This document shows, piece after piece, positions 1-61,020 of a stretch of DNA of 61,020 nt. The translations under genes were made by a program, and so were the position numbers. Positions within the stretch are counted from its first letter, which is position 1. Every line of letters begins with the position of its first letter. This stretch comes from Actinomycetota bacterium. Lineage in GTDB: Bacteria; Actinomycetota; AC-67. Location of the stretch: the NCBI GenBank assembly GCA_020201525.1, contig JAIVGO010000099.1, forward strand, positions 1-61,020. Reading direction: 5' to 3'. Under the pieces are notes generated by a model. That model worked only from the letters and a program-made list of their open reading frames with translations, was not told where the DNA came from and searched no databases.

Positions 1-588
1 GTCCATGTACTGCGTCGTGAGAAAGATCGTTGTGCCGTTCTTGTTGAGCTTCTCGAGGTGTGCCCACAACGCGCGGCGGTTCTGCGGGTCCAGGCCGGTC
101 GTCGGCTCGTCGAGGAACAACAGTCCCGGCCGGTGCATTAACGCCTGCGCAAGATCGAGTCGCCGGCGCATGCCACCGGAGTAGTGACCCGCTCGCTTGT
201 CACCCGAATCGGCGAGGTCGACAAGCTCGAGGACCTCCTGCGCACGCTCAACCGCTTCACCCCGAGGCATGTGATAAAGCTGCGCCGACAGAACGAGATT
301 CTCGCGGCCGGTCAAGTCCTCGTCGATACTGATGTCCTGCGCCGCGTAGCCGATCGATTCGCGAATTTTTCTATCGTGCTTACCGACTTCGTAACCGGCG
401 ACAACGACCCGTCCTGCGGTCTTCCGAATGAGCGTGACGAGAATCTTGATCGTCGTACTCTTGCCGGCCCCGTTGGGCCCGAGAAATCCAAAGAAATCTC
501 CTTCGCGGACCTCGAAATCGACGTCGCGCACCGCCTCGGTTCCGTCCGGATACACCTTGCGCAATCCTTGCACTTCGACGATCGGCAT
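1..588 (-). CDS. ABC transporter ATP-binding protein (DrrA/ABC-2 exporter type); C-terminus lies beyond the window edge
   Basis: Absent from the ORF track because it runs off the window. The reverse complement of 1-588 is one open frame from ATG (586-588): MPIVEVQGLRKVYPDGTEAVRDVDFEVREGDFFGFLGPNGAGKSTTIKIL... It has Walker A GPNGAGKST, signature YSGGMRRRL and Walker B LLFLDEPTTGLD. Confidence 0.85.
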   Translation of the reverse strand, partial: MPIVEVQGLRKVYPDGTEAVRDVDFEVREGDFFGFLGPNGAGKSTTIKILVTLIRKTAGRVVVAGYEVGKHDRKIRESIGYAAQDISIDEDLTGRENLVLSAQLYHMPRGEAVERAQEVLELVDLADSGDKRAGHYSGGMRRRLDLAQALMHRPGLLFLDEPTTGLDPQNRRALWAHLEKLNKNGTTIFLTTQYMD

Positions 589-590
589 TG

Positions 591-2574
<1,984 letters not shown>

Positions 2575-2600
<26 letters not shown>

Positions 2601-3879
2601 GAGGCGAGGATAGCACCGCGCGTTCGCGGTCGGAGGCGCGCATGAGAGTCACCGTTGGAATGACAACGATAGCCGCCGCGATTGCCGTGAGGGCGCCCCC
2701 GCCGACGATACCTCGCGCCGATCCGATGCGAGATCCGACGGCCGTCAACATCAGGGCGCCGGCGAGCTCGCACGCTTCGTAGACTGCGCCGGTCAAGCTG
2801 AAAATGCGCCCGCGCGCCTCGTCCGGCATGCGTTCGGCAATGGACGCATTCAGATAGAGCGCCATGCCCGCTCCGGCGCCGCCCAGGGCGACGAGGACCG
2901 CAAGAAGCACAGCGAACTCGGGGCGAAAGACGAATAGAAGCAACAAGAGCGGCGCGACGCCGGAGATCACCAACGGAACGGTCCGCGGCGCACCGGCATG
3001 ACGGCGAGCGAGAACCGAGGTACCGACGGCGGTTCCAAGCCCGGCGACGGCCAAAGCGACGCCGTACGCACCGGCGCCCAAGCCGCGCCCGCTCAGATAC
3101 ACGAGCAGCAACGCGGTGAAGCCATCGCCGACACCGAATAGGACGACGCCGCGCGCGAGCACCAGCCTCGATACCAAGCGGTCCCGTCGCATGATGCGGA
3201 TTCCGTCGCCGAGCTCGCTCGTGACCTCTCCCACAGTGCGCGGCCGGCGGCTGGCCCCACGCGTGCGCACGCCGACGAGGAAGGAGGCCGAGACGAGAAA
3301 CGAAAGCGCATCGAGGAAGAATGCGTGGCGCGCCCCGACGGCGAGAACTGCAGCGCCGCCCAGTGCGGGCCCGATCGTATGGAGCACTTGATGCGAAACT
3401 TCACTGAGTGCGAGTGCGCGCACGTAGTTTTCTCCCGGCGCGATCGTCGGAAGCAGCGCTTGCCGGGCCGGGCGAAAGAGCGGCGAGAACAACCCCGACG
3501 CGAACGACAGGACGTACGCCTGCCATGCGGCGTGCGTAAACGGCAGCGTCGCGACGAGGACCGCCCGAATGAGGTCGCACGAAATCATCACCGTTCGGCG
3601 GTCCATCCGGTCGGCGATGACGCCGCCGATCGGCCCGATCAGGACCCAGGGGATCGTCCGCAGCGCAAGGGCGAGTCCGACGGCGAACGTCTTGCCGGTC
3701 AGGTCGTGCACGTAGACCGCGAGCGCGATGAACGTGACGAAGGAGCCCGCGTCGGAGATAACTTCGGCCGTCCACACGCGCCGGAAGTCGCGCAGTCGCA
3801 GCGTTGCGAACAGTCCTTTTTGCGGCACGATTACAAAGGGCGCCGGTCGGCAAATCCGGACGTCGTTGGATGCCACCAA
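2575..3879 (-). CDS. MFS transporter (EntS/MFS_3-like)
   Basis: Polytopic hydrophobic ORF with the family-typical N-terminus [21 protein letters not shown]...[15 protein letters not shown]. An alternative GTG start at 3828 lies 2 nt after the upstream stop and would remove the 49-nt overlap. Confidence 0.8.
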
Positions 3880-4199
3880 TCGACGGCGTCCTCGCCGATG
3901 CGCCAGCAGAGAAAGATTCGCTGACCCTCGCGCTCGGCAGGAAAGTCGATGAGACCACTCGCCGGATCACGCACGACGACGCCCGCCTCGTTGAGCTTCG
4001 CAATCGCTTTCCCGGCGTCCGACATCGCGCCGAGAAACTCCACGCCGGGCTCTCCGCCGCCGTTACCTGGCGCGTGCTCTTCGAGCTCGCCGTGACGCGC
4101 ATCCAGAACGGCCTGCGCGTCGCGGAGCTGCTCGAGCACGGGCCCGAGAACGCCGATCAAGGCGTTCGCTTCGGCGACCGTAAACACCTTTTCGCTCAT
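3831..4199 (-). CDS. DUF2203-like small conserved protein
   Basis: 122 aa. FTVAEANALI...[38 protein letters not shown] resembles my recollection of the DUF2203 family. It shares a 4-nt overlap with the upstream HAD gene. Confidence 0.6.
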   Translation of the reverse strand: MSEKVFTVAEANALIGVLGPVLEQLRDAQAVLDARHGELEEHAPGNGGGEPGVEFLGAMSDAGKAIAKLNEAGVVVRDPASGLIDFPAEREGQRIFLCWRIGEDAVDWWHPTTSGFADRRPL

Positions 4200-4891
4200 C
4201 CGAGCTTCTCCGGCAGCTCGATGAGTGACCGGATGACCGGGTGTTCATCGCCACGAAACCGTTTTCGCCGGTCGATGAGAAAGGCCCGCATACCGACGGC
4301 GGAGGCCGGCTCGACGTCGAATGTGACGCTGTCGCCGACGTACACGGCGCGTTCCGGCCTCGCGCCGATGCGATCAAGGGCGAGAGTGAAAATTTTCGGG
4401 TCGGGCTTCTCTATTCCCTCGACGCCGCTCACGACGAGTGCGTCGAGAAGCGGCAAGACCTCGAGCGACGTGAGGAGCCCTTCGAGCCACGCTTCGAAGT
4501 TCGACAGCACGCCAATCTTGTACCCGGCGTGCTTGAGGGCGGAGATAGCCGGCAGCGCATCCTCGAACAGCGCGTAGTGCTTCGGATCGCGAAACTTGTC
4601 GTAGAGGTAATCCGGAAGGTCATCGTCGTCGAGCCCCAGCTCGTCGGTGAATCGCGCATACAAAGACGCCCAGAACGAGCGTGATCGTTCGGGTGACGTC
4701 GACCAGAGAGCGTGGTCGGCGAACATTTTCGTCAGGATTTCGGCCAGCGATGCTTCCGCGGCCAGGACGCGCGAGGCATCGATCTCGTGGCCGCGTTCCC
4801 GAATGAACTCCGCGATCAGCTCGAGAAACGAGGGATGCGGATGAAGCAATGTTTCACCGGCGTCGAAGATCACAGCTTCGTAACGTCTCAC
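4196..4891 (-). CDS. HAD-superfamily hydrolase (subfamily IA-like)
   Basis: The homologous part of the 420-aa ORF starts at GTG 4891 (VRRYEAVIFDAGETLLHP). Motif I is FDAGETL, motif II is GVLSN, and the motif III/IV region is KPDPKIF...YVGDS. The upstream part of the ORF is Arg/Ser-rich and non-protein-like. Confidence 0.8.
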   Translation of the reverse strand: MRRYEAVIFDAGETLLHPHPSFLELIAEFIRERGHEIDASRVLAAEASLAEILTKMFADHALWSTSPERSRSFWASLYARFTDELGLDDDDLPDYLYDKFRDPKHYALFEDALPAISALKHAGYKIGVLSNFEAWLEGLLTSLEVLPLLDALVVSGVEGIEKPDPKIFTLALDRIGARPERAVYVGDSVTFDVEPASAVGMRAFLIDRRKRFRGDEHPVIRSLIELPEKLG

Positions 4892-4931
4892 GCCGCGAGT
4901 GTACCCGGCCGGGGCCGGGCGAAGTTCGTGT

Positions 4932-5978
4932 TTAGAGAGAGACGGGGAACGAGATGCGCGCGATGCCGCGAAGCTCGTCACTGGTTGCGTGCTGCCACGA
5001 CCAGAACGAGACACCGACGGCACCGGCCCGCCGCGCTTGTTCGGCGAACGCGAGCAATGTGGCGCCGCTTGGGCTGCCGGCAGGACCGCCGTCGACCGAT
5101 GCGTCGTACGCTTGCCCGATCGGCGCGATCGGCTTGTGGAACTTCCGCAAGAAGAAGATCGCCGACCGGACGGTCGCGAGCGGGTCGCGGCTGATCCAGT
5201 ACACCATCGGCGCCACCGCGCTGTAGTACCGGATAATCCCGTACGGATACCGCTTTTGCATCGACGGCGAAGGGCGCGGCGGCACGAGCACACGAAAGCT
5301 CGTCGGCCGGAGCCGCGCGAGCGTTCGCGAGAATTGCAACGCGCGGCCGGCTGTGAGATGTACGCCTTCCGACGGCGTTTCGAGATCGATCGCCATACCG
5401 TCGACCCGCTCGCCGCCGGGCGTGCGATGGCTGATGACACGGGCGACGCGGTGTGCATCGCCGACGGGATTCTTCAGCGTCGGGAAGTCCCACGCGATGA
5501 CTTTCAAGCCGGCCGCATGCGCCACAGGAACGACGCGATCGATGTGGTGCAAGTACTTGAACCCGCTTGTCGTTGAGCTCGAGCGAACGTAGATGTGGCT
5601 CAAACCCAGCATCTTCGCCCGACGGACGATGCGCGCGGGGTTGCCGCCCTCGACTTCGTCGAACAGCCAGATCCACATTCCCTTTCCGGCGATCGGCATC
5701 TTCGAGGAGGCGACCGCCCGGGTCGCGAGCGGCTGGTTCCGCGCGACCGGCGCGGCGACACGCGCGCTCCCGGCCAGTACGTCGGCCGGCTCGACACGAA
5801 GCCCTTCGATCGTGGCGGCTTCTTGCGCAACGCTGACGGCGGGGAATTCGGGCCGAGGGCCGGTCTCGCGCGCGGCAACCACTTGAACCGTTGCTATCGC
5901 GATAGCGATGTTGATCAATCCAAGCAGTGCGCGAGCGCGCTTGCGCGCGAACAAAGAAAAGCCCATGTTCTGTCTCAA
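4932..5978 (-). CDS. signal-anchored hypothetical protein, possibly a glycoside-hydrolase-like TIM barrel
   Basis: 348 aa with an N-terminal anchor (LLGLINIAIAIATVQVVAA). GMWIWLFDEV...AKMLGLSHIYVRS...AGLKVIAWDFP alternates beta and alpha elements like GHL-type barrels. This assignment is tentative. Confidence 0.5.
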   Translation of the reverse strand: MRQNMGFSLFARKRARALLGLINIAIAIATVQVVAARETGPRPEFPAVSVAQEAATIEGLRVEPADVLAGSARVAAPVARNQPLATRAVASSKMPIAGKGMWIWLFDEVEGGNPARIVRRAKMLGLSHIYVRSSSTTSGFKYLHHIDRVVPVAHAAGLKVIAWDFPTLKNPVGDAHRVARVISHRTPGGERVDGMAIDLETPSEGVHLTAGRALQFSRTLARLRPTSFRVLVPPRPSPSMQKRYPYGIIRYYSAVAPMVYWISRDPLATVRSAIFFLRKFHKPIAPIGQAYDASVDGGPAGSPSGATLLAFAEQARRAGAVGVSFWSWQHATSDELRGIARISFPVSL

Positions 5979-6001
5979 CCCCTGAGCCGCCCTAGGTGGT
6001 T

Positions 6002-6487
6002 CTACCGGTTCAACGAACGAGTGAGTTCGTTGGCAACGCGCGACATACTACGTGCCCGTGTCAAGGTGTGCATAGTGCCGCGCGAATCCGCCGTCACCAC
6101 GAGGATCGCGTCGAAGCCTTGCGTCATCCCGGCTTCCACGAGGAGCGGGACGTCGACGACGATCACCCGCCCGGTGGCGCGGCCCCGCTCGATCTGCTCG
6201 TGCATCTCGATGCCGACCTCGGGATGCGTGATCGCGTTGAGATCGGCGAGAGCTTGTGGATCCTCGAAGACGATCGAAGCAAGCTTCGCGCGATCGACGT
6301 TGCCGTCCTCGGCAACGACGCCCCTTCCGAAACGTTCCACGATCCGCTCGTGCGCCGGCCGTCCCGGCCGGACGACGTCGCGGGCGATCTGATCGGCGTC
6401 GACGATGAGCGCGCCTCGATCGGCCAGCAAGTGAGCAACGGTGCTCTTCCCGGATGCGATCCCGCCGGTGAGACCGATCAGAGGCAC
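6002..6487 (-). CDS. coaE: dephospho-CoA kinase (short form)
   Basis: The likely start is GTG 6487 (VPLIGLTGGIASGKST P-loop), downstream of rpsA as in Mycobacterium. The ORF stops about 45 aa earlier than E. coli CoaE (see findings). Confidence 0.8.
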   Translation of the reverse strand: MPLIGLTGGIASGKSTVAHLLADRGALIVDADQIARDVVRPGRPAHERIVERFGRGVVAEDGNVDRAKLASIVFEDPQALADLNAITHPEVGIEMHEQIERGRATGRVIVVDVPLLVEAGMTQGFDAILVVTADSRGTMHTLTRARSMSRVANELTRSLNR

Positions 6488-6500
6488 GCGCGGGCCGGTG

Positions 6501-7832
6501 CTACTCCTGGCCGGTTCGGCGCTTGAGATCGGCGACGATCGCCTCGATCGTCTCTTCACCCAGCGGCCGGGCGCCGGCACCCTCGTCTTCCGGTGCCTCC
6601 TCCGGCTGCGCGCGTTCCACTTCCGGCGCCAACGCCGCTTCGAGAACGTCCTTTCCGGCGGCCGGCTTCTCTTCGTCCTCTTCTGCCTCCGGCGTGATCT
6701 CGTCCTCGGGAACGACCTCGTCGGCCGCCTCGGTCGCTTGGCGAATGGACAGTGAAATACGACGGCGATCCGAGTCGATTTCGATGATCTTCACCTTCAC
6801 CGGCTCGCCGAGCTTTACGACTTGCTCTGCCGTTTCGACGTGACGGTGTGCGAGCTCGGAGATGTGCACGAGGCCTTCGATGCCTTCTGCGACGCGCACG
6901 AACGCGCCGAACGGAACGAGCTTCGTGACTTCTCCTTCGATGACCTCGGACGGCTGGTGCAAGCGCGCAAACTGACGCCACGGATCCTCTTGCGTCTTCT
7001 TGAGCGACAATGAGATGCGGTCGCGATCGAGATCGACGTCGAGAACCTCGACCTCGACTTCCTGGCCGACCTGTACGACCTCGCTCGGATGCTCGACGTG
7101 CTTCCACGAAAGCTCGGACACGTGCACGAGGCCATCGACACCGCCGAGGTCCACGAAGGCCCCGAAGTTGACGATGGAAGAGACCGTCCCCTTTCGAACC
7201 TCGCCTTTGGCGAGATCCTCGAGAAACTTCTTGCGTCCTTCCGACTGCGCTTCTTCGAGATACTTCCGACGGCTGAGCACGACGTTGTTGCGGTTGCGGT
7301 CGAGCTCGATGATCTTGGCTTCGAGCTTCCGGCCGACGTACGGATGCAAGTCGCGCACGCGACGCATCTCAACGAGCGACGCCGGCAAGAAGCCTCGCAA
7401 GCCGATGTCGAGAATGAGGCCGCCCTTGACCACTTCGATGACGGAACCTTCGACGACGCCGTCTTCGTTCATGACCTTTTCGATCTGACCCCAGGCGCGC
7501 TCGTATTGCGCCTTCTTCTTCGAAAGGATCAAGCGCCCTTCTTTGTCTTCCTTCTGCGTGACGAGCGCTTCGATCTCGTCGCCGACGTGAACGACCTCAC
7601 GCGGATCGGTGTCGTGCTTGATCGTCAGCTCGCGCGCGGGAATGACGCCTTCGGACTTGTACCCGATGTCGAGGAGGACTTCGTCCTTGTCGACCTTGAC
7701 GACTTTCCCGGCGACGATGTCACCTTCGTCGAAATGCTTGATGGAATCTTCGTACGCCTGGAGAAGCTCTGCTGCGCCGCCGATGTCGTTCTGCGTTACT
7801 GCTCCGCCGGACGGCGTCTCGTTGTCGAGCAC
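6501..7832 (-). CDS. rpsA: 30S ribosomal protein S1
   Basis: 443 aa with four S1 OB-fold repeats (GDIVAGKVVKVD, GSVIEVVKGGLILDIG, GTVSSIVNFGAFVDLG, GEVTKLVPFGAFVRV) and an acidic C-terminal tail. The start codon is GTG. Confidence 0.97.
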   Translation of the reverse strand: MLDNETPSGGAVTQNDIGGAAELLQAYEDSIKHFDEGDIVAGKVVKVDKDEVLLDIGYKSEGVIPARELTIKHDTDPREVVHVGDEIEALVTQKEDKEGRLILSKKKAQYERAWGQIEKVMNEDGVVEGSVIEVVKGGLILDIGLRGFLPASLVEMRRVRDLHPYVGRKLEAKIIELDRNRNNVVLSRRKYLEEAQSEGRKKFLEDLAKGEVRKGTVSSIVNFGAFVDLGGVDGLVHVSELSWKHVEHPSEVVQVGQEVEVEVLDVDLDRDRISLSLKKTQEDPWRQFARLHQPSEVIEGEVTKLVPFGAFVRVAEGIEGLVHISELAHRHVETAEQVVKLGEPVKVKIIEIDSDRRRISLSIRQATEAADEVVPEDEITPEAEEDEEKPAAGKDVLEAALAPEVERAQPEEAPEDEGAGARPLGEETIEAIVADLKRRTGQE

Positions 7833-7983
7833 GATATGTCTTCAACCCTTTCTGCGGGGTAGCCGGTTCGGAGAGACCCCTGTGTTGTGAATTACCCGCG
7901 GGCGCGGCATCGGGGTCCGGACTGCACTCCCCGCTCCTCCGGGGAACCGAATCGGCCTATGACCTGCCCTTCCAGGCTCCGGC

Positions 7984-8013
7984 AGTCTATGGCTCTGCCG
8001 GAGAAAGTGTCAA
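7984..8013 (-). promoter_or_regulatory. candidate sigma-70-type promoter for rpsA
   Basis: The minus strand reads TTGACA (8013-8008), an 18-nt spacer, then TAGACT (7989-7984), about 150 nt upstream of the rpsA GTG. A 7-bp inverted repeat CCGGCAG-N9-CTGCCGG overlaps it. Confidence 0.3.
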
Positions 8014-8023
8014 CGCCGCGGTT

Positions 8024-8061
8024 CCTGCTCCGAGCACGCCTGGCGTCGCGCTCGGAGCAGG
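8024..8061 (-). terminator. hairpin directly after the giant ORF
   Basis: A perfect 12-bp stem pairs cctgctccgagc (8024-8035) with gctcggagcagg (8050-8061), 13 nt after the stop at 8074. There is no U-tract. Confidence 0.45.
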
Positions 8062-8073
8062 TAAAACCGCTGC

Positions 8074-11000
8074 TTAGACCCCTGCCGAGTACACGCGAAT
8101 CGTCTTCGTGACGCCGCTGTTGCCCGCGGTGTCCTTGATGGTTGCCCAGATGTCGAAGTATCCGAGACCGAGCGTGATGCTCTTGCTCCAGCTCGGAACC
8201 GACGTGGCCGGACAGGTGGTGCACGCCTCGTAGGTCTTCACGACACCGTTCATGTCGCGCACGTTCACGACGATGTGGCCGACGCCGATGTTGTCGGAGG
8301 CCGAGCCGGTGACGATCACTTCTTGTCCGACGAGGTAGATGCTGGAGTCGGCGGGCCCGGTGAGCGATCCGCCGGGCGACTGCGCGTCGACGCTAAAGGT
8401 GCGCGCGGCGGAGGCCGGGCTCACGTTGCCCGCGGCGTCGGTTGCGGTTGCCGTCACCGTGTGGCTGCCGGTCGCGAGCGTGGTCAGCGAGAAGTTCCAT
8501 GCGGTGCCGCTCGCGGCTGCCTGGCCGATCTTCGTGGTGCCCTCGTACACCTTGACGGTCGACCCGATTTCGGCCGTTCCTGAGAACGCGACCGACTTCG
8601 GGTTCAAAGAGGCCGCCGCCGGCTTTGTGATAACCGGCACCACCGGAGGCGTGACATCTCCAAGGGCCACCGACACCGTCGCTGCCGCCGAGTCCACGAG
8701 GCCGTCGTTCGCCTTGAAGGTGAACGAGTCCGTGCCGTTTGCGGTCGTCGTAGACAGGTACGTGACGGTCGTCCCCGTCAGCGTGTACGGCAGCTCCGAC
8801 GAAAGGATCTTGTGCCCGGTCGTATTCCCGCCGGCGTACAAGGAGCCCTTCGTCGGCAGGGTCGCGATCTTGAACACGAGACTATTCCCGTCGACGTCGG
8901 TTCCGGCGAGTGTGACCGGCTTGGGAGTGTTCTGGTTCGTAGAAACAGATTGGGCTTGCGCGGCCGGCGCATCGTTGACGGGAGTGACGGTAACGTCCAC
9001 GGTTGCGGACGATGTTGCGAGTCCATCCGTAGCACTGAATGCGAACGAGTCCGCCCCGTTGTAGTTTGCCGACGGCGTGTAGGTAATCGTCGCCGTGCAC
9101 GTCTTCGGTGCCGATCCGGAACAGCTCGGAGTTCCGAGTGCGCCGAGAGCACCGTTCGACGGGCCCGCGTCTATCGCGAAGGACAACACATCGCCGTCAA
9201 GATCCGTCGCTTGGAGCGTGACGGTCTTCGCAGTGTCCTCGTTCGTCGTAACCGACTGCGCCTGCGAGACCGGAGCGTTGTTCACAACAGCGCCGACCTG
9301 CAGAGTTGCGGTGCCGGTCTTTCCGGCCTTCGTCCCGGTGACGGTGTGCGTACCGTTCGTCGTCGCCGTGCATGAGTTGGCCGAGCATGAGCCGTCGGGC
9401 GCGATGGTGAACGTCGTCGTCGACGTTACGTCACCGAGTGAGTTGCCATACTGATCGAACCCTTCGGCGGAATAAGACTGGGAGTCGCCCTGGGCGATCG
9501 TGGCGGATGCCGGGCTGAGAACCAGATGGTCGAGCGCGCCCGCGTCGTAGGTATACGAGATCGAGCTCGAGCCGGCTCCCGTCGTCACCGTCAGCGTGAC
9601 GGGCCCCGCCGCGTGGGCGGGAGCAGTCGCGAAGATGCGGGCCGACGTGTCCACCGTCACATTGGTGGCGGGGACACCGTCGAAGGTAACGGTGGCATCA
9701 CTTGCGAAGTTGGAACCGGTGATGGTGACCTGGGTGCCCCCGCCGGACGAGCCGTGGGTCGGGCTCACCGAGGAGATCGCCGGAGCGTAGTTCCCCAGCG
9801 GCGTTAGGTAGCACCTCGCGACCGTGAAGTTGGCGCCGGAGTTGGCGTTCGGCGCCCGGTCGACCTGTGTCAAGAGCCCGCTGCCGTTCGGAGCGGTTTG
9901 CGTGAGCGAACCAATCGCGTACGTCGACGTCAGCGAAGCGTTGGCAGGCGGATTGCCTACCATCGACGGACGGACGTAGACATCGACCACACCGCCCGGA
10001 CCCAGAGTGATCTTTCCGGTCAAGTTCGGGTCGAAGGCGGTGCTGCTTGGATCGCTGGAGCTGGTTGTGCTGTAAGACGTCCCCAGCGTCCCAACCGTGA
10101 AGGCGGTGGGGGTCGTGGCGGTCGGCTGGTAGCGAGCCCCGGCGAAGTAAACGGTGCCGCCGTAGGTCCAGTGCATCCGCCAGCTCAATCCCGTCCCGTT
10201 GCTCGGAACCTGGTTCTCGAGATCGCTGACGACAATGCGCGCCGTGAACTGGGGCACTCCGTTTGCCGTCGTGTAATCGCCGAGACTCGCCGAGATGACG
10301 TCGAGCTGGTCGAGGTTCGAGCCGTCTCCACCGTCGGCGCTGTTGGCAGCGTCGCCACTGGTGTCCGTGGTGAGGTCGGGGCAGGTGTTCGCCGCTTGAT
10401 AGGCGTAGGCCTTCGGGAGGACCGCCGTTCCCTTGTTGGTGGTCACCGAGACGTCGACCGGGCCTGAGCCGTGCGCCGGCATGGTTACCCTGATGGCGTT
10501 CGAGCGCAGAACGCTGTAGGGCACCGACTGGCCGGCGATCTTGACGTCGGTTACGCCGATGAAATTGGCTCCGGTGATCGTCATGATATTGCCGCCCGCG
10601 GTGGACCCAGTTGAAGGAAGCACCGAGCCGACCTTCGGCGGCGGCTGCACCGTCGTCTCCTGAGAAACGTTGACGTACGAGTTCGTGGACGCCGAGTCGT
10701 CGCCCCATGCGACGTGAGCGATTCCGTCTGGGCCATCAGAAACCGTAATGAAGTCGCCGAGCGTGCGTGGGGGACCGGAGGGGTTGCTGGCGCTCGCGCA
10801 ACTTTGGTTGCTGATGCAGAGCGGTCCAGTGTGGATCACGTGGTCACTGACGATGTTCGTTGCGAACGTTCCGCTCGCGAGATCAAACCGCGCGAAGTAA
10901 ACGTTCCACTGTGAATCGGCCACCCCGGCGCCGACCGTATTGATCGCACCGGAGGCGTCGGGGGTGCCCAACCAGGCGATGTCGAGGCGGCCGGAGAATG

Positions 11001-14000
11001 CGTTGCTCGTCGAAGTGGCGCCCCAGGCCCAGACGTTCGTCTGAAGGTTGACGCCTTCGACCGTGGTCGGCATCGTCGTCTCAGTCCACGCCGAACCTTG
11101 ATTGGTCGAGTATGCAACGTGAACGGTCGAGCCGTTTCCGTACACGGCGTACATGTTGCCGGCTGCGTCGCGCGACAGAACCGGGAAGCCACCGTTGTAG
11201 TACGTCCCCGACGAAGCGATGCTGCCGACGGGCTGGTTGCACCAAGTTTGCCCGCCGTTGGTGGACTTGGAGATCCACAATTGCGCGTTGAAGTTGCCTC
11301 CCGCCGGAATGGCTCCGAAGTACGCGGCCCACAGGTTGTTGGAATTGTTGGGATCCACGACGAGCGTGCCGCCGACGGTCCCGACGCCGGGAGAGCCGCC
11401 GCTGTTGGCCTGCGGCACGCACCCCGGCACGGTGTTCGCACCGCCGAGCGCGGGGTTCGGGTTGATCGACGAGCCGGTCTGCGTATAGCTGAGACCACCG
11501 TCGATGCTCTTCGCAACGAAGATCTGACTGCCGGGATACTGACGGTAGATCATCCAGAACTCAAGCGGGTTGCTCGCGGCGCCGCGCGTGTTCCATTCGC
11601 GGTCGACACTGGTGATCTGCTGGCCGGCGGGGTTGGGAGCCCACGTGGCGCCCCGGTCGAAGGACGCAGTCGTGGTGATGTTTCCGAGTGTCAGCGAGGA
11701 TGCAGCGATCACGTCGTGGCCTGTACCGGGCGAACCGGTCTGGGGATTGGCAGACGAAGCAATGTCACAATCGCCGCCGCCGGCGCCTTGGTCGGACTGT
11801 CCCTTGTACGTGAAGCCGGTCCCGGCTTGATTCACGAGCCACGAATCACAGCCCGCCGGTACGCCTTGCGGCGCGACGACGAAGGTGTCGTTTTCATTCG
11901 TGACGTGGATCGATGGTTCGGTGTCGGTGACGGAGCACGCTCCTTGGGAGCAAGCCCCTCCAGAGTTCTGTGGAACGCGCAAAGCGAGATTCGGGGTGAA
12001 GAAGCGCGACACGGGAGCGGTGACGGCGAGATTGACACTCGCCGTGTGCGTTGCATCGCTTCCCGTTCCGGTGATCGTGACGGTCGCCGTTCCTTGAGCG
12101 GCCGAGCTCGAGGCCGACAAAGTCAGCGTCGAGGACTGTCCCGAGTTGATCGTCGCCGGGCTGAACGATGCGGTGACGCCGCTCGGCAACCCGCCGGCGC
12201 TCAGCGCGATGCTCTGCGCCGACCCGTTAGTAAGTGTGGTAGCAACAGATACCGTCCCGTTCGAACCCACGACAACCGAGAGATTGCTTGGGCTTGCCGT
12301 CATCGAAAAATCGTTGGCAACCTGAACGGTGGTGCTCACGGTCGTCGCGTGGGTCGCCGACCCCCCCGTCCCGGTGACGGTCACGCTCACCTGTCCCAAG
12401 TCGGCAGAGTTCGACGCAGATAGTGTCAAAGTCGAGGATTGTCCGGAAGTAATCGTCGCCGGGCTGAACGATGCCGTGACGCCGTTCGCCAACCCGGTCG
12501 CGCTGAGCGTTACGCTCTGAGCCGTACCGCTGTTGACGGTGTTGACCGTGACGTTGGCGCTGCCACCACGGGTGATGTTCACGCTGCTGGGGCTCGCGCT
12601 GATCGAAAAGTCGTTTGTCGTAGACGACGAGCACCCGGGAAACTTGAACGACGCCATCTGCGTGGCGAACGCGGCCGTCCCGATCGAGCCGTCGTCGACG
12701 GACTCGCCGACGTACCAGAAGGTGCAGTCGTCGACGGGGTCGACGGACATCTCTGTGTAATCGCCCCACCGGTCGATCTGCTGCCCGCTTCCGGGGAAGG
12801 TCGGTTGCGCAATGATCTTCTCCGGCGTTTCCATCGTGCCGAGCGGATCGGTCGCGAGCCGTCCTGTATAACGGACACCCGGGATGACCGACGAGCTCGA
12901 ATTGCTGTAGCCGAGCGCCATGTTTCCGGACGCGTCCATCGCGATGGAACCCATCCAGCGATAGAGGGAGGTGTCCGGGTTAAACGTGCCCTGCTGGACC
13001 AGCGTGATCGAACCGTTGGCATGCGGCTGCAGCTCGTACCAGCGTTCTCCCGTCTGGTCTTCCAGCGATGTCTGCTCGCCGGCAACGCCGGTGTCAACTG
13101 AGTGAGATATGACCATCGCTTCGTGATCGCCGAAGTTCCGGTAGGCGAGGCGGTACATCAAGTACCCGCCCAGCCCGTCGAGCGGCACGCCTGACGGAGG
13201 AGTCTTTACACACGGCCGGTCGACGACCCCGCCCTGTAGGCATGCGGGCGTATATTCGGCGACCGTGATGTCCGTCGGTCCGCTGAGTGTGGTGTTCGCG
13301 GGATTGCTCCAGTCGGTGTGCATCGTGAAATAGGCCAGCGCGTCGTAGTTGCCGTCGTCCGCAAGGTGCGACGACTGGGTGAGGAACATCTCCTGCTTAC
13401 CTGCCGGCGGGGGCGTCGCCCCGTCGATCGTCGCCGGCATCAGCGCGATGTAATTGGCGAGTGCACTCGTCCCGGCATTCTCGTGTGTAAAGCATTGCTG
13501 GGTAGCCGCGGTTCCGGCGAGCATCGCAGCGCGATTGAGCGCGCAGACCCCCGACCCGTTGTCGATCGTGGCCCCATTGGAAGACAAGTCCTCGGTCATG
13601 TAATAGGCGTCGGGCCAAATGCCTACCTTGGTGTAGTCCGGCAGCCAGCCCGCGTGAGCCGCTTGGAATCCGTAGCGGTACCACGTTCCGGTTGCGCTCG
13701 ACGTCGTGGAGACGGCGAAGCAGAGATCGTCGTTGGTGACGTCGATGATCTCCATCACCCAACGCGATGCTTGCGTATCCCACAGCACGACGGGGTCGCT
13801 GTAGCCGGAGCTGCCGTTACATCCCGGGCCGGGAAATCCGCTGAAGAACGTCGTGTAGGCCGTCTGACCACCGAGCGCTCCGCACGAAGTGCCGGTCGGC
13901 TTATTGAAGACTTGGAAGCGGCTGTTGATGGCTTCAAGTACCTGCGTTGTTCCCACTGCGATCTGGGGATCCGGCGGGACCCCGTCGCCGTCGTTGCCGG

Positions 14001-14409
14001 TGAAACCGGTGCAGCTGCTGCTCGGGGAGGGGATGTTCGTCGCCGGAAAGGACGTGTCCGCGGACGCGATGCCCGGTACCGCCTGGCGGTTCCTGGGTTT
14101 TGGCTCCTCGGCCTGGTGGAGGCGCGCCACGGCGTCGGCCGGCACGGATGCCATCGAGCTGACCGGCGGTGAGATGTCGTGTCCGATCTCGGGAGTGACA
14201 CGAACCGAGCCGGACGGGCTGGCCGCAACAGCGGGCAAGGTGGAAAGGAGCGTCGCCGCGACGAACCCGGCGAGTACCTTATGGCGGCCCTTCCTCGTGG
14301 CTCTCGTAGTAACCCGGCCGGCACGCGAGCGCAGCAAAGACGAGACGGTACGAAGAGGTGATCGCATTGACCGTGCCCTTTCCCCTGGCCCCTTTTGGGG
14401 GATCTTCAC
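8074..14409 (-). CDS. giant secreted multidomain surface protein (BNR/Asp-box propeller, 2x IPT/TIG, cadherin-like and Ig-like repeats)
   Basis: Uninterrupted 2111-aa ORF with a Sec-type signal (KVLAGFVAATLLSTLPAVAASP). Four Asp-boxes are present: SFDRGATW, SIDGGLSY, STNGGQTW, STNQGSAW. Two IPT/TIG modules carry GGNIMTITGANF and GGTQVTITGSNF. Two VNDAP...TNEDT...DLDGD cadherin-like modules follow, and the C-terminal modules are Ig-like. I saw no LPXTG or other anchor. An alternative start is ATG 14367. Confidence 0.9.
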   Translation of the reverse strand: MKIPQKGPGERARSMRSPLRTVSSLLRSRAGRVTTRATRKGRHKVLAGFVAATLLSTLPAVAASPSGSVRVTPEIGHDISPPVSSMASVPADAVARLHQAEEPKPRNRQAVPGIASADTSFPATNIPSPSSSCTGFTGNDGDGVPPDPQIAVGTTQVLEAINSRFQVFNKPTGTSCGALGGQTAYTTFFSGFPGPGCNGSSGYSDPVVLWDTQASRWVMEIIDVTNDDLCFAVSTTSSATGTWYRYGFQAAHAGWLPDYTKVGIWPDAYYMTEDLSSNGATIDNGSGVCALNRAAMLAGTAATQQCFTHENAGTSALANYIALMPATIDGATPPPAGKQEMFLTQSSHLADDGNYDALAYFTMHTDWSNPANTTLSGPTDITVAEYTPACLQGGVVDRPCVKTPPSGVPLDGLGGYLMYRLAYRNFGDHEAMVISHSVDTGVAGEQTSLEDQTGERWYELQPHANGSITLVQQGTFNPDTSLYRWMGSIAMDASGNMALGYSNSSSSVIPGVRYTGRLATDPLGTMETPEKIIAQPTFPGSGQQIDRWGDYTEMSVDPVDDCTFWYVGESVDDGSIGTAAFATQMASFKFPGCSSSTTNDFSISASPSSVNITRGGSANVTVNTVNSGTAQSVTLSATGLANGVTASFSPATITSGQSSTLTLSASNSADLGQVSVTVTGTGGSATHATTVSTTVQVANDFSMTASPSNLSVVVGSNGTVSVATTLTNGSAQSIALSAGGLPSGVTASFSPATINSGQSSTLTLSASSSAAQGTATVTITGTGSDATHTASVNLAVTAPVSRFFTPNLALRVPQNSGGACSQGACSVTDTEPSIHVTNENDTFVVAPQGVPAGCDSWLVNQAGTGFTYKGQSDQGAGGGDCDIASSANPQTGSPGTGHDVIAASSLTLGNITTTASFDRGATWAPNPAGQQITSVDREWNTRGAASNPLEFWMIYRQYPGSQIFVAKSIDGGLSYTQTGSSINPNPALGGANTVPGCVPQANSGGSPGVGTVGGTLVVDPNNSNNLWAAYFGAIPAGGNFNAQLWISKSTNGGQTWCNQPVGSIASSGTYYNGGFPVLSRDAAGNMYAVYGNGSTVHVAYSTNQGSAWTETTMPTTVEGVNLQTNVWAWGATSTSNAFSGRLDIAWLGTPDASGAINTVGAGVADSQWNVYFARFDLASGTFATNIVSDHVIHTGPLCISNQSCASASNPSGPPRTLGDFITVSDGPDGIAHVAWGDDSASTNSYVNVSQETTVQPPPKVGSVLPSTGSTAGGNIMTITGANFIGVTDVKIAGQSVPYSVLRSNAIRVTMPAHGSGPVDVSVTTNKGTAVLPKAYAYQAANTCPDLTTDTSGDAANSADGGDGSNLDQLDVISASLGDYTTANGVPQFTARIVVSDLENQVPSNGTGLSWRMHWTYGGTVYFAGARYQPTATTPTAFTVGTLGTSYSTTSSSDPSSTAFDPNLTGKITLGPGGVVDVYVRPSMVGNPPANASLTSTYAIGSLTQTAPNGSGLLTQVDRAPNANSGANFTVARCYLTPLGNYAPAISSVSPTHGSSGGGTQVTITGSNFASDATVTFDGVPATNVTVDTSARIFATAPAHAAGPVTLTVTTGAGSSSISYTYDAGALDHLVLSPASATIAQGDSQSYSAEGFDQYGNSLGDVTSTTTFTIAPDGSCSANSCTATTNGTHTVTGTKAGKTGTATLQVGAVVNNAPVSQAQSVTTNEDTAKTVTLQATDLDGDVLSFAIDAGPSNGALGALGTPSCSGSAPKTCTATITYTPSANYNGADSFAFSATDGLATSSATVDVTVTPVNDAPAAQAQSVSTNQNTPKPVTLAGTDVDGNSLVFKIATLPTKGSLYAGGNTTGHKILSSELPYTLTGTTVTYLSTTTANGTDSFTFKANDGLVDSAAATVSVALGDVTPPVVPVITKPAAASLNPKSVAFSGTAEIGSTVKVYEGTTKIGQAAASGTAWNFSLTTLATGSHTVTATATDAAGNVSPASAARTFSVDAQSPGGSLTGPADSSIYLVGQEVIVTGSASDNIGVGHIVVNVRDMNGVVKTYEACTTCPATSVPSWSKSITLGLGYFDIWATIKDTAGNSGVTKTIRVYSAGV
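12016..12615 (-). repeat. two tandem ~300-nt (100-aa) coding repeats inside the giant ORF
   Basis: NDFSISASPSS...TVQVA is followed directly by NDFSMTASPSN...LAVTA. Shared blocks include GVTASFSPATI(T/N)SGQSSTLTLSAS. At the nucleotide level a ~30-nt block, cgtcgccgggctgaacgatgc(c/g)gtgacgcc, recurs about 300 nt apart. Confidence 0.85.
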
Positions 14410-14604
14410 CGAAGCCGAGCCGCCTCAGCCCTTATGTCCGGAAATGCCTGACTCTGAAGGCAAGTTCGACAAATCGAGCATTGTTCCTTCCCGCGTGGTT
14501 GACGGGGTCCTAGACTTTGGCTCGTAACGGGAAGATTGGGGGAAAAAGGAGGCCCTAGCATCTGCATGTTGCGCTGCTGACCCGCGGACCCGCACCATTG
14601 CCGC

Positions 14605-15108
14605 GTGCACAAGCCGACCGGACGAACCCTCATCGTTCAAGCGGCGTTCCTGGGCGTCGTCTCGTTGATTGCGCCTGGTTGCACCGCTCATGAACAGCCC
14701 GTCTCCGCGAAATCGGGTCCGACCCAGAGCCCACACGGCTCGTGCATCGAGGCGCCGGCGCGGGCCGCGACCCCGCCGTGGTACCCCAAGGATCTGCCGT
14801 TGCCGGCCGGGAGTTACGCGACCGACCTCAAGGGAGGGGGCCCGGTTCCGGGCTTCAGGCAGATCGTCTTCTCGGTTCCGCTCAACCTCCGGGAATTCGT
14901 GGAGAACTCGCGGAACGAATGGACAAGGAGCGGATGGATTTTCGGCACCGGTGAAGCCGAGCCGGGCGAGGCCGAGAACAGATTCTCCAAGCCGGGGACC
15001 GATCGATCTGGCGCCTTCCGAGCAAACAGCTCTTTGTGCGACACCAGACGCGTGTTGCTCTACATCATCGTCGGGAACGGGTTCGTGCCGACCCCGGCAC
15101 GATCATGA
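14605..15108 (+). CDS. hypothetical small secreted protein, possible lipoprotein
   Basis: 167 aa with the signal-like N-terminus TLIVQAAFLGVVSLIAPGC, a non-canonical lipobox. The protein composition looks normal, unlike the overlapping Arg-rich frame. It has a GTG start and no strong RBS. Confidence 0.5.
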   Translation: MHKPTGRTLIVQAAFLGVVSLIAPGCTAHEQPVSAKSGPTQSPHGSCIEAPARAATPPWYPKDLPLPAGSYATDLKGGGPVPGFRQIVFSVPLNLREFVENSRNEWTRSGWIFGTGEAEPGEAENRFSKPGTDRSGAFRANSSLCDTRRVLLYIIVGNGFVPTPARS

Positions 15109-15131
15109 CCGCTCGTGCCGAACGTGTTCGG

Positions 15132-17033
15132 TTACGAACCGCTTCGCCCGATTGACGCCGCGCGTGACGCAGCACCCCGCCGAACCCCGGCCCGGGCGCT
15201 TCTTTGCGCCTTCGCGCCTCCGGCCGCCTCGAGCACGACGAGGATCTCGTCCCCGATCAGCTCATCGCGGTCGAGCAACGCGTCGCGGAGGGCGAGCACG
15301 AGGTGAGCGTTCTTCTTGAGGAGCGCCTTCGCCTTCTGCTTTTGGGCTCGTAAAAGGAGCTCGGTCTTGCGGCGTGTTTCCGGATTCGACAGCACCCGTC
15401 CGACGAGGTCCGGGTCGAACACCCCGTCGGCGACGGCGCGGTAGGACACGAGCGAGCCGCCCATGCCGAGTGACCCCACCATCTCAGCCGCGACCCGCGT
15501 CGCCGTCGCCAGGTCTCCGGCGGGACCGGTGCCGGACTCGCCTTCAAAGATCTCCTCCGATGCCATGCCGCCGACCGAAATCGTGAGCAACGCTTCGAGC
15601 TCCGTTTGGGTCCGGGTAAACCGCTCTTCCGTTTCCGAATGCCCGAGAAGCCCCAACGCTTCGCGCCGCTTGACGATCGACAGGACTTCGAGCCTGCGCC
15701 CTTCACCGACGAGGTACGCGAGCGTCGCGTGTCCGGCTTCATGCGTGGCGATCTGGCGCCGCTCGTCGGCCGTATACGCGACGGGATGCGGCATGCCGAT
15801 TTCTTCGGTGAGCTTCGCCGTGTTGACGTCCGACCACGACAGGGCTCCGCGACCGTGACGCAGTGCAACGATCAGCGCCTCGTCGAGCAAGTGCTCGATC
15901 ATCACGGGCGTGTATCCAAACGTCATGCCGGCCAGCTCCTCCCGGCGATCATCACGGTCGAGCTCGGCGTCGTGCCTTTTCTTTCCGAGGAAGTAGTCGA
16001 CGAGCTCACGCCGGCCGCTGCGCGACGGAAGATCGAAGTAGAGGCGGCGGTCGAAGCGTCCCGGCCGCAACAGCGCCGGATCGAGTGAGTCGCCGCGGTT
16101 CGTCGCGGCAATGAGCAACACGTTTGCATACGACGGTACTTTCTTTTTCAGCTGCTTGTCGTGCGGTAGGAAACCGTTCACCCAATTCTTCAGCTTGTCG
16201 GTGAATTTCTGCAGCGCCGGAAGTGATTCGAACGACTGCATTTGAATGAGGAGCTCGTTCACGGTCCCGCCGGTCCCCTGCGACATCCCCATCCGGTTCG
16301 TCATGCGTCCGAACAGCGACGAGCGCGCGATGTCCGTCGGCACGGACGAATCGAGCCCGCCGCGCGCAGTCGCGAATGCGTCGATCTCTTCGATGAAGCC
16401 GATGGCGCCACCCTCTCTGCGCGCGGTCTTCTTCAGCGCCTTGAAGAACGTGCGAATCTTGCGCGCCGTCATGCCGTACCACATCGATTGGAAAGCGGGC
16501 CCGGAGACGTAGAGGAACGGCACACCCGCGTGGCGCGCCATCGCTTTCGCGAGGTGCGTCTTCCCCGTGCCCGGCGCGCCTTCAAACAAGAGGCCGCGCC
16601 GCGGGTTGCCCCCGAGCTCGTTGCGAAATGTGGCATACCCGAGGAATACGTTCAGCGTGCGGATGACCTCGTCGACGACCGGCCCCAAGCCTTTGACGTC
16701 GTCGAATCCGATCTCGATCTGTTCCGGCCGGTACATCACGTGCGGCGACCGGGAGTTGCCGAGCATCGGTCCGAGGATTGCAACGATCAGCAAAAGAGAG
16801 AAGAGAACGGCCGGAACCCACATGATCGGGTCGCCGCCGAGATGTGGCAGCTGGAAGATGTTGAATGGGCGGCCGGCAGCAATGCGGTACCACAGGAACG
16901 CCGAAGGCATGCCGACGATCAAGGCCAGCGTCGTCAGACGGCGCTTGCGGTGGCGTTCGCGGACGCCGAGGACGTCTGCTTGTGCGAGCGCAAGCACTTC
17001 TCGGGAGCCGAGCTTCTTGACTACGTCGTCCAC
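15132..17033 (-). CDS. FtsH-like AAA+ zinc metalloprotease paralogue
   Basis: 633 aa with two N-terminal TM segments, Walker A GAPGTGKTH, Walker B FIEEIDAF, sensor-1 IAATN, arginine finger PGRFDR and zinc motif HEAGHA. The RBS GGAGGA lies before the GTG start. Confidence 0.85.
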   Translation of the reverse strand: MDDVVKKLGSREVLALAQADVLGVRERHRKRRLTTLALIVGMPSAFLWYRIAAGRPFNIFQLPHLGGDPIMWVPAVLFSLLLIVAILGPMLGNSRSPHVMYRPEQIEIGFDDVKGLGPVVDEVIRTLNVFLGYATFRNELGGNPRRGLLFEGAPGTGKTHLAKAMARHAGVPFLYVSGPAFQSMWYGMTARKIRTFFKALKKTARREGGAIGFIEEIDAFATARGGLDSSVPTDIARSSLFGRMTNRMGMSQGTGGTVNELLIQMQSFESLPALQKFTDKLKNWVNGFLPHDKQLKKKVPSYANVLLIAATNRGDSLDPALLRPGRFDRRLYFDLPSRSGRRELVDYFLGKKRHDAELDRDDRREELAGMTFGYTPVMIEHLLDEALIVALRHGRGALSWSDVNTAKLTEEIGMPHPVAYTADERRQIATHEAGHATLAYLVGEGRRLEVLSIVKRREALGLLGHSETEERFTRTQTELEALLTISVGGMASEEIFEGESGTGPAGDLATATRVAAEMVGSLGMGGSLVSYRAVADGVFDPDLVGRVLSNPETRRKTELLLRAQKQKAKALLKKNAHLVLALRDALLDRDELIGDEILVVLEAAGGAKAQRSARAGVRRGAASRAASIGRSGS

Positions 17034-17127
17034 GGTTCCTCCAGGCGGCGCTCAAATTAGATAGTGCCATGACCCGGCGGTCGTATCGATACCTCTTTCG
17101 GGCTAGTCCGGCCCTCGGCTCGCCGAA

Positions 17128-19755
17128 TCAGCCTTTCGCGTCGGCCCAATTTCCCGCCGACGAGATATCAACCTTCAGGGGCACCTTCAAGGGGAACGCC
17201 TGTTCCATCAACGAACGTACCCTCTCGATGGTGGCGTCGATTTTCTTCTCCGGCACCTCGAAGACGAGCTCGTCGTGGACGGAAAGGACCATTCGGGCGT
17301 CTGCGCCCTCGAGACCGCGGTCGACCGCCAGCATCGCGAGCTTGATGATGTCCGCTGCGGACCCTTGTATCGGCGCGTTCAATGCTTGACGTTCGCCGAG
17401 CGACCGGATGCGCGGGTTGCGGCTTTCCAGCTCCGGCAGGTACCGGCGCCGGCCGAGCAGCGTGACCGTGTACCCATCCCGGTACGCATCTTGGACGACG
17501 ACTTCCATGAAATCCTTCACGTTCGGAAATCCTTTGAAGTACGCGTCGATAAACTCCGCGGCTTCGTCGGTCGCGATGCCGAGTCGTTGCGCGAGCCCAA
17601 ACGGGCTCATTCCGTACGACAGCCCGTAGTTGATCATCTTCGCGCGGTTCCGCAGATCCTTCGGCACCTCGGCCACATCGAAGCCCCACACCTTCGCGGC
17701 CGTCGCCGAGTGAATGTCCTCGTCGCGCTCGAAGGCGCCGGTGAGGCCCGGATCGCCCGTCACGTGTGCGAGGACTCGTAACTCGATCTGCGAATAATCG
17801 GCGACGAGCAACACGTGTCCGGGCGGTGCGATGAAAGCCCGGCGGATGGCGAGCCCGAGCTCCGTTCGCACGGGGATGTTCTGCACGTTTGGGTCACTCG
17901 TCGAAAGCCGGCCGGTCGCTGCAACCGTCTGGAGAATCTTCGGATGGATGCGTCCGTCGACCGGGTCGCATAGGCGAGGCAGCGCGTCGAGGTACGTCGA
18001 CTTCAGCTTCGAAAGCTCACGGTAGCGGAGGAGCACGCCAACAATCGGATGCAGCTCGCGCAAGCTTTCGAGCGCGGCGGCGTCGGTGGAATACCCGGTT
18101 TTCGTCTTGCGGCCGGGCGTGAGCTGCAAGCGTTCGTACAGCACCTCGCGAAGCTGCGGTGGCGAGTTCAAATTGAAAGCCCCACCGGCCAGCTCGTAAC
18201 ACTCCTTTTCCAAGTGAGCGATCTCGGCGCCGAGCTCGGCGGACTGTCCTTCGAGCAGCTCGGTGTCGATCGCGACTCCGTTGATCTCCATCCGTGCGAG
18301 CACGGCGACGAGCGGCAGCTCGACGTCGCGGTAGAGATCGAGCATGCCGAGCCGGTCGAGCTCGCTTTCGAGCTTGTCTGCGAGCACGATCAGCGCGGCC
18401 GCACTCGCGCACGCCGCTTCCGACGGCGCCGGCCCGCCGACGCCGAGCGAGAGTTGCGGCGCATCCTCCGCTTCGCCGGTGCTCGGAAGGTCGCGCCCGA
18501 GATAACGCTGCGACAGGGTGTTCAAGTCGTACTTCCCGGCCGCCGGGTCGAGCAAGTACGCCGCGATCTGGGTATCGAAGGAAATGCGCGGCGACGGCAG
18601 CGACCGGCGCGCCATCGCAACGGACAGTCGTTTGCCGTCGTGCGTTACGACTCCTGCCTCCGGATTCGTCAGCAACGGCGCGGCCGCTGCAAGGTCTTCG
18701 AACCACACGGTCTCCGTATCCGTCGTTGCAAGAGCGACGCCGGTACCGGAATCGTCGATCGACGCGGCAACCTTCTTCGTCGTACGCAACGCGTTCGCCA
18801 GATCCTTGAGCGCGATGTCGTCGGCTATGCGGGTGACGAACGCAGCCGCGGCCTCCGGAGCCGGTGCGGAGCGAACGTCGGGTAGCCGTTCGAGGAGGGA
18901 CCGGAACTCGAGCGAGAGGAACAGCGTGCGGATCTGCTCCATGTCCCACTCGCCCATCCGCATGTCCTCGACGTCCAGGTCGATCTGGAGATCGTCCACG
19001 AGTCGCGCGAGGCGCTTGTTCAGCAACACCTGCTCTCTCGCTTCTTCGATTTTGGGACGCAGCCTTTGAATGCGCTTCGGCAACGCATCGAGGTTCTCGT
19101 ACATCTCTTCGACGGAGCCGAACTGTCGCACAAGGTCTGCGGCGGTCTTGTCGCCGACGCCGGGGATGCCGGGAAGATTGTCGGATGGGTCGCCCTTCAA
19201 CGCAACGAGGTCGATGTACTTGTCCGGCATCAACCCGAACCGCTCTTGTACGCCGGCCTCGTCGTACTCCTTGATCTCGCTGATGCCGGTGCGTGTTGAC
19301 AGGACGCTGATCCCCGGCCGGACCATCTGGAGAAAATCCCGGTCCGCCGTGACGATCATCGCGTGGATTCCTTCGGCGCATGCGCTGCGCGCCATCGTCG
19401 CCAGAACGTCGTCGGCCTCGAAATCAGGAACCGCAACGATCGGAATGGCAAGAGCCTCGAGGACTTCGCGCAAGATCGGGATTTGCGAGCGAAAGTCGTC
19501 GGGCGTTTCGCGCCGCCCCGCCTTGTAATCGGCGTATTCCGCGAGTCGCTGCGTCGGCCGTCCGACGTCGAATGAAACCACGATGCGATCCGTCTTCTTG
19601 TCGGCAAGAAGCTTGATCAGCATCGACGTAAATCCGTACACCGCATTCGTGACTTGGCCGGTCTTCGTCGCCAACGTCGGCGGCAGCGCAAAGAACGCGC
19701 GGTAGGCAAGCGAATGACCGTCGAGCAGCAACATCGTCGGTCGTTCTTCCGCCAC
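17128..19755 (-). CDS. polA: DNA polymerase I
   Basis: 875 aa with a 5'-nuclease domain (LLLDGHSLAYRAFFAL) and polymerase motifs A (LLVADYSQIELRVLAH), B (RNRAKMINYGLSYGMS) and C (LSVHDELVFE). Confidence 0.97.
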   Translation of the reverse strand: MAEERPTMLLLDGHSLAYRAFFALPPTLATKTGQVTNAVYGFTSMLIKLLADKKTDRIVVSFDVGRPTQRLAEYADYKAGRRETPDDFRSQIPILREVLEALAIPIVAVPDFEADDVLATMARSACAEGIHAMIVTADRDFLQMVRPGISVLSTRTGISEIKEYDEAGVQERFGLMPDKYIDLVALKGDPSDNLPGIPGVGDKTAADLVRQFGSVEEMYENLDALPKRIQRLRPKIEEAREQVLLNKRLARLVDDLQIDLDVEDMRMGEWDMEQIRTLFLSLEFRSLLERLPDVRSAPAPEAAAAFVTRIADDIALKDLANALRTTKKVAASIDDSGTGVALATTDTETVWFEDLAAAAPLLTNPEAGVVTHDGKRLSVAMARRSLPSPRISFDTQIAAYLLDPAAGKYDLNTLSQRYLGRDLPSTGEAEDAPQLSLGVGGPAPSEAACASAAALIVLADKLESELDRLGMLDLYRDVELPLVAVLARMEINGVAIDTELLEGQSAELGAEIAHLEKECYELAGGAFNLNSPPQLREVLYERLQLTPGRKTKTGYSTDAAALESLRELHPIVGVLLRYRELSKLKSTYLDALPRLCDPVDGRIHPKILQTVAATGRLSTSDPNVQNIPVRTELGLAIRRAFIAPPGHVLLVADYSQIELRVLAHVTGDPGLTGAFERDEDIHSATAAKVWGFDVAEVPKDLRNRAKMINYGLSYGMSPFGLAQRLGIATDEAAEFIDAYFKGFPNVKDFMEVVVQDAYRDGYTVTLLGRRRYLPELESRNPRIRSLGERQALNAPIQGSAADIIKLAMLAVDRGLEGADARMVLSVHDELVFEVPEKKIDATIERVRSLMEQAFPLKVPLKVDISSAGNWADAKG

Positions 19756-19836
19756 GGCACGAGTATAGCCGCGTCGTGCGTCACTCGATCGACCCCGATA
19801 GGTTTATAGACGGAACAACTTGGCGAAAGGACAGCC

Positions 19837-20703
19837 GTGGGGAGCGCATTTCTCATCATGCTTCGTGAGGGCCTCGAGATGGCTCTTATCGTGGCCATCG
19901 TTCTTGCGTATCTCCGCCAGATCGGTCGTCGGAAAGAGTTCAGAACGGTCTGGGCGGGGACCGGCGCCGCCATCGGGATTTCCATTGTTGCCGGCATCAT
20001 CGTCTTCGCGGCCGTCGGCGATCTCGAGGGGCGCGGCGAACAGATCGTCGAAGGCGTCACGGCGTTTCTGGCAGCCGGTCTGCTGACATGGATGGTCTTC
20101 TGGATGCGGCAGCAGGCGCGGCTTATCAAGAGCGAGCTGCACAGCAAGGTCGATGCCGCCCTCGCAACGGGTTCGGCCGTTGCGATCGCCGGCGTCGCAT
20201 TCTTCGCCGTGTTACGTGAAGGTCTCGAGACCGTGCTCTTTTTGCTGGGGAGCTCGGTGGGACACGAACGCGCGCTCGACCGTGCGATCGGCGGCGTTGC
20301 CGGCGTGGCCGTTGCCGCATTCGTCGGATACGTGATCTACAGCGGCAGTCGCCGGGTCAACTTGCGATCATTTTTCAAAGTCACCGGCTTCTTCGTACTG
20401 ATTTTCGCCGCCGGGCTCTTCGCGAAAGGGATCCACGAGTTCCAGGAAGCGGCGCTGCTCGGCTCGTTGAAGGAGCATCTCTGGACGATCTCGTCGTCAC
20501 TCCTCGACCCCGACCGGTCACGTCTCGGCGAGTTCCTCGAAGGGCTCTTCGGCTGGCACCCGCAGCCGTCGATCGAGATGGTCGTCGCGTATTTTGCGTA
20601 TCTCTTGCCGATTGGATACGTCTTCTATCAAGGAACGCGAGGGGTGCCGCCCATCAAGCCCGAGGCCTCGACGATTCCGGCCACGGCGAGCGCCGCAACC
20701 TAG
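19837..20703 (+). CDS. FTR1/EfeU-family high-affinity iron permease
   Basis: 288 aa, polytopic, with two REGLE motifs (MLREGLEMAL and VLREGLETVL). No efeO/efeB partner is adjacent. Confidence 0.85.
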   Translation: MGSAFLIMLREGLEMALIVAIVLAYLRQIGRRKEFRTVWAGTGAAIGISIVAGIIVFAAVGDLEGRGEQIVEGVTAFLAAGLLTWMVFWMRQQARLIKSELHSKVDAALATGSAVAIAGVAFFAVLREGLETVLFLLGSSVGHERALDRAIGGVAGVAVAAFVGYVIYSGSRRVNLRSFFKVTGFFVLIFAAGLFAKGIHEFQEAALLGSLKEHLWTISSSLLDPDRSRLGEFLEGLFGWHPQPSIEMVVAYFAYLLPIGYVFYQGTRGVPPIKPEASTIPATASAAT

Positions 20704-21176
20704 CCGGCATCGACGGGCCGGACGAGCGTCTCGACGAAGGGATCAAAGCCGAGGCCCCGCCAGAAACGCAACGCTTCTTCGTTCGTGCTCCAGACACGTG
20801 CCGCGATCACCGCGGCGCCGCGTTCCCGGGCGAATTCCTGCGCACCGTTGAAAAGCGCGCGCCCCACGCCGGTACCGCGATGGCTCTCCGCGACGACGAC
20901 CCGTCCCATCTCGATGCCGAGCACGTCACTCATCTTCGAGGGCCGACCTTCTTTGCAATGCGCCATGCCGACGGGTGTGCCGGCTTCGAGGGCGATCAGG
21001 AAGCACTGTGAGCCGAGTTCGAGCGCCGCATCGAACGACGCGAGGAAGCGATCATCGGCATCTGGCGCAACCGGTAGCATGCGAAACATCCGCTGCGCAT
21101 TTTCCAGCGCGCGCCACAACTCCAAAGCAACTCGGCGGTCGTGCCGTGTTGCGCGCCGAACGGCAACTTCTGACAT
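20700..21176 (-). CDS. GNAT-family N-acetyltransferase
   Basis: 158 aa with an acetyl-CoA binding motif (VVVAESHRGTGVGRALF). Its stop overlaps the convergent FTR1 stop in a shared CTAG. Confidence 0.8.
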   Translation of the reverse strand: MSEVAVRRATRHDRRVALELWRALENAQRMFRMLPVAPDADDRFLASFDAALELGSQCFLIALEAGTPVGMAHCKEGRPSKMSDVLGIEMGRVVVAESHRGTGVGRALFNGAQEFARERGAAVIAARVWSTNEEALRFWRGLGFDPFVETLVRPVDAG

Positions 21177-21258
21177 CGCATCAAAAGAATATCGCGAGGC
21201 GGATTTGACGTCCGAGGATTTCCACGTTCCGGAAATCGAGACCAGATACTTTGCGTTC

Positions 21259-21287
21259 TTGACGCTCCCCTATGCCCTTGATAATTT
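21259..21287 (+). promoter_or_regulatory. candidate promoter for the 21442 membrane-protein gene
   Basis: TTGACG (21259-21264), a 17-nt spacer, then TAATTT (21282-21287), in a locally AT-richer spacer. Confidence 0.3.
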
Positions 21288-21319
21288 CGCGCAGGTTGTT
21301 CGGGAAACCGCGCAACCGT

Positions 21320-21398
21320 AGAGCCCGGAGTCTGAGTAGGCGGCGCTTGCGTTTGGGGAAGGCGCGAGCGTTCGAAAAGACGACGGGCTCTTTCTTTT
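21320..21398 (+). promoter_or_regulatory. structured 5' leader with terminator-like stem and U-tract (possible attenuator or riboswitch-like element)
   Basis: The outer 8-bp stem pairs agagcccg (21320-21327) with cgggctct (21384-21391) and is followed by tttctttt. The inner 8-bp stem pairs cgcttgcg (21344-21351) with cgcgagcg (21363-21370) around an 11-nt loop. Confidence 0.3.
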
Positions 21399-21441
21399 CC
21401 GCGGCGAAGGTACATCACGCGCCGTTCGCGAATGATCAGGT

Positions 21442-22338
21442 ATGCACGTCATGCCGGCCTGGATAGAGTTGCTGTTCGACCTCGCCGCGGTCACGGCGCT
21501 CATCGCGGCTGCGAGTACCATCGAAAGCAGATCCCGCCGCTTCCTCGTGCTCGGGCTGGGGTTGTACGCGCTACAGATTGCGATCCGCGACGGCGTGTTC
21601 ATCGTGACGAACCCATTCCCCAACGTCGTGTATCGGGCTACCGCGGCAGTTTCGGTGATCCTTCTCGGGGGAGCGGTGTGGCTGTGGGCGCGCATCGTCA
21701 GAGAGCCGGAAGACCCATCGACTGGGCACGTCGCGAAAGCGTTGATTCTGTTCGTTATTCCCGTCGCTGCCGCACACCTGCACAACGCGTGGATGCTGAG
21801 CCAATTCGACCTCGCCCCCGTGCTCAGGCTGCTTTTGGTCGGCGGCGCCGTGATCCTGGCGTTCGTGGGGGTTTCGAGAAGCGCGACGAGCAGATGGTTG
21901 CCGATCGGCCTGGGTTTGTACTTCCTGCCAAGCTTTTCGTTCCGCTTCGCGGATGTCGTGAATCGATACGGCGGATACCGCTCCCGGGAGTCGTTCGTGA
22001 TCTCGCCCCCGATCGTGGGAGCGGTGCTGTTGGCCTCCGCAGTCGTCGTCTTCCTATGGGGTGCCGGATCGAGGGAAAACAGGCTGAGGCTGGCAGGGCT
22101 TGGTTTGAGCCTTCTGCTCATTCCGGCGGTCTGGAACAACGTGGGCTACGCGATCGACTGTGGTGCGAAAACAATTCACCGGTGCGTGCCGGCATTCAAC
22201 CCGCCACCCGTCGTTCCCTTGGGACTTCCTGATCAATCGCGATCTCCTAGGCCTCCCCGAGGTACGCCTTCTTCACACGTTCGTCGGTCAACAGCTTCGC
22301 GGCTCGATCCTCCAGGACGATCTCTCCCGACTCTATGA
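21442..22338 (+). CDS. hypothetical polytopic membrane protein
   Basis: 298 aa with repeated hydrophobic helices (LLFDLAAVTALIAAA, FLVLGLGLYALQIAI, AVSVILLGGAVWLWA, ...). The antisense ORF 21270-22139 is Ser/Thr/Arg/Pro-rich and was rejected. The Pro/Arg-rich last ~30 aa overlap convergent livF by 92 nt. Confidence 0.5.
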   Translation: MHVMPAWIELLFDLAAVTALIAAASTIESRSRRFLVLGLGLYALQIAIRDGVFIVTNPFPNVVYRATAAVSVILLGGAVWLWARIVREPEDPSTGHVAKALILFVIPVAAAHLHNAWMLSQFDLAPVLRLLLVGGAVILAFVGVSRSATSRWLPIGLGLYFLPSFSFRFADVVNRYGGYRSRESFVISPPIVGAVLLASAVVVFLWGAGSRENRLRLAGLGLSLLLIPAVWNNVGYAIDCGAKTIHRCVPAFNPPPVVPLGLPDQSRSPRPPRGTPSSHVRRSTASRLDPPGRSLPTL

Positions 22339-22957
22339 CGTAACCGCGTGAAGCCGTTTGAAGCGCCATCTGGGCATTCTGCTCGACGAGAAGAATTGTG
22401 GTCCCCTGCTCGTTGATCTCTCGAATGATGCTGAAGATCTTTTCGACGAACATCGGGGCCAGTCCCATCGACGGCTCGTCGAGCAGCAACAGACGAGGGC
22501 GCGCCATGAGCGCCCGCCCAATTGCAAGCATCTGCTGTTCACCGCCGGACAGCGTGCCGCCGGCCTGGCTCAGCCGGTCACGAAGCACGGGGAACAGCGT
22601 AAAAACCCGTTCGTAGTCTTCAGTCGGTGGAGTTCCCTTTTGAGAATAGGCGCCCATGTCGAGATTCTCCCTCACCGACATGCGCGGAAAGATTCTGCGC
22701 CCCTCCGGCGCCTGACAGACGCCCCGCTTGACGATCTCGTGGCTCGGCATGTGATCGATTCGCTCCTCGTCGAACACGATCGTTCCCGGCGCGGCTCGCC
22801 GCACGCCGGAGATCGTTTTCAACGTGGTGGTCTTCCCGGCGCCGTTGCCGCCGATCAACGTGACGATTTCCCCCTCGTCGACCGTCAATGAGATCCCTTT
22901 GACCGCCTCGATGTTTCCATATGAAACGTGGACGTCTTGGAGCTCGAGGATGCTCAT
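22247..22957 (-). CDS. livF: branched-chain amino acid ABC transporter ATP-binding protein
   Basis: 236 aa with Walker A GGNGAGKTT, signature LSGGEQQML and Walker B LLLLDEPSMGLAP. Confidence 0.9.
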   Translation of the reverse strand: MSILELQDVHVSYGNIEAVKGISLTVDEGEIVTLIGGNGAGKTTTLKTISGVRRAAPGTIVFDEERIDHMPSHEIVKRGVCQAPEGRRIFPRMSVRENLDMGAYSQKGTPPTEDYERVFTLFPVLRDRLSQAGGTLSGGEQQMLAIGRALMARPRLLLLDEPSMGLAPMFVEKIFSIIREINEQGTTILLVEQNAQMALQTASRGYVIESGEIVLEDRAAKLLTDERVKKAYLGEA

Positions 22958-23748
22958 ACGTCGCCCCCCGATGCCTTTCCCGCCGCACCACTGCCCAGAT
23001 ACGCTTCGATCACACTCGGGTCGTTTCGCACGAACTCCGGCACGCCTTCTGCGATCTTCTGCCCGAAGTCAATGACGACGACGTGCTCGCAAATTCCCAT
23101 AACGACTTTCATATCGTGCTCGATGAGGAGAATCGTGACACCGTCATCACGAATCCTGCGGATGAGCTGCATGAGCGACGCCTTTTCAGATGGGTTCATA
23201 CCGGCAGCCGGCTCATCGAGAAGCAACAGCTTCGGCTGCGTGCCGAGCGCCCGTGCGATCTCGACGCGACGCTGGTCCCCGTACGAAAGGTTCTTCGATA
23301 CGTGGCTCGCGAGACGGCCGATGCCGACGTGGCGCAGCAACTCGTGCGCTTGTTCGACGGCTTCTCGCTCCTCACGGCGGGTGCGCGGCGGGCGCGTTAT
23401 GGCGCCCACGACACTCGTGCGGTGGTGCGCATCGATACCCACCATCACGTTTTCGAGTGCGGTCATGTTCGCGAACAAGCGAATGTTTTGGAAGGTTCGC
23501 GCCATGCCGAGCCGAGTTATTTGATGCGGCTTTCGCCCGACGATCGAGCGGCCCTCGACGAGAACACCGCCGCCGGTCGGCTTGTACACACCGGTCACGC
23601 AATTGAAAAAGGTCGTCTTGCCGGCGCCGTTCGGTCCGATAAGACCGCGGATCTCTCCGGCATGAACGTCGAATTCCAGCGACCGCAGCGCGAGGAGCCC
23701 ACCAAATTGCATTGTCAGCTCTCTGACTTCCAGAAGCGGCGAGCTCAT
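22954..23748 (-). CDS. livG: branched-chain amino acid ABC transporter ATP-binding protein
   Basis: 264 aa with [24 protein letters not shown] and [13 protein letters not shown]. It shares a 4-nt overlap with livF. Confidence 0.9.
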
Positions 23749-25076
23749 TCCGCTCCTCCTGCGGCGAGCTCTTCCGGCAGCCCCGCCCCGATCGGACCGT
23801 GCGTTTCGGCTGCGCCGCCCTCGAGCTCCGCCGCCCGACGCCGGGACGGCGCTATGCCCTGGGGGCGATAAATCATCATCAAGACCAAGACGGCTCCGAA
23901 AATTCCGAAACGGGCATCCTGGAGACGCGGCGGCAGCGAACGCAGCAGTTCCGGCAGAAAGGTGACTGCCGTGCCCCCGATCAAAGCCCCGCTAATATTG
24001 CCGAGCCCTCCGAGAACGACTGCGGACAGAATGACGATCGACGTGATGAGATCGAATGTTCCCGGCTCGATGCTTTGGATGCGTGCCGCCAGAATCACTC
24101 CTGAGATGCATGCAGTCGAAGCGCCAATTGAAAACGCCCACAGCTTGTACTTCAACGTCGGCACTCCCATCGCCTCCGCGGCGACTTCGTCCTCGCGAAT
24201 TGCAGACCACGCTCGCCCCACGCGTGAGTTGTTGAGCCTTCTGATGACGATCACCATGATCATGATCACGGCGAGCAGCAAAAGGTAGTACGGGATCGGG
24301 TTGACGCCGAATTCCAAAGACCGAGCGGACGGAACCGGTAACGTCCCCCGGCCGGCACCGGGTGTCAGCGCATTCCAGGAGTGAATCCACGCGTTTTCAA
24401 AGTGAACGAACGCCGAAACAATCCCACGCCAAAACGAACTCGAGTTCGGTATCGACGCCGACGGAATGTTCACGATCCCTTGCGAACCGTTCGTCACCTT
24501 GGAAAGGTTCTCTGCGACGATGCGAACGATCTCACCAAAACCCAATGTAACGATCGCCAGATAATCACCGCGTAATCGCAACGTGGGGGCCCCCAACAAG
24601 AAACCGGTGATAAGCGCCATCGCAAGCGCGATCGGAAAGATCTGCCACATCGACAAATGCGCGAATTGCAGGGGCCCCGCTCCGGAGAAAATCCCCATCG
24701 TGTACGCACCGATCGCCCAGAAGGCCACATATCCAAGGTCGAGAAGGCCGGCGAAGCCGACGACGACGTTCAGTCCGAGTGCGAGCAGCGCAAAAAGGCC
24801 GATCTGCACTGCGAGCTCTTCCTCCACGACGTCGATCCAAATCGGAAGGAGGGCGCAGGCAAAGAAGAAAGCCCCGAGGGACGCGGGAAACCCCCAGCGT
24901 TTTTGGTACAGCCGGTCGACGCGTGGTGCAAAGCGTCGTTGAGCGGCCGGAATGAGCGCTGCTGCCACCAGGACGAGCGCGACCGTCAAGCCGGCCTTGG
25001 GGCCACGTATCTTCACGATGAGACTGACGAAGGCCGCCGCAAAGGTGAACAGTCCCACTTTCGGCCAGCGAATCAT
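23745..25076 (-). CDS. livM: branched-chain amino acid ABC transporter permease
   Basis: Polytopic permease. The start is taken at ATG 25076 (MIRWPKVGLF), which overlaps the livH stop by 4 nt. The longer ORF to 25166 has an Arg-rich, non-protein-like N-terminus. Confidence 0.85.
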   Translation of the reverse strand: MIRWPKVGLFTFAAAFVSLIVKIRGPKAGLTVALVLVAAALIPAAQRRFAPRVDRLYQKRWGFPASLGAFFFACALLPIWIDVVEEELAVQIGLFALLALGLNVVVGFAGLLDLGYVAFWAIGAYTMGIFSGAGPLQFAHLSMWQIFPIALAMALITGFLLGAPTLRLRGDYLAIVTLGFGEIVRIVAENLSKVTNGSQGIVNIPSASIPNSSSFWRGIVSAFVHFENAWIHSWNALTPGAGRGTLPVPSARSLEFGVNPIPYYLLLLAVIMIMVIVIRRLNNSRVGRAWSAIREDEVAAEAMGVPTLKYKLWAFSIGASTACISGVILAARIQSIEPGTFDLITSIVILSAVVLGGLGNISGALIGGTAVTFLPELLRSLPPRLQDARFGIFGAVLVLMMIYRPQGIAPSRRRAAELEGGAAETHGPIGAGLPEELAAGGAE

Positions 25077-25999
25077 GCTTTCGCACCGACCCCTTCGCCG
25101 AAGAGCCCTGTCGGACGGAACATCAACACGCCGACGAGAACAAGGAATGCGATCACGTCCTTCCACTGGTTCCCGCAGCAGCCCGCTCCCACGTTCTCTA
25201 CAACGCCGAGGGTCAGACCCCCGACCAGCGCGCCGCGGATGTTTCCGATCCCGCCGAGCACCGCAGCCGTGAACGCTTTGATCCCCGGAATGAAACCGAC
25301 GTCGAAACGCGTCACGCCGAAGAACATTCCATAGAGAACGCCGGCCGCTCCGGCGAGCAACCCACCGAGCAAGAACGTCACCGTGATGACGCGGTTGATG
25401 TCAACGCCCATCATTCCCGCCGTCTCCGGATCTTGCGCGACTGCGCGAATCCCCTTCCCCGCGCGAGACGTTCGGACGAAGATGTCGAGACCCGCCGTCA
25501 TGATCAGCATGGCGACAACGATGATGATCTGCCGGTTATAGATTTGAACATTGCCGAGCGTAAGGATCGGCACAGGAGCAACGGTTGCCGGGAAGTTTTC
25601 GAAGTTGCGTCCGCGCCACAAAAGAACGATGTTCGACAGCAGCAGTGACGCGCCGATTGCGCTGATCAGATACGACAGTCGCGCCGCGCCGCGACGCCGC
25701 AGAGGGCGATAGGCGAACCGTTCGAGCGCAATAGCGACCACGCCCCCGGCCAGCATGCCGGGAATCAGCGCAACGAAGAGAAAGATCGCATTGGTTTGGG
25801 CGCCGTGGTGCGTCAGCGCCTCGAGGGCGAGGAGTCCCGCCAAGGACCCGCCCATGAAAACTTCCGAATGCGCAAAGTTGATGAGCTGCAGGACGCCGTA
25901 CACCAACGTGTAGCCGAGAGCGATGAGCGCGTAGATGGATCCTGACGTTAATCCGCCGACGAGCCGGAGCGGCAGCTGGGTCGTGAGGCAATCAGGCAT
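25073..25999 (-). CDS. livH: branched-chain amino acid ABC transporter permease
   Basis: 308 aa with a LivH-type N-terminus (GLTSGSIYALIALGYTLVYGVLQLINFAHSE). Confidence 0.9.
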   Translation of the reverse strand: MPDCLTTQLPLRLVGGLTSGSIYALIALGYTLVYGVLQLINFAHSEVFMGGSLAGLLALEALTHHGAQTNAIFLFVALIPGMLAGGVVAIALERFAYRPLRRRGAARLSYLISAIGASLLLSNIVLLWRGRNFENFPATVAPVPILTLGNVQIYNRQIIIVVAMLIMTAGLDIFVRTSRAGKGIRAVAQDPETAGMMGVDINRVITVTFLLGGLLAGAAGVLYGMFFGVTRFDVGFIPGIKAFTAAVLGGIGNIRGALVGGLTLGVVENVGAGCCGNQWKDVIAFLVLVGVLMFRPTGLFGEGVGAKA

Positions 26000-26078
26000 C
26001 GCAGCGTCTCATGCCGGTCTCCTGCGTGAAGTCGTGGGGGCCGCTCGGAAGCAGCCCCCACGATGTTCGACGCTGTGC

Positions 26079-27380
26079 TTACGACGCGAACTTTTGGATC
26101 GGGCCGAACAGGACGATCTCCCCGTTCTTGATGCCGTAGATGTTGACACCCTTGTCGACGACCTCGTGCAACACCTTCGGATCGGTCGTCCAGCTGAAGG
26201 TCTTCGTCAGCCCTTTGCGACCGTCGATCTTCGTGATGAAGTCGAGCATGCAAGCTCGCGTGACGCCGGCACCACACTGCTTGGCGCCGTCGATGTACAT
26301 CTGAGCGATGTCCCACGCTTCCGCTGCGTAGATGTCCGGCTTCTTGTTGTACTTAGCGACGAAGTCGCTTGCGAACTGTTTCGCGTCCCCGGCTGCGTTT
26401 GCCACGTTGGGGTCGAGGCACGGACAGGTGAAGACGACACCTTCCGCGTTGGCTGCGCCGGCGTCCTTGGCAAAATTCGCACCCTTGTCGCCGTCGCCAC
26501 CTATGAAGGTGGCCGTCACGCCACGTTCGCGCATTTGCTTGAGGACCTTCGTCGCCTGCGGAACGTACCCCGAGTAGAACACGACGTCCGGCTTCTTGGT
26601 CACGAGCGTGTCCACCAGCGACGTGTAGTCGACCGTTGGGGCGATGCTCTCGCGGTCGACGACCGTGAGACCGACCTTGGCCGCTTCGGTGTTGATGATC
26701 GCACCGAGCCCGTTTCCGTAGGGCGATTTGTCGTCGATGATCGCCGCTTTCGTGCAGCCGAGTGCCTTCATGAGCTTCGCGGCAGCAGCACCCTGGTCGC
26801 TATCGCCGCCGACGCTCCGGAAGAACGTCTTGAACCCATGCGTCGTCAAGGAAACGCGGGTCGCCGACTGCGTAACGTGGACGATCCCGGCTTTGGCGAA
26901 CAGTGGCTGAACGGCCTCGGTCTCGCCGGAGAACGCAGGTCCGATGACTGCCATGACGGTCTTGTCGTTGATCAAACGCTGCGCAAGGGCCGGTGCCGTC
27001 GTTTCTTTTGCTTCTTTGTTGTCGAGCTCGATGAACTTGAAGGTCACGGGCGCGTCGCCCTTTGCATTCGCTTGTTCGAACGCGAGCTTCGCGGCATCGC
27101 GCCCCGGGACGACGAGTGAGGAATTCGAACCGGAAATGTCGCCGATGAAGCCGATGGAAACGGTCGGCTTCGAGCCTTGCGCTCGCAACGACGAAAACGC
27201 CGCAGCCGCATGTACCGGCGCGCCGGGCAAGCCGGCAGCCACGTGCAAGATGTTCGTCTTCGTGCACGCGCCTTTCACTGCCTTTGGCGTCGTCGTTTCC
27301 GTCTTCTTGCTGCACGCGGACCCGATCAGAGCCAGCGCCATCACCGCCGCGAGTGCGGCGAAAAGCTTGCGTCTCGCCAT
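26079..27380 (-). CDS. amino-acid ABC transporter substrate-binding lipoprotein (LivK/PBP1 family)
   Basis: The start ATG 27380 is preceded by GGAGGAG. The lipobox reads MARRKLFAALAAVMALALIGSAC. The protein has a type-1 periplasmic binding fold pattern and sits upstream of livHMGF. Confidence 0.85.
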   Translation of the reverse strand: MARRKLFAALAAVMALALIGSACSKKTETTTPKAVKGACTKTNILHVAAGLPGAPVHAAAAFSSLRAQGSKPTVSIGFIGDISGSNSSLVVPGRDAAKLAFEQANAKGDAPVTFKFIELDNKEAKETTAPALAQRLINDKTVMAVIGPAFSGETEAVQPLFAKAGIVHVTQSATRVSLTTHGFKTFFRSVGGDSDQGAAAAKLMKALGCTKAAIIDDKSPYGNGLGAIINTEAAKVGLTVVDRESIAPTVDYTSLVDTLVTKKPDVVFYSGYVPQATKVLKQMRERGVTATFIGGDGDKGANFAKDAGAANAEGVVFTCPCLDPNVANAAGDAKQFASDFVAKYNKKPDIYAAEAWDIAQMYIDGAKQCGAGVTRACMLDFITKIDGRKGLTKTFSWTTDPKVLHEVVDKGVNIYGIKNGEIVLFGPIQKFAS

Positions 27381-27506
27381 TGCTCCTCCTCCCACACCGA
27401 CCCGGCGCTCCGCCGGCCTCTTCCCGCCGTGAGCGAAACCGGCGTCATACTCGAAGCGGCAATAGGCTACAACGCGAGCCCCCAATACGCCCGGACGGTC
27501 GCCGGA

Positions 27507-28097
27507 TCAGCCGGCTTCGAGGCTGCCGTCCAAGACGCGCTCCGCGATTTCCTTCATCGACACGCGCTTTTCCATTGCGGCTTTCTGTAGAAACCGGAAG
27601 GCGTCGCCTTCGGGAAGGCGATACGTATCCATAAGGCGCCCCTTGGCGCGGTCGATGAGCTTCCTCGTCTCGAGGCGCTCCGTCAGGTCGCCGACTTCCG
27701 CCGCCAGTGCGATGAATTGCTCGTAACGGCCGCGGGCGATCTCGATGGCAGGAAGCAAGTCCGTCTTTTGAAATGGCTTCACGAGATATCCCATGGCGCC
27801 GGCTTCGCTGGCCCGAGCTATCAGCTCGCGCTGAGAGTACGCAGTCAGAATGAGCACGGGAGCGATGCGATCCGCGGCGATTTCCTTCGCCGCCGACAAG
27901 CCGTCGCGGCCCGGCATCTTGATGTCCAGGATGACCAGGTCTGGAGCCGCCTCGCGCGCAATCGCGACGGCGGCGTCGCCGTCCGCGGCTTCCATGACCT
28001 CGTAGCCCTCTTCCTCCAGCATCTCGCGGAGATCCATGCGGATGATCGTTTCATCTTCCGCGATCAACACGCGCAATCGGCCGGTCATCTTCGCCAA
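27507..28097 (-). CDS. ANTAR-domain response regulator (PdtaR-like)
   Basis: 196 aa. The receiver carries LIAEDE...ILDIKMPGRDG...LTAY...YLVKP, and a C-terminal ANTAR helix region follows (LETRKLIDRAKGRLM...EAFRFLQKAAMEKRVSM). No cognate kinase is in the window. Confidence 0.85.
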   Translation of the reverse strand: MAKMTGRLRVLIAEDETIIRMDLREMLEEEGYEVMEAADGDAAVAIAREAAPDLVILDIKMPGRDGLSAAKEIAADRIAPVLILTAYSQRELIARASEAGAMGYLVKPFQKTDLLPAIEIARGRYEQFIALAAEVGDLTERLETRKLIDRAKGRLMDTYRLPEGDAFRFLQKAAMEKRVSMKEIAERVLDGSLEAG

Positions 28098-28114
28098 GTG
28101 TATCGGTGGCGACG

Positions 28115-28399
28115 TCAGCGGCCTTCTTCGAAGATTCGCTCCAGCAAACGGTCCTGCTCCGTGCGAAGCTCTTCGATCCGGACCTGTGCGTCGTGATGCG
28201 AGCGGCGCATGCGATCCAGGTCACCCTGCGCATCGCGATATTCCCGGTCGGCCAGCGGCGTCTCCGACACCAGCGCACGAATGCGTGCGTCCTCGGCGAC
28301 TTCCTCGACGAACGCCAGTTGCTCTTCGACGATGCGAAGGGCGGTTTGGGCCTCGGCAATCTCGCCGGACAGCTGACTGAGACGATCGTGAACCTTCAC
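28115..28399 (-). CDS. small coiled-coil hypothetical protein
   Basis: 94 aa counted from GTG 28399, which is preceded by AGGAGG with a 5-nt spacer. The sequence is heptad-like and acidic/basic (LSGEIAEAQTALRIVEEQLAFVEEV...). The longer track ORF would run through the terminator hairpin. Confidence 0.5.
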   Translation of the reverse strand: MKVHDRLSQLSGEIAEAQTALRIVEEQLAFVEEVAEDARIRALVSETPLADREYRDAQGDLDRMRRSHHDAQVRIEELRTEQDRLLERIFEEGR

Positions 28400-28476
28400 G
28401 CGTTCCTCCTGGTGGGGCGGCGATTCTAGCCGTCCGGGGAAACCCCCGACAAGGAGAAACGAGGCGGAAAAGGGGG

Positions 28477-28502
28477 CAGGCCGGGGTACACGCCCCGGCC
28501 TG
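28477..28502 (-). terminator. intrinsic-terminator-like hairpin after the PPOX-family gene
   Basis: A 10-bp GC stem pairs caggccgggg with ccccggcctg around a 6-nt loop. On the minus strand it is followed by CCCCCTTTTCC. Confidence 0.4.
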
Positions 28503-28627
28503 CGGGGGATCTGCACGGGGGCGGGGACCCCCTGCACCTACAACAGCGGCGTCCGGAGGCGACCGGGTACGGCCGTTTTCGGAAATCTATTCCGATTGCT
28601 CCGGGTCGCGAGTGGAGTGGCCGGCGG

Positions 28628-29038
28628 TCACGAACCAGTCCAGGCCGACCAGCGTTGCACCTCGACCACGATGATCGGCCCGGGATCGGGGCGCCTCGCA
28701 TACTGCGGATATTTTGCCCGCAGGAGCGCAATGCCTTCGTCGGCGGCCGGACCGGCCTCATGGATCGTCGCGTCTCCATCCGCGCGCACCCACCAGAGCT
28801 TTGACCAGTCTTCGTCGTAGTCCCCGGCAATCACCGAAACGCGTGGATGAGCGCGGATATTCGCAAGCCGCTTCAAGTCCCGCGAACGTTTCGGCTTGTC
28901 GTCCACCGGGGTGAAAACGGCGACCTCCGCGAGCGCGAACACGCACGGGACGATGTGGGGGTTCCCGTCGGACGCCACCGTCGCCAAGTGCGCGACGCGC
29001 GCCTCACCGAACCGGCGGCGCACCTCCGCGCTTTCCAC
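28628..29038 (-). CDS. PPOX-class (pyridoxamine 5'-phosphate oxidase-like) probable F420-dependent oxidoreductase
   Basis: 136 aa. ARVAHLATVASDGNPHIVPCVFAL...LWWVRADG is typical of the split-barrel PPOX/F420 family. Confidence 0.7.
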   Translation of the reverse strand: MESAEVRRRFGEARVAHLATVASDGNPHIVPCVFALAEVAVFTPVDDKPKRSRDLKRLANIRAHPRVSVIAGDYDEDWSKLWWVRADGDATIHEAGPAADEGIALLRAKYPQYARRPDPGPIIVVEVQRWSAWTGS

Positions 29039-29046
29039 CGGTATAC

Positions 29047-29943
29047 CTAGCTGTGCCGGATCGTGCGAAGAGGCTTGCGGGGCCCGAAGCGCGGCGCGCC
29101 GATGCCGGTCGCCTCGATGAGCCTGATTACCCGAGCGCGCTGGCCGCGGTACGGCTCGAGCAGCATCAGCATCCGTTCGTCGGTCGCACGCGCCTCACCG
29201 ACAAGCACCCAGGCAACCTGATGCGGCAAGTTATAGTCGCCCACACTCACGGCATCGTTATCGCCGGCCGCGATCTTCATCACTTCGGCGGCGGTCCAGG
29301 GACCGATGCCGAGGAAGGCTTGTAGCCGCCGGTACGCATCCTCGCGGCCCATCGAAAGAATTTCGTCCACGCGGGCCGCGCGAGCGCACACGCGCCTTAT
29401 CGTCTCCGCGCGTTTTCGCTCGATGCCCAAAGGGTGGAATGCGTAATAGGGCATCTGCGCGAGGGTGCGAGGATCTGGGGGCAAAAGGAGATCGACCGGC
29501 CCCGGCGCGACCTCACCCGCGAGCCGGACCAGCGCGGCGTACGAGCGACCGGCTTCGACGCCGTTCACTTTCTGCTCGACGATCGATGCGACGAGCGCTT
29601 CGGTCGGAAGATTCGTTCGCGCGATGCGAAGGCCCGGCAAGCGCCGTTGCATATCGCGCACGACCGTGTGCCGCGCAACGAAGACGCTCGGGTCGTCCGT
29701 CGCCCCGGTCAGCTCCGGTGCGTTCCGTATCACCCAAGAGGCGCCGGGCCCCCACGATCGAACGCGGATCGCCGATGACGTCGCGGTCGCGCACATCGTC
29801 GTGGGACCCTCCGGGGTGCGCATCGCGCGCCACACGACGGCGTCATCGAATAGCGAAGTCGGGTCCCAGCGACCCCGCCGCATCGGTGCAAGCGTCAACG
29901 CGATGTCGACGGGCTCGGCCGTTCCAATGAGACACTCCCGCAT
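29047..29943 (-). CDS. HhH-GPD DNA glycosylase (AlkA / 3-methyladenine glycosylase II family)
   Basis: 298 aa with the helix-hairpin-helix LQAFLGIGPWTAAEV followed by the catalytic-Asp region AVSVGDYNLP. Confidence 0.75.
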   Translation of the reverse strand: MRECLIGTAEPVDIALTLAPMRRGRWDPTSLFDDAVVWRAMRTPEGPTTMCATATSSAIRVRSWGPGASWVIRNAPELTGATDDPSVFVARHTVVRDMQRRLPGLRIARTNLPTEALVASIVEQKVNGVEAGRSYAALVRLAGEVAPGPVDLLLPPDPRTLAQMPYYAFHPLGIERKRAETIRRVCARAARVDEILSMGREDAYRRLQAFLGIGPWTAAEVMKIAAGDNDAVSVGDYNLPHQVAWVLVGEARATDERMLMLLEPYRGQRARVIRLIEATGIGAPRFGPRKPLRTIRHS

Positions 29944-29967
29944 CGCGGGTACCGTACCGCACCGGGA

Positions 29968-30930
29968 TCAGCCGTGATGCAACCGCGACACCAACCGGAA
30001 CACGAGCGGCATGAAGAGGATCGCCGCGTACACCCACATGCGCCAGCCGCGGAGAGGCCTGCCGACGCGGAGGTCCTCCGCCAGCACATCTGCAGCCGTC
30101 ACGTCGCGCACGACGTTCCACGGCCCCAGAAGCTCGGCCAGCCGCCGCGCATCGAGCGAGCGCAGCATCACTCCTTTGACGCGCCTGCCGCCTCGGTACA
30201 CAAACGACGGCAACAAGCCGAGCGGCATCCCGGGCGTCTGCACCGACTGCGTGAAGATGATCGCAACGTTCGGAACGTCTTCCGGGTTCATGCGAAGGAC
30301 GGGAAGGCTGACGCCGTAGGGCGAGAAAAGATATTGCTCCTCGTGCTCCGAAAAAGACGACGGAATTGGAAAGGCCGGGTGATCGCCCGGCGGTTGCATC
30401 GGTGGGGAGGGAAACGTATCGAGGGCATCGACGAAAGCGTAGGGCGGAAGCTCTCCGGTAACGGGGAACCGCTTGTGCTTGTGCGAAGAATTTTGGAGCC
30501 CATCGTCGACGGCGACGACGCGAATCAGCGAACGGTCCACCAGCAAGGGTTTGCGAAACCCAACGTAGGAAAGCTGCAGCACGCCGTCGGCCACTCCCGC
30601 GCCCGCCGTCTTCGTCCACGGAAGGTACGTCAGAACTCCCCACGCCACGCCTCCACACCCGACGATGAGACCCATGGCGAGGGCGACGGCCGTGTCGGGT
30701 TTCGCACTCCCCCACATGTTGAGGATCGCGCTGAAGAACATGACCGCGAACCACGTGGCGAACCCGGCGATCACCGAGCCGATGATCATCAGAACCGCCA
30801 TGATCCGCCGGCCGGCCGTGCCGCTGCCGGGGGCCAGGAGCACGACGTCGATCGCACGAACGAGCGTGCGGCGAAGCGCCGGAATTCGGATGAAGTAATC
30901 GCTGCGTTTCTGCCGGGTCAGGTTTTCCAT
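29968..30930 (-). CDS. hypothetical membrane protein
   Basis: 320 aa with two or three TM helices after residue ~40 (IMAVLMIIGSVIAGFATWFAVMFFSAIL, AVALAMGLIVGCGGVAWGVL) and one at the C-terminus (MWVYAAILFMPLVF). The antisense 330-aa ORF is Arg/His-rich and was rejected. Confidence 0.5.
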   Translation of the reverse strand: MENLTRQKRSDYFIRIPALRRTLVRAIDVVLLAPGSGTAGRRIMAVLMIIGSVIAGFATWFAVMFFSAILNMWGSAKPDTAVALAMGLIVGCGGVAWGVLTYLPWTKTAGAGVADGVLQLSYVGFRKPLLVDRSLIRVVAVDDGLQNSSHKHKRFPVTGELPPYAFVDALDTFPSPPMQPPGDHPAFPIPSSFSEHEEQYLFSPYGVSLPVLRMNPEDVPNVAIIFTQSVQTPGMPLGLLPSFVYRGGRRVKGVMLRSLDARRLAELLGPWNVVRDVTAADVLAEDLRVGRPLRGWRMWVYAAILFMPLVFRLVSRLHHG

Positions 30931-30973
30931 CCCGGTATGAATCGGCCGGGAGCAGCCGAAACCTGAGATTTTG

Positions 30974-31939
30974 TCAGTGCGGGAGAACCGCTCCCGTCGA
31001 CGAGCGCGCGTACCACGTCCAGCGGTACGTCCACAGCGTGTAGTACGGGCTCCGGTATCGCGGCCCCGGATAGACCGGCCCGTTGCATGCTTCGGACCCG
31101 CACCCGTTGACGTCGGGGATCACGCGAGCGCGACCGTGCCGGGTGATGTTCCTGGCATAGGCGACGCGGCGATTGTGATCGAGCGGCTCGACGTGCACAT
31201 GAAAATTCTTCTTCGTGAAGAACGGGCATGGATCGTTGACCATCGTCGCGATTCGAACTACGACGTTCGGCACGGCGCCCCGCGCTCCGGAATAGATCGG
31301 AATGGATTTCAGCCCGCGAATCGGAACGGCATGCTGATACATCACGCGAAACAACAGCGCACGGGATGGATAGCTGCGCACGTTGGCGACGAGCGTGTAA
31401 CACGGAAACCCGCGGTCCCTTCCGGCAACGTGACGGGTGAACGAGACGCTCGCGATGCGTGTTCCCGGCACCTTCGAATACGCACTCGCGCTGAAGAACA
31501 CCGCTTTCGTTTCCGGCACCGTTCCGTTGTTGTCGTTCCAATCCAATGCGTCCCCTGATTTATACGCCGGATGCCGGCCCGCGTAGCGCTTGCATGAATC
31601 GTGGAACCCGCACGTCATCGCAACTTGGCGCTGGTGGTTGTTGTAAGGGGGATGCATGAGAATGACCCGCCGGTCGATCGCAGGGATTCTCGGCGCCGCT
31701 TTCGGCGGTTCCTGCGCCTGGGGCGTCGGAACGGGAGGCGCGACCGGGGAAGTCGTCGTCGTCACCGGCTCCGGTTCCTGCGGAATGCGTGCACTCGCCG
31801 CTGTTGAAGCGGCGCAACCAACACGGCACATTGGTTTGCTTGCCGCGAACACCTGCCGAGAAAGCAACAGAGCCCCAACGAAGGAAGCAACGAGCACGGT
31901 GATATAGACGGCGCGGCGCGCGCGTTTCACTTCCGACAT
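30974..31939 (-). CDS. hypothetical secreted protein, possible divergent LytM/M23-like fold
   Basis: 321 aa with a signal anchor (VYITVLVASFVGALLLSRQVFA), a Pro/Thr-rich linker and a Cys-rich globular part. SGDALDW, YQHAVPI and NFHVHVE loosely recall the HxxxD and HxH regions of M23 peptidases. This assignment is weak. Confidence 0.45.
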   Translation of the reverse strand: MSEVKRARRAVYITVLVASFVGALLLSRQVFAASKPMCRVGCAASTAASARIPQEPEPVTTTTSPVAPPVPTPQAQEPPKAAPRIPAIDRRVILMHPPYNNHQRQVAMTCGFHDSCKRYAGRHPAYKSGDALDWNDNNGTVPETKAVFFSASAYSKVPGTRIASVSFTRHVAGRDRGFPCYTLVANVRSYPSRALLFRVMYQHAVPIRGLKSIPIYSGARGAVPNVVVRIATMVNDPCPFFTKKNFHVHVEPLDHNRRVAYARNITRHGRARVIPDVNGCGSEACNGPVYPGPRYRSPYYTLWTYRWTWYARSSTGAVLPH

Positions 31940-32104
31940 TCGCCCATTTCCTTGATCTCTCGCCCCGACGGCCGCAGCCGGCCGCTACAACACAATGCGC
32001 GACACCTTAGAAGCTCGGCGTCCCGGCGTCGTGAGTAAAGTGGCCTATCTCACCCGGGTCAAGAGCACTGAAGCCCAAAAGCAAGCAAAATCAAGCGCAA
32101 AAAG

Positions 32105-32189
32105 TGCGGCGGGTGGGATTTGAACCCACAAGCCCTTGCGGGCAATCGGGTTTGAGCCGATCTCGTTTACCGAATTTCGACACCGCCGC
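32105..32189 (-). tRNA. tRNA-Leu (anticodon CAA)
   Basis: Folded by hand: acceptor GCGGCGG/CCGCCGC, anticodon stem ATCGG/CCGAT with loop CTCAAAC (CAA), a long variable arm, T-arm GTGGG-TTCAAAT-CCCAC and discriminator A. CCA is not encoded. A T-rich tract follows on the minus strand. Confidence 0.9.
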
Positions 32190-32227
32190 GTCGAGTCAAT
32201 CCTACCAAGTCCACGTGCCTGCTTTGC

Positions 32228-33019
32228 TCATCGTTTCGCGACTGCATTCCGCAGCTCGCCGACGAGCGCGTGTACGGCGGGTACAGGCTCCTTCGTTTCT
32301 TGTATTGCTTTGACGATCGCACTTCCGACAATGACGCCGTCCGCGTACCCGGCCACCTCTTGTGCGTGCGCCGCCGAGGACACCCCTATACCGACGGCGA
32401 TGGGCTTCTTCGTCACAGCGCGAAGCTCCGCGACGAGGCCTCGCGCCTTTTCCGACAGAATCGTTCGAACCCCGGTGACACCGAGCGTACTCGTCGCGTA
32501 CACGAAACCTTCCGTGCAATCCGCAATCGCACGCAGCCGCGCGGGCCCGGACGTCGACGCTGCCAGCATGACCGGGGCGATGCCGGCCGCGAGGCAAGCG
32601 TCGCGCCACGATCCCGCTTCCTCGACGACAAGATCGGGCACGATGACGCCGCTCCCTCGCAGCGATGCAATCGCGAGGGAAAACTTCTCGAGTCCCCATC
32701 GGTAGACAATGTTGTAGTACGTCATGACGACCACGGGAATCCCCGCCGACGCAGCGGCAGCGCCGACAAGCTCGAGCGCCTCGGCGGTCGGCAGGCCGCG
32801 ATCCAGAACGGCGGTGGTCGCTCGTTGGATGACCGGGCCGTCCATGACGGGATCCGAAAATGGTATGCCGATCTCCAGTACGTCGGCTCCGGCGGAGGCG
32901 CACGCCGCAGCCAAAGACACGAACGCTTCCGGCGTTGGATATCCGCACACGAGGTACGGCATGAGCAACGCGCGCCCGTCCGCGCGTCCGCTGCGAAACG
33001 CTTCCGCGAGAGCGTTCAG
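32228..33019 (-). CDS. trpA: tryptophan synthase alpha subunit
   Basis: Homology starts at [28 protein letters not shown] and includes [17 protein letters not shown]. There is no ATG/GTG/TTG at that point, only CTG 33019-33017, which overlaps the trpB stop. The first ATG is at 32962 (see findings). Confidence 0.85.
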
Positions 33020-34212
33020 AGTCCCGTCTCCAGCGCGCGCTTCACGGACTCCACATCTTTGTCGCCGCGCCCGGACAAATTGACGATGACCAGATCGCCG
33101 ACCGACCCGATGTTTTTCGCCACCCAACCCAGTGCGTGAGACGGCTCGAGCGCCGGCAAGATGCCCTCCGTCCGCGCGAGCAACCCGAAGGCGTCGAGCG
33201 CTTCGAAATCTGTCGCCCATTCATACGTGGCAAGCCCTGATTCGTGCAGAAATGAGTGCTCCGGTCCGACACCCGGATAATCGAGGCCCGCGCTGATCGA
33301 GTGCGTCGGGCGCACCTGACCGTCGGCATCCTGGAGCAACAACGACAGCGCGCCGTGAAGCACGCCCGGCTCGCCGCCTGAAATCGTCGCGGAATGCTCC
33401 CCGGTATCGATTCCTCGGCCTGCCGCCTCGACACCGACGAGCCGAACGCCGGGCTCGCCGACAAACGCATGAAAGATGCCAATCGCGTTCGAGCCGCCGC
33501 CGACACACGCAACGACGGTGTCCGGCAGGCGTCCTTCCGCTGCAAGAATTTGCTCACGCGCTTCCTCTCCGATGACTTTCTGGTATTCACGGACGAGAAG
33601 CGGAAACGGATGCGGACCCACGACCGAGCCGATCACGTAGTGCGTCGTTTCCACGTTTGCCACCCAATCCCGCAACGCTTCGTTGATTGCGTCCTTGAGC
33701 GTCTGGGACCCCGAGGTAACCGGCACAACGGTCGCGCCGAGGCGCTCCATGCGAAAAACGTTCAACGCTTGACGCTTCGTATCTTCTTCGCCCATGTACA
33801 CGACGCACTCTTGGCCGAAAAGAGCGGCCGCGGTCGCCGTCGCGACGCCGTGCTGGCCGGCGCCGGTTTCCGCGATGATTCTCTTCTTGCCCATACGTTG
33901 TGCGAGCAAGCACTGCCCCAGCGTGTTATTGATCTTGTGGGCACCGGTGTGCGCAAGATCTTCGCGTTTCAAATAGATGCGAGGACCCCCGAAATGCTCC
34001 GAAAGTCGCCGGGCGTGCCATAAAGGCGTCGGTCGCCCCGCATACGTACGGCGCAGGTCATCGAGCTCGCCGAAAAATTCTTGGTCGCGCTGCGATGCCG
34101 TAAACGCTTCCTCGAGCTCGGTGAGAGCCGCCATCAGCGCCTCCGGCACGAAGCGCCCACCGAAGCGGCCGAAATGACCGCCGGCGTCGGGATCTGTTGA
34201 GATCGTGCTCAC
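33016..34212 (-). CDS. trpB: tryptophan synthase beta subunit
   Basis: 398 aa. [13 protein letters not shown] and the PLP-lysine region [16 protein letters not shown] are present. The start codon is GTG. Confidence 0.97.
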
Positions 34213-34255
34213 GGCGCGCCAAGTCTACCGGCAGCGTGGAGCTATCCGTTTGCTA

Positions 34256-35572
34256 TTAGCCGCCGAGGAAACACGGGCGGTTGCCGGCGGGGCTCGAACG
34301 GCCGTCTGCGCGAAGACGATCGAGCATGTCCGTCGTGAATGGGTGATCCTCGTTGTCTCCCAAAACGAACTCCGTTCGCTTGCCGCCGAGTGTTGTTTGA
34401 ATCACCGTGACGAAAGCGTCTGCAGGGGCGATTCCACACGAGGCCGGATACGACGAGGCAGGAATGAGCCACATCGACACCGTTGCGGGAATCTTGGACG
34501 GCCCGGTGAGGGTCGGCGCGAAACCGTTTGCCGCTGCGGCCGCCCATTGCCACAGGTCTCCGTTGTCGCTGCTCGAACGGGAGTCGAGAAGCTCTCCGCG
34601 GCTTCCGAGAAACATGACTGCGTAAAGCGACTCGTTCGGTGATCCAGTGCCGGCCGGATCCGAAGCGAGTGCATACAACCCACCGGCGCCCGGCGTTACG
34701 TCTCGCCGGTGACCGTTCGCGTCCTGCGCACGCACGATCGTCGTTCCGATCGGCGCGATGCCGATGACGAGTCGTTCGCTACGCAACCTGCACACTCGCG
34801 CGATATCGGCGTGCGCGATCATGATCAGATCCGTATTGCCGATTCCGGGCACAACATTTCCGTCGGGACCTTGTATGCGGCCGACGCCGGCAGGCAGCAA
34901 GCACTCTTCCGGGATCGGATACGACCACAGCGGACGCCACACGCCGAGAAACCCACGCTCGACTTTCGCGAGCGCGAGCCAGCGATTGACGCCGTCGACC
35001 CGCGCCAAGACAAACGCAGACTGCGGCTGTTCGTGCGCCGAGCGATCGGGCGGGACGACGAATGTCGTCGACTCGAGAACGGCTCCTGTGCGACGAACGG
35101 CGGCATCAACCGGGCCGGGCCGCAACAACAGAAAGCTGATGACGCCGATGAACATGGCGAGACCGAGCAACAACGTCGCCGCTCCGGGCGGGACCTCCCG
35201 GTGCCTTCGGCGCGCCATCCCGGCGTGTGCGCCTCCGATGCCGAAGCCGAGAACAACGAGTGGTCCGAGCAACGTCCCTTCTCGCGCGAGCAAGCTCGCC
35301 GCAAAAACCGTTCCCGTCAGAAATCCGATAAGGCCGGGGAGCGCGCGCAGCCGCAGGGCGTACCACGCTGCGATGCCGGCAAAGGCCGAGAAAACAACCA
35401 GCGTCGCGATTCCTCCATGCACTTCCCACCGGTGTGTTCCGGTAACGAACGATGCGAGATACACGAACGCAACCGGCGTCACCGCAGCGGCCAGCCCGAA
35501 GACGAGAACCTCCCAGTACGGAACCGTCCTCACACCAGGTGCGGTCGCCGGCCGCTCCACGACGTCGATCAT
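34256..35572 (-). CDS. hypothetical membrane protein embedded between trpC and trpB
   Basis: Start taken at ATG 35572 (MIDVVERPATAP), giving 438 aa. It has four to six N-terminal TM helices and then a ~270-aa domain of unknown fold. The 607-aa track ORF extends upstream through trpC in an Arg-rich frame, which I rejected. Confidence 0.6.
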   Translation of the reverse strand: MIDVVERPATAPGVRTVPYWEVLVFGLAAAVTPVAFVYLASFVTGTHRWEVHGGIATLVVFSAFAGIAAWYALRLRALPGLIGFLTGTVFAASLLAREGTLLGPLVVLGFGIGGAHAGMARRRHREVPPGAATLLLGLAMFIGVISFLLLRPGPVDAAVRRTGAVLESTTFVVPPDRSAHEQPQSAFVLARVDGVNRWLALAKVERGFLGVWRPLWSYPIPEECLLPAGVGRIQGPDGNVVPGIGNTDLIMIAHADIARVCRLRSERLVIGIAPIGTTIVRAQDANGHRRDVTPGAGGLYALASDPAGTGSPNESLYAVMFLGSRGELLDSRSSSDNGDLWQWAAAAANGFAPTLTGPSKIPATVSMWLIPASSYPASCGIAPADAFVTVIQTTLGGKRTEFVLGDNEDHPFTTDMLDRLRADGRSSPAGNRPCFLGG

Positions 35573-35655
35573 GATGCAAGAGTATGGGCGGGTGCCCGAA
35601 GCGAAAAGGCGATATGTCCGTTGATTCCGAAACTTTTGGGGGCCGCGCGCCCGGA

Positions 35656-36441
35656 TCAAGTGATTCCGAGCAGCTCGCGAACCTTTTGCCCGGGATCCGG
35701 CGCGCGCATAAGTGCTTCGCCGATGAGGACCCCATCGCACTCGAGCGCCTCGAGCGCTTCCACTTCCGATCGCTTCGACACACCGCTTTCGGCCACGACG
35801 AGAACATTCGGGGGGATCATCGGACGGATTGCTTTTACGACCGTCGGGTCGACCTTCAGGGTCGAGAGATCGCGTGTGTTGATCCCGACGAGACGCGCGC
35901 CGGCACGCAGAGCGCGATCGAGCTCGTCGGCGGTATGGACCTCGACAAGGGCGGCGAGCCCGAGTGTTTCGGCGAGGTCGAGAAGCGCGACGAGCCCAGT
36001 TTGCTCGAGCGCGGCGACGATCAGAAGCACGGCGTCGGCCCCGCACGCGCGCGCCTCCCATACGTGAAGCGGATCGCACAGAAAGTCCTTGCGGAGTGCA
36101 GGAATCGAGACGGCGTCGCGCGCCGCACGAAGATCTTCGAGTGACCCTTTGAAATGGTCGGGCTCAGTAAGAACGCTGAGCGCCGATGCGCCGGCGGCTT
36201 CGTAAATCTGTGCATACCGAGCCGGCCGTGCGTGGGCCACGATGTCACCGGCCGACGGCGATGCGCGTTTGATCTCGCCGATGAGTGACATTCCTGGTTC
36301 TTCGATCGCCGCGTAGAAGTCGCGTGGATCTCCCGCCGCCGCCACCGCCTCCCGCGCGAGCGACAACGCTCCCGCCGCCCGTCGGCGCTCGGCATCGGCA
36401 CGCCGGGCGGCAACGACCCGCTCCAAGAAAGTCATCGACAC
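35656..36441 (-). CDS. trpC: indole-3-glycerol-phosphate synthase
   Basis: 261 aa with IGEIKRASPSAG, LSVLTEPDHFKGS and ALRKDFL motifs. The start is GTG 36441 or ATG 36435. Confidence 0.93.
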   Translation of the reverse strand: MSMTFLERVVAARRADAERRRAAGALSLAREAVAAAGDPRDFYAAIEEPGMSLIGEIKRASPSAGDIVAHARPARYAQIYEAAGASALSVLTEPDHFKGSLEDLRAARDAVSIPALRKDFLCDPLHVWEARACGADAVLLIVAALEQTGLVALLDLAETLGLAALVEVHTADELDRALRAGARLVGINTRDLSTLKVDPTVVKAIRPMIPPNVLVVAESGVSKRSEVEALEALECDGVLIGEALMRAPDPGQKVRELLGIT

Positions 36442-36450
36442 GGTGCGGCG

Positions 36451-36480
36451 ATTATAGGCTGCCCGTCATCCGGTTAAACC
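36451..36480 (-). promoter_or_regulatory. candidate internal promoter giving a leaderless or near-leaderless trpC transcript
   Basis: The minus strand carries a perfect TATAAT (36456-36451) 9 nt upstream of the trpC GTG, with a weak -35 TTTAAC 17 nt upstream. It lies in a ~100-nt AT-richer spacer. Confidence 0.35.
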
Positions 36481-36541
36481 TCTTCTTCCGATTTGTCGCA
36501 ATTCCCGCTTTTCAAAGACGCTCCGTATAAAGAAAGAGGTA

Positions 36542-37492
36542 TCACCCCGCGAATACGAGCAACGTTTGCCACGCGACTGTGCCGCTTTTGGCAAGGTCGG
36601 CGGCGCGGACGATTCCAATGCGATCTCTCGCCGTATGCACCGTTGGATTGTCTCCGGACCACAGCCACGCGACGGGAACGCCGTCGTATTCGAAGAGAAG
36701 GCTGTCGCTGAAGAATTTAGTGACGAGGTTCTCGCGCGCCGGGATCTTCAGCCGGTGCGCTTGCCCGAGCGTGACGTCGAGCAAGCGCCGGCTCGCGCCG
36801 GCACGGTGGTGACAGACCAGCACGACGGGTCCGTTAGCGACCATGTCGATGTTGAGGACGCCTTTGAGCGACCGCCGTTCCGTGCCGGAAAGGCTCTTCA
36901 AATACCTCCGGGAGCCGAACAAGGCGCCGCTCGGCCCTTTGAAGCGCCGTTCTTCTCCCGTGAACTCGACGAAGACGGCCGGCAGCCGCGTCTTTCGAAG
37001 CGAGGCGAGGCGCGCAAGCTCGATGATCGTCGCCGCTCCGGATCCGTTGTCGTTCGCGCCCGGGGACGGTACGACCGTATCCAAGTGACCGCCGACCACA
37101 ACGTGCGGCTGAGCCGGATCGTAGTCCTGCGGATACGCGATCACGTTGACCGAGGTGCCCGCCCCGACGGGAACTTTTTCGCTCGTGCCGGCGGGAATCG
37201 CCACGCGCTGCCGCACGACATGGTAGCCGTACGACGTGAGTTGGGCTGCAGCGTATTCGGCGGCGCGGACATACGCGGCCGATGCCGCTTCGCGCGAGCC
37301 GATTCGCACGCTGAAAACACGGTCGTGCTCGATCGCGCGCGCTGCTTCGAACCGAACGAGCACCGGCTTAGGCGACGGTGCCGGCGTCGGACCCGGCGAC
37401 GGTCCAGACGTCGTCGCCACCACACGTGGGACCGTGTTCGTGCACGCGCCGGCGACGAGCATCGCGACAACGCACACCAGCTTACGATTCAC
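36542..37492 (-). CDS. M28-family aminopeptidase lipoprotein
   Basis: Start GTG 37492 follows GGGAGG. The lipobox reads VNRKLVCVVAMLVAGAC. Zinc-ligand regions GGHLDTV, ANDNGSG and FTGEE are present. The start overlaps the upstream stop (GTGA). Confidence 0.75.
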   Translation of the reverse strand: MNRKLVCVVAMLVAGACTNTVPRVVATTSGPSPGPTPAPSPKPVLVRFEAARAIEHDRVFSVRIGSREAASAAYVRAAEYAAAQLTSYGYHVVRQRVAIPAGTSEKVPVGAGTSVNVIAYPQDYDPAQPHVVVGGHLDTVVPSPGANDNGSGAATIIELARLASLRKTRLPAVFVEFTGEERRFKGPSGALFGSRRYLKSLSGTERRSLKGVLNIDMVANGPVVLVCHHRAGASRRLLDVTLGQAHRLKIPARENLVTKFFSDSLLFEYDGVPVAWLWSGDNPTVHTARDRIGIVRAADLAKSGTVAWQTLLVFAG

Positions 37493-37989
37493 GCAGCCTC
37501 CCTTCGCGCCGCGCGAGCACGCGCCAAAAGAATCGCCGAAGCGACGGCCACCACACCGCCGCCCGCCACGACTACCCACAAGCCGGGCCCTGGCCGTGCC
37601 GCAAACCGCGCGGAGATCGCCGACGGGTCGAGCGTCCCGCGGCCTTCCAGCAACCGCGCGACGACGGAGCCGGACGCCGCTTTCACGTTGCTCCAGTACG
37701 CTCCCGCGATGGCGGCCGCGCCGAGCGCCACCGCTCCGCCGAGGACGGGCAAGTCCCGGCCGGGCAGGCGAAGCGAGGCAATGAAAAATGCGAGCGCCAG
37801 CACGCCGAGAAGGAGCGTCAGCTTTCCGTTCGCTTCGAGACCGCCCACCGTCACCGTCGTCACGCCGATCGGAACGGTAGCCCACGTCAGCGCGCTGCCG
37901 GTCACAATGCCGATGCAACCGAGCACGCCCGCCATTGCAGCGTTGTCCTCGGTGATATCGAGGACGAGCGGTCGCCGGGTCTTAGGCAT
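37489..37989 (-). CDS. small hypothetical membrane protein
   Basis: Start ATG 37989 (MPKTRRPLVL), 166 aa, with about four TM helices. It overlaps the upstream gene by 8 nt. Confidence 0.5.
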   Translation of the reverse strand: MPKTRRPLVLDITEDNAAMAGVLGCIGIVTGSALTWATVPIGVTTVTVGGLEANGKLTLLLGVLALAFFIASLRLPGRDLPVLGGAVALGAAAIAGAYWSNVKAASGSVVARLLEGRGTLDPSAISARFAARPGPGLWVVVAGGGVVAVASAILLARARAARREAA

Positions 37990-38530
37990 CGAACGGCTTC
38001 GGCTCGAAAGGGCCTTCGCTTTCAGCGCTTTGAGCCGGCGGTCCCTCCGGCAACCGAATCCCGGTGGCGAATCGCGAGGCATTCCATGCGCTCAGTATGC
38101 CGCCGAGCATGAGCGCCTCGCCGAAGAAGGCCGGCGCGATCGCACCAAGTTGCCGTTCGGGCCTGGAAAATCCGGCCTCGGCGCGGGCTCGCGCCGGAGC
38201 GCCAATCGTCACGACGACCGATGACATGACGGCAACGACGACGAGAGCAAAAGCTGCCGGCAAAAGAATCCTTCGAGCGCGCGTGTGCGCGAGCCACGCG
38301 ACGGCAAGCAACAGCGTGCCGAAAACGGCGCACGCCACAATCGCACCGCCGCCGAGATCGGTTGCAGAGAGACGTGATGTGCCGGCGGGAATGCGCGTGG
38401 GCTGCCCGCCTTCTATAACGGCGAACAATTTCGAGGTTACCCACGAGGCACGTCCCGCAACTATCACGATCACTCCCCCGGCAACGGCGGCGGAGATCCC
38501 CCCGTGCAGCCGTGACGAACGTTGCGTCAA
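37982..38530 (-). CDS. Trp-operon-associated membrane protein (Rv1610 / TIGR02234-like by position and topology)
   Basis: 182 aa. The TTG start overlaps the trpE stop (TTGA). The protein has hydrophobic helices and occupies the same position after trpE as the conserved membrane protein in Mycobacterium. Confidence 0.55.
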   Translation of the reverse strand: MTQRSSRLHGGISAAVAGGVIVIVAGRASWVTSKLFAVIEGGQPTRIPAGTSRLSATDLGGGAIVACAVFGTLLLAVAWLAHTRARRILLPAAFALVVVAVMSSVVVTIGAPARARAEAGFSRPERQLGAIAPAFFGEALMLGGILSAWNASRFATGIRLPEGPPAQSAESEGPFEPKPFDA

Positions 38531-40032
38531 AGTTCCTCGGCGGCTTTCACGGCGGCGAGTAACGCCCGCGCTTTGGATCTTGTCTCTTGCTCTTCGGTCT
38601 CCGGGACGGAATCGGCGACGATTCCTGCCCCCGCTTGGACATACGCTTTGCCTCCGGCGATGAGCGCGGTACGCAATGTGATGCAGGTATCGATGTTTCC
38701 CGAGAAGTCGAAGTAGCCGATCGCGCCGGCGTATGGACCGCGCCGGACGGGCTCGAGCTCCTCAATGATCTGCATCGCGCGAATCTTCGGCGCGCCGGAT
38801 ACGGTTCCCGCCGGAAAGGCGGCCTTGAACGCGTCGAACGCGTTTCGCCCTTCGGCAAGCCGTCCGCGGACCTCCGACACAATGTGCATCACGTGCGAAT
38901 AGCGTTCGACTTGCATAAGATCTTCGACGCGCACGGTTCCCGGCTCACACACACGGCCTAGGTCGTTGCGCGCCAAATCGACGAGCATGACGTGTTCCGC
39001 GCGCTCTTTCTCATCCGCGAGCAGCTCCTCGGCAAGCTTGGCATCCTCGTCGGGGGACGCTCCACGCGGGCGAGTCCCGGCAATCGGACGCGACACCACT
39101 TCGTCGCCGACGACTTTCAAGAACGGCTCCGGCGACGAGCACACGAGGGACAGCTCCGGAAAGCGAAGGAATGTCATGTACGGGCTCGGATTGATGAGCC
39201 GCAACACGCGGTACACGTCAAAGGGATCCGCACCACACTCGGCTTCGAATCTCTGCGAGGGGACGACTTGAAAGATCTCCCCGTCCCCGATTCGATCCTT
39301 CGCACTCTCGACGGCACGTTCGTATTCCTCCGGCGTCATGGTCGAGCGAAGATCGCCGGGCGTGGCGTCGAGCGGCGGAGAGACCGCCCGCGAGTGCGTC
39401 GGCGTGGCCGCCAGGCGCCCGACCAGCGCTTCGCCTGCCGCAACCGCCTCGTCGTATTGACGCGCCGGGTCGTCGCCGATGACGACGTTGCTGATCACGG
39501 TGAGCCTCTGCCGTAGATGATCGAAGACCAGCAACCGCCCGGTGAACAGCATCCACATCTCCGGGAATCCCAGATCGTCCGGCTTCGTTTTCGTCAACCG
39601 CTCCACGTAGTGGACGGCGTCGTACCCGATGTATCCGACGGCGCCGCCGTGCAGCGGCGGCAGGCCGGGAAGCACCGGCGCACGGTACGCCGACACGGCT
39701 CGCTCCAAAGCGACGAGCGGATCCGGTGCGTCGGCTGCTCCCGGCGGCGGGTCGCCGCCCCACTCGATCGCCCCGCCTCGACTCGCCATCGAAAGGAACG
39801 GATCGACGCCGATGAAGGAATAGCGCCCCCAGCGCTCTCCATGCTCGACCGACTCCAGCAGGAACGAATTCGATTCCGCGCCGAGCTTTCGGTAGGCGCC
39901 GACGGGCGTCTCGAGGTCGCCGAGCACCTCCCGCCACACGGGAACGAGCGTGTGCGAGCGCGCCAGCTCCAGGAACTCCTCACGCGTCGGTGAATAGGCG
40001 CCGCTCACCGCGTCACCGTCCGGTAGAAGCAC
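38527..40032 (-). CDS. trpE: anthranilate synthase component I
   Basis: 501 aa with the [16 protein letters not shown] Trp-feedback region and the chorismate-binding C-terminus ([15 protein letters not shown]...[10 protein letters not shown]). An alternative GTG 40008 overlaps the hisI stop (GTGA). Confidence 0.95.
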
Positions 40033-40328
40033 GTTCGCTCACCCGTGTGGCACGCGGGCCCGGCGGCATCGACTTTCACCAAGAGCGTGTCGCCGTCGCA
40101 GTCGTAACGAACTTCCATCACCCGCTGAGTGTTACCCGACGTCGCCCCCTTATTCCAGAGCTCTTGACGCGACCGGCTCCAAAACCACGTCACGCCCGAA
40201 TCCAAGGTTCGCTTCAGGGACTCGGCGTTCATCCAGGCGACCATGAGCACCTCGCCGGTGTCGTGCTGCTGCACGACGGCCGGCACCAAGCCTCGCTCGT
40301 CGTACTTGATGTCGTCGAGCGCGCTCAT
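40005..40328 (-). CDS. hisI: phosphoribosyl-AMP cyclohydrolase
   Basis: 107 aa with [22 protein letters not shown]...WFWSRSR..LW.KG.TSGN...CDGDTLL...GPACHTG. Confidence 0.93.
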
Positions 40329-40353
40329 AGCGGCGACCTTCTCATACTCGTCG

Positions 40354-41115
40354 TCATGTGCGTGCTACCCACACCATTTCGCGTGACTCCTGCGTAAACG
40401 GACGCTCGTCGAACCAACCATACAACGCCTCGATCTCGAAGCCGGCGCGAATGAGCAAGTGCTCCATCTCGTACCGGTGAATCATTCGAAGCTCGACAAA
40501 CGCTTCTTGAACATCCACGAGCCGGTCTCCTTCGTACGTGTCGCACATCGCTTTCAAGTGAAGCGCCTGCGTCGCTATCTCGTACCGGGGCTCGTGCCAG
40601 AGCTCGTTACGGCGGCCATGCTCGTCCGTAAACTCGTCGATTAGCCGGCGCTTGCCTTCGAACCCGACGATGTATTCCGGGTCCGGCACGAAGACATTCA
40701 ATGCGAGGCGTCCTCCCGGCCGGAGCGAACGCCTGGCGCTTGCGAGGCAGCCGAGCTGATCGTCGGTCGTCGCCATGTGCAGGAACGAGCGAAACGGGAT
40801 CGTCACGAGACCGACCGGCGGATCGGCCACGAACGACTTCATGTCCTCGTGCATCCACGTGATTCTGTTCCCGACGCCGGCGTCCTCTGCGCGGCGCTTT
40901 CCTTCCGTCAGCATCGCTTCGGAGACGTCCACGCCGATCACGTCGACGCCCGCGAGCGAGATGGGTATCGCAATACGACCCGCCCCAACGCCGAGCTCGA
41001 CGATCGGCCCGCCGGCATCGAGGGCCAGCTTCGTATAGAACTCGATGTCGCCCTCCATCTGCGGCGACCAGTCGTTGTAGAAGCCGACGAAGGCCAGATA
41101 CGGGTCGACGCTCAC
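40354..41115 (-). CDS. class I SAM-dependent methyltransferase
   Basis: 253 aa with motif [16 protein letters not shown] and motif post-[12 protein letters not shown]. It shares a 4-nt overlap with hisF. Confidence 0.85.
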
Positions 41116-41795
41116 CGGACGGGAACTCCTTGGGCCTCGCAGAAGCGTTTCACGTCGGCGATGCGCATCTCACCGAAATGGAACACGCTCGCCGCGAGTG
41201 CCGCATCCGCGTGCCCGCCCGTGAGGGCTTCGACGAAGTGACTCGGCTCGCCGGCGCCGCCGCTCGCGATGACGGGAACGCCCACCGCGTCTGCCACGGC
41301 GCGCGTCAGCGCCAGGTCGTAACCATCCTTCGTCCCGTCGCGATCCATGCTCGTGAGAAGAATTTCGCCCGCCCCAAGCTTCGCCGTCGCCCGCTCCGCC
41401 CAGGCGACGGCATCGATGCCCGTCGGCGTCCGGCCGCCTTCGATGACGACTTCCCATCCCCCGTCCGAGCGGCGGGCGTCGATGGCGATCACCACGCACT
41501 GCGATCCGAAATCGCCGGATGAATGCTCGAGAATTTCGGGGTCTCGCACGGCAGCAGTGTTCAGCGAAACTTTGTCGGCGCCGGCGCGCAGCATCTTGCG
41601 CACGTCCCCAGCGCTCCGCACACCGCCGCCCACCGTCAGCGGAATGAAGACTTGCTCCGCCGTACGCGCGACGACGTCGACCATCGTCTCGCGCTTGTCC
41701 GACGACGCAGTGATGTCGAGGAACACGAGCTCGTCGGCACCTTCGCGGTCGTATACCGCGGCACAGGGCCTTGCCGATAATGACGCCTTCTGCAC
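41112..41795 (-). CDS. hisF: imidazole glycerol phosphate synthase cyclase subunit HisF, N-terminally truncated (possible pseudogene or assembly artefact)
   Basis: HisF homology begins abruptly at about 41762 ([21 protein letters not shown]) and then runs normally to the C-terminus (AASVFHFGE). The first ~35 residues, including beta-1, are absent. The first ~11 residues of the track ORF are out-of-frame hisA sequence. Confidence 0.7.
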
Positions 41796-42426
41796 CGATC
41801 GTCGCCAGCGCCGTCAGATCGCCGAGCGACGACACGCCACCGCTCGCGACGACGGCCGCGTCAGTCTGCTCCGTGACGTCCTGCAACAGCTGCAAGTTGG
41901 GGCCGCTCAACATTCCGTCCCGCGAGACATCCGTGACGACGAAACGCCGGACGCCGGCGGCCGTGAGCCGGTCGAGGGTCTCCCAGAGGTTGCCGGCATC
42001 TTCGGTCCAGCCGCGCGCTTGCAGCCGGTCGCCGCGCACGTCGAGGCCGACCGCGATCGCGTCGCCGTGTAGCGATGCAGCGCGCTCTGCGAAACCGGGA
42101 TCGAGCAGCGCCCCGGTTCCCAGCACCACTCGTTTTGCCCCGGCGCCGAGCGCGGCCGTGATTGCTTCCGCGTCGCGAATTCCGCCCGACGCCTGGACGT
42201 TCAATCCGACGCTCTGAATGATTTCGGCTACGGTGTCTCGGTTGCGCGGGACTCCTTCGAGCGCAGCATCCAAGTCCACGACGTGAATCCATCCGGCACC
42301 GTCGGCCGCGAACTGCTTCGCGACAGAAACCGGATCGTCGTCGTACACCGTCTCGCGCGCGAAATCACCTTGCGCGAGGCGAACACAGCGCCCACCGCGT
42401 ATGTCGATCGCCGGGAGCACGATCAC
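41764..42426 (-). CDS. hisA: HisA/PriA-type ProFAR isomerase, C-terminally disrupted (possible pseudogene or assembly artefact)
   Basis: GTG 42426 overlaps the hisH stop. Normal HisA sequence runs for 221 codons ([10 protein letters not shown]...[10 protein letters not shown]...GVIIGKAL). The frame then continues into hisF DNA out of frame, with no stop until 41170. Confidence 0.7.
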
Positions 42427-43034
42427 GCCGACGCGCACTCCTTCACGAAATTCTCGAGCACACCGAGCCCCGCCTCGCCCGACTTCTCGGGGTGAAATTG
42501 AACGGCCGTCATCGCCCCGCGGGCAACGCCGCACGCAAACTCGACCCCGTGGTCGGTCCACGCGACGGCGTCCTGGGATTCCGCTTCCGGTGCGTATGAG
42601 TGATCGAAATAGAAGTACGTCCCGTCGTCGATGCCGGCAAACGCCGGCACGCCGGCGCGGAATCGAACGCGATTCCAACCGATGTGCGGCACCTTGACCG
42701 TGTCGGGAAGCCGCCGAACAATGCCGGGAATCAAGCCGAGACCTTCGGTTGCGGCTGCCTCTTCGCTACCCTCGAACAAGATCTGCAGTCCCAAGCAGAT
42801 GCCCAGGAACGGCCGGTCGTCGAGAATCCATTCCCGTAACGCGTCGACGGAATCGGCACGCTCGAGTCCGATGCGGCATGCGCCGAACGCCCCTTGGCCG
42901 GGGACGACGACACCTTCGGAGTCGATGCCGTCGATCGTGGTGACCAAGTCGACGTCCGCACCGGCGCGTTCGAGCGCCTTCTCGACGCTGCGCAAGTTTC
43001 CCATGCCGTAATCCAGGAGAGCGAGACGCGTCAC
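42423..43034 (-). CDS. hisH: imidazole glycerol phosphate synthase glutamine amidotransferase subunit
   Basis: 203 aa with the nucleophile region LGICLGLQIL and the C-terminal VQFHPEKSG. Confidence 0.95.
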   Translation of the reverse strand: MTRLALLDYGMGNLRSVEKALERAGADVDLVTTIDGIDSEGVVVPGQGAFGACRIGLERADSVDALREWILDDRPFLGICLGLQILFEGSEEAAATEGLGLIPGIVRRLPDTVKVPHIGWNRVRFRAGVPAFAGIDDGTYFYFDHSYAPEAESQDAVAWTDHGVEFACGVARGAMTAVQFHPEKSGEAGLGVLENFVKECASA

Positions 43035-43648
43035 AACGTCCCTTTCGTCGAGGGAACGCCGCGCCCGGGGACTTTCGCGACCGCATCGCCCAGCGCGCGC
43101 GCAACGGCCTTGAACTCTGCCTCAACGATGTGGTGCGGGTTCTTTCCGGCGATCAGGCGCACGTGAATCGTCACGCCGGCTGCCTGACAAAACGCGCGCA
43201 GGAACTCCTCCGTCAGCCTCGTGTCGTAGTTGGTGCCGATGACTTTTGCCTTCGCATCAACGTCGTGCGCCAAGTAAGGACGAGACGACAAGTCGAGGGC
43301 CACCTGCACGAGAGCTTCGTCGAGCGGGATCGTCGCCGCGCCGAAGCGGCGAATATCGCTCTTGTCACCAAGCGCTTTCGCAACGGCTTCCCCGACGGCG
43401 ATGCCCGTGTCTTCGACCGTGTGGTGCGCGTCGACGTCGAGATCCCCACGCGCCTTCACGCTCAAGTCGAACCCGGCGTGCTTACCGAGCTGCTCGAGCA
43501 TGTGGTCGAAAAAGGCGATTCCCGTTTTCGCACTCGATTTGCCCGTACCATCGAGGGCGAGCGTGACGGTGACGTCGACCTCTTTCGTCGTGCGCGTGAC
43601 GGTTGCCGTGCGATCCTTCGCTCGCTGCGCCGGCTTACGTGCGGGCAT
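43031..43648 (-). CDS. hisB: imidazoleglycerol-phosphate dehydratase
   Basis: 205 aa with GIAFFDHMLEQL, DAHHTVEDTGIA and NPHHIVEAEFKA motifs. Confidence 0.95.
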   Translation of the reverse strand: MPARKPAQRAKDRTATVTRTTKEVDVTVTLALDGTGKSSAKTGIAFFDHMLEQLGKHAGFDLSVKARGDLDVDAHHTVEDTGIAVGEAVAKALGDKSDIRRFGAATIPLDEALVQVALDLSSRPYLAHDVDAKAKVIGTNYDTRLTEEFLRAFCQAAGVTIHVRLIAGKNPHHIVEAEFKAVARALGDAVAKVPGRGVPSTKGTL

Positions 43649-44708
43649 CGGTCAGAACCCTCCTCAGCGTCTCGACGAACGTCAGATTTTGGTCGGCGGT
43701 TCCGACCGTGACGCGCAAGCACCCGGGAATCATCGTCGAAAAGTCGCGCACCAGGACGCCGGCGTCCGCAAGGCTTTTCCAGAGCTTCGTGCCTTCGATG
43801 GAGGTGCGGAACAGCAAGAAGTTTGCAGCCGAGGGGAACACCTCAACCCCAGGCACACGCTCCATCTCTTTTGCGAGACGGTCGCGCTCGGCAATGATCT
43901 CGTCGATTGCAGCAAGAGATTGCGGCGCATGTTTGATCGCGATCTCGGCGCAGGCTTGCGACAGCGCCGACAGGTGATACGGGAGCCGGGCAACTTGAAT
44001 GGCTTCGACGAGCCATGGGTGCGCCAGCAGGTATCCGAGCCGTGCGCCGGCGAGACGCCACGACTTCGAAAACGACCGCACGATGCCCAGGCGGTCGTAT
44101 TTGCCGAGGAACGTCGTCGCACTCTCGCCGCCGAATTCTCCGTACGCCTCATCCGACAGCACGATTCCGGGACCCGATTCGAGAGCCGCCGCGACGGCGG
44201 CGAGCGGCTGCGCCGTCCCGGTCGGGTTATTCGGCGAGCAGATAAACGTCACAGCAGGCTCCGATTCGCGAACGGCATCGGCGACCGCATTCGGATCCAA
44301 CACCCACGGCTCGGGAATAGTCACCGACACGACGTCGGTGCCGGTGACGTGAGCGATGTGCGTGTGCATCCCGTACGTCGGCTCGAAGACCACCGCGCGG
44401 CGACCCGGTCCGCCGAAAGCGAGGAGAACGGTTTGGATCACCTCGTTCGATCCGTTCGCCGGCCAAACTCCTGCGGAGGGCCAGGAAAAACGAGCACCGA
44501 GCGCTGCACGAAGCGCGGCTGCGTCACGATCGGGATAGCGGTTGAGTCCGGCGTTCACGATCCGCTCACCGAGCTCCTTCAGCACGGCGTCCGGCGGCGC
44601 ATAAGGCGATTCGTTCGTATTCAGCCGAACCGGTGCGTCGGCCTGCGGCGCGCGGTAGGGAGGAATCGCTCGCAGGTTGTCGCGGATCTCATACGGCCGC
44701 TCGGTCAC
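43635..44708 (-). CDS. hisC: histidinol-phosphate aminotransferase
   Basis: 357 aa. LNTNESPY and the PLP-lysine region RSFSKSWRLAGARLGY are present. Confidence 0.95.
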   Translation of the reverse strand: MTERPYEIRDNLRAIPPYRAPQADAPVRLNTNESPYAPPDAVLKELGERIVNAGLNRYPDRDAAALRAALGARFSWPSAGVWPANGSNEVIQTVLLAFGGPGRRAVVFEPTYGMHTHIAHVTGTDVVSVTIPEPWVLDPNAVADAVRESEPAVTFICSPNNPTGTAQPLAAVAAALESGPGIVLSDEAYGEFGGESATTFLGKYDRLGIVRSFSKSWRLAGARLGYLLAHPWLVEAIQVARLPYHLSALSQACAEIAIKHAPQSLAAIDEIIAERDRLAKEMERVPGVEVFPSAANFLLFRTSIEGTKLWKSLADAGVLVRDFSTMIPGCLRVTVGTADQNLTFVETLRRVLTDART

Positions 44709-45994
44709 GATAGCCGCACCTCTATCGCGCGAGCGTGTGCTGCGAGACCTTCCTCGGCGGCAATCGCCGTCAAAGCCGGAGCAAGATCTTCGATGCCGCT
44801 CTTTCCGAAGTTGATGACCGCCGTGGTCTTCACGAAATCGGAAACCCGCAGAGGGGACGCGAATCGTCCGGTACCGGCAGTCGGCAAAACGTGGTTCGTT
44901 CCCGCGACGTAGTCACCGAGTGCCACCGGCGAAAGGCCGCCGCAGAAGACCGCACCGGCGTTGCGCACGCGTGCAAGCGCAGCCTCCGGATCGTCGATGA
45001 CAAGCTCGAGGTGCTCCGGCGCGAACGCGTCGGCAATCGCAAGCGCGTGGTCGAGATCGTCGGCCAGCAACGCGTAACCTTGCCCGGAAAGTGCCCGGTC
45101 GACGGTGTCGCGCCGTAGCGCGCCAGCGGCTTCGCGAACAATTTCCTTCTGGACTGCGTCGATGAGTGATTGCGAGCTCGTGACGAGCACGCACAACGCG
45201 AGCGGATCGTGTTCGGCCTGCGCAACGAGATCGGCGGCGACAAACCGCGGATCCGCGCCGTCGTCGGCGACGATCACGATCTCGGTCGGTCCCGCAAAAC
45301 CGTCGACGCCGACGTCCATAGAAACTTCATGCTTCGCGAGCGTCACCCAGATCGATCCCGGGCCCACGATTTTGTCCACGCGCGAAATCGTTTCCGTTCC
45401 ATAGGCCAATGCGGCGATCGCTTGCGCTCCGCCGATTCGATACGCCTCCCCAACGCCCGCGATCGAAAGCGCAGTGAGTGTCGCCGGGTGCGGACGTCCG
45501 TCGGGACCGGGCGGCACGCAAACGGCGATCTCTTCGACGCCGGCAACCCGGGCCGGAATCGTCGTCATCAGGACCGTCGACGGATAGGCGGCCCGGCCGC
45601 CGGGAACGTAGCAACCGACCCGTCGTAGCGCGCGCGTTTCTTCGCCCACCCACGCCCCGTCCTGCCCGAGACGCCACCACGGTGCGCGCTCTTCCGCCAA
45701 TTGCCGCTCGTGATACGCACGAATGCGCTCGGCAGCCCGCTCGATGCCGGCGCGAAGCTGCAAGTTACAGGCGGCTGCTGCCTCGTCGATCTCGTCTGGC
45801 TCGATGCGCAACGAGTCGATGGTCGCCCCATCGAATCGGTGCGTGAGTGCCCGCACCGCCGCGTCCCCGTCCCGACGCACGTCGCCGATAACCTCGCGGA
45901 CCGAAAGACGGGCTTCGTCGAACGATTGGCGCGCGCGCGGGACGCGCGCCAGGGGGTCGCCCGAATACCCGCGTAGGTCGACAAAGGTGAGCAT
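44705..45994 (-). CDS. hisD: histidinol dehydrogenase
   Basis: 429 aa with YVPGGRAAYPSTVLM, AGPTEIVIVAD and QAEHDP motifs. Confidence 0.96.
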   Translation of the reverse strand: MLTFVDLRGYSGDPLARVPRARQSFDEARLSVREVIGDVRRDGDAAVRALTHRFDGATIDSLRIEPDEIDEAAAACNLQLRAGIERAAERIRAYHERQLAEERAPWWRLGQDGAWVGEETRALRRVGCYVPGGRAAYPSTVLMTTIPARVAGVEEIAVCVPPGPDGRPHPATLTALSIAGVGEAYRIGGAQAIAALAYGTETISRVDKIVGPGSIWVTLAKHEVSMDVGVDGFAGPTEIVIVADDGADPRFVAADLVAQAEHDPLALCVLVTSSQSLIDAVQKEIVREAAGALRRDTVDRALSGQGYALLADDLDHALAIADAFAPEHLELVIDDPEAALARVRNAGAVFCGGLSPVALGDYVAGTNHVLPTAGTGRFASPLRVSDFVKTTAVINFGKSGIEDLAPALTAIAAEEGLAAHARAIEVRLS

Positions 45995-46064
45995 GCCCGC
46001 AGGATTCTAGCCGAGGCGCCAGGCCCCGGTTCCGCCCTTTTCTTGTAATAGCAAAGCAAAAACG

Positions 46065-46721
46065 GTGCGGCCGGTACCATCAGCACCGATGTGGTTGCCG
46101 TTGTTCCCGCTGCATACCGCCCTGTTCCCCGGCGATGCGCTTCCTCTGCGCGTTTTCGAGCCTCGCTACCGCGAGATGATGGGATGGGTGCTCGCGGGGG
46201 ACCGCCGGTTCGGCGTGGTGGCCATTAGCGCCGGCACCGAGGTCGGCGAGCCCAGTGAGGTCCACTCGATCGGATGCATCGCCCTGATCGAACACATTGC
46301 AGAAGCGGCCGACGGAACGTTCGATCTCCTCTGCCGCGGTGAGTCCCGGTTCCAGATCGTCGAACGCCTCGCCGACGATCCGTATCCGCACGCAGAGGTC
46401 CGGATGCTTCCCGACGAACCCGGCGAGAACGCGGCGCACGCCGTCGCCGCCGCGCGCGCGGCTCTCGCCAAGTATGCCCGCGCCGTGGAGCGGCTCGGGC
46501 TGGTGATCGGACACGACGAGCACGCGAATCCGATCGCCGAGTCCTACCGGATCGCCGGCGCCTTGCTGGTCGACGTCCCGGTTCGACAGCGGCTGCTTGC
46601 GTGCGGAACCGCCGCGGAACGATTGCAGCTGGCCGGCGCGGTTGCTCGCCGCGAAGCGAACATCTTGCTAACGATCGGGCCGTCGGCGGGCGTACCGCTC
46701 GGTCGCCCCTCGCCCAACTAG
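46065..46721 (+). CDS. LON N-terminal (substrate-binding) domain protein
   Basis: 218 aa. LPLFPLHTALFPGDALPLRVFEPRYREMM is the canonical start of the LON/PUA-like domain. An alternative ATG is at 46089. Confidence 0.75.
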   Translation: MRPVPSAPMWLPLFPLHTALFPGDALPLRVFEPRYREMMGWVLAGDRRFGVVAISAGTEVGEPSEVHSIGCIALIEHIAEAADGTFDLLCRGESRFQIVERLADDPYPHAEVRMLPDEPGENAAHAVAAARAALAKYARAVERLGLVIGHDEHANPIAESYRIAGALLVDVPVRQRLLACGTAAERLQLAGAVARREANILLTIGPSAGVPLGRPSPN

Positions 46722-46784
46722 TGCTGCGCCAACGAAGTCCTCTGGCGATTTCAGAAGCTTCATGGACCTACCACCAGGTTGCGC

Positions 46785-47675
46785 CTACGTGATGTCGCGC
46801 CGCCGGAAGGTGGCCGTCGACAGCTCAAAGATTCCCAATGCATAGGCGGCGACGAGCAGTCCCGCGCCGAGTGTCGAGCGGTACGGGAACTCGGTCATGT
46901 CCTCCGCGATCAGGAACCGGCCGGCGTTGAGCGTCAGCAGCCACCGCTGATAGCCGGGAAGCAGGCCGCGGATGATGTTCTCGATCACGGCGATGTACAC
47001 GAACGCGATGCCGATGGCCGCTGCCGTGTTGCGAGCGACGTTCGCAATCGAGACCCCGATCATGGACGCTATGACTGCCAGCGTCGCACCACGAAGAACC
47101 GTTCCCGCTACGTCGCGATACCACATTCCGTTAAGTCCGGCCGTGTCGCCGCGAAAAATGGCCGCAGGAACGAGAGCGGCCCCAAGGATGATCTCAAAGA
47201 CCACAGCCCCGGCGAAAACGACGGCAGCGCACCCGATCATCTTCGCGGCGACCACGCGGTACCGCCTCGGTTCCCACGCAAGCAAGGTCACAATCGTCCC
47301 GTGGCTCCATTCGGCACCGATAAAGGTTGCGCCGATTGCCAGACCGAGAATGACCATGAAAGTCGCCGTTCCTTTGACGACATCGCGGAACGAGGAGAGG
47401 TGGAATTGCTTATCGATTCGAACGTTGTCGGCGTTGAATTGCTCGTCACAGAACTGCTGCGGATCGAGCTCCACACCGGGCGGGGCGTCGAACGGCTTGA
47501 TTTCCCCGCTCAGGCACCGCGCGTGCTCCGAAGCCACGGCGGCGCGCGCGCGAGCCAAACGTTCCGGCGTCGTGCGGTGCGATTTCAAAAAGACGGTCGT
47601 CCCGGCGACGACGGTGATGATCAACAGAGCGAGGACGAGCAACCGAATCCCGCGCCGCGCCGTCAGGCGCGTCAT
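46785..47675 (-). CDS. ABC-2-type transporter permease
   Basis: Start ATG 47675 (MTRLTARRGIRLLVLALLIITVV), with a large first extracytoplasmic loop and then five hydrophobic helices. It lies 20 nt after the ATPase gene. Confidence 0.7.
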   Translation of the reverse strand: MTRLTARRGIRLLVLALLIITVVAGTTVFLKSHRTTPERLARARAAVASEHARCLSGEIKPFDAPPGVELDPQQFCDEQFNADNVRIDKQFHLSSFRDVVKGTATFMVILGLAIGATFIGAEWSHGTIVTLLAWEPRRYRVVAAKMIGCAAVVFAGAVVFEIILGAALVPAAIFRGDTAGLNGMWYRDVAGTVLRGATLAVIASMIGVSIANVARNTAAAIGIAFVYIAVIENIIRGLLPGYQRWLLTLNAGRFLIAEDMTEFPYRSTLGAGLLVAAYALGIFELSTATFRRRDIT

Positions 47676-47695
47676 CTCCACGCCGACGAGCCGTC

Positions 47696-48628
47696 TCAAA
47701 CGGCCACCTCTTCCACGACGGGATCCTGCGTGAGCTCGAGGAAGACCGTTTCCAAATCGGCTTCGTCGGGACGGAGCTCGGTGAGATACAGCCCTTGATC
47801 GGCCAGCACTTTCGTGATGAACGCAGCATCGGAAGGCGGGCTCGCAACACGCAACGCATCTCCGTCGCGTGTTGCATCGAGCCCGGCCGTCTGCAATGCG
47901 GAGAGCGCGAGGTCGGGACGCTCCACGCGGAGAAACAAACCCGTTGCGCGGCCTTGCGACAGAACCTCGTGGACCGAACCGGCTGCGACGCACCGCCCTC
48001 GAGTGAGGATGGCGACGCGGTCGCACACCTGTTGAACTTCGGACAGGATGTGGCTGGAAACGAAAACCGTCCGGCCCTCGTTCGCAAGCCGTTTGATCAA
48101 GTCCCGAATTTCTTTGATGCCGGCGGGGTCGAGCCCGTTCGCCGGCTCATCGAGAATCAACAGCTCGGGGTCTTTGAGTAAAGCCGCCGCGATTCCGAGG
48201 CGCTGCCGCATACCGAGCGAATACGTTTTGACAACGTCATCGGCGCGATCGGCGAGACCGACGCGCTCGAGAATGTCATCCACCGAAGTGGCACCGATGC
48301 CGTTAATGCGTCCGAGCAGCTGAAGATTGAGCTTGCCGCTGAATGTCGGGAAGAGCGCCGGAGTCTCGACGATAGATCCGATGCGCCGAATGACCGACGG
48401 CAGATCGCAGCGTGCTTCGGCGCCGAGGATCCTGCACCGGCCGGCCGTCGGCCGGACGAGGTCGAGTAAGCAGCGAATCGTCGTGGTCTTCCCGGAGCCG
48501 TTCGGTCCGAGGAAGCCGAAAACTCCTCCCTCCGGCACGACGAGGTCCAAACCGGCGACGGCGACCGTGACCCCGCCGCGAAGACGGCGATACTCCTTCT
48601 TCAACCCTTCGATCTCAATGATGGCCAT
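47696..48628 (-). CDS. ABC transporter ATP-binding protein (ABC-2 exporter type)
   Basis: Start ATG 48628 (MAIIEIEGLKKEY), with Walker A GPNGSGKTT, signature YSLGMRQRL and Walker B LLILDEPANGLDP. Confidence 0.9.
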   Translation of the reverse strand: MAIIEIEGLKKEYRRLRGGVTVAVAGLDLVVPEGGVFGFLGPNGSGKTTTIRCLLDLVRPTAGRCRILGAEARCDLPSVIRRIGSIVETPALFPTFSGKLNLQLLGRINGIGATSVDDILERVGLADRADDVVKTYSLGMRQRLGIAAALLKDPELLILDEPANGLDPAGIKEIRDLIKRLANEGRTVFVSSHILSEVQQVCDRVAILTRGRCVAAGSVHEVLSQGRATGLFLRVERPDLALSALQTAGLDATRDGDALRVASPPSDAAFITKVLADQGLYLTELRPDEADLETVFLELTQDPVVEEVAV

Positions 48629-48644
48629 GGGGCTCCGATCGGGC

Positions 48645-48668
48645 GGGGGCGGGCACATGCCCGCCCCC
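48645..48668 (-). terminator. perfect GC hairpin after the SOD-like gene
   Basis: gggggcgggc-acat-gcccgccccc forms a 10-bp stem with a 4-nt loop, 11 nt downstream of the stop at 48679. Confidence 0.5.
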
Positions 48669-48678
48669 AGGGATCGAT

Positions 48679-49176
48679 CTAGCTCAAGTCCGCGCAGCCA
48701 ATCTTTGCACCGGTGACCGGCGCGTGCACCACCACCGAAACCGCCTCGCTGCGTGCGAGATGATCGACTTTGGTCCAGCCGTTTCCGATGCCTTCGTCGT
48801 CCGTCGTAAAAGGACCCGGCCAGATTTCGTTCGATGCCAGGGTCGCTGAGATCGAGGTATCGAGCTTGTAGTGCCCGTCCGCGTCGCCGTTTCCGCACGC
48901 CTGCTTGTGAACGTGCGATGCGTACGTCGTGTTCGGCGCGAGTCCTTCGACGTGAATTGCGACGATCGTTTTGCCGTCGGCCGTCCGCACCATCTGTGCG
49001 TGGCCGGATATGTCTTGGTACTGCGCGTACGCGGCGTCGTTCAGGGCGGCAGCAAATGCTCCGACCTCGCCACGCGTCACTTGAGCTCCCGCCGCGTTTG
49101 CCGGAGCGGATGCGACGATGAAGAGCGCCGACGTCAGCGACAGGACCGCTGTCACACGACCAAGTTTCTTAACCAT
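48679..49176 (-). CDS. secreted Cu,Zn-superoxide-dismutase-like protein (apparently lacking the zinc subloop)
   Basis: Start ATG 49176 follows GGGGGAGA, and the signal peptide ends ANA-AG. The copper-ligand pattern HVHKQACGNGDADGHY...VVVHA and the disulfide Cys (IGC) are present. The H..GDL zinc-loop motif is not recognisable. Confidence 0.7.
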   Translation of the reverse strand: MVKKLGRVTAVLSLTSALFIVASAPANAAGAQVTRGEVGAFAAALNDAAYAQYQDISGHAQMVRTADGKTIVAIHVEGLAPNTTYASHVHKQACGNGDADGHYKLDTSISATLASNEIWPGPFTTDDEGIGNGWTKVDHLARSEAVSVVVHAPVTGAKIGCADLS

Positions 49177-49401
49177 GTCTCCCCCTTTCGTTCGAGCCGG
49201 GCGGCTCGCTCGTGACCCCATGGGCAACGAGACGAAGCAGACGGTAACCGGTCGGGGAACGAAGGCCTACCCGGCCTTCACCACAGCTTGTGTTGCAGAT
49301 TCACCGGAATCGAGGGGTGCCAGTACCCCAGGAAACTCCCCTTCTTTTAGGGGAAGACACCCTATCGGCGGGTCCCGCGCGAGGTTGATAATCAATCGCG
49401 G

Positions 49402-50724
49402 GTGAACGTGAGAGGCGATGTTTCGGTATCGGGGCGCGGCGACCTTTGGCCGAGCGCTCTTCTTGCGATCGGGCTGGCCGCCTACATTGCCGTCGTCTAT
49501 GCAATCATCGTCGTCGCGGCAGGGACGGCAGCCGGTCCCGGATCGGCGAACGGCTTGTTGACGATCGTGGCCACTGCGATCGTGGCGGTCACATTCGCAC
49601 CCGTGCGCGTACGGCTAACGGGAGCCATCAACCGGCTGGTCTACGGCAAGCGTGCGACGCCGTACGAAATTCTTTCGCAATTCGCCGACCGAGTTGCACA
49701 GACGTATGCAAGCGAGGAGGTGCTTTCGAACCTCGCCCGCACGATCACGGATGGGATCGGCGGAGCACACACGCAAATATGGCTTCGCGTCGAGGATGAC
49801 CTCAGGCTCGCTGCCGAATTTCCCGGCGCCAGAACCCCGGACACACCGCTTCCGTTACGCGGCAACGACTTGCCAAAGATGCCCGGCGGTGGCTTCGTCG
49901 GCGCGGTGCGTCACATGGGTGATCTGCTCGGAGCGATAACCGCCACGAAGCGCGGCGGCGAGCCACTCAATCCGGTCGAGTCACGCCTGCTGTCGGACAT
50001 CGCTTCCCAAGCAGGCCCGGTCTTGCGAAATGTGCGCCTGACGGCAGAGCTCGAGGCGCATCTTCTAAAGATCACTACGCAAGCCGAGGAGCTGCGGGTA
50101 TCGCGCCGGCGTATCGTTGCGGCGCACGACGCGGAACGGCGGCGCCTCGAGCGGGACATCCACGACGGCGCGCAGCAACATCTGGTCGCACTTGCCGTGA
50201 AGGCCCGTCTCGCTTCGACGGTTGTGGGGAAGCGCCCGGACAAGCTGGACGAGATGCTTGCGGAGCTTCGATCGGTAACCGACGGTGCTTTGGACACGTT
50301 GCGCAATCTCAGCAGAGGAATCTATCCGGCGGGATTGCAAGAGCTCGGTGTCGCGCAGGCGCTCGCCGCACACGCGCACATCGCAGGCCTCGATGTCGAG
50401 GTCAAGGCGAAGGACTTTCCACGGTACGAACCCGACGTCGAGGCCACGCTGTACTTCGTCTGTCTGGAAGCGCTGCAGAACACGTCGAAATATTCCGGCG
50501 CGGCCGGTGCCATCGTGCTGCTGGATCGTACGCCGTCCTCGATCCGGTTCTCGGTGCGCGACGACGGTCACGGATTCGATCCCGCGACCGTGAAACGCGG
50601 CGCGGGACTCGAAAACATGGGCGACCGTCTGGCCGCCGCCGGCGGATCACTTCTGATTCAATCGTCGCCCGGAAAAGGCACGTTGCTCTCCGGGGAGATC
50701 CAGGCAGTCCCGGTAGGTGACTGA
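49402..50724 (+). CDS. sensor histidine kinase (2 TM, GAF-like, HisKA_3, HATPase_c)
   Basis: 440 aa. The H-box is ERRRLERDIHDGAQQHL (His codon 50161-50163), the N-box LEALQNTSKY, G1 DDGHGFD and G2 GAGLENM. Confidence 0.88.
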   Translation: MNVRGDVSVSGRGDLWPSALLAIGLAAYIAVVYAIIVVAAGTAAGPGSANGLLTIVATAIVAVTFAPVRVRLTGAINRLVYGKRATPYEILSQFADRVAQTYASEEVLSNLARTITDGIGGAHTQIWLRVEDDLRLAAEFPGARTPDTPLPLRGNDLPKMPGGGFVGAVRHMGDLLGAITATKRGGEPLNPVESRLLSDIASQAGPVLRNVRLTAELEAHLLKITTQAEELRVSRRRIVAAHDAERRRLERDIHDGAQQHLVALAVKARLASTVVGKRPDKLDEMLAELRSVTDGALDTLRNLSRGIYPAGLQELGVAQALAAHAHIAGLDVEVKAKDFPRYEPDVEATLYFVCLEALQNTSKYSGAAGAIVLLDRTPSSIRFSVRDDGHGFDPATVKRGAGLENMGDRLAAAGGSLLIQSSPGKGTLLSGEIQAVPVGD

Positions 50725-53339
50725 TGCGATTTCTTATGCCGATTATTCCCGTCTCGCTTATCGCAATCATTTTCATCGCAGCAGACCGTCTTCTGCCCGT
50801 CCTTCGTGCGCGTATCGATGCGCATCGAAAACATCCGCGGGACGGCGTTGTGTTCAAGACGTTCTTCGTCCTGTTCGCTGCGGCGATCATCGTCTGGCTC
50901 ACGGCGGGTTTCGTTCCTGCCGTCGTCCGCGCTGCCCCATCGCTTCATGCGCGACTGCACAGCGGTGCGGGAAATAGCGCACCCGTCAAGCTGTCGGCCC
51001 GCAATTTTCAATTCAGCGAGACATACCTCACGATTCCGGCACATCGCAGCGCGACGATCCTGTTCAGGAACTACGATGTGTCCATTCAGCACAACTTCGC
51101 CCTGTACGACGTCGATGGTATGGCCGACCAAGAGTACGAGGGCCTTTCCGAAGACGCCGGTCCGGTGTTCTCGAGTAGCGCGTTCGCCGGGAGCGGAACG
51201 AGAGAGTTCTCTTTTGTCGCCCCCTCCCCCGGGTTCTATCTCTTCCAGTGTGACGTGACCGATGAAGAGTTCGGCGACCACAACACGGCGATGACTGGAT
51301 GGATCAACATCGTTCCGAGCGGGCTTGCGCCGGAAACGCTCAAAGGAGGTGTCGTTCGGGATCTCGAGCGCGGTGCAGCGAGCGCGTATCACTACGCAGA
51401 ACGACCGGGTCAAGTCGCGCTCGATTATCTGTTCAGCATCTCCACCCTCGCCCTAGGCATCTTCCTCGTTCGCAAGCGGCCGCTCGACCGCGTGGCCCGG
51501 TTGCTGGGCGTCGCAATGATCGGAACGGCGGCGGCATACAACATTCAAAGCCACGCAGCGCTCGACGTCCTCCCCAGCCTCGCCGGCTTCATCCATCCCT
51601 TGTTCGTGCACCCGGTGTCCGGGATTCTGTATTTGTACGCGCTCGTTCTCTTCCCCGACGGCAAGCTTGTTCCGCATTTCTCCAACCGCACGGTCCACGC
51701 GCTGTATCGGCCCGCCGTCTTCGGGGCGTTCATCATCGCGCTCGGCGTCGGCGGCTTGAGCGAGCCGTCACCGGGACCCGGGCACGCCGCCGCGTTCGTC
51801 GCGCTGTTTGGTCTTTTGGTGCCCCTCGTCGGCTTCGCAGCGCAGCTCTACCGGTATCGCTACGCCCACAGCCCCGAGCTGAAGCAACAATCGAAGGTAC
51901 TTCTGTGGGCCCTTGGTCCCGCGCTTGTCTTCGGAGCCGCCGTGGTGCTCATTCGCCAGCTGGGCGGGCCGAGCGGAACGTTCCAAGGCGCGCGTCTGCA
52001 TGATCTCCAGGCATTCACGTTCCGGCTGTACCAACCAGTTTTTATCGTGATCCCCGCCGCGGTCGTTGTCGGGATCCTGCGGTTCCGGCTGTGGGATCTG
52101 GACGTCGTCATCAACAAGGCCATTCTGTACGGCTCTCTAGCGGGATTCATCGCTGCAGCCTATGTCGCCGTCGTCGTCGGGATTGGGCTTCTCTTGGGCG
52201 ATACCGGCAACCCATTCCTGTCGGTGGCGACCCTCGTCGCCGTCGCCGTTGCTTTCGAGCCGGTCCGCGAGCGATTGCGCGGCTTCGCAAACAAGCTCGT
52301 GTACGGCACGCGTGCCACTCCGTACCAAATGATGGCGGAGTTCTCCCAGAGCCTCACCCAATCGCCGTCGACCGAGGACGTCCTGCCGCTCATCGCGGAA
52401 TACGGTGCGCGCTGCGTGGGAGGTGCGCGAAGCGACGTTGCGCTGTTTCTTCCGGACGGAACCACGCGGACGACCTCATGGCCGGCCCGCGACGCGAGCG
52501 GACAGTTCGAACGCACGTTCCCGGTCCTGCACCAGGGAGAGATAATCGGTGAGGTTGCGGTCGCGAAAGCGGCGGGAGATCCATGGACGTCCGCCGACGA
52601 AAGAGTGCTCTCCGCGTTGACCTCTCAAGCAGCGGTCGCGCTGCACGGCGCCCGCCTGACGGCGCAGCTCGAAGAGCGCTTGAAGACGATCTCTTCGCAA
52701 GCCGCCGATCTTGCCGAGTCCCGAAAGCGCATCCTCTCGGCGAGAGACGCAGAGCGGAATCGCTTGGAGCGAGAGATCCGAAGCTCGGTTGAGCAGCGGC
52801 TCCTTGTGATGCAAGAGACGCTTTCGGATCCGGCCGCGTCCGAGTCGATATTTCTCCCGCTGCTCGACGAGGCGACGGACATTCTCGAGAGATTGCGCAC
52901 GATTTCGCACGGCGTCTTCCCCTCTCTCCTTGCCGACCGCGGTCTCGTCGCCGCTCTCGAAGCGCAACTACGAAAAATCGAATCTGGGTCCGACGTCCGG
53001 TTGGAAAGCGACCTGCCCGACGAACGTTTCGACCGAGGCGTGGAGGCATCGCTGTACTTCTGTTGCGTCGAGGCGGTGAAAGACACGATACGACGCGCGG
53101 GCCGCACTCCCATCACGTTGCGGCTTGCTCAAAACGGGGATCGCGTCGAATTCTCCATCTCCGGAGCCGCCGTGGATCCGGCGCTGGTGCAAGAGATTCG
53201 GGATCGCGTCGAGGCGCTCGGCGGAAGCCTCACCGCCGAAAAAAGGACGCTGTTTGGTTCCGTTTTCGCTTACGAGCCGGATACTTTCGCCCACGCCGCC
53301 GTCAGCACATCGGGGTCCAGCATCGCCTTGGAGATGTAA
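50724..53339 (+). CDS. cupredoxin-domain polytopic membrane sensor with GAF-like and degenerate HisKA_3/HATPase modules (predicted pseudokinase)
   Basis: 871 aa. Its ATG overlaps the upstream kinase stop (TGATG). After 2 TM there is a ~110-aa cupredoxin-like segment (IQHNFALY...FYLFQCDV...GDHNTAMTGWINIV), then about 8 TM. The C-terminal ~370 aa are paralogous to the upstream kinase, but the H-box reads LEREIRSSVEQ (Arg codon 52779-52781), the N-box reads EAVKD, and there is no DxGxG. Confidence 0.8.
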   Translation: MRFLMPIIPVSLIAIIFIAADRLLPVLRARIDAHRKHPRDGVVFKTFFVLFAAAIIVWLTAGFVPAVVRAAPSLHARLHSGAGNSAPVKLSARNFQFSETYLTIPAHRSATILFRNYDVSIQHNFALYDVDGMADQEYEGLSEDAGPVFSSSAFAGSGTREFSFVAPSPGFYLFQCDVTDEEFGDHNTAMTGWINIVPSGLAPETLKGGVVRDLERGAASAYHYAERPGQVALDYLFSISTLALGIFLVRKRPLDRVARLLGVAMIGTAAAYNIQSHAALDVLPSLAGFIHPLFVHPVSGILYLYALVLFPDGKLVPHFSNRTVHALYRPAVFGAFIIALGVGGLSEPSPGPGHAAAFVALFGLLVPLVGFAAQLYRYRYAHSPELKQQSKVLLWALGPALVFGAAVVLIRQLGGPSGTFQGARLHDLQAFTFRLYQPVFIVIPAAVVVGILRFRLWDLDVVINKAILYGSLAGFIAAAYVAVVVGIGLLLGDTGNPFLSVATLVAVAVAFEPVRERLRGFANKLVYGTRATPYQMMAEFSQSLTQSPSTEDVLPLIAEYGARCVGGARSDVALFLPDGTTRTTSWPARDASGQFERTFPVLHQGEIIGEVAVAKAAGDPWTSADERVLSALTSQAAVALHGARLTAQLEERLKTISSQAADLAESRKRILSARDAERNRLEREIRSSVEQRLLVMQETLSDPAASESIFLPLLDEATDILERLRTISHGVFPSLLADRGLVAALEAQLRKIESGSDVRLESDLPDERFDRGVEASLYFCCVEAVKDTIRRAGRTPITLRLAQNGDRVEFSISGAAVDPALVQEIRDRVEALGGSLTAEKRTLFGSVFAYEPDTFAHAAVSTSGSSIALEM

Positions 53340-53659
53340 GTCACGGCACCTGCTTCGAGCGCGCGCTGCTCGTATTCGGCCGCGGAGTACGTCGAACACA
53401 CGATTACCTGCACTCCATGGTGCTGGTCGCGGATTTTGCGCGTCGCTTCTATCCCGTCGAGCCCCGGCAAGTTGACGTCCATGAGGACAAGATCCGGCCG
53501 CATCTCACGAACCGCTTCGATTGAATCCTCGGCGCTTTCAACCGCACCGATGAACTCAAAGCCGGGTGTCAGCATGACCACCATTTTGGCGGCATCGCGA
53601 AACGGGGCTTGATCGTCGACAACAAGTACGCGGACGGCCAACGGCGCTCCCGGTTGCAC
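53270..53659 (-). CDS. single-domain response regulator (receiver only, no output domain)
   Basis: 129 aa with an intact acidic pocket VVDDQ, phospho-acceptor LVLMDVNLPG, CSTY and ISKA. The ORF ends directly after the receiver. Confidence 0.8.
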   Translation of the reverse strand: MQPGAPLAVRVLVVDDQAPFRDAAKMVVMLTPGFEFIGAVESAEDSIEAVREMRPDLVLMDVNLPGLDGIEATRKIRDQHHGVQVIVCSTYSAAEYEQRALEAGAVTYISKAMLDPDVLTAAWAKVSGS

Positions 53660-53703
53660 TCCTTACGGGAAGCCTACTCCGCGCACCGGCCGGACGTGAT
53701 GAA

Positions 53704-53970
53704 TCAGGTTCGCTGCGCGCTGCGCTCACGGATGGCCGCGAGAAGACGCTCCGCCGTCGTGCGCAGCTCATCGGCAACGAACCGAAGATCCTCGATTTCA
53801 CCCTTGGCTTCGCCCGAATCGTCGGACTGAATTCGCTCGACGGTTTGGCCGAGTAGTTGGGCGCGCATCCGCGCGTTGTTCGAAATCTCGTCGATCTCGT
53901 TGATCGTGAGTCGCAACAGCCACCGGATACGCCGCTCGCTGTATTGCAACTGTTCACGATCGTCGCTCAA
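53704..53970 (-). CDS. small alpha-helical hypothetical protein
   Basis: 88 aa. The TTG start is preceded by GGAGGG with a 4-nt spacer. It lies 27 nt after the dnaE stop, and its composition is charged and helical. Confidence 0.5.
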   Translation of the reverse strand: MSDDREQLQYSERRIRWLLRLTINEIDEISNNARMRAQLLGQTVERIQSDDSGEAKGEIEDLRFVADELRTTAERLLAAIRERSAQRT

Positions 53971-53997
53971 GCTTCCCTCCGCCGCCGGGCGCGCCCT

Positions 53998-56900
53998 TTA
54001 GCGCTCGATCGTCGCCCCCGAGCCGAGGAGCGACTTGATCTCAGCATAAAGCCCATTTCGCCTTTCGACACGGAACTGGTCTGATAGCCGCAAGACCTTC
54101 GGTTTCCCGCCGCCTTCCAAGTGCACATGCACCGGCGTCAGGCCGGGGTGGGCGTGAAGCGTTTCCTTGAGCTTGTCGATCAGGACGGGCGTGCACGACG
54201 TAGCCGGTATGCGCAACACGAGCGGATCTCCGCCGGCCTCCAAGTTCGGACGCCAGATGTCGATCGCCACGAGCTTCGGCGGCTCACTTTCGTCACGAAC
54301 CTCGATCTTTCCTTTGACGCACACGATGACGTCGTTCGCCAGGAGGGCCTCGGCCTTTTGGTACACGGATGGGAAAACCACCACTTCGATGGCGCCGTCG
54401 AGGTCCTCGAGCGTGAAGATGGCCATCGCCTCACCCTTCTTGGTGAAGCGACGGGTCAGGCGAGTGACGATGCCTCCCGCGGTTCGCGCGAAGCCTTGCG
54501 GCGCTGCGGCGGCGTCTGCGACGCGAAGGTCTGTCGACGCACGCAAGGCGCCTTCCACCGACAGCAGCGGGTGGTGGGAGACGTAGACGCCGAGCATCTC
54601 CTTCTCCGCGGCGAGCAAGATCGTCTGTGGTAGCTCTTCTCCGTTCGATCGCAACTCTGCCATCGGTTGCCCATGCGCTTCCTCGGAGCCGCCGAATAGC
54701 GAAAACTGACCGATCTGCTCGTTCCGCCGTTGCTCGGCTGCGGCGTCCATCATCTGCGCGGCACGGTCCGCAAGCACGAGCCCCTTGTCCACGCTGATCG
54801 TCAGCAACGTGCTGCGATCCAGACCGAGCGAGTCGAAAGCCCCGGCCTTCGTCAACGCCTCGACTACTCGTTTGTTGAGCGCGATGGGATCCACGCGATG
54901 CACGAAATCGGCAAACGATGCGAAAGGACGGTCGGCGCGCGCGCGTACGATGGCCGCGACCACGTTTGCGCCGACGTTCCGCACGGCGGCGAGACCGAAG
55001 CGAATGCCGCCTTCCACGGTCGGAGTGAAATCAGCTTCGGATTCGTTGACGTCCGGTGGAAACACCTTGATGCCGAGTGAACGACACTCAGCCAAGTAGA
55101 GGGCCGACCGGTCTTGGTTCGCGCGCACGCTTGTCAGCAGCGCCGCCATGTACTCGACGGGGTAATGGGCCTTCAGATAGGCAGTCTGGAACGCGATGAA
55201 TGCATAGCCGCAGGCGTGCGAAGCGTTGAAGCCGTATCCGGAAAAGTGGTCGATCATCTCCCAGAGCTTTTCGGCGAGCTCCTTCGAGTAATCCTTGCCG
55301 ACGCAGCCGTTTACGAACTTCTCGCGCTGCGCGCGCATGATGTCGCCGACCTTCTTGCCGATCGCCTTTCGCAGAGTGTCGGCTTCGGCCATCGTGAAGC
55401 CGGCCATATTCACCGCGATCTCGAGACACTGCTCTTGGTAGCAAATGATCCCGTACGTCTTTTCGAGCACCGGAGCGAGGTCGGCGTGCAGATACTCGAC
55501 TTTCTTCACTCCGTGCTTGCGGTTGGCGTACTCGATGTGCATTTTTTCGCCGAGCGGGCCCGGCCGGTACAGCGCAACGAGCGCCATCACGTCTTCGAAT
55601 CGGTCGGGACGCAGGCGCTTGCACAGCTCGCGCATGCCCGGCGACTCCAGTTGGAAGACCGCGATGGTGTCGCCGGCGGAAAGCATCTCGTACGTCTTGC
55701 GATCGTCGAGCGGCGGGTTGTCGATGTCGAGCTCAATCCCGCGCGTCTTTCGCAGGTTTGCGAGTGTGTCCTCGATCACGGTTAGGTTCCGCAAGCCGAG
55801 GAAGTCCATCTTCAGGAGCCCGAGCTCCTCGACGGCCTTCATCTCGTACTGCGTGACGATGCCGCCGTGGTCGTCGTCGGTTCGTTGCAACGGCATGAAG
55901 TTGGCGAGCGGCTCGGCGCCGATGACGACACCGGCGGCGTGCACCGAATATTGCCGGCGCAGGCCTTCGAGCGACCGCGCAATGTCGATGACGTTGCGGG
56001 AGATCTCGTCCTCTTCGTACGTCTTCCGCAGATCCGATGCGTTCGGATAAGCGTCGTTGTGGCCCGGCTCCGGCCACGCGACCGACTTGTCGAAGCAAGC
56101 CGCGAGCGGCGCATCCTTGCCGAGGATCGACGGCGGATACATCTTCGCGAGCCGGTCGCCGACCGCGTATGGATAATCGAGTACGCGCGCCGCGTCGCGG
56201 ATCGCTTGCTTGCCTTTGATCGTGGCGAACGTGACGATCTGCGCCACGTGATCTTCGCCGTACTTTTCGCTGACGTAGCGGATCATCTCGCCGCGCCTGC
56301 GGTCGTCGAAATCCATGTCGATGTCGGGCATCTGCCGCCGTTCGGGGTTGAGGAAACGCTCGAAAATGAGTCCCCATCGCAACGGGTCGAGATCGGTGAT
56401 CTCCAAGCAGTAGCTGACGACCGATCCGGCGGCGCTGCCACGCCCGGGACCCACCCGAATACCGCTGCGCTTCGCGAATGCGATCAGGTCGGCAACGATC
56501 AAGAAGTAGCCGGCAAAGCCCATCGAAATGATGATCTCGAGCTCATGGGAAACGCGGTCTCGCACCTCCGCCGAAAGCGGCGATCCGTACCGCTTCGCGG
56601 CGCCTTCGTCGACAAGACGGCGCAAGTACGCTTCCTGTGGTTCACCGGTCGGTGGCGTGTACGGCGGCAAGTGGAGCTTCCCGAACGTCAGCTCGACGTT
56701 GCATCGCTCGCCGATCTCGAGAGTCACGTCGCACGCTTCCGGCACGTGGGCGAACAGCGCGCGCATCTCTTCCGCCGACTTCAAGTAGAACTCTTCCGCA
56801 TCGAACTTGAACCGGCCGGGATCGTTCATCGTCTTCCCGGTCTGGATACACAGCAAAACGTCATGCGCTTTGGAGTCTTCGCGCTTCGTGTAATGCAGAT

Positions 56901-57519
56901 CGTTCGTCGCAACGACGCGCAGTCCCGCGTGCTTCGCAAGATCGAGCAGCAAGGGATTGACCTTCTTCTGCTCGGGCAGACCGTGATCTTGCAGCTCGAT
57001 GAAGTAGTTGTCCGGGCCGAAGATCTCCTTGTACCGACCGGCCGTTTGTACGGCGTGGTCCCACCGGTCTTGGTTCAGCGCCGTACACACTTCACCGCCG
57101 AGACAGCCGCTGGTCGCAATGAGGCCTTCGGACAATTGCGCGAGCAGCTCGGTATCGACGCGCGGCCGGTAGTAATAGCCCTCGAGCCAGCCGGCCGTCA
57201 CCAGCTTTAGCAAGTTCTGATAGCCGGTCTGCGTCTCCGCGACGACCGTCAGGTGGTGATTGAAATCGTGGTCGCGCGAATCTTTTTGAAAGCGCGTGCG
57301 CGTCGCCACGTACAGCTCGGCGCCGAGGATCGGCTTCACACCGTGCTTCTTGCAGGCCTTGTAAAAGTCGACGGCGCCGTACATCACGCCGTGGTCGGTG
57401 ACGGCGATCGCCGGCATGCCCATCGCAGCCGCTTGGCCGACCAGCTCGTCTATCCGCGCCGCCCCGTCGAGGAGCGAGAATTCGGTGTGGTTATGGAGAT
57501 GGACGAAGCTGGACGTCAC
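53998..57519 (-). CDS. dnaE: DNA polymerase III alpha subunit
   Basis: 1173 aa with an N-terminal PHP domain (FVHLHNHTEFSLLDGA), the polymerase core (DIDMDF) and OB-fold and C-terminal regions. The GTG start is preceded by GGGGAGG. Confidence 0.97.
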   Translation of the reverse strand: MTSSFVHLHNHTEFSLLDGAARIDELVGQAAAMGMPAIAVTDHGVMYGAVDFYKACKKHGVKPILGAELYVATRTRFQKDSRDHDFNHHLTVVAETQTGYQNLLKLVTAGWLEGYYYRPRVDTELLAQLSEGLIATSGCLGGEVCTALNQDRWDHAVQTAGRYKEIFGPDNYFIELQDHGLPEQKKVNPLLLDLAKHAGLRVVATNDLHYTKREDSKAHDVLLCIQTGKTMNDPGRFKFDAEEFYLKSAEEMRALFAHVPEACDVTLEIGERCNVELTFGKLHLPPYTPPTGEPQEAYLRRLVDEGAAKRYGSPLSAEVRDRVSHELEIIISMGFAGYFLIVADLIAFAKRSGIRVGPGRGSAAGSVVSYCLEITDLDPLRWGLIFERFLNPERRQMPDIDMDFDDRRRGEMIRYVSEKYGEDHVAQIVTFATIKGKQAIRDAARVLDYPYAVGDRLAKMYPPSILGKDAPLAACFDKSVAWPEPGHNDAYPNASDLRKTYEEDEISRNVIDIARSLEGLRRQYSVHAAGVVIGAEPLANFMPLQRTDDDHGGIVTQYEMKAVEELGLLKMDFLGLRNLTVIEDTLANLRKTRGIELDIDNPPLDDRKTYEMLSAGDTIAVFQLESPGMRELCKRLRPDRFEDVMALVALYRPGPLGEKMHIEYANRKHGVKKVEYLHADLAPVLEKTYGIICYQEQCLEIAVNMAGFTMAEADTLRKAIGKKVGDIMRAQREKFVNGCVGKDYSKELAEKLWEMIDHFSGYGFNASHACGYAFIAFQTAYLKAHYPVEYMAALLTSVRANQDRSALYLAECRSLGIKVFPPDVNESEADFTPTVEGGIRFGLAAVRNVGANVVAAIVRARADRPFASFADFVHRVDPIALNKRVVEALTKAGAFDSLGLDRSTLLTISVDKGLVLADRAAQMMDAAAEQRRNEQIGQFSLFGGSEEAHGQPMAELRSNGEELPQTILLAAEKEMLGVYVSHHPLLSVEGALRASTDLRVADAAAAPQGFARTAGGIVTRLTRRFTKKGEAMAIFTLEDLDGAIEVVVFPSVYQKAEALLANDVIVCVKGKIEVRDESEPPKLVAIDIWRPNLEAGGDPLVLRIPATSCTPVLIDKLKETLHAHPGLTPVHVHLEGGGKPKVLRLSDQFRVERRNGLYAEIKSLLGSGATIER

Positions 57520-57564
57520 GAACGGGCCTCCCCACGGGGCGCCCGGGGAAAGGTTGAGCGCCTC

Positions 57565-57612
57565 GAATCACACGGCTGTGATTCTTATACCGTCCCCCGG
57601 TCACCCGGGCAA
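57565..57612 (-). promoter_or_regulatory. candidate dnaE promoter with an overlapping 20-bp palindromic operator
   Basis: The minus strand reads TTGCCC (57612-57607), a 17-nt spacer, TATAAG (57589-57584), then immediately the perfect palindrome GAATCACA-CGGC-TGTGATTC (57565-57584). Confidence 0.35.
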
Positions 57613-57678
57613 GAGCGGGAATCTTCCGGCATCCAAAACTGCTGCTCGGCGCCCGTCTCACCTCAGAAAATCACACCC

Positions 57679-57708
57679 TTGTAACTTGTCACAGGCGCCA
57701 CCTATACT
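57679..57708 (+). promoter_or_regulatory. candidate promoter giving a leaderless transcript for the PD-(D/E)XK nuclease gene
   Basis: TTGTAA (57679-57684), an 18-nt spacer, TATACT (57703-57708), then 7 nt to ATG 57716. Confidence 0.35.
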
Positions 57709-57715
57709 CGCCCTG

Positions 57716-58741
57716 ATGGAAGAGCTGACGCTGGATTTCACCGGACCAAGCGATATTGCGCTCGCCGAACCCGTCGAAGAGAACCCGATCCGGCTCTCTT
57801 ATTCGTCGATTTCCACGTACGAACTGTGCCCCTTGCAATACAAGTTCAAGTACGTCGAGCGGGAACCCGGTATCCGCACGCCGGCGCTCGCCTTTGGCGA
57901 AAGCCTTCACGAGGCGCTTCGGCTGTTTCACCACCAGCCGGTGCCGGTCGCCCCGTCTCTGGGGCAGCTGCTCGGGTATCTCGACCAGGCATGGGACGCG
58001 ACACCGTACTCCGACGAGCGCGAGGAGCGGACGTACAAAGACCACGCGCGGCAGGTCATGTCGGCCTACCATCGTGCGAACGCCCCGAGATTCGTCATGC
58101 CGGTCACCGTCGAGCAGCGCTTCGAGATCCCAATCGGCGACGTGACCGTGACGGGAATCATCGACCGGATGGACCGTCATCCCGACGGTTCGTACGAGAT
58201 CATCGACTACAAGACGAATCGCCGCCTCCCGCCGAAAAAGATCGTGGAGCGGGATCTGCAGCTATCCATTTACTACCTCGCGGCGCAAGAGGTCTGGGGA
58301 ATCACGCCGCGCTGGGTGACCATGTATTACTTGCTCCCCGGGCAACGGATCACCGTGACGCGGACCGAAGCCGACGGTATCGCGACTCGAGAACGGATCG
58401 CCGACGTCGCCGCTCGCATCGCGGCGGGAGAATTCCGCCCGACGGAAAACCGACTGTGCAACTGGTGTGACTACAAAGCCAAGTGTCCACTGTTCGCACA
58501 CGAGTCGCGACGCGTTCAACAACCGGATCCCGTCGATATCTCGGGAGCGGTTGAGGAATGGATCAAGCTCCAACGAAAGGCCAAGAGCGACGCGGTCCGC
58601 CTGGCGCAACTTTCAACCGTGATCCACGACTACTGCGCAGCAGAGGGCCTCGACCGGCTCTTCGGCGAAGACGCGGCAGTGACTCGCACGGCGAGCGGCG
58701 ACGGCCTCTGGTCCCTTTCACTCAAAGAAAACCGCAGATAA
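57716..58741 (+). CDS. PD-(D/E)XK nuclease family protein (RecB/Cas4-like with a 4-Cys cluster)
   Basis: Start ATG 57716 (MEELTLDF), 341 aa. The nuclease motifs are GIIDRMD and EIIDYKT. One Cys lies near the N-terminus (YELCPLQY) and the C-terminal CNWCDYKAKC matches the Cas4/AddB-type Fe-S pattern. Confidence 0.75.
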   Translation: MEELTLDFTGPSDIALAEPVEENPIRLSYSSISTYELCPLQYKFKYVEREPGIRTPALAFGESLHEALRLFHHQPVPVAPSLGQLLGYLDQAWDATPYSDEREERTYKDHARQVMSAYHRANAPRFVMPVTVEQRFEIPIGDVTVTGIIDRMDRHPDGSYEIIDYKTNRRLPPKKIVERDLQLSIYYLAAQEVWGITPRWVTMYYLLPGQRITVTRTEADGIATRERIADVAARIAAGEFRPTENRLCNWCDYKAKCPLFAHESRRVQQPDPVDISGAVEEWIKLQRKAKSDAVRLAQLSTVIHDYCAAEGLDRLFGEDAAVTRTASGDGLWSLSLKENRR

Positions 58742-58749
58742 CATCGCTT

Positions 58750-59661
58750 TTATTGTGCGCGCAGCATCGCCAGTGCGGCCGTCAAATCCTCCGGCATTGG
58801 ATCGTCGATTTCCACGGGTGCGCCGGTGAGCGGGTGGGCGAATCGCAATGCCGCCGCGTGCAGAAACGGCCGCTCCAATTCCAGTCGGCGCGCGAGCTTC
58901 CGGTCTTTGCCGTAGACCGCGTCGCCGACCACCGCGTGACCCGCGGCGGCGAGATGCACGCGTATCTGATGCGTGCGTCCGGTCCGCGGCTTCACTTCCA
59001 GCAGGGCCGCATCGGCGAACGATTCCTTGACGCGAAAGTCGGTGACCGCATCGCGGCCGCCGGCAACCACGGCCATTTTCTTCCGGTGCTTGGGCGAGCG
59101 TCCGATCGGGGCGTCGATCGTTCCCGTCGTGGTTGAGGGAATCCCTTCGACGAGCGCGATGTACGTCCGCGATACCTCGCGATTCGCCATCATCTCCGAC
59201 AAGCGATCGAACGCCATCTCGTCCTTCGCGACGATCATCAACCCGCTCGTGCCCGCATCGAGACGGTGCACGATGCCCGGCCGCATCGCCTCTCCCCCGG
59301 ACGGGCGCCCCGCACGTGCGAGCAACGCGTTCACAAGCGTCCCGCTCTCGTGCCCCGGCCCGGGATGTACAACGAGACCGGCCGGCTTCGACACGACCAG
59401 CAGCGATTCGTCTTCGTAGCGGACGACGACGTCGATGTCCTCAGCCGCCGGCGGGCGCTTGGCGACGGCATCCGGCACGTCGGCAGACACGACTTGGCCC
59501 GAGGAGACTTTGTACGACCGCGACCGTGGAACGCCGTCCACCAAAACTTTGCCGCCTTCGATCAAGCGTGCGACAAGTGTGCGCGAGATGCCGGCGGCCT
59601 CGGCGACGGCGGCGTCCAAACGCACACCACCGGCTCTCGTCAGGAATTCGATCCTGCTCAC
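58750..59661 (-). CDS. rluD: RluA-family 23S rRNA pseudouridine synthase
   Basis: GTG 59661 overlaps the lspA stop (GTGA). An S4-like N-terminus is followed by the catalytic motif HRLDAGTSGLMIVAK. Confidence 0.9.
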   Translation of the reverse strand: MSRIEFLTRAGGVRLDAAVAEAAGISRTLVARLIEGGKVLVDGVPRSRSYKVSSGQVVSADVPDAVAKRPPAAEDIDVVVRYEDESLLVVSKPAGLVVHPGPGHESGTLVNALLARAGRPSGGEAMRPGIVHRLDAGTSGLMIVAKDEMAFDRLSEMMANREVSRTYIALVEGIPSTTTGTIDAPIGRSPKHRKKMAVVAGGRDAVTDFRVKESFADAALLEVKPRTGRTHQIRVHLAAAGHAVVGDAVYGKDRKLARRLELERPFLHAAALRFAHPLTGAPVEIDDPMPEDLTAALAMLRAQ

Positions 59662-60149
59662 GGGGACTTCGTTCGAAGGCTTTGAAGCGCGAGCAGCAAA
59701 GCACCGGCAACCACCGCGGCGTCGGCAATATTGAACGTCGGCCAAACGCGAAAGTCGATGAAGTCGATCACGCGTCCACGAAAGGGGCCCGGCGGCCGGA
59801 AGAGCCTGTCGGCGAGGTTGCCGAGCGCGCCACCGAGCACGAGCCCGAGCGCTACAGCAGTGACCCGGTCGTGCGGACGGCGCGAGAGAAAAAGTATTCC
59901 TGCGGCAATCGAGATAGCAAGAACCGTGAACAAAACCGGCGCTCGCTGAAAGATGCCGAAGGCGGCACCGGGATTTCGTTGGAGCGTCCAGTACAGAATG
60001 CCCTTGATGACGCGTACCGGCCGATCGGGATCGAGCGTCTGAACAACGACGGCCTTCGTCGCTTGATCGAGAGCGAGGGCGATCGCCCCGGTGCCGATGA
60101 GGATTTCGAAGCTCGAGACGGCCTCTCGCTTTCGCAGCAGATTCATCAC
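59658..60149 (-). CDS. lspA: lipoprotein signal peptidase (signal peptidase II)
   Basis: 163 aa with NPGAAFG, GGALGNLADR and FNIADAAV motifs. Confidence 0.93.
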   Translation of the reverse strand: MMNLLRKREAVSSFEILIGTGAIALALDQATKAVVVQTLDPDRPVRVIKGILYWTLQRNPGAAFGIFQRAPVLFTVLAISIAAGILFLSRRPHDRVTAVALGLVLGGALGNLADRLFRPPGPFRGRVIDFIDFRVWPTFNIADAAVVAGALLLALQSLRTKSP

Positions 60150-60174
60150 GCCGCGCAGGTTACCGCGCCGGCTT

Positions 60175-61005
60175 CTAGCGCTGACGTTCTTCGATCTGCT
60201 TGCAGCGGATGCAGAGGACCGAATACGGCAGGGCCTTCATTCGGTCGCGGTTGATCTGCTCGCCGCAGCGCTCACAGATCCCGTATGTACCCCGGTCGAT
60301 CTTTCGAATTGCGCTGGCGATCTTGTCCATCAAGTCGCGGATGTTGTTGCCGAGCGACAAATCGCGCTCGCGCTCGAACGTGAACGTTCCCGCATCGGCG
60401 TACTCTTCGTCGAACGCGACCTCCCCGGATAGCTCAGACTGGGATGTGTCGAACGTACCTGCGTTGAGATCGGCCGCCTCGTTTTCGAGCATCGCGCTTT
60501 GCGTGACGAGCTGCTCTCGAATCGTCTCGAGCTCCTTCGGGCTGAAAGGGCTTTTCTTCGGCTTGGGCGGCGCGGCCGGCTTGACGGGGGCGGCCGGCTT
60601 GACGGGGGCGGCCGGCTTGGCGGGGGCGGCCGCCTTTGGTGCGGGCGCAACCTTTGCCGGGACCGGGGCGGCCTTTGCGGGCGCAACCTTTGCCGGGGCG
60701 GCCTTCGCTGCCGGCGCAACCTTTGCCGGGGCGGCCTTCGCTGCCGGCGCAACCTTTGCCGGGGCGGCCTTCGCTGCCGGCGCCTTGGGGGCCGCCTTCG
60801 CGGGAAGTTTCGCCGAAGCCAGAGCCTTGGCCTTCACTGCGGGCGCGGCCGCCTTCTTCACGGGTGCCTTCTTCGCCGCGGGCTTTGCTGCAGACGCTGT
60901 CGCCTTCTTTGGCGCACCAGTCTTACCGGCGGCCGGCTTCTTTGGCGCAGGCTTCGCGGCGGCCTTCGCAGCCTTCTTCGCGGGCTTTTTCGCGGGGCTC
61001 GCCAC
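60175..61005 (-). CDS. TraR/DksA-family C4 zinc-finger protein with a long N-terminal Ala/Lys/Pro histone-H1-like tail
   Basis: The C-terminus CERCGEQINRDRMKALPYSVLCIRC is a CxxC-N17-CxxC finger. The N-terminal ~165 aa are AKKA/PAKVAPA repeats. The likely start is GTG 61005, 4 nt after AGGAGA, but the open frame reaches the window edge at 61020. Confidence 0.8.
   Translation of the reverse strand: MASPAKKPAKKAAKAAAKPAPKKPAAGKTGAPKKATASAAKPAAKKAPVKKAAAPAVKAKALASAKLPAKAAPKAPAAKAAPAKVAPAAKAAPAKVAPAAKAAPAKVAPAKAAPVPAKVAPAPKAAAPAKPAAPVKPAAPVKPAAPPKPKKSPFSPKELETIREQLVTQSAMLENEAADLNAGTFDTSQSELSGEVAFDEEYADAGTFTFERERDLSLGNNIRDLMDKIASAIRKIDRGTYGICERCGEQINRDRMKALPYSVLCIRCKQIEERQR
60541..60800 (-). repeat. 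in-frame nucleotide tandem repeats (three 33-nt units and about three 18-nt units) encoding the AKP-rich tail
   Basis: gcgcaacctttgccggggcggccttcgctgccg is repeated three times head to tail (about 60682-60780). cttgacgggggcggccgg-like 18-mers are repeated at about 60568-60625. Confidence 0.85.
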
Positions 61006-61020
61006 GGTTCTCCTCTGCAC

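Follow-up and report, generated by a model that had tools for sequence, protein, structure and literature searches.

Why should an intact histidine kinase gene be translationally coupled to a paralogue whose own kinase core has lost its catalytic motifs? This question is raised by two overlapping genes in a 61,020-nucleotide stretch of DNA from an Actinomycetota bacterium, referred to here as the window. A preliminary description had interpreted the downstream product as a copper- or redox-sensing pseudokinase that pairs with, or regulates, the upstream kinase. Our analysis supports this interpretation overall; copper binding and heterodimerization are what we infer. The pair and its parts are located as follows:

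49402..50724, plus strand: intact short HisKA_3 kinase of 440 amino acids (Pfam HisKA_3, 1e-14; HATPase_c, 3e-7)
50724..53339, plus strand: predicted cupredoxin-bearing polytopic sensor pseudokinase of 871 amino acids with 11 transmembrane (TM) helices (frame open throughout, AF2, BLASTP)
50976..51323, plus strand: extracytoplasmic cupredoxin domain, residues ~85-200 (phmmer, profile, Foldseek)
51090-51092, 51249-51251, 51279-51281 and 51291-51293, plus strand: codons of the candidate ligands H123, C176, H186 and M190, respectively
51336..52103, plus strand: membrane sensor domain, residues 205-460, TM3-TM9 (alignment conservation)
52104..52643, plus strand: TM10-TM11, conserved juxtamembrane linker (ANKLVYGTRATPYQ) and GAF-like domain, common to the partner kinase (BLASTP to partner)
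52644..52913, plus strand: DHp-like helical hairpin with degenerate H-box (R686, codon 52779-52781; alignment, AF2, Foldseek)
52914..53273, plus strand: CA-like (Bergerat-fold) domain without the N-box Asn (D787) or G1, and with the G2/ATP lid deleted (alignment, AF2, Foldseek)

The 871-codon frame at 50724-53339 is open as previously described, and all peptide strings quoted in the preliminary description were found in the translations. The overlap with the kinase gene is likewise real, its TGA (50722-50724) and the sensor ATG (50724-50726) having one base in common. The topology is in line with the distribution of positive charges (17 K+R in inner loops versus one in the short outer loops), and the AF2 model has a pLDDT of 83.5. 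Nine helices follow the cupredoxin domain instead of the roughly eight counted earlier. Full-length relatives (n = 15) share 37-59% identity with the sensor, and an alignment of 17 sequences, comprising these relatives and two more distant cupredoxin-bearing proteins, contains 54 invariant positions.

The outer domain is a cupredoxin in which the putative type-1 ligand set is complete and conserved. Blue-copper proteins were retrieved with the single sequence (phmmer; 6kol, 8.8e-7; auracyanin A, 5.6e-6), with a 15-sequence profile (E 3e-9 to 1e-8) and by predicted fold (Foldseek TM-score to auracyanin of 0.68-0.69, normalised to target), which bears out the initial domain call. The four ligands proposed at that time, H123, C176, H186 and M190, are unchanged in 15 of 15 full-length relatives, and pairwise identity of the domain within the clade is 41%. 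The Cys-to-His loop is indeed unusually long: its spacer measures nine residues (C-X9-H-X3-M), and the loop is acidic and 9-11 residues long throughout the clade. A loop so far beyond the textbook length might impair or alter the site; copper binding is predicted from the ligand set. Among distant family members, P0112-P0114, P0117 and P0120 have lost the Cys or His ligands; hence not all of the family depends on copper in this domain.

The best-conserved part of the protein is the membrane domain (63% pairwise identity), for which no family match was obtained in Pfam or NCBIfam. Invariant at its outer face are H223, D234, Y235, N273, H277, H291, H296 and H354, together with H75 and H79. The outer-face histidines occur without exception in the 17 cupredoxin-bearing proteins and are mostly missing from 70 cupredoxin-less paralogues, and six of them are near-invariant across 46 proteins with the sensor module. 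This six-His cluster accompanies the cupredoxin even when the latter sits in another outer loop, and it is probably also part of the sensing unit. The module as a whole is fused to canonical HisKA_3 kinases, to pseudokinases and to PP2C phosphatases. Since P0109 and P0115 carry it on fully canonical kinases, dead cores are not the only ones to have a cupredoxin input, and the existence of output-less proteins such as P0107 and P0108 indicates that the module can function without a kinase-like tail.

The last ~405 amino acids of the sensor are 33% identical to the partner kinase (BLASTP, E 7e-57), which aligns to sensor residues 466-851; the paralogy claimed beforehand is thus substantiated. 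The TM10-TM11, linker and GAF-like module retains 60% identity even across clades, the GAF assignment within it resting on weak matches (6.6e-4). Aligned to the partner, the sensor has R686 in the position of the H-box His, D787 in that of the N-box Asn and SGAAVD opposite DDGHGFD, with no G1 motif and with a gap where the partner has its G2 motif GAGLENM. The motif losses reported earlier are therefore all present, and neither an H-box histidine nor an intact N/G1/G2 lid came to light. Pfam HisKA_3 and HATPase_c found no match in the 871-residue protein even at E 0.5. Structure prediction nevertheless recovered both folds. One long helix spans residues 623-700 (DHp) in the AF2 model, blocks of 771-850 reach a pLDDT of 91-95, and Foldseek relates the tail to the DHp-CA region of DesK and the CA-like domain to that of VraS (TM-score 0.70, normalised to target). 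Judged by alignment and models, the kinase core is catalytically dead and its DHp and CA scaffold is kept. Identity within the clade is 45% for DHp and 46% for CA, as against 41% for the cupredoxin, which argues that the dead domains are under constraint.

By contrast, the partner kinase has its motifs ERDIHDGAQQH, EALQN, DDGHGFD and GAGLENM all intact, and the Pfam matches given above agree with its initial designation as an intact kinase. It consists of two TM helices with a short connecting loop followed by GAF-like, DHp and CA domains, and no sensor domain is present in its 440 residues. The pairing is conserved: of the 13 distinct degenerate sensors whose upstream DNA could be read, all are directly preceded by an intact, sensor-less short kinase, mostly with start/stop overlaps of 1-16 nt where gene calls exist. 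This answers the question of co-occurrence left by the preliminary description. The sensor tails group apart from the partner kinases, in clades that branch similarly; on this phylogenetic pattern the two genes are old paralogues that have been inherited together, not a recent duplicate. No short partner kinase accompanies the canonical cupredoxin kinases that stand alone (P0109, P0017), and at P0115 both pair members are intact. In sister lineages it is the short kinase that is degenerate (L061-L064, L066, L067, L072), so that the pair persists whichever member dies.

On both sides the pair is flanked by genes with a recurrent arrangement:

46785..47699, minus strand: ABC-2-type permease, last gene of the divergent operon, start approximate (Pfam ABC2_membrane_2, 2.9e-11)
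47696..48628, minus strand: ABC transporter ATPase of the DrrA-like exporter type (Pfam ABC_tran, 2.3e-26)
48679..49176, minus strand: secreted Cu-only-SOD-like protein, divergent from the kinase pair (profile, AF2, Foldseek)
53270..53659, minus strand: stand-alone receiver (REC), convergent with the sensor gene (Pfam Response_reg, 1.2e-25)

The SOD-like protein (165 amino acids counted from the Met at residue 18 of a 182-residue ORF) gave no match in Pfam, NCBIfam or, by single sequence, the PDB. It has 864 homologues, some of them named Cu-Zn SOD by JGI; a profile matches Cu-only SOD5 (4n3t) over the full length (E 1.7e-4), and with an AF2 model of pLDDT 86 the top 50 Foldseek matches are all Cu/Zn SODs (TM-score up to 0.69, normalised to target). 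A Pfam Sod_Cu protein occupies the same slot in the sister clade. The ATPase, whose start was set at MAIIEIEGL, matches the NCBIfam drrA subfamily at 1.6e-59, under the family cut-off. The SOD-like gene and an adjoining ABC exporter ATPase gene are divergent from the pair in eight related loci with enough upstream DNA, and a gene in the position of the permease is found in L031, L033, L035, L037 and L042. At the other end, the receiver and sensor genes overlap on opposite strands by the last ~23 codons of each, an arrangement seen in 12 loci including the window. Residues D15, D16, D61, T90 and K111 of the receiver are intact. No DNA-binding response regulator is encoded within the 61-kb window; in related lineages a NarL-type regulator is encoded next to the receiver or immediately after the sensor.

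A dead sensor tail beside an intact kinase devoid of a sensor suggests that the two probably act as one copper- or redox-sensing switch, and probably one of an undescribed type: no description of a cupredoxin-input histidine kinase was found in the literature searched, and the preliminary description had known of no characterised two-component sensor that combines a cupredoxin input domain with a dead HisKA_3 core. We favour, with somewhat better than even confidence, a split sensor kinase in which the 871-residue protein would be the signal-perceiving, catalytically dead subunit controlling its neighbour. Its input module, an auracyanin-like type-1 copper domain above a polytopic membrane domain with six or seven invariant histidines, may report on copper, redox conditions or both in the cell envelope. 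The signal would pass via TM10-TM11 and the juxtamembrane linker to the retained GAF-like, DHp and CA scaffold which, being common to the co-translated kinase, is the most likely heteromer interface. The partner would then autophosphorylate and transfer the phosphate to the convergently encoded receiver, and in related lineages also to the NarL-type regulator. A likely target is the divergent operon for the SOD-like protein and the ABC-2 exporter.

A different role for the receiver is conceivable, though we regard it as unlikely: as in DivL, the dead DHp/CA portion, instead of working chiefly at the dimer interface of the partner, might bind the phosphorylated receiver and feed its state to the partner or the membrane module. 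For a pseudokinase that reads a receiver, DivL is a precedent (cf. PMC4211667), and the overlapping receiver with its intact phospho-acceptor residues remains linked even in the clade of His-less sensors (window, L031). Against it, the pair is kept in L037, which has no receiver downstream of the sensor, and in L040, which has a NarL-type regulator instead; moreover, the residues at and after the H-box position read RSSVEQR as compared with HDGAQQH in the partner, so that it is not obvious that the same receiver could still dock. Somewhat less probable again is that the N-terminal module serves chiefly as a copper-dependent redox enzyme or copper-handling membrane protein, in which type-1 copper would feed a His-ligated site at the membrane surface and the tail would be no more than a regulatory or vestigial appendage. 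An array of six to seven invariant histidines plus D234, Y235 and N273 beneath a type-1 copper domain is nearer to electron-transfer enzymes than to a typical ligand pocket, and modules without an output domain exist with no kinase nearby (P0107, P0108, P0110-P0113). A dispensable tail is, however, hard to reconcile with the repeated fusions to signalling outputs, with a dead tail as conserved as the cupredoxin and with the live kinase that invariably accompanies it.

That the sensor is still an active kinase, using a non-canonical acceptor and an atypical nucleotide pocket, is very improbable despite its retained folds and despite relatives that keep the acceptor His with a dead ATP site (sister clade P0006-P0015) or have an intact-looking CA domain (P0101-P0103). 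DHp helix 1 of the window protein contains no His, the sole His of helix 2 (ISHGVFP) is Arg in relatives, and the Mg-ATP Asn, G1 and lid changes are compounded by the missing Pfam matches. The loss of every catalytic motif could also indicate a functionless, decaying duplicate. This last explanation is effectively refuted by conservation, as the frame is intact at full length, the relatives and invariant positions are numerous, the dead domains are conserved like live ones, and synteny and translational coupling are kept.

The outer domain has its best sequence and structure matches among the auracyanins of Chloroflexi, which are membrane-anchored blue copper proteins of type 1; their His-Asn, Cys, His and Met positions align with it. 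Auracyanins carry electrons as free-standing proteins and have a short Cys-His loop, whereas the window domain forms part of a sensor, where it lies between TM2 and TM3, and in its clade an acidic stretch of 9-11 residues separates Cys from His. Known two-component sensors of envelope copper are CusS, CopS and CorS (for CorSR, PMC3707914). They are canonical HisKA kinases whose periplasmic domain is PAS/PDC-like and has interfacial His/Met sites. To our knowledge, none among them uses a cupredoxin or a dead core.

Closer parallels for the split architecture are found among pseudokinases. RocA of Streptococcus pyogenes is a membrane pseudokinase that acts via CovS (PMC7028121), and the window sensor resembles it as a polytopic membrane protein with a non-catalytic DHp/CA-like tail predicted to work through an intact histidine kinase. 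However, rocA is distant from covRS whereas the window genes are translationally coupled, RocA is without a recognisable extracytoplasmic cofactor domain whereas the window sensor carries both a type-1 copper domain and, in its membrane part, the six-His site, CovS has a sensor of its own whereas the window partner has none, and the window kinase belongs to a different family (HisKA_3). In the Fas system of the same species, FasC is the sensing member, has a dispensable kinase domain, is a proposed pseudokinase and heterodimerizes with FasB; the TM region of the catalytic member is dispensable (PMC12675982). Like FasB-FasC-FasA, the window encodes adjoining sensing and catalytic kinase-like proteins, and the sister clade P0006-P0015 closely fits the Fas trans-phosphorylation model. 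The window sensor itself is also without the acceptor His and therefore cannot relay phosphate as in that model, and the input domain and phylum (Actinomycetota metagenomes) are unrelated to those of Fas. In RetS-GacS of Pseudomonas aeruginosa, too, one sensor-kinase-like protein controls another, by way of heteromeric contacts between DHp domains (cited in PMC12675982). Unlike the window sensor, RetS carries receiver domains as a hybrid kinase, shows no translational coupling to GacS and lacks a copper domain, and both RetS and GacS have their own periplasmic sensors. Caulobacter DivL, finally, is a kinase homologue with Tyr in place of the acceptor His that regulates a live kinase, and the DivL-CckA-DivK pathway involves a single-domain receiver (cf. 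PMC4211667 and PMC5361649). The window sensor likewise is devoid of the acceptor His and has a single-domain receiver encoded nearby. DivL is a polar cytoplasmic protein with PAS inputs whose gene is not co-transcribed with that of CckA, whereas the window sensor combines a predicted extracytoplasmic metal domain with strict gene pairing.

The sensor and its partner are encoded in tandem, and the last base of the partner's TGA stop codon (50722–50724) is at the same time the first base of the sensor's ATG start codon (50724–50726). This start/stop overlap had already been recognized in the preliminary description, whose quoted peptide strings were all recovered in the translated proteins.

49402–50724, + strand: partner kinase, 440 aa
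50724–53339, + strand: sensor, open reading frame of 871 aa

The partner is a canonical kinase (Pfam HisKA_3, 1e-14; HATPase_c, 3e-7). The C-terminus of the sensor, for which loss of the phospho-acceptor histidine and of the ATP-binding motifs had been claimed, matched neither of these Pfam families even at an E value of 0.5, and Pfam reported only a weak GAF tail for this protein. That the sensor tail is nonetheless a paralog of the partner, as proposed from inspection of the sequence, is borne out by BLASTP (sensor residues 466–851 against partner residues 19–432; 33% identity, E 7e-57), and the alignment places the losses at the following positions.

Catalytic motifs of the partner and the corresponding segments of the sensor
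H-box: ERDIHDGAQQH in the partner; EREIRSSVEQR in the sensor, with R686 in place of the histidine
N-box: EALQN in the partner; EAVKD in the sensor, with D787 in place of the asparagine
G1: DDGHGFD in the partner; SGAAVD in the sensor
G2/ATP lid: GAGLENM in the partner; deleted in the sensor

In all five proteins of the window clade, to which the sensor belongs, the position of the H-box histidine is occupied by R, S or T, and no substitute histidine was found in the sequence of DHp helix 1 of the sensor. Since none of the four defining catalytic features tested is present, the sensor is not a functional HisKA_3 kinase; yet its descent from this family is evident from the BLASTP match and the fold, which makes it a pseudokinase. 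The partner consists of two transmembrane (TM) helices with a short connecting loop and has no extracytoplasmic or input domain; it corresponds exactly to TM10–TM11, the linker and the GAF-like, DHp and CA parts of the sensor. The two proteins thus divide the labour, with a cupredoxin and a 9-TM input region on the sensor and the catalytic motifs on the partner.

Hydropathy and an AlphaFold2 (AF2) model (87 sequences, mean pLDDT 83.5) concur in assigning 11 TM helices to the sensor, of which nine, rather than the roughly eight counted initially, follow the outer domain. The short loops assigned to the inside contain 17 lysines and arginines versus one in those assigned to the outside; therefore, the cupredoxin lies outside and the kinase-like part inside. 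When sensor residues 80–204 alone were used as phmmer query, the Roseiflexus blue-copper domain protein 6kol (8.8e-7) and auracyanin A (5.6e-6) were retrieved, with QHN aligned over QHN and FQC over the ligand cysteine. A database search yielded 15 full-length relatives of 871–973 aa (37–59% identity). A profile of the outer domains of the 15 orthologs matched the NirK cupredoxin domain (2.7e-9) and auracyanin A (1e-8) as well as rusticyanin, plastocyanin, amicyanin and pseudoazurin, all four ligand positions being aligned. Pfam Cupredoxin_1 was detected in seven of 17 relatives (best, 5.8e-8) and did not match the window sensor itself. The comparison with cupredoxin families that had been suggested for the outer residues was therefore positive, and the four His/Cys/His/Met ligand candidates named at that stage, H123, C176, H186 and M190, occupy canonical positions: they align with the QHN and C..H..M motifs of auracyanin in the profile match and are invariant in 15/15 orthologs. 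In the AF2 model, strands extend over residues 88–197, with block pLDDT values mostly of 87–94, a dip to 63–78 at residues 131–150, and 91–94 in the Cys-His ligand loop (residues 171–190). Foldseek aligned the outer domain to the auracyanins 6kol and 2aan (TM-scores of 0.68 and 0.69, normalized to the target; E about 2–4e-6; 22–25% identity) and also to AcoP and the CuA domain of N2O reductase. By sequence, fold and ligand positions the outer domain is a cupredoxin, and its copper site is predicted.

The loop between cysteine and histidine is indeed long in the sensor, as had been pointed out: its spacing is C-X9-H-X3-M, compared with the canonical C-X2-H-X3-M of the sister clade (P0006–P0015), where the loop has the textbook form C-D-V-H-P-x-x-M. 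All five window-clade proteins carry an acidic insertion of 9–11 residues at this place. The cupredoxin of sister-clade members P0006–P0014 (e.g., locus L033, 8001–10796) has an insertion of its own, about 20 residues located before the His-Asn strand and including a conserved C-x3-C (TSCRTRCS), which may serve as a disulfide or bind a further metal; the window clade lacks this insertion.

Conservation within the sensor is highest in the membrane domain (63% pairwise identity within the clade). H75, H79, H223, D234, Y235, N273, Q275, H277, H296 and H354 are invariant in 17/17 cupredoxin-bearing proteins, and H291 is a histidine in 16 of them in an 87-sequence alignment. The conserved His, Asp, Tyr, Asn and Gln residues of the membrane region all lie at the outer face and are mostly missing from 70 cupredoxin-less paralogs. 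An exhaustive search with sensor residues 1–465 returned 1067 representatives at E ≤1e-3 and 74 at E ≤1e-30. The first six histidines hardly vary across 46 proteins with this module, most of which also retain the type-1 ligands; several have lost them. In the related proteins P0017 (locus L036, 727–3150), P0071 (L038, 1750–3417) and P0128, the same histidine cluster is combined with a circularly permuted cupredoxin in the TM8–TM9 outer loop, in which the His-Asn half follows the Cys-His-Met strand pair and BLASTP aligns two segments whose order is exchanged; this arrangement recurs in loci L060–L062, L065 and L087. A further relative, P0016, keeps all but one of the seven histidines and has no cupredoxin. 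Because the histidine cluster is kept with a relocated cupredoxin and in the cupredoxin-less P0016, it is the apparent sensory core, and the cupredoxin looks like an accessory that was acquired more than once. Neither Pfam nor NCBIfam contains a family for the histidine-cluster membrane domain; its matches were weak and scattered (Nodulin-like, 0.037; PrsK, 3e-4 in the relative P0109).

At high confidence, the AF2 model folds sensor residues 531–850 into a GAF-like domain followed by a long DHp hairpin and an α/β CA domain, and Foldseek related this tail to the DHp-CA region of DesK and the CA domain of VraS (TM-score of 0.70, normalized to the target). Within the window clade, pairwise identity amounts to 45% for the DHp and 46% for the CA domain versus 41% for the cupredoxin, which argues for purifying constraint on the dead domains. 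Degeneration of the kinase-like tail among the relatives is graded:

State of the kinase-like tail in the sensor and its relatives
P0109, P0115, P0016, P0017: acceptor histidine present; ATP site intact
P0101–P0103: acceptor histidine lost; ATP site intact-looking
Sister clade P0006–P0015, and P0104: acceptor histidine mostly kept; N-box asparagine and G2 lost
Window clade, P0098–P0100, P0105, P0106, P0116: acceptor histidine lost; ATP site lost

Further versions of the module stop after TM11 or bear a PP2C phosphatase in place of the tail. Outside the window, P0114 and P0151 are examples in which cupredoxin and six-His membrane module are fused to PP2C/SpoIIE phosphatase outputs.

Genomic contexts, annotated with purpose-built HMMs, came from look-ups of identical proteins and from a single metagenome scan. 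All known members are located on metagenome contigs of uncultured, Actinomycetota-like origin; a scan of GTDB species genomes yielded generic C-terminal kinase matches (Kribbella, uncultured Actinomycetota) and no ortholog of the sensor module. Co-occurrence of the gene pair, proposed as a check in the preliminary description, turned out to be complete: an intact short kinase lies directly upstream of 13/13 distinct degenerate sensors whose upstream DNA could be read (the window, L031, L033, L035, L037, L040, L041, L043, L045, L046, L050, L053/54 and L055). Every readable motif of these short kinases is canonical, and the kinase and sensor genes mostly overlap by 1 to 16 nt in loci with gene calls. 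This count excludes L059, which shows the same arrangement with a sensor cut before the kinase-like tail, and four sensors that start at a contig edge. The solitary canonical sensor kinases P0017 and P0109 are accompanied by a NarL-type regulator and have no second kinase. L042, the locus of P0115, has two intact-looking members, with the short kinase in the downstream position. The reverse of the window situation is found in L061–L064, L066, L067 and L072, where an intact large sensor kinase is paired with a short member that has degenerated by loss of the histidine and/or of motifs N, G1 and G2. In a neighbor-joining tree the degenerate sensor tails form one clade and the partner kinases another, with similar internal branching, which points to an old, co-inherited pair; a recent tandem duplication was rejected for this reason. 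The strongest argument that sensor and partner form an obligate heteromer is thus comparative rather than physical: a sensor devoid of catalysis adjoins a catalyst devoid of a sensor, and the pair is kept whichever member degenerates.

Divergently oriented from the kinase pair is an operon of three genes:

48679–49176, − strand: secreted superoxide dismutase (SOD)-like protein, 165 aa
47696–48628, − strand: ABC ATPase
46785–47699, − strand: ABC-2 permease

SOD-like and ABC genes are present upstream in 8/8 cupredoxin-type loci with enough sequence. The 165-aa protein had no match in Pfam, NCBIfam or, as a single sequence, in the PDB (phmmer), and its comparison by BLASTP and hhalign with the Pfam Sod_Cu proteins that occupy the same slot in the sister clade was not significant. 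The link to SODs required both a 40-sequence profile, which matched Candida Cu-only SOD5 over its full length (1.7e-4), and a structure model (pLDDT 86), whose best 50 Foldseek matches were all Cu/Zn SODs. Across 40 homologs, H88, H90, H102, H151, C94 and C161 (numbered in the 165-aa protein) do not vary; with the profile and the model, this gives the predicted β-barrel fold, the four putative copper histidines and the disulfide cysteine pair of Cu-only SODs, and by inspection the Zn-ligand loop is apparently missing. The family of this protein comprises at least 864 members and, judged by profile and model, seems to be a large group of bacterial Cu-only-SOD-like proteins that lacks annotation. 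The intergenic region 49177–49401 shares with L031 the blocks ACCCGGC, GTGCCAG, GGAAGACACCCT and, just before the kinase start, GATAATC, which may be promoter or operator elements; a search for an inverted repeat in this divergent promoter region of the window found none.

On its other side the sensor gene converges with a receiver gene:

53270–53659, − strand: stand-alone receiver (Pfam, 1.2e-25)

Residues D15, D16, D61, T90 and K111 of the receiver are all intact. The last approximately 23 codons of both genes overlap tail-to-tail on opposite strands (70 nt in the window, 53270–53339; 67–105 nt in loci with gene calls), an arrangement present in 12 loci (the window, L031, L033, L035, L041 and L045–L051) that could cause transcriptional interference between the two genes. 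The C-terminal tail of the sensor (AHxxxSxSGS...) is an antisense reading of the last helix of the receiver (LDPD.L..AWA), is disordered in the model (pLDDT <50) and is absent from P0005, whose locus has no convergent receiver. For these reasons it is most simply explained as a by-product of the overlap, and its interpretation as a conserved functional motif was rejected. In the sister clade a NarL-type regulator adjoins the receiver, and in L040 one is located directly downstream of the sensor; in the 61-kb window, tblastn for such a regulator detected receiver domains only. One other receiver-domain ORF (27510–28220, − strand; REC HMM, 4e-21) is situated far from the locus studied here. Between the receiver gene and dnaE, a conserved ORF for an 88-aa helical protein without family match (53704–53970, − strand) shares 74% identity with the last 80 residues of a 154-aa protein of L031; the weak N-terminal LuxR-type HTH of the latter (GerE, 6.7e-4) has no counterpart in the window.

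Taken as a whole, we consider it rather probable that the two proteins make up a split kinase in which the sensor perceives copper or redox status and reports it to the partner. Copper and/or redox status outside the membrane would be monitored by the type-1 copper domain together with the six-His site of the membrane domain, and a conformational change would be transmitted via TM10–TM11 and the conserved ANxLVYGxRATPYE linker into the DHp/CA scaffold. This scaffold may join the identical module of the partner, which in turn would determine how far the receiver, and a regulator whose gene lies elsewhere, are phosphorylated; the genes controlled are probably those of the SOD-like/ABC operon. 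In the sister clade, where the histidine is mostly kept but the ATP site is not, the partner could conceivably trans-phosphorylate the sensor, as proposed for FasB–FasC (PMC12675982). Such a route is excluded in the window clade because the acceptor histidine is lost as well, and control of the partner must be allosteric, possibly in the way proposed for RocA–CovS (PMC7028121).

Other readings of the same architecture appear less probable. The sensor might act as a DivL-like reader of the phosphorylated receiver, which we regard as unlikely, and there is a somewhat smaller chance that the module is primarily enzymatic or serves copper handling. It is very improbable that the sensor is an active kinase of a non-canonical kind, and we give even less credit to a decaying duplicate, as the dead domains are conserved; pseudogene decay was rejected on the same grounds. 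A more far-reaching version, about as doubtful as the DivL-like reader, is that the outer module is a redox-active copper machine that relays to the live partner, and not a passive metal pocket. The type-1 copper of the cupredoxin would then exchange electrons with a second, His-ligated and possibly binuclear, type-3-like center formed at the membrane surface by the six helix-borne histidines H75-x3-H79, H223, H277 and H291-x4-H296. Molecular oxygen, superoxide or the redox poise of the envelope would be sensed via electron transfer, and the signal would pass through the dead kinase scaffold to the live partner and on to the Cu-only SOD and the exporter. If true, two-component signaling would here have its first redox sensor based on blue copper, and this sensor would belong to a family where either member of an obligate kinase pair may turn into a pseudoenzyme.

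Few extracellular input folds of histidine kinases are known. A type-1 copper domain in this role is undescribed in the literature searched: just as the preliminary description knew of no characterized sensor combining a cupredoxin input with a dead core, the open-access full text searched describes no cupredoxin-input sensor kinase or its module. The sole trace is an automatic JGI label of P0109, 'histidine kinase/plastocyanin'. Three features would each be of interest to specialists: the input through blue copper, the membrane site with its six histidines, and the degeneration of one or the other member in putatively obligate kinase pairs. The latter amounts to a natural experiment in pseudoenzyme evolution, with putatively obligate pairs in which either member is dead, and the question of why a dead kinase is retained can now be asked for a module that occurs on live, part-dead and fully dead kinases, on PP2C and without any output. 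The locus also appears to tie copper/redox sensing in the envelope of uncultured Actinomycetota to a very large Cu-only-SOD-like family that is not covered by Pfam.

The presumed working mode of sensor and partner resembles that of RocA–CovS, FasC–FasB, RetS–GacS and DivL–CckA. As in RocA–CovS and FasC–FasB, a dead kinase homolog is coupled to a dedicated live kinase, here in 13/13 loci, and as in these two systems the dead member carries the sensing domain while catalysis is left to the live one.
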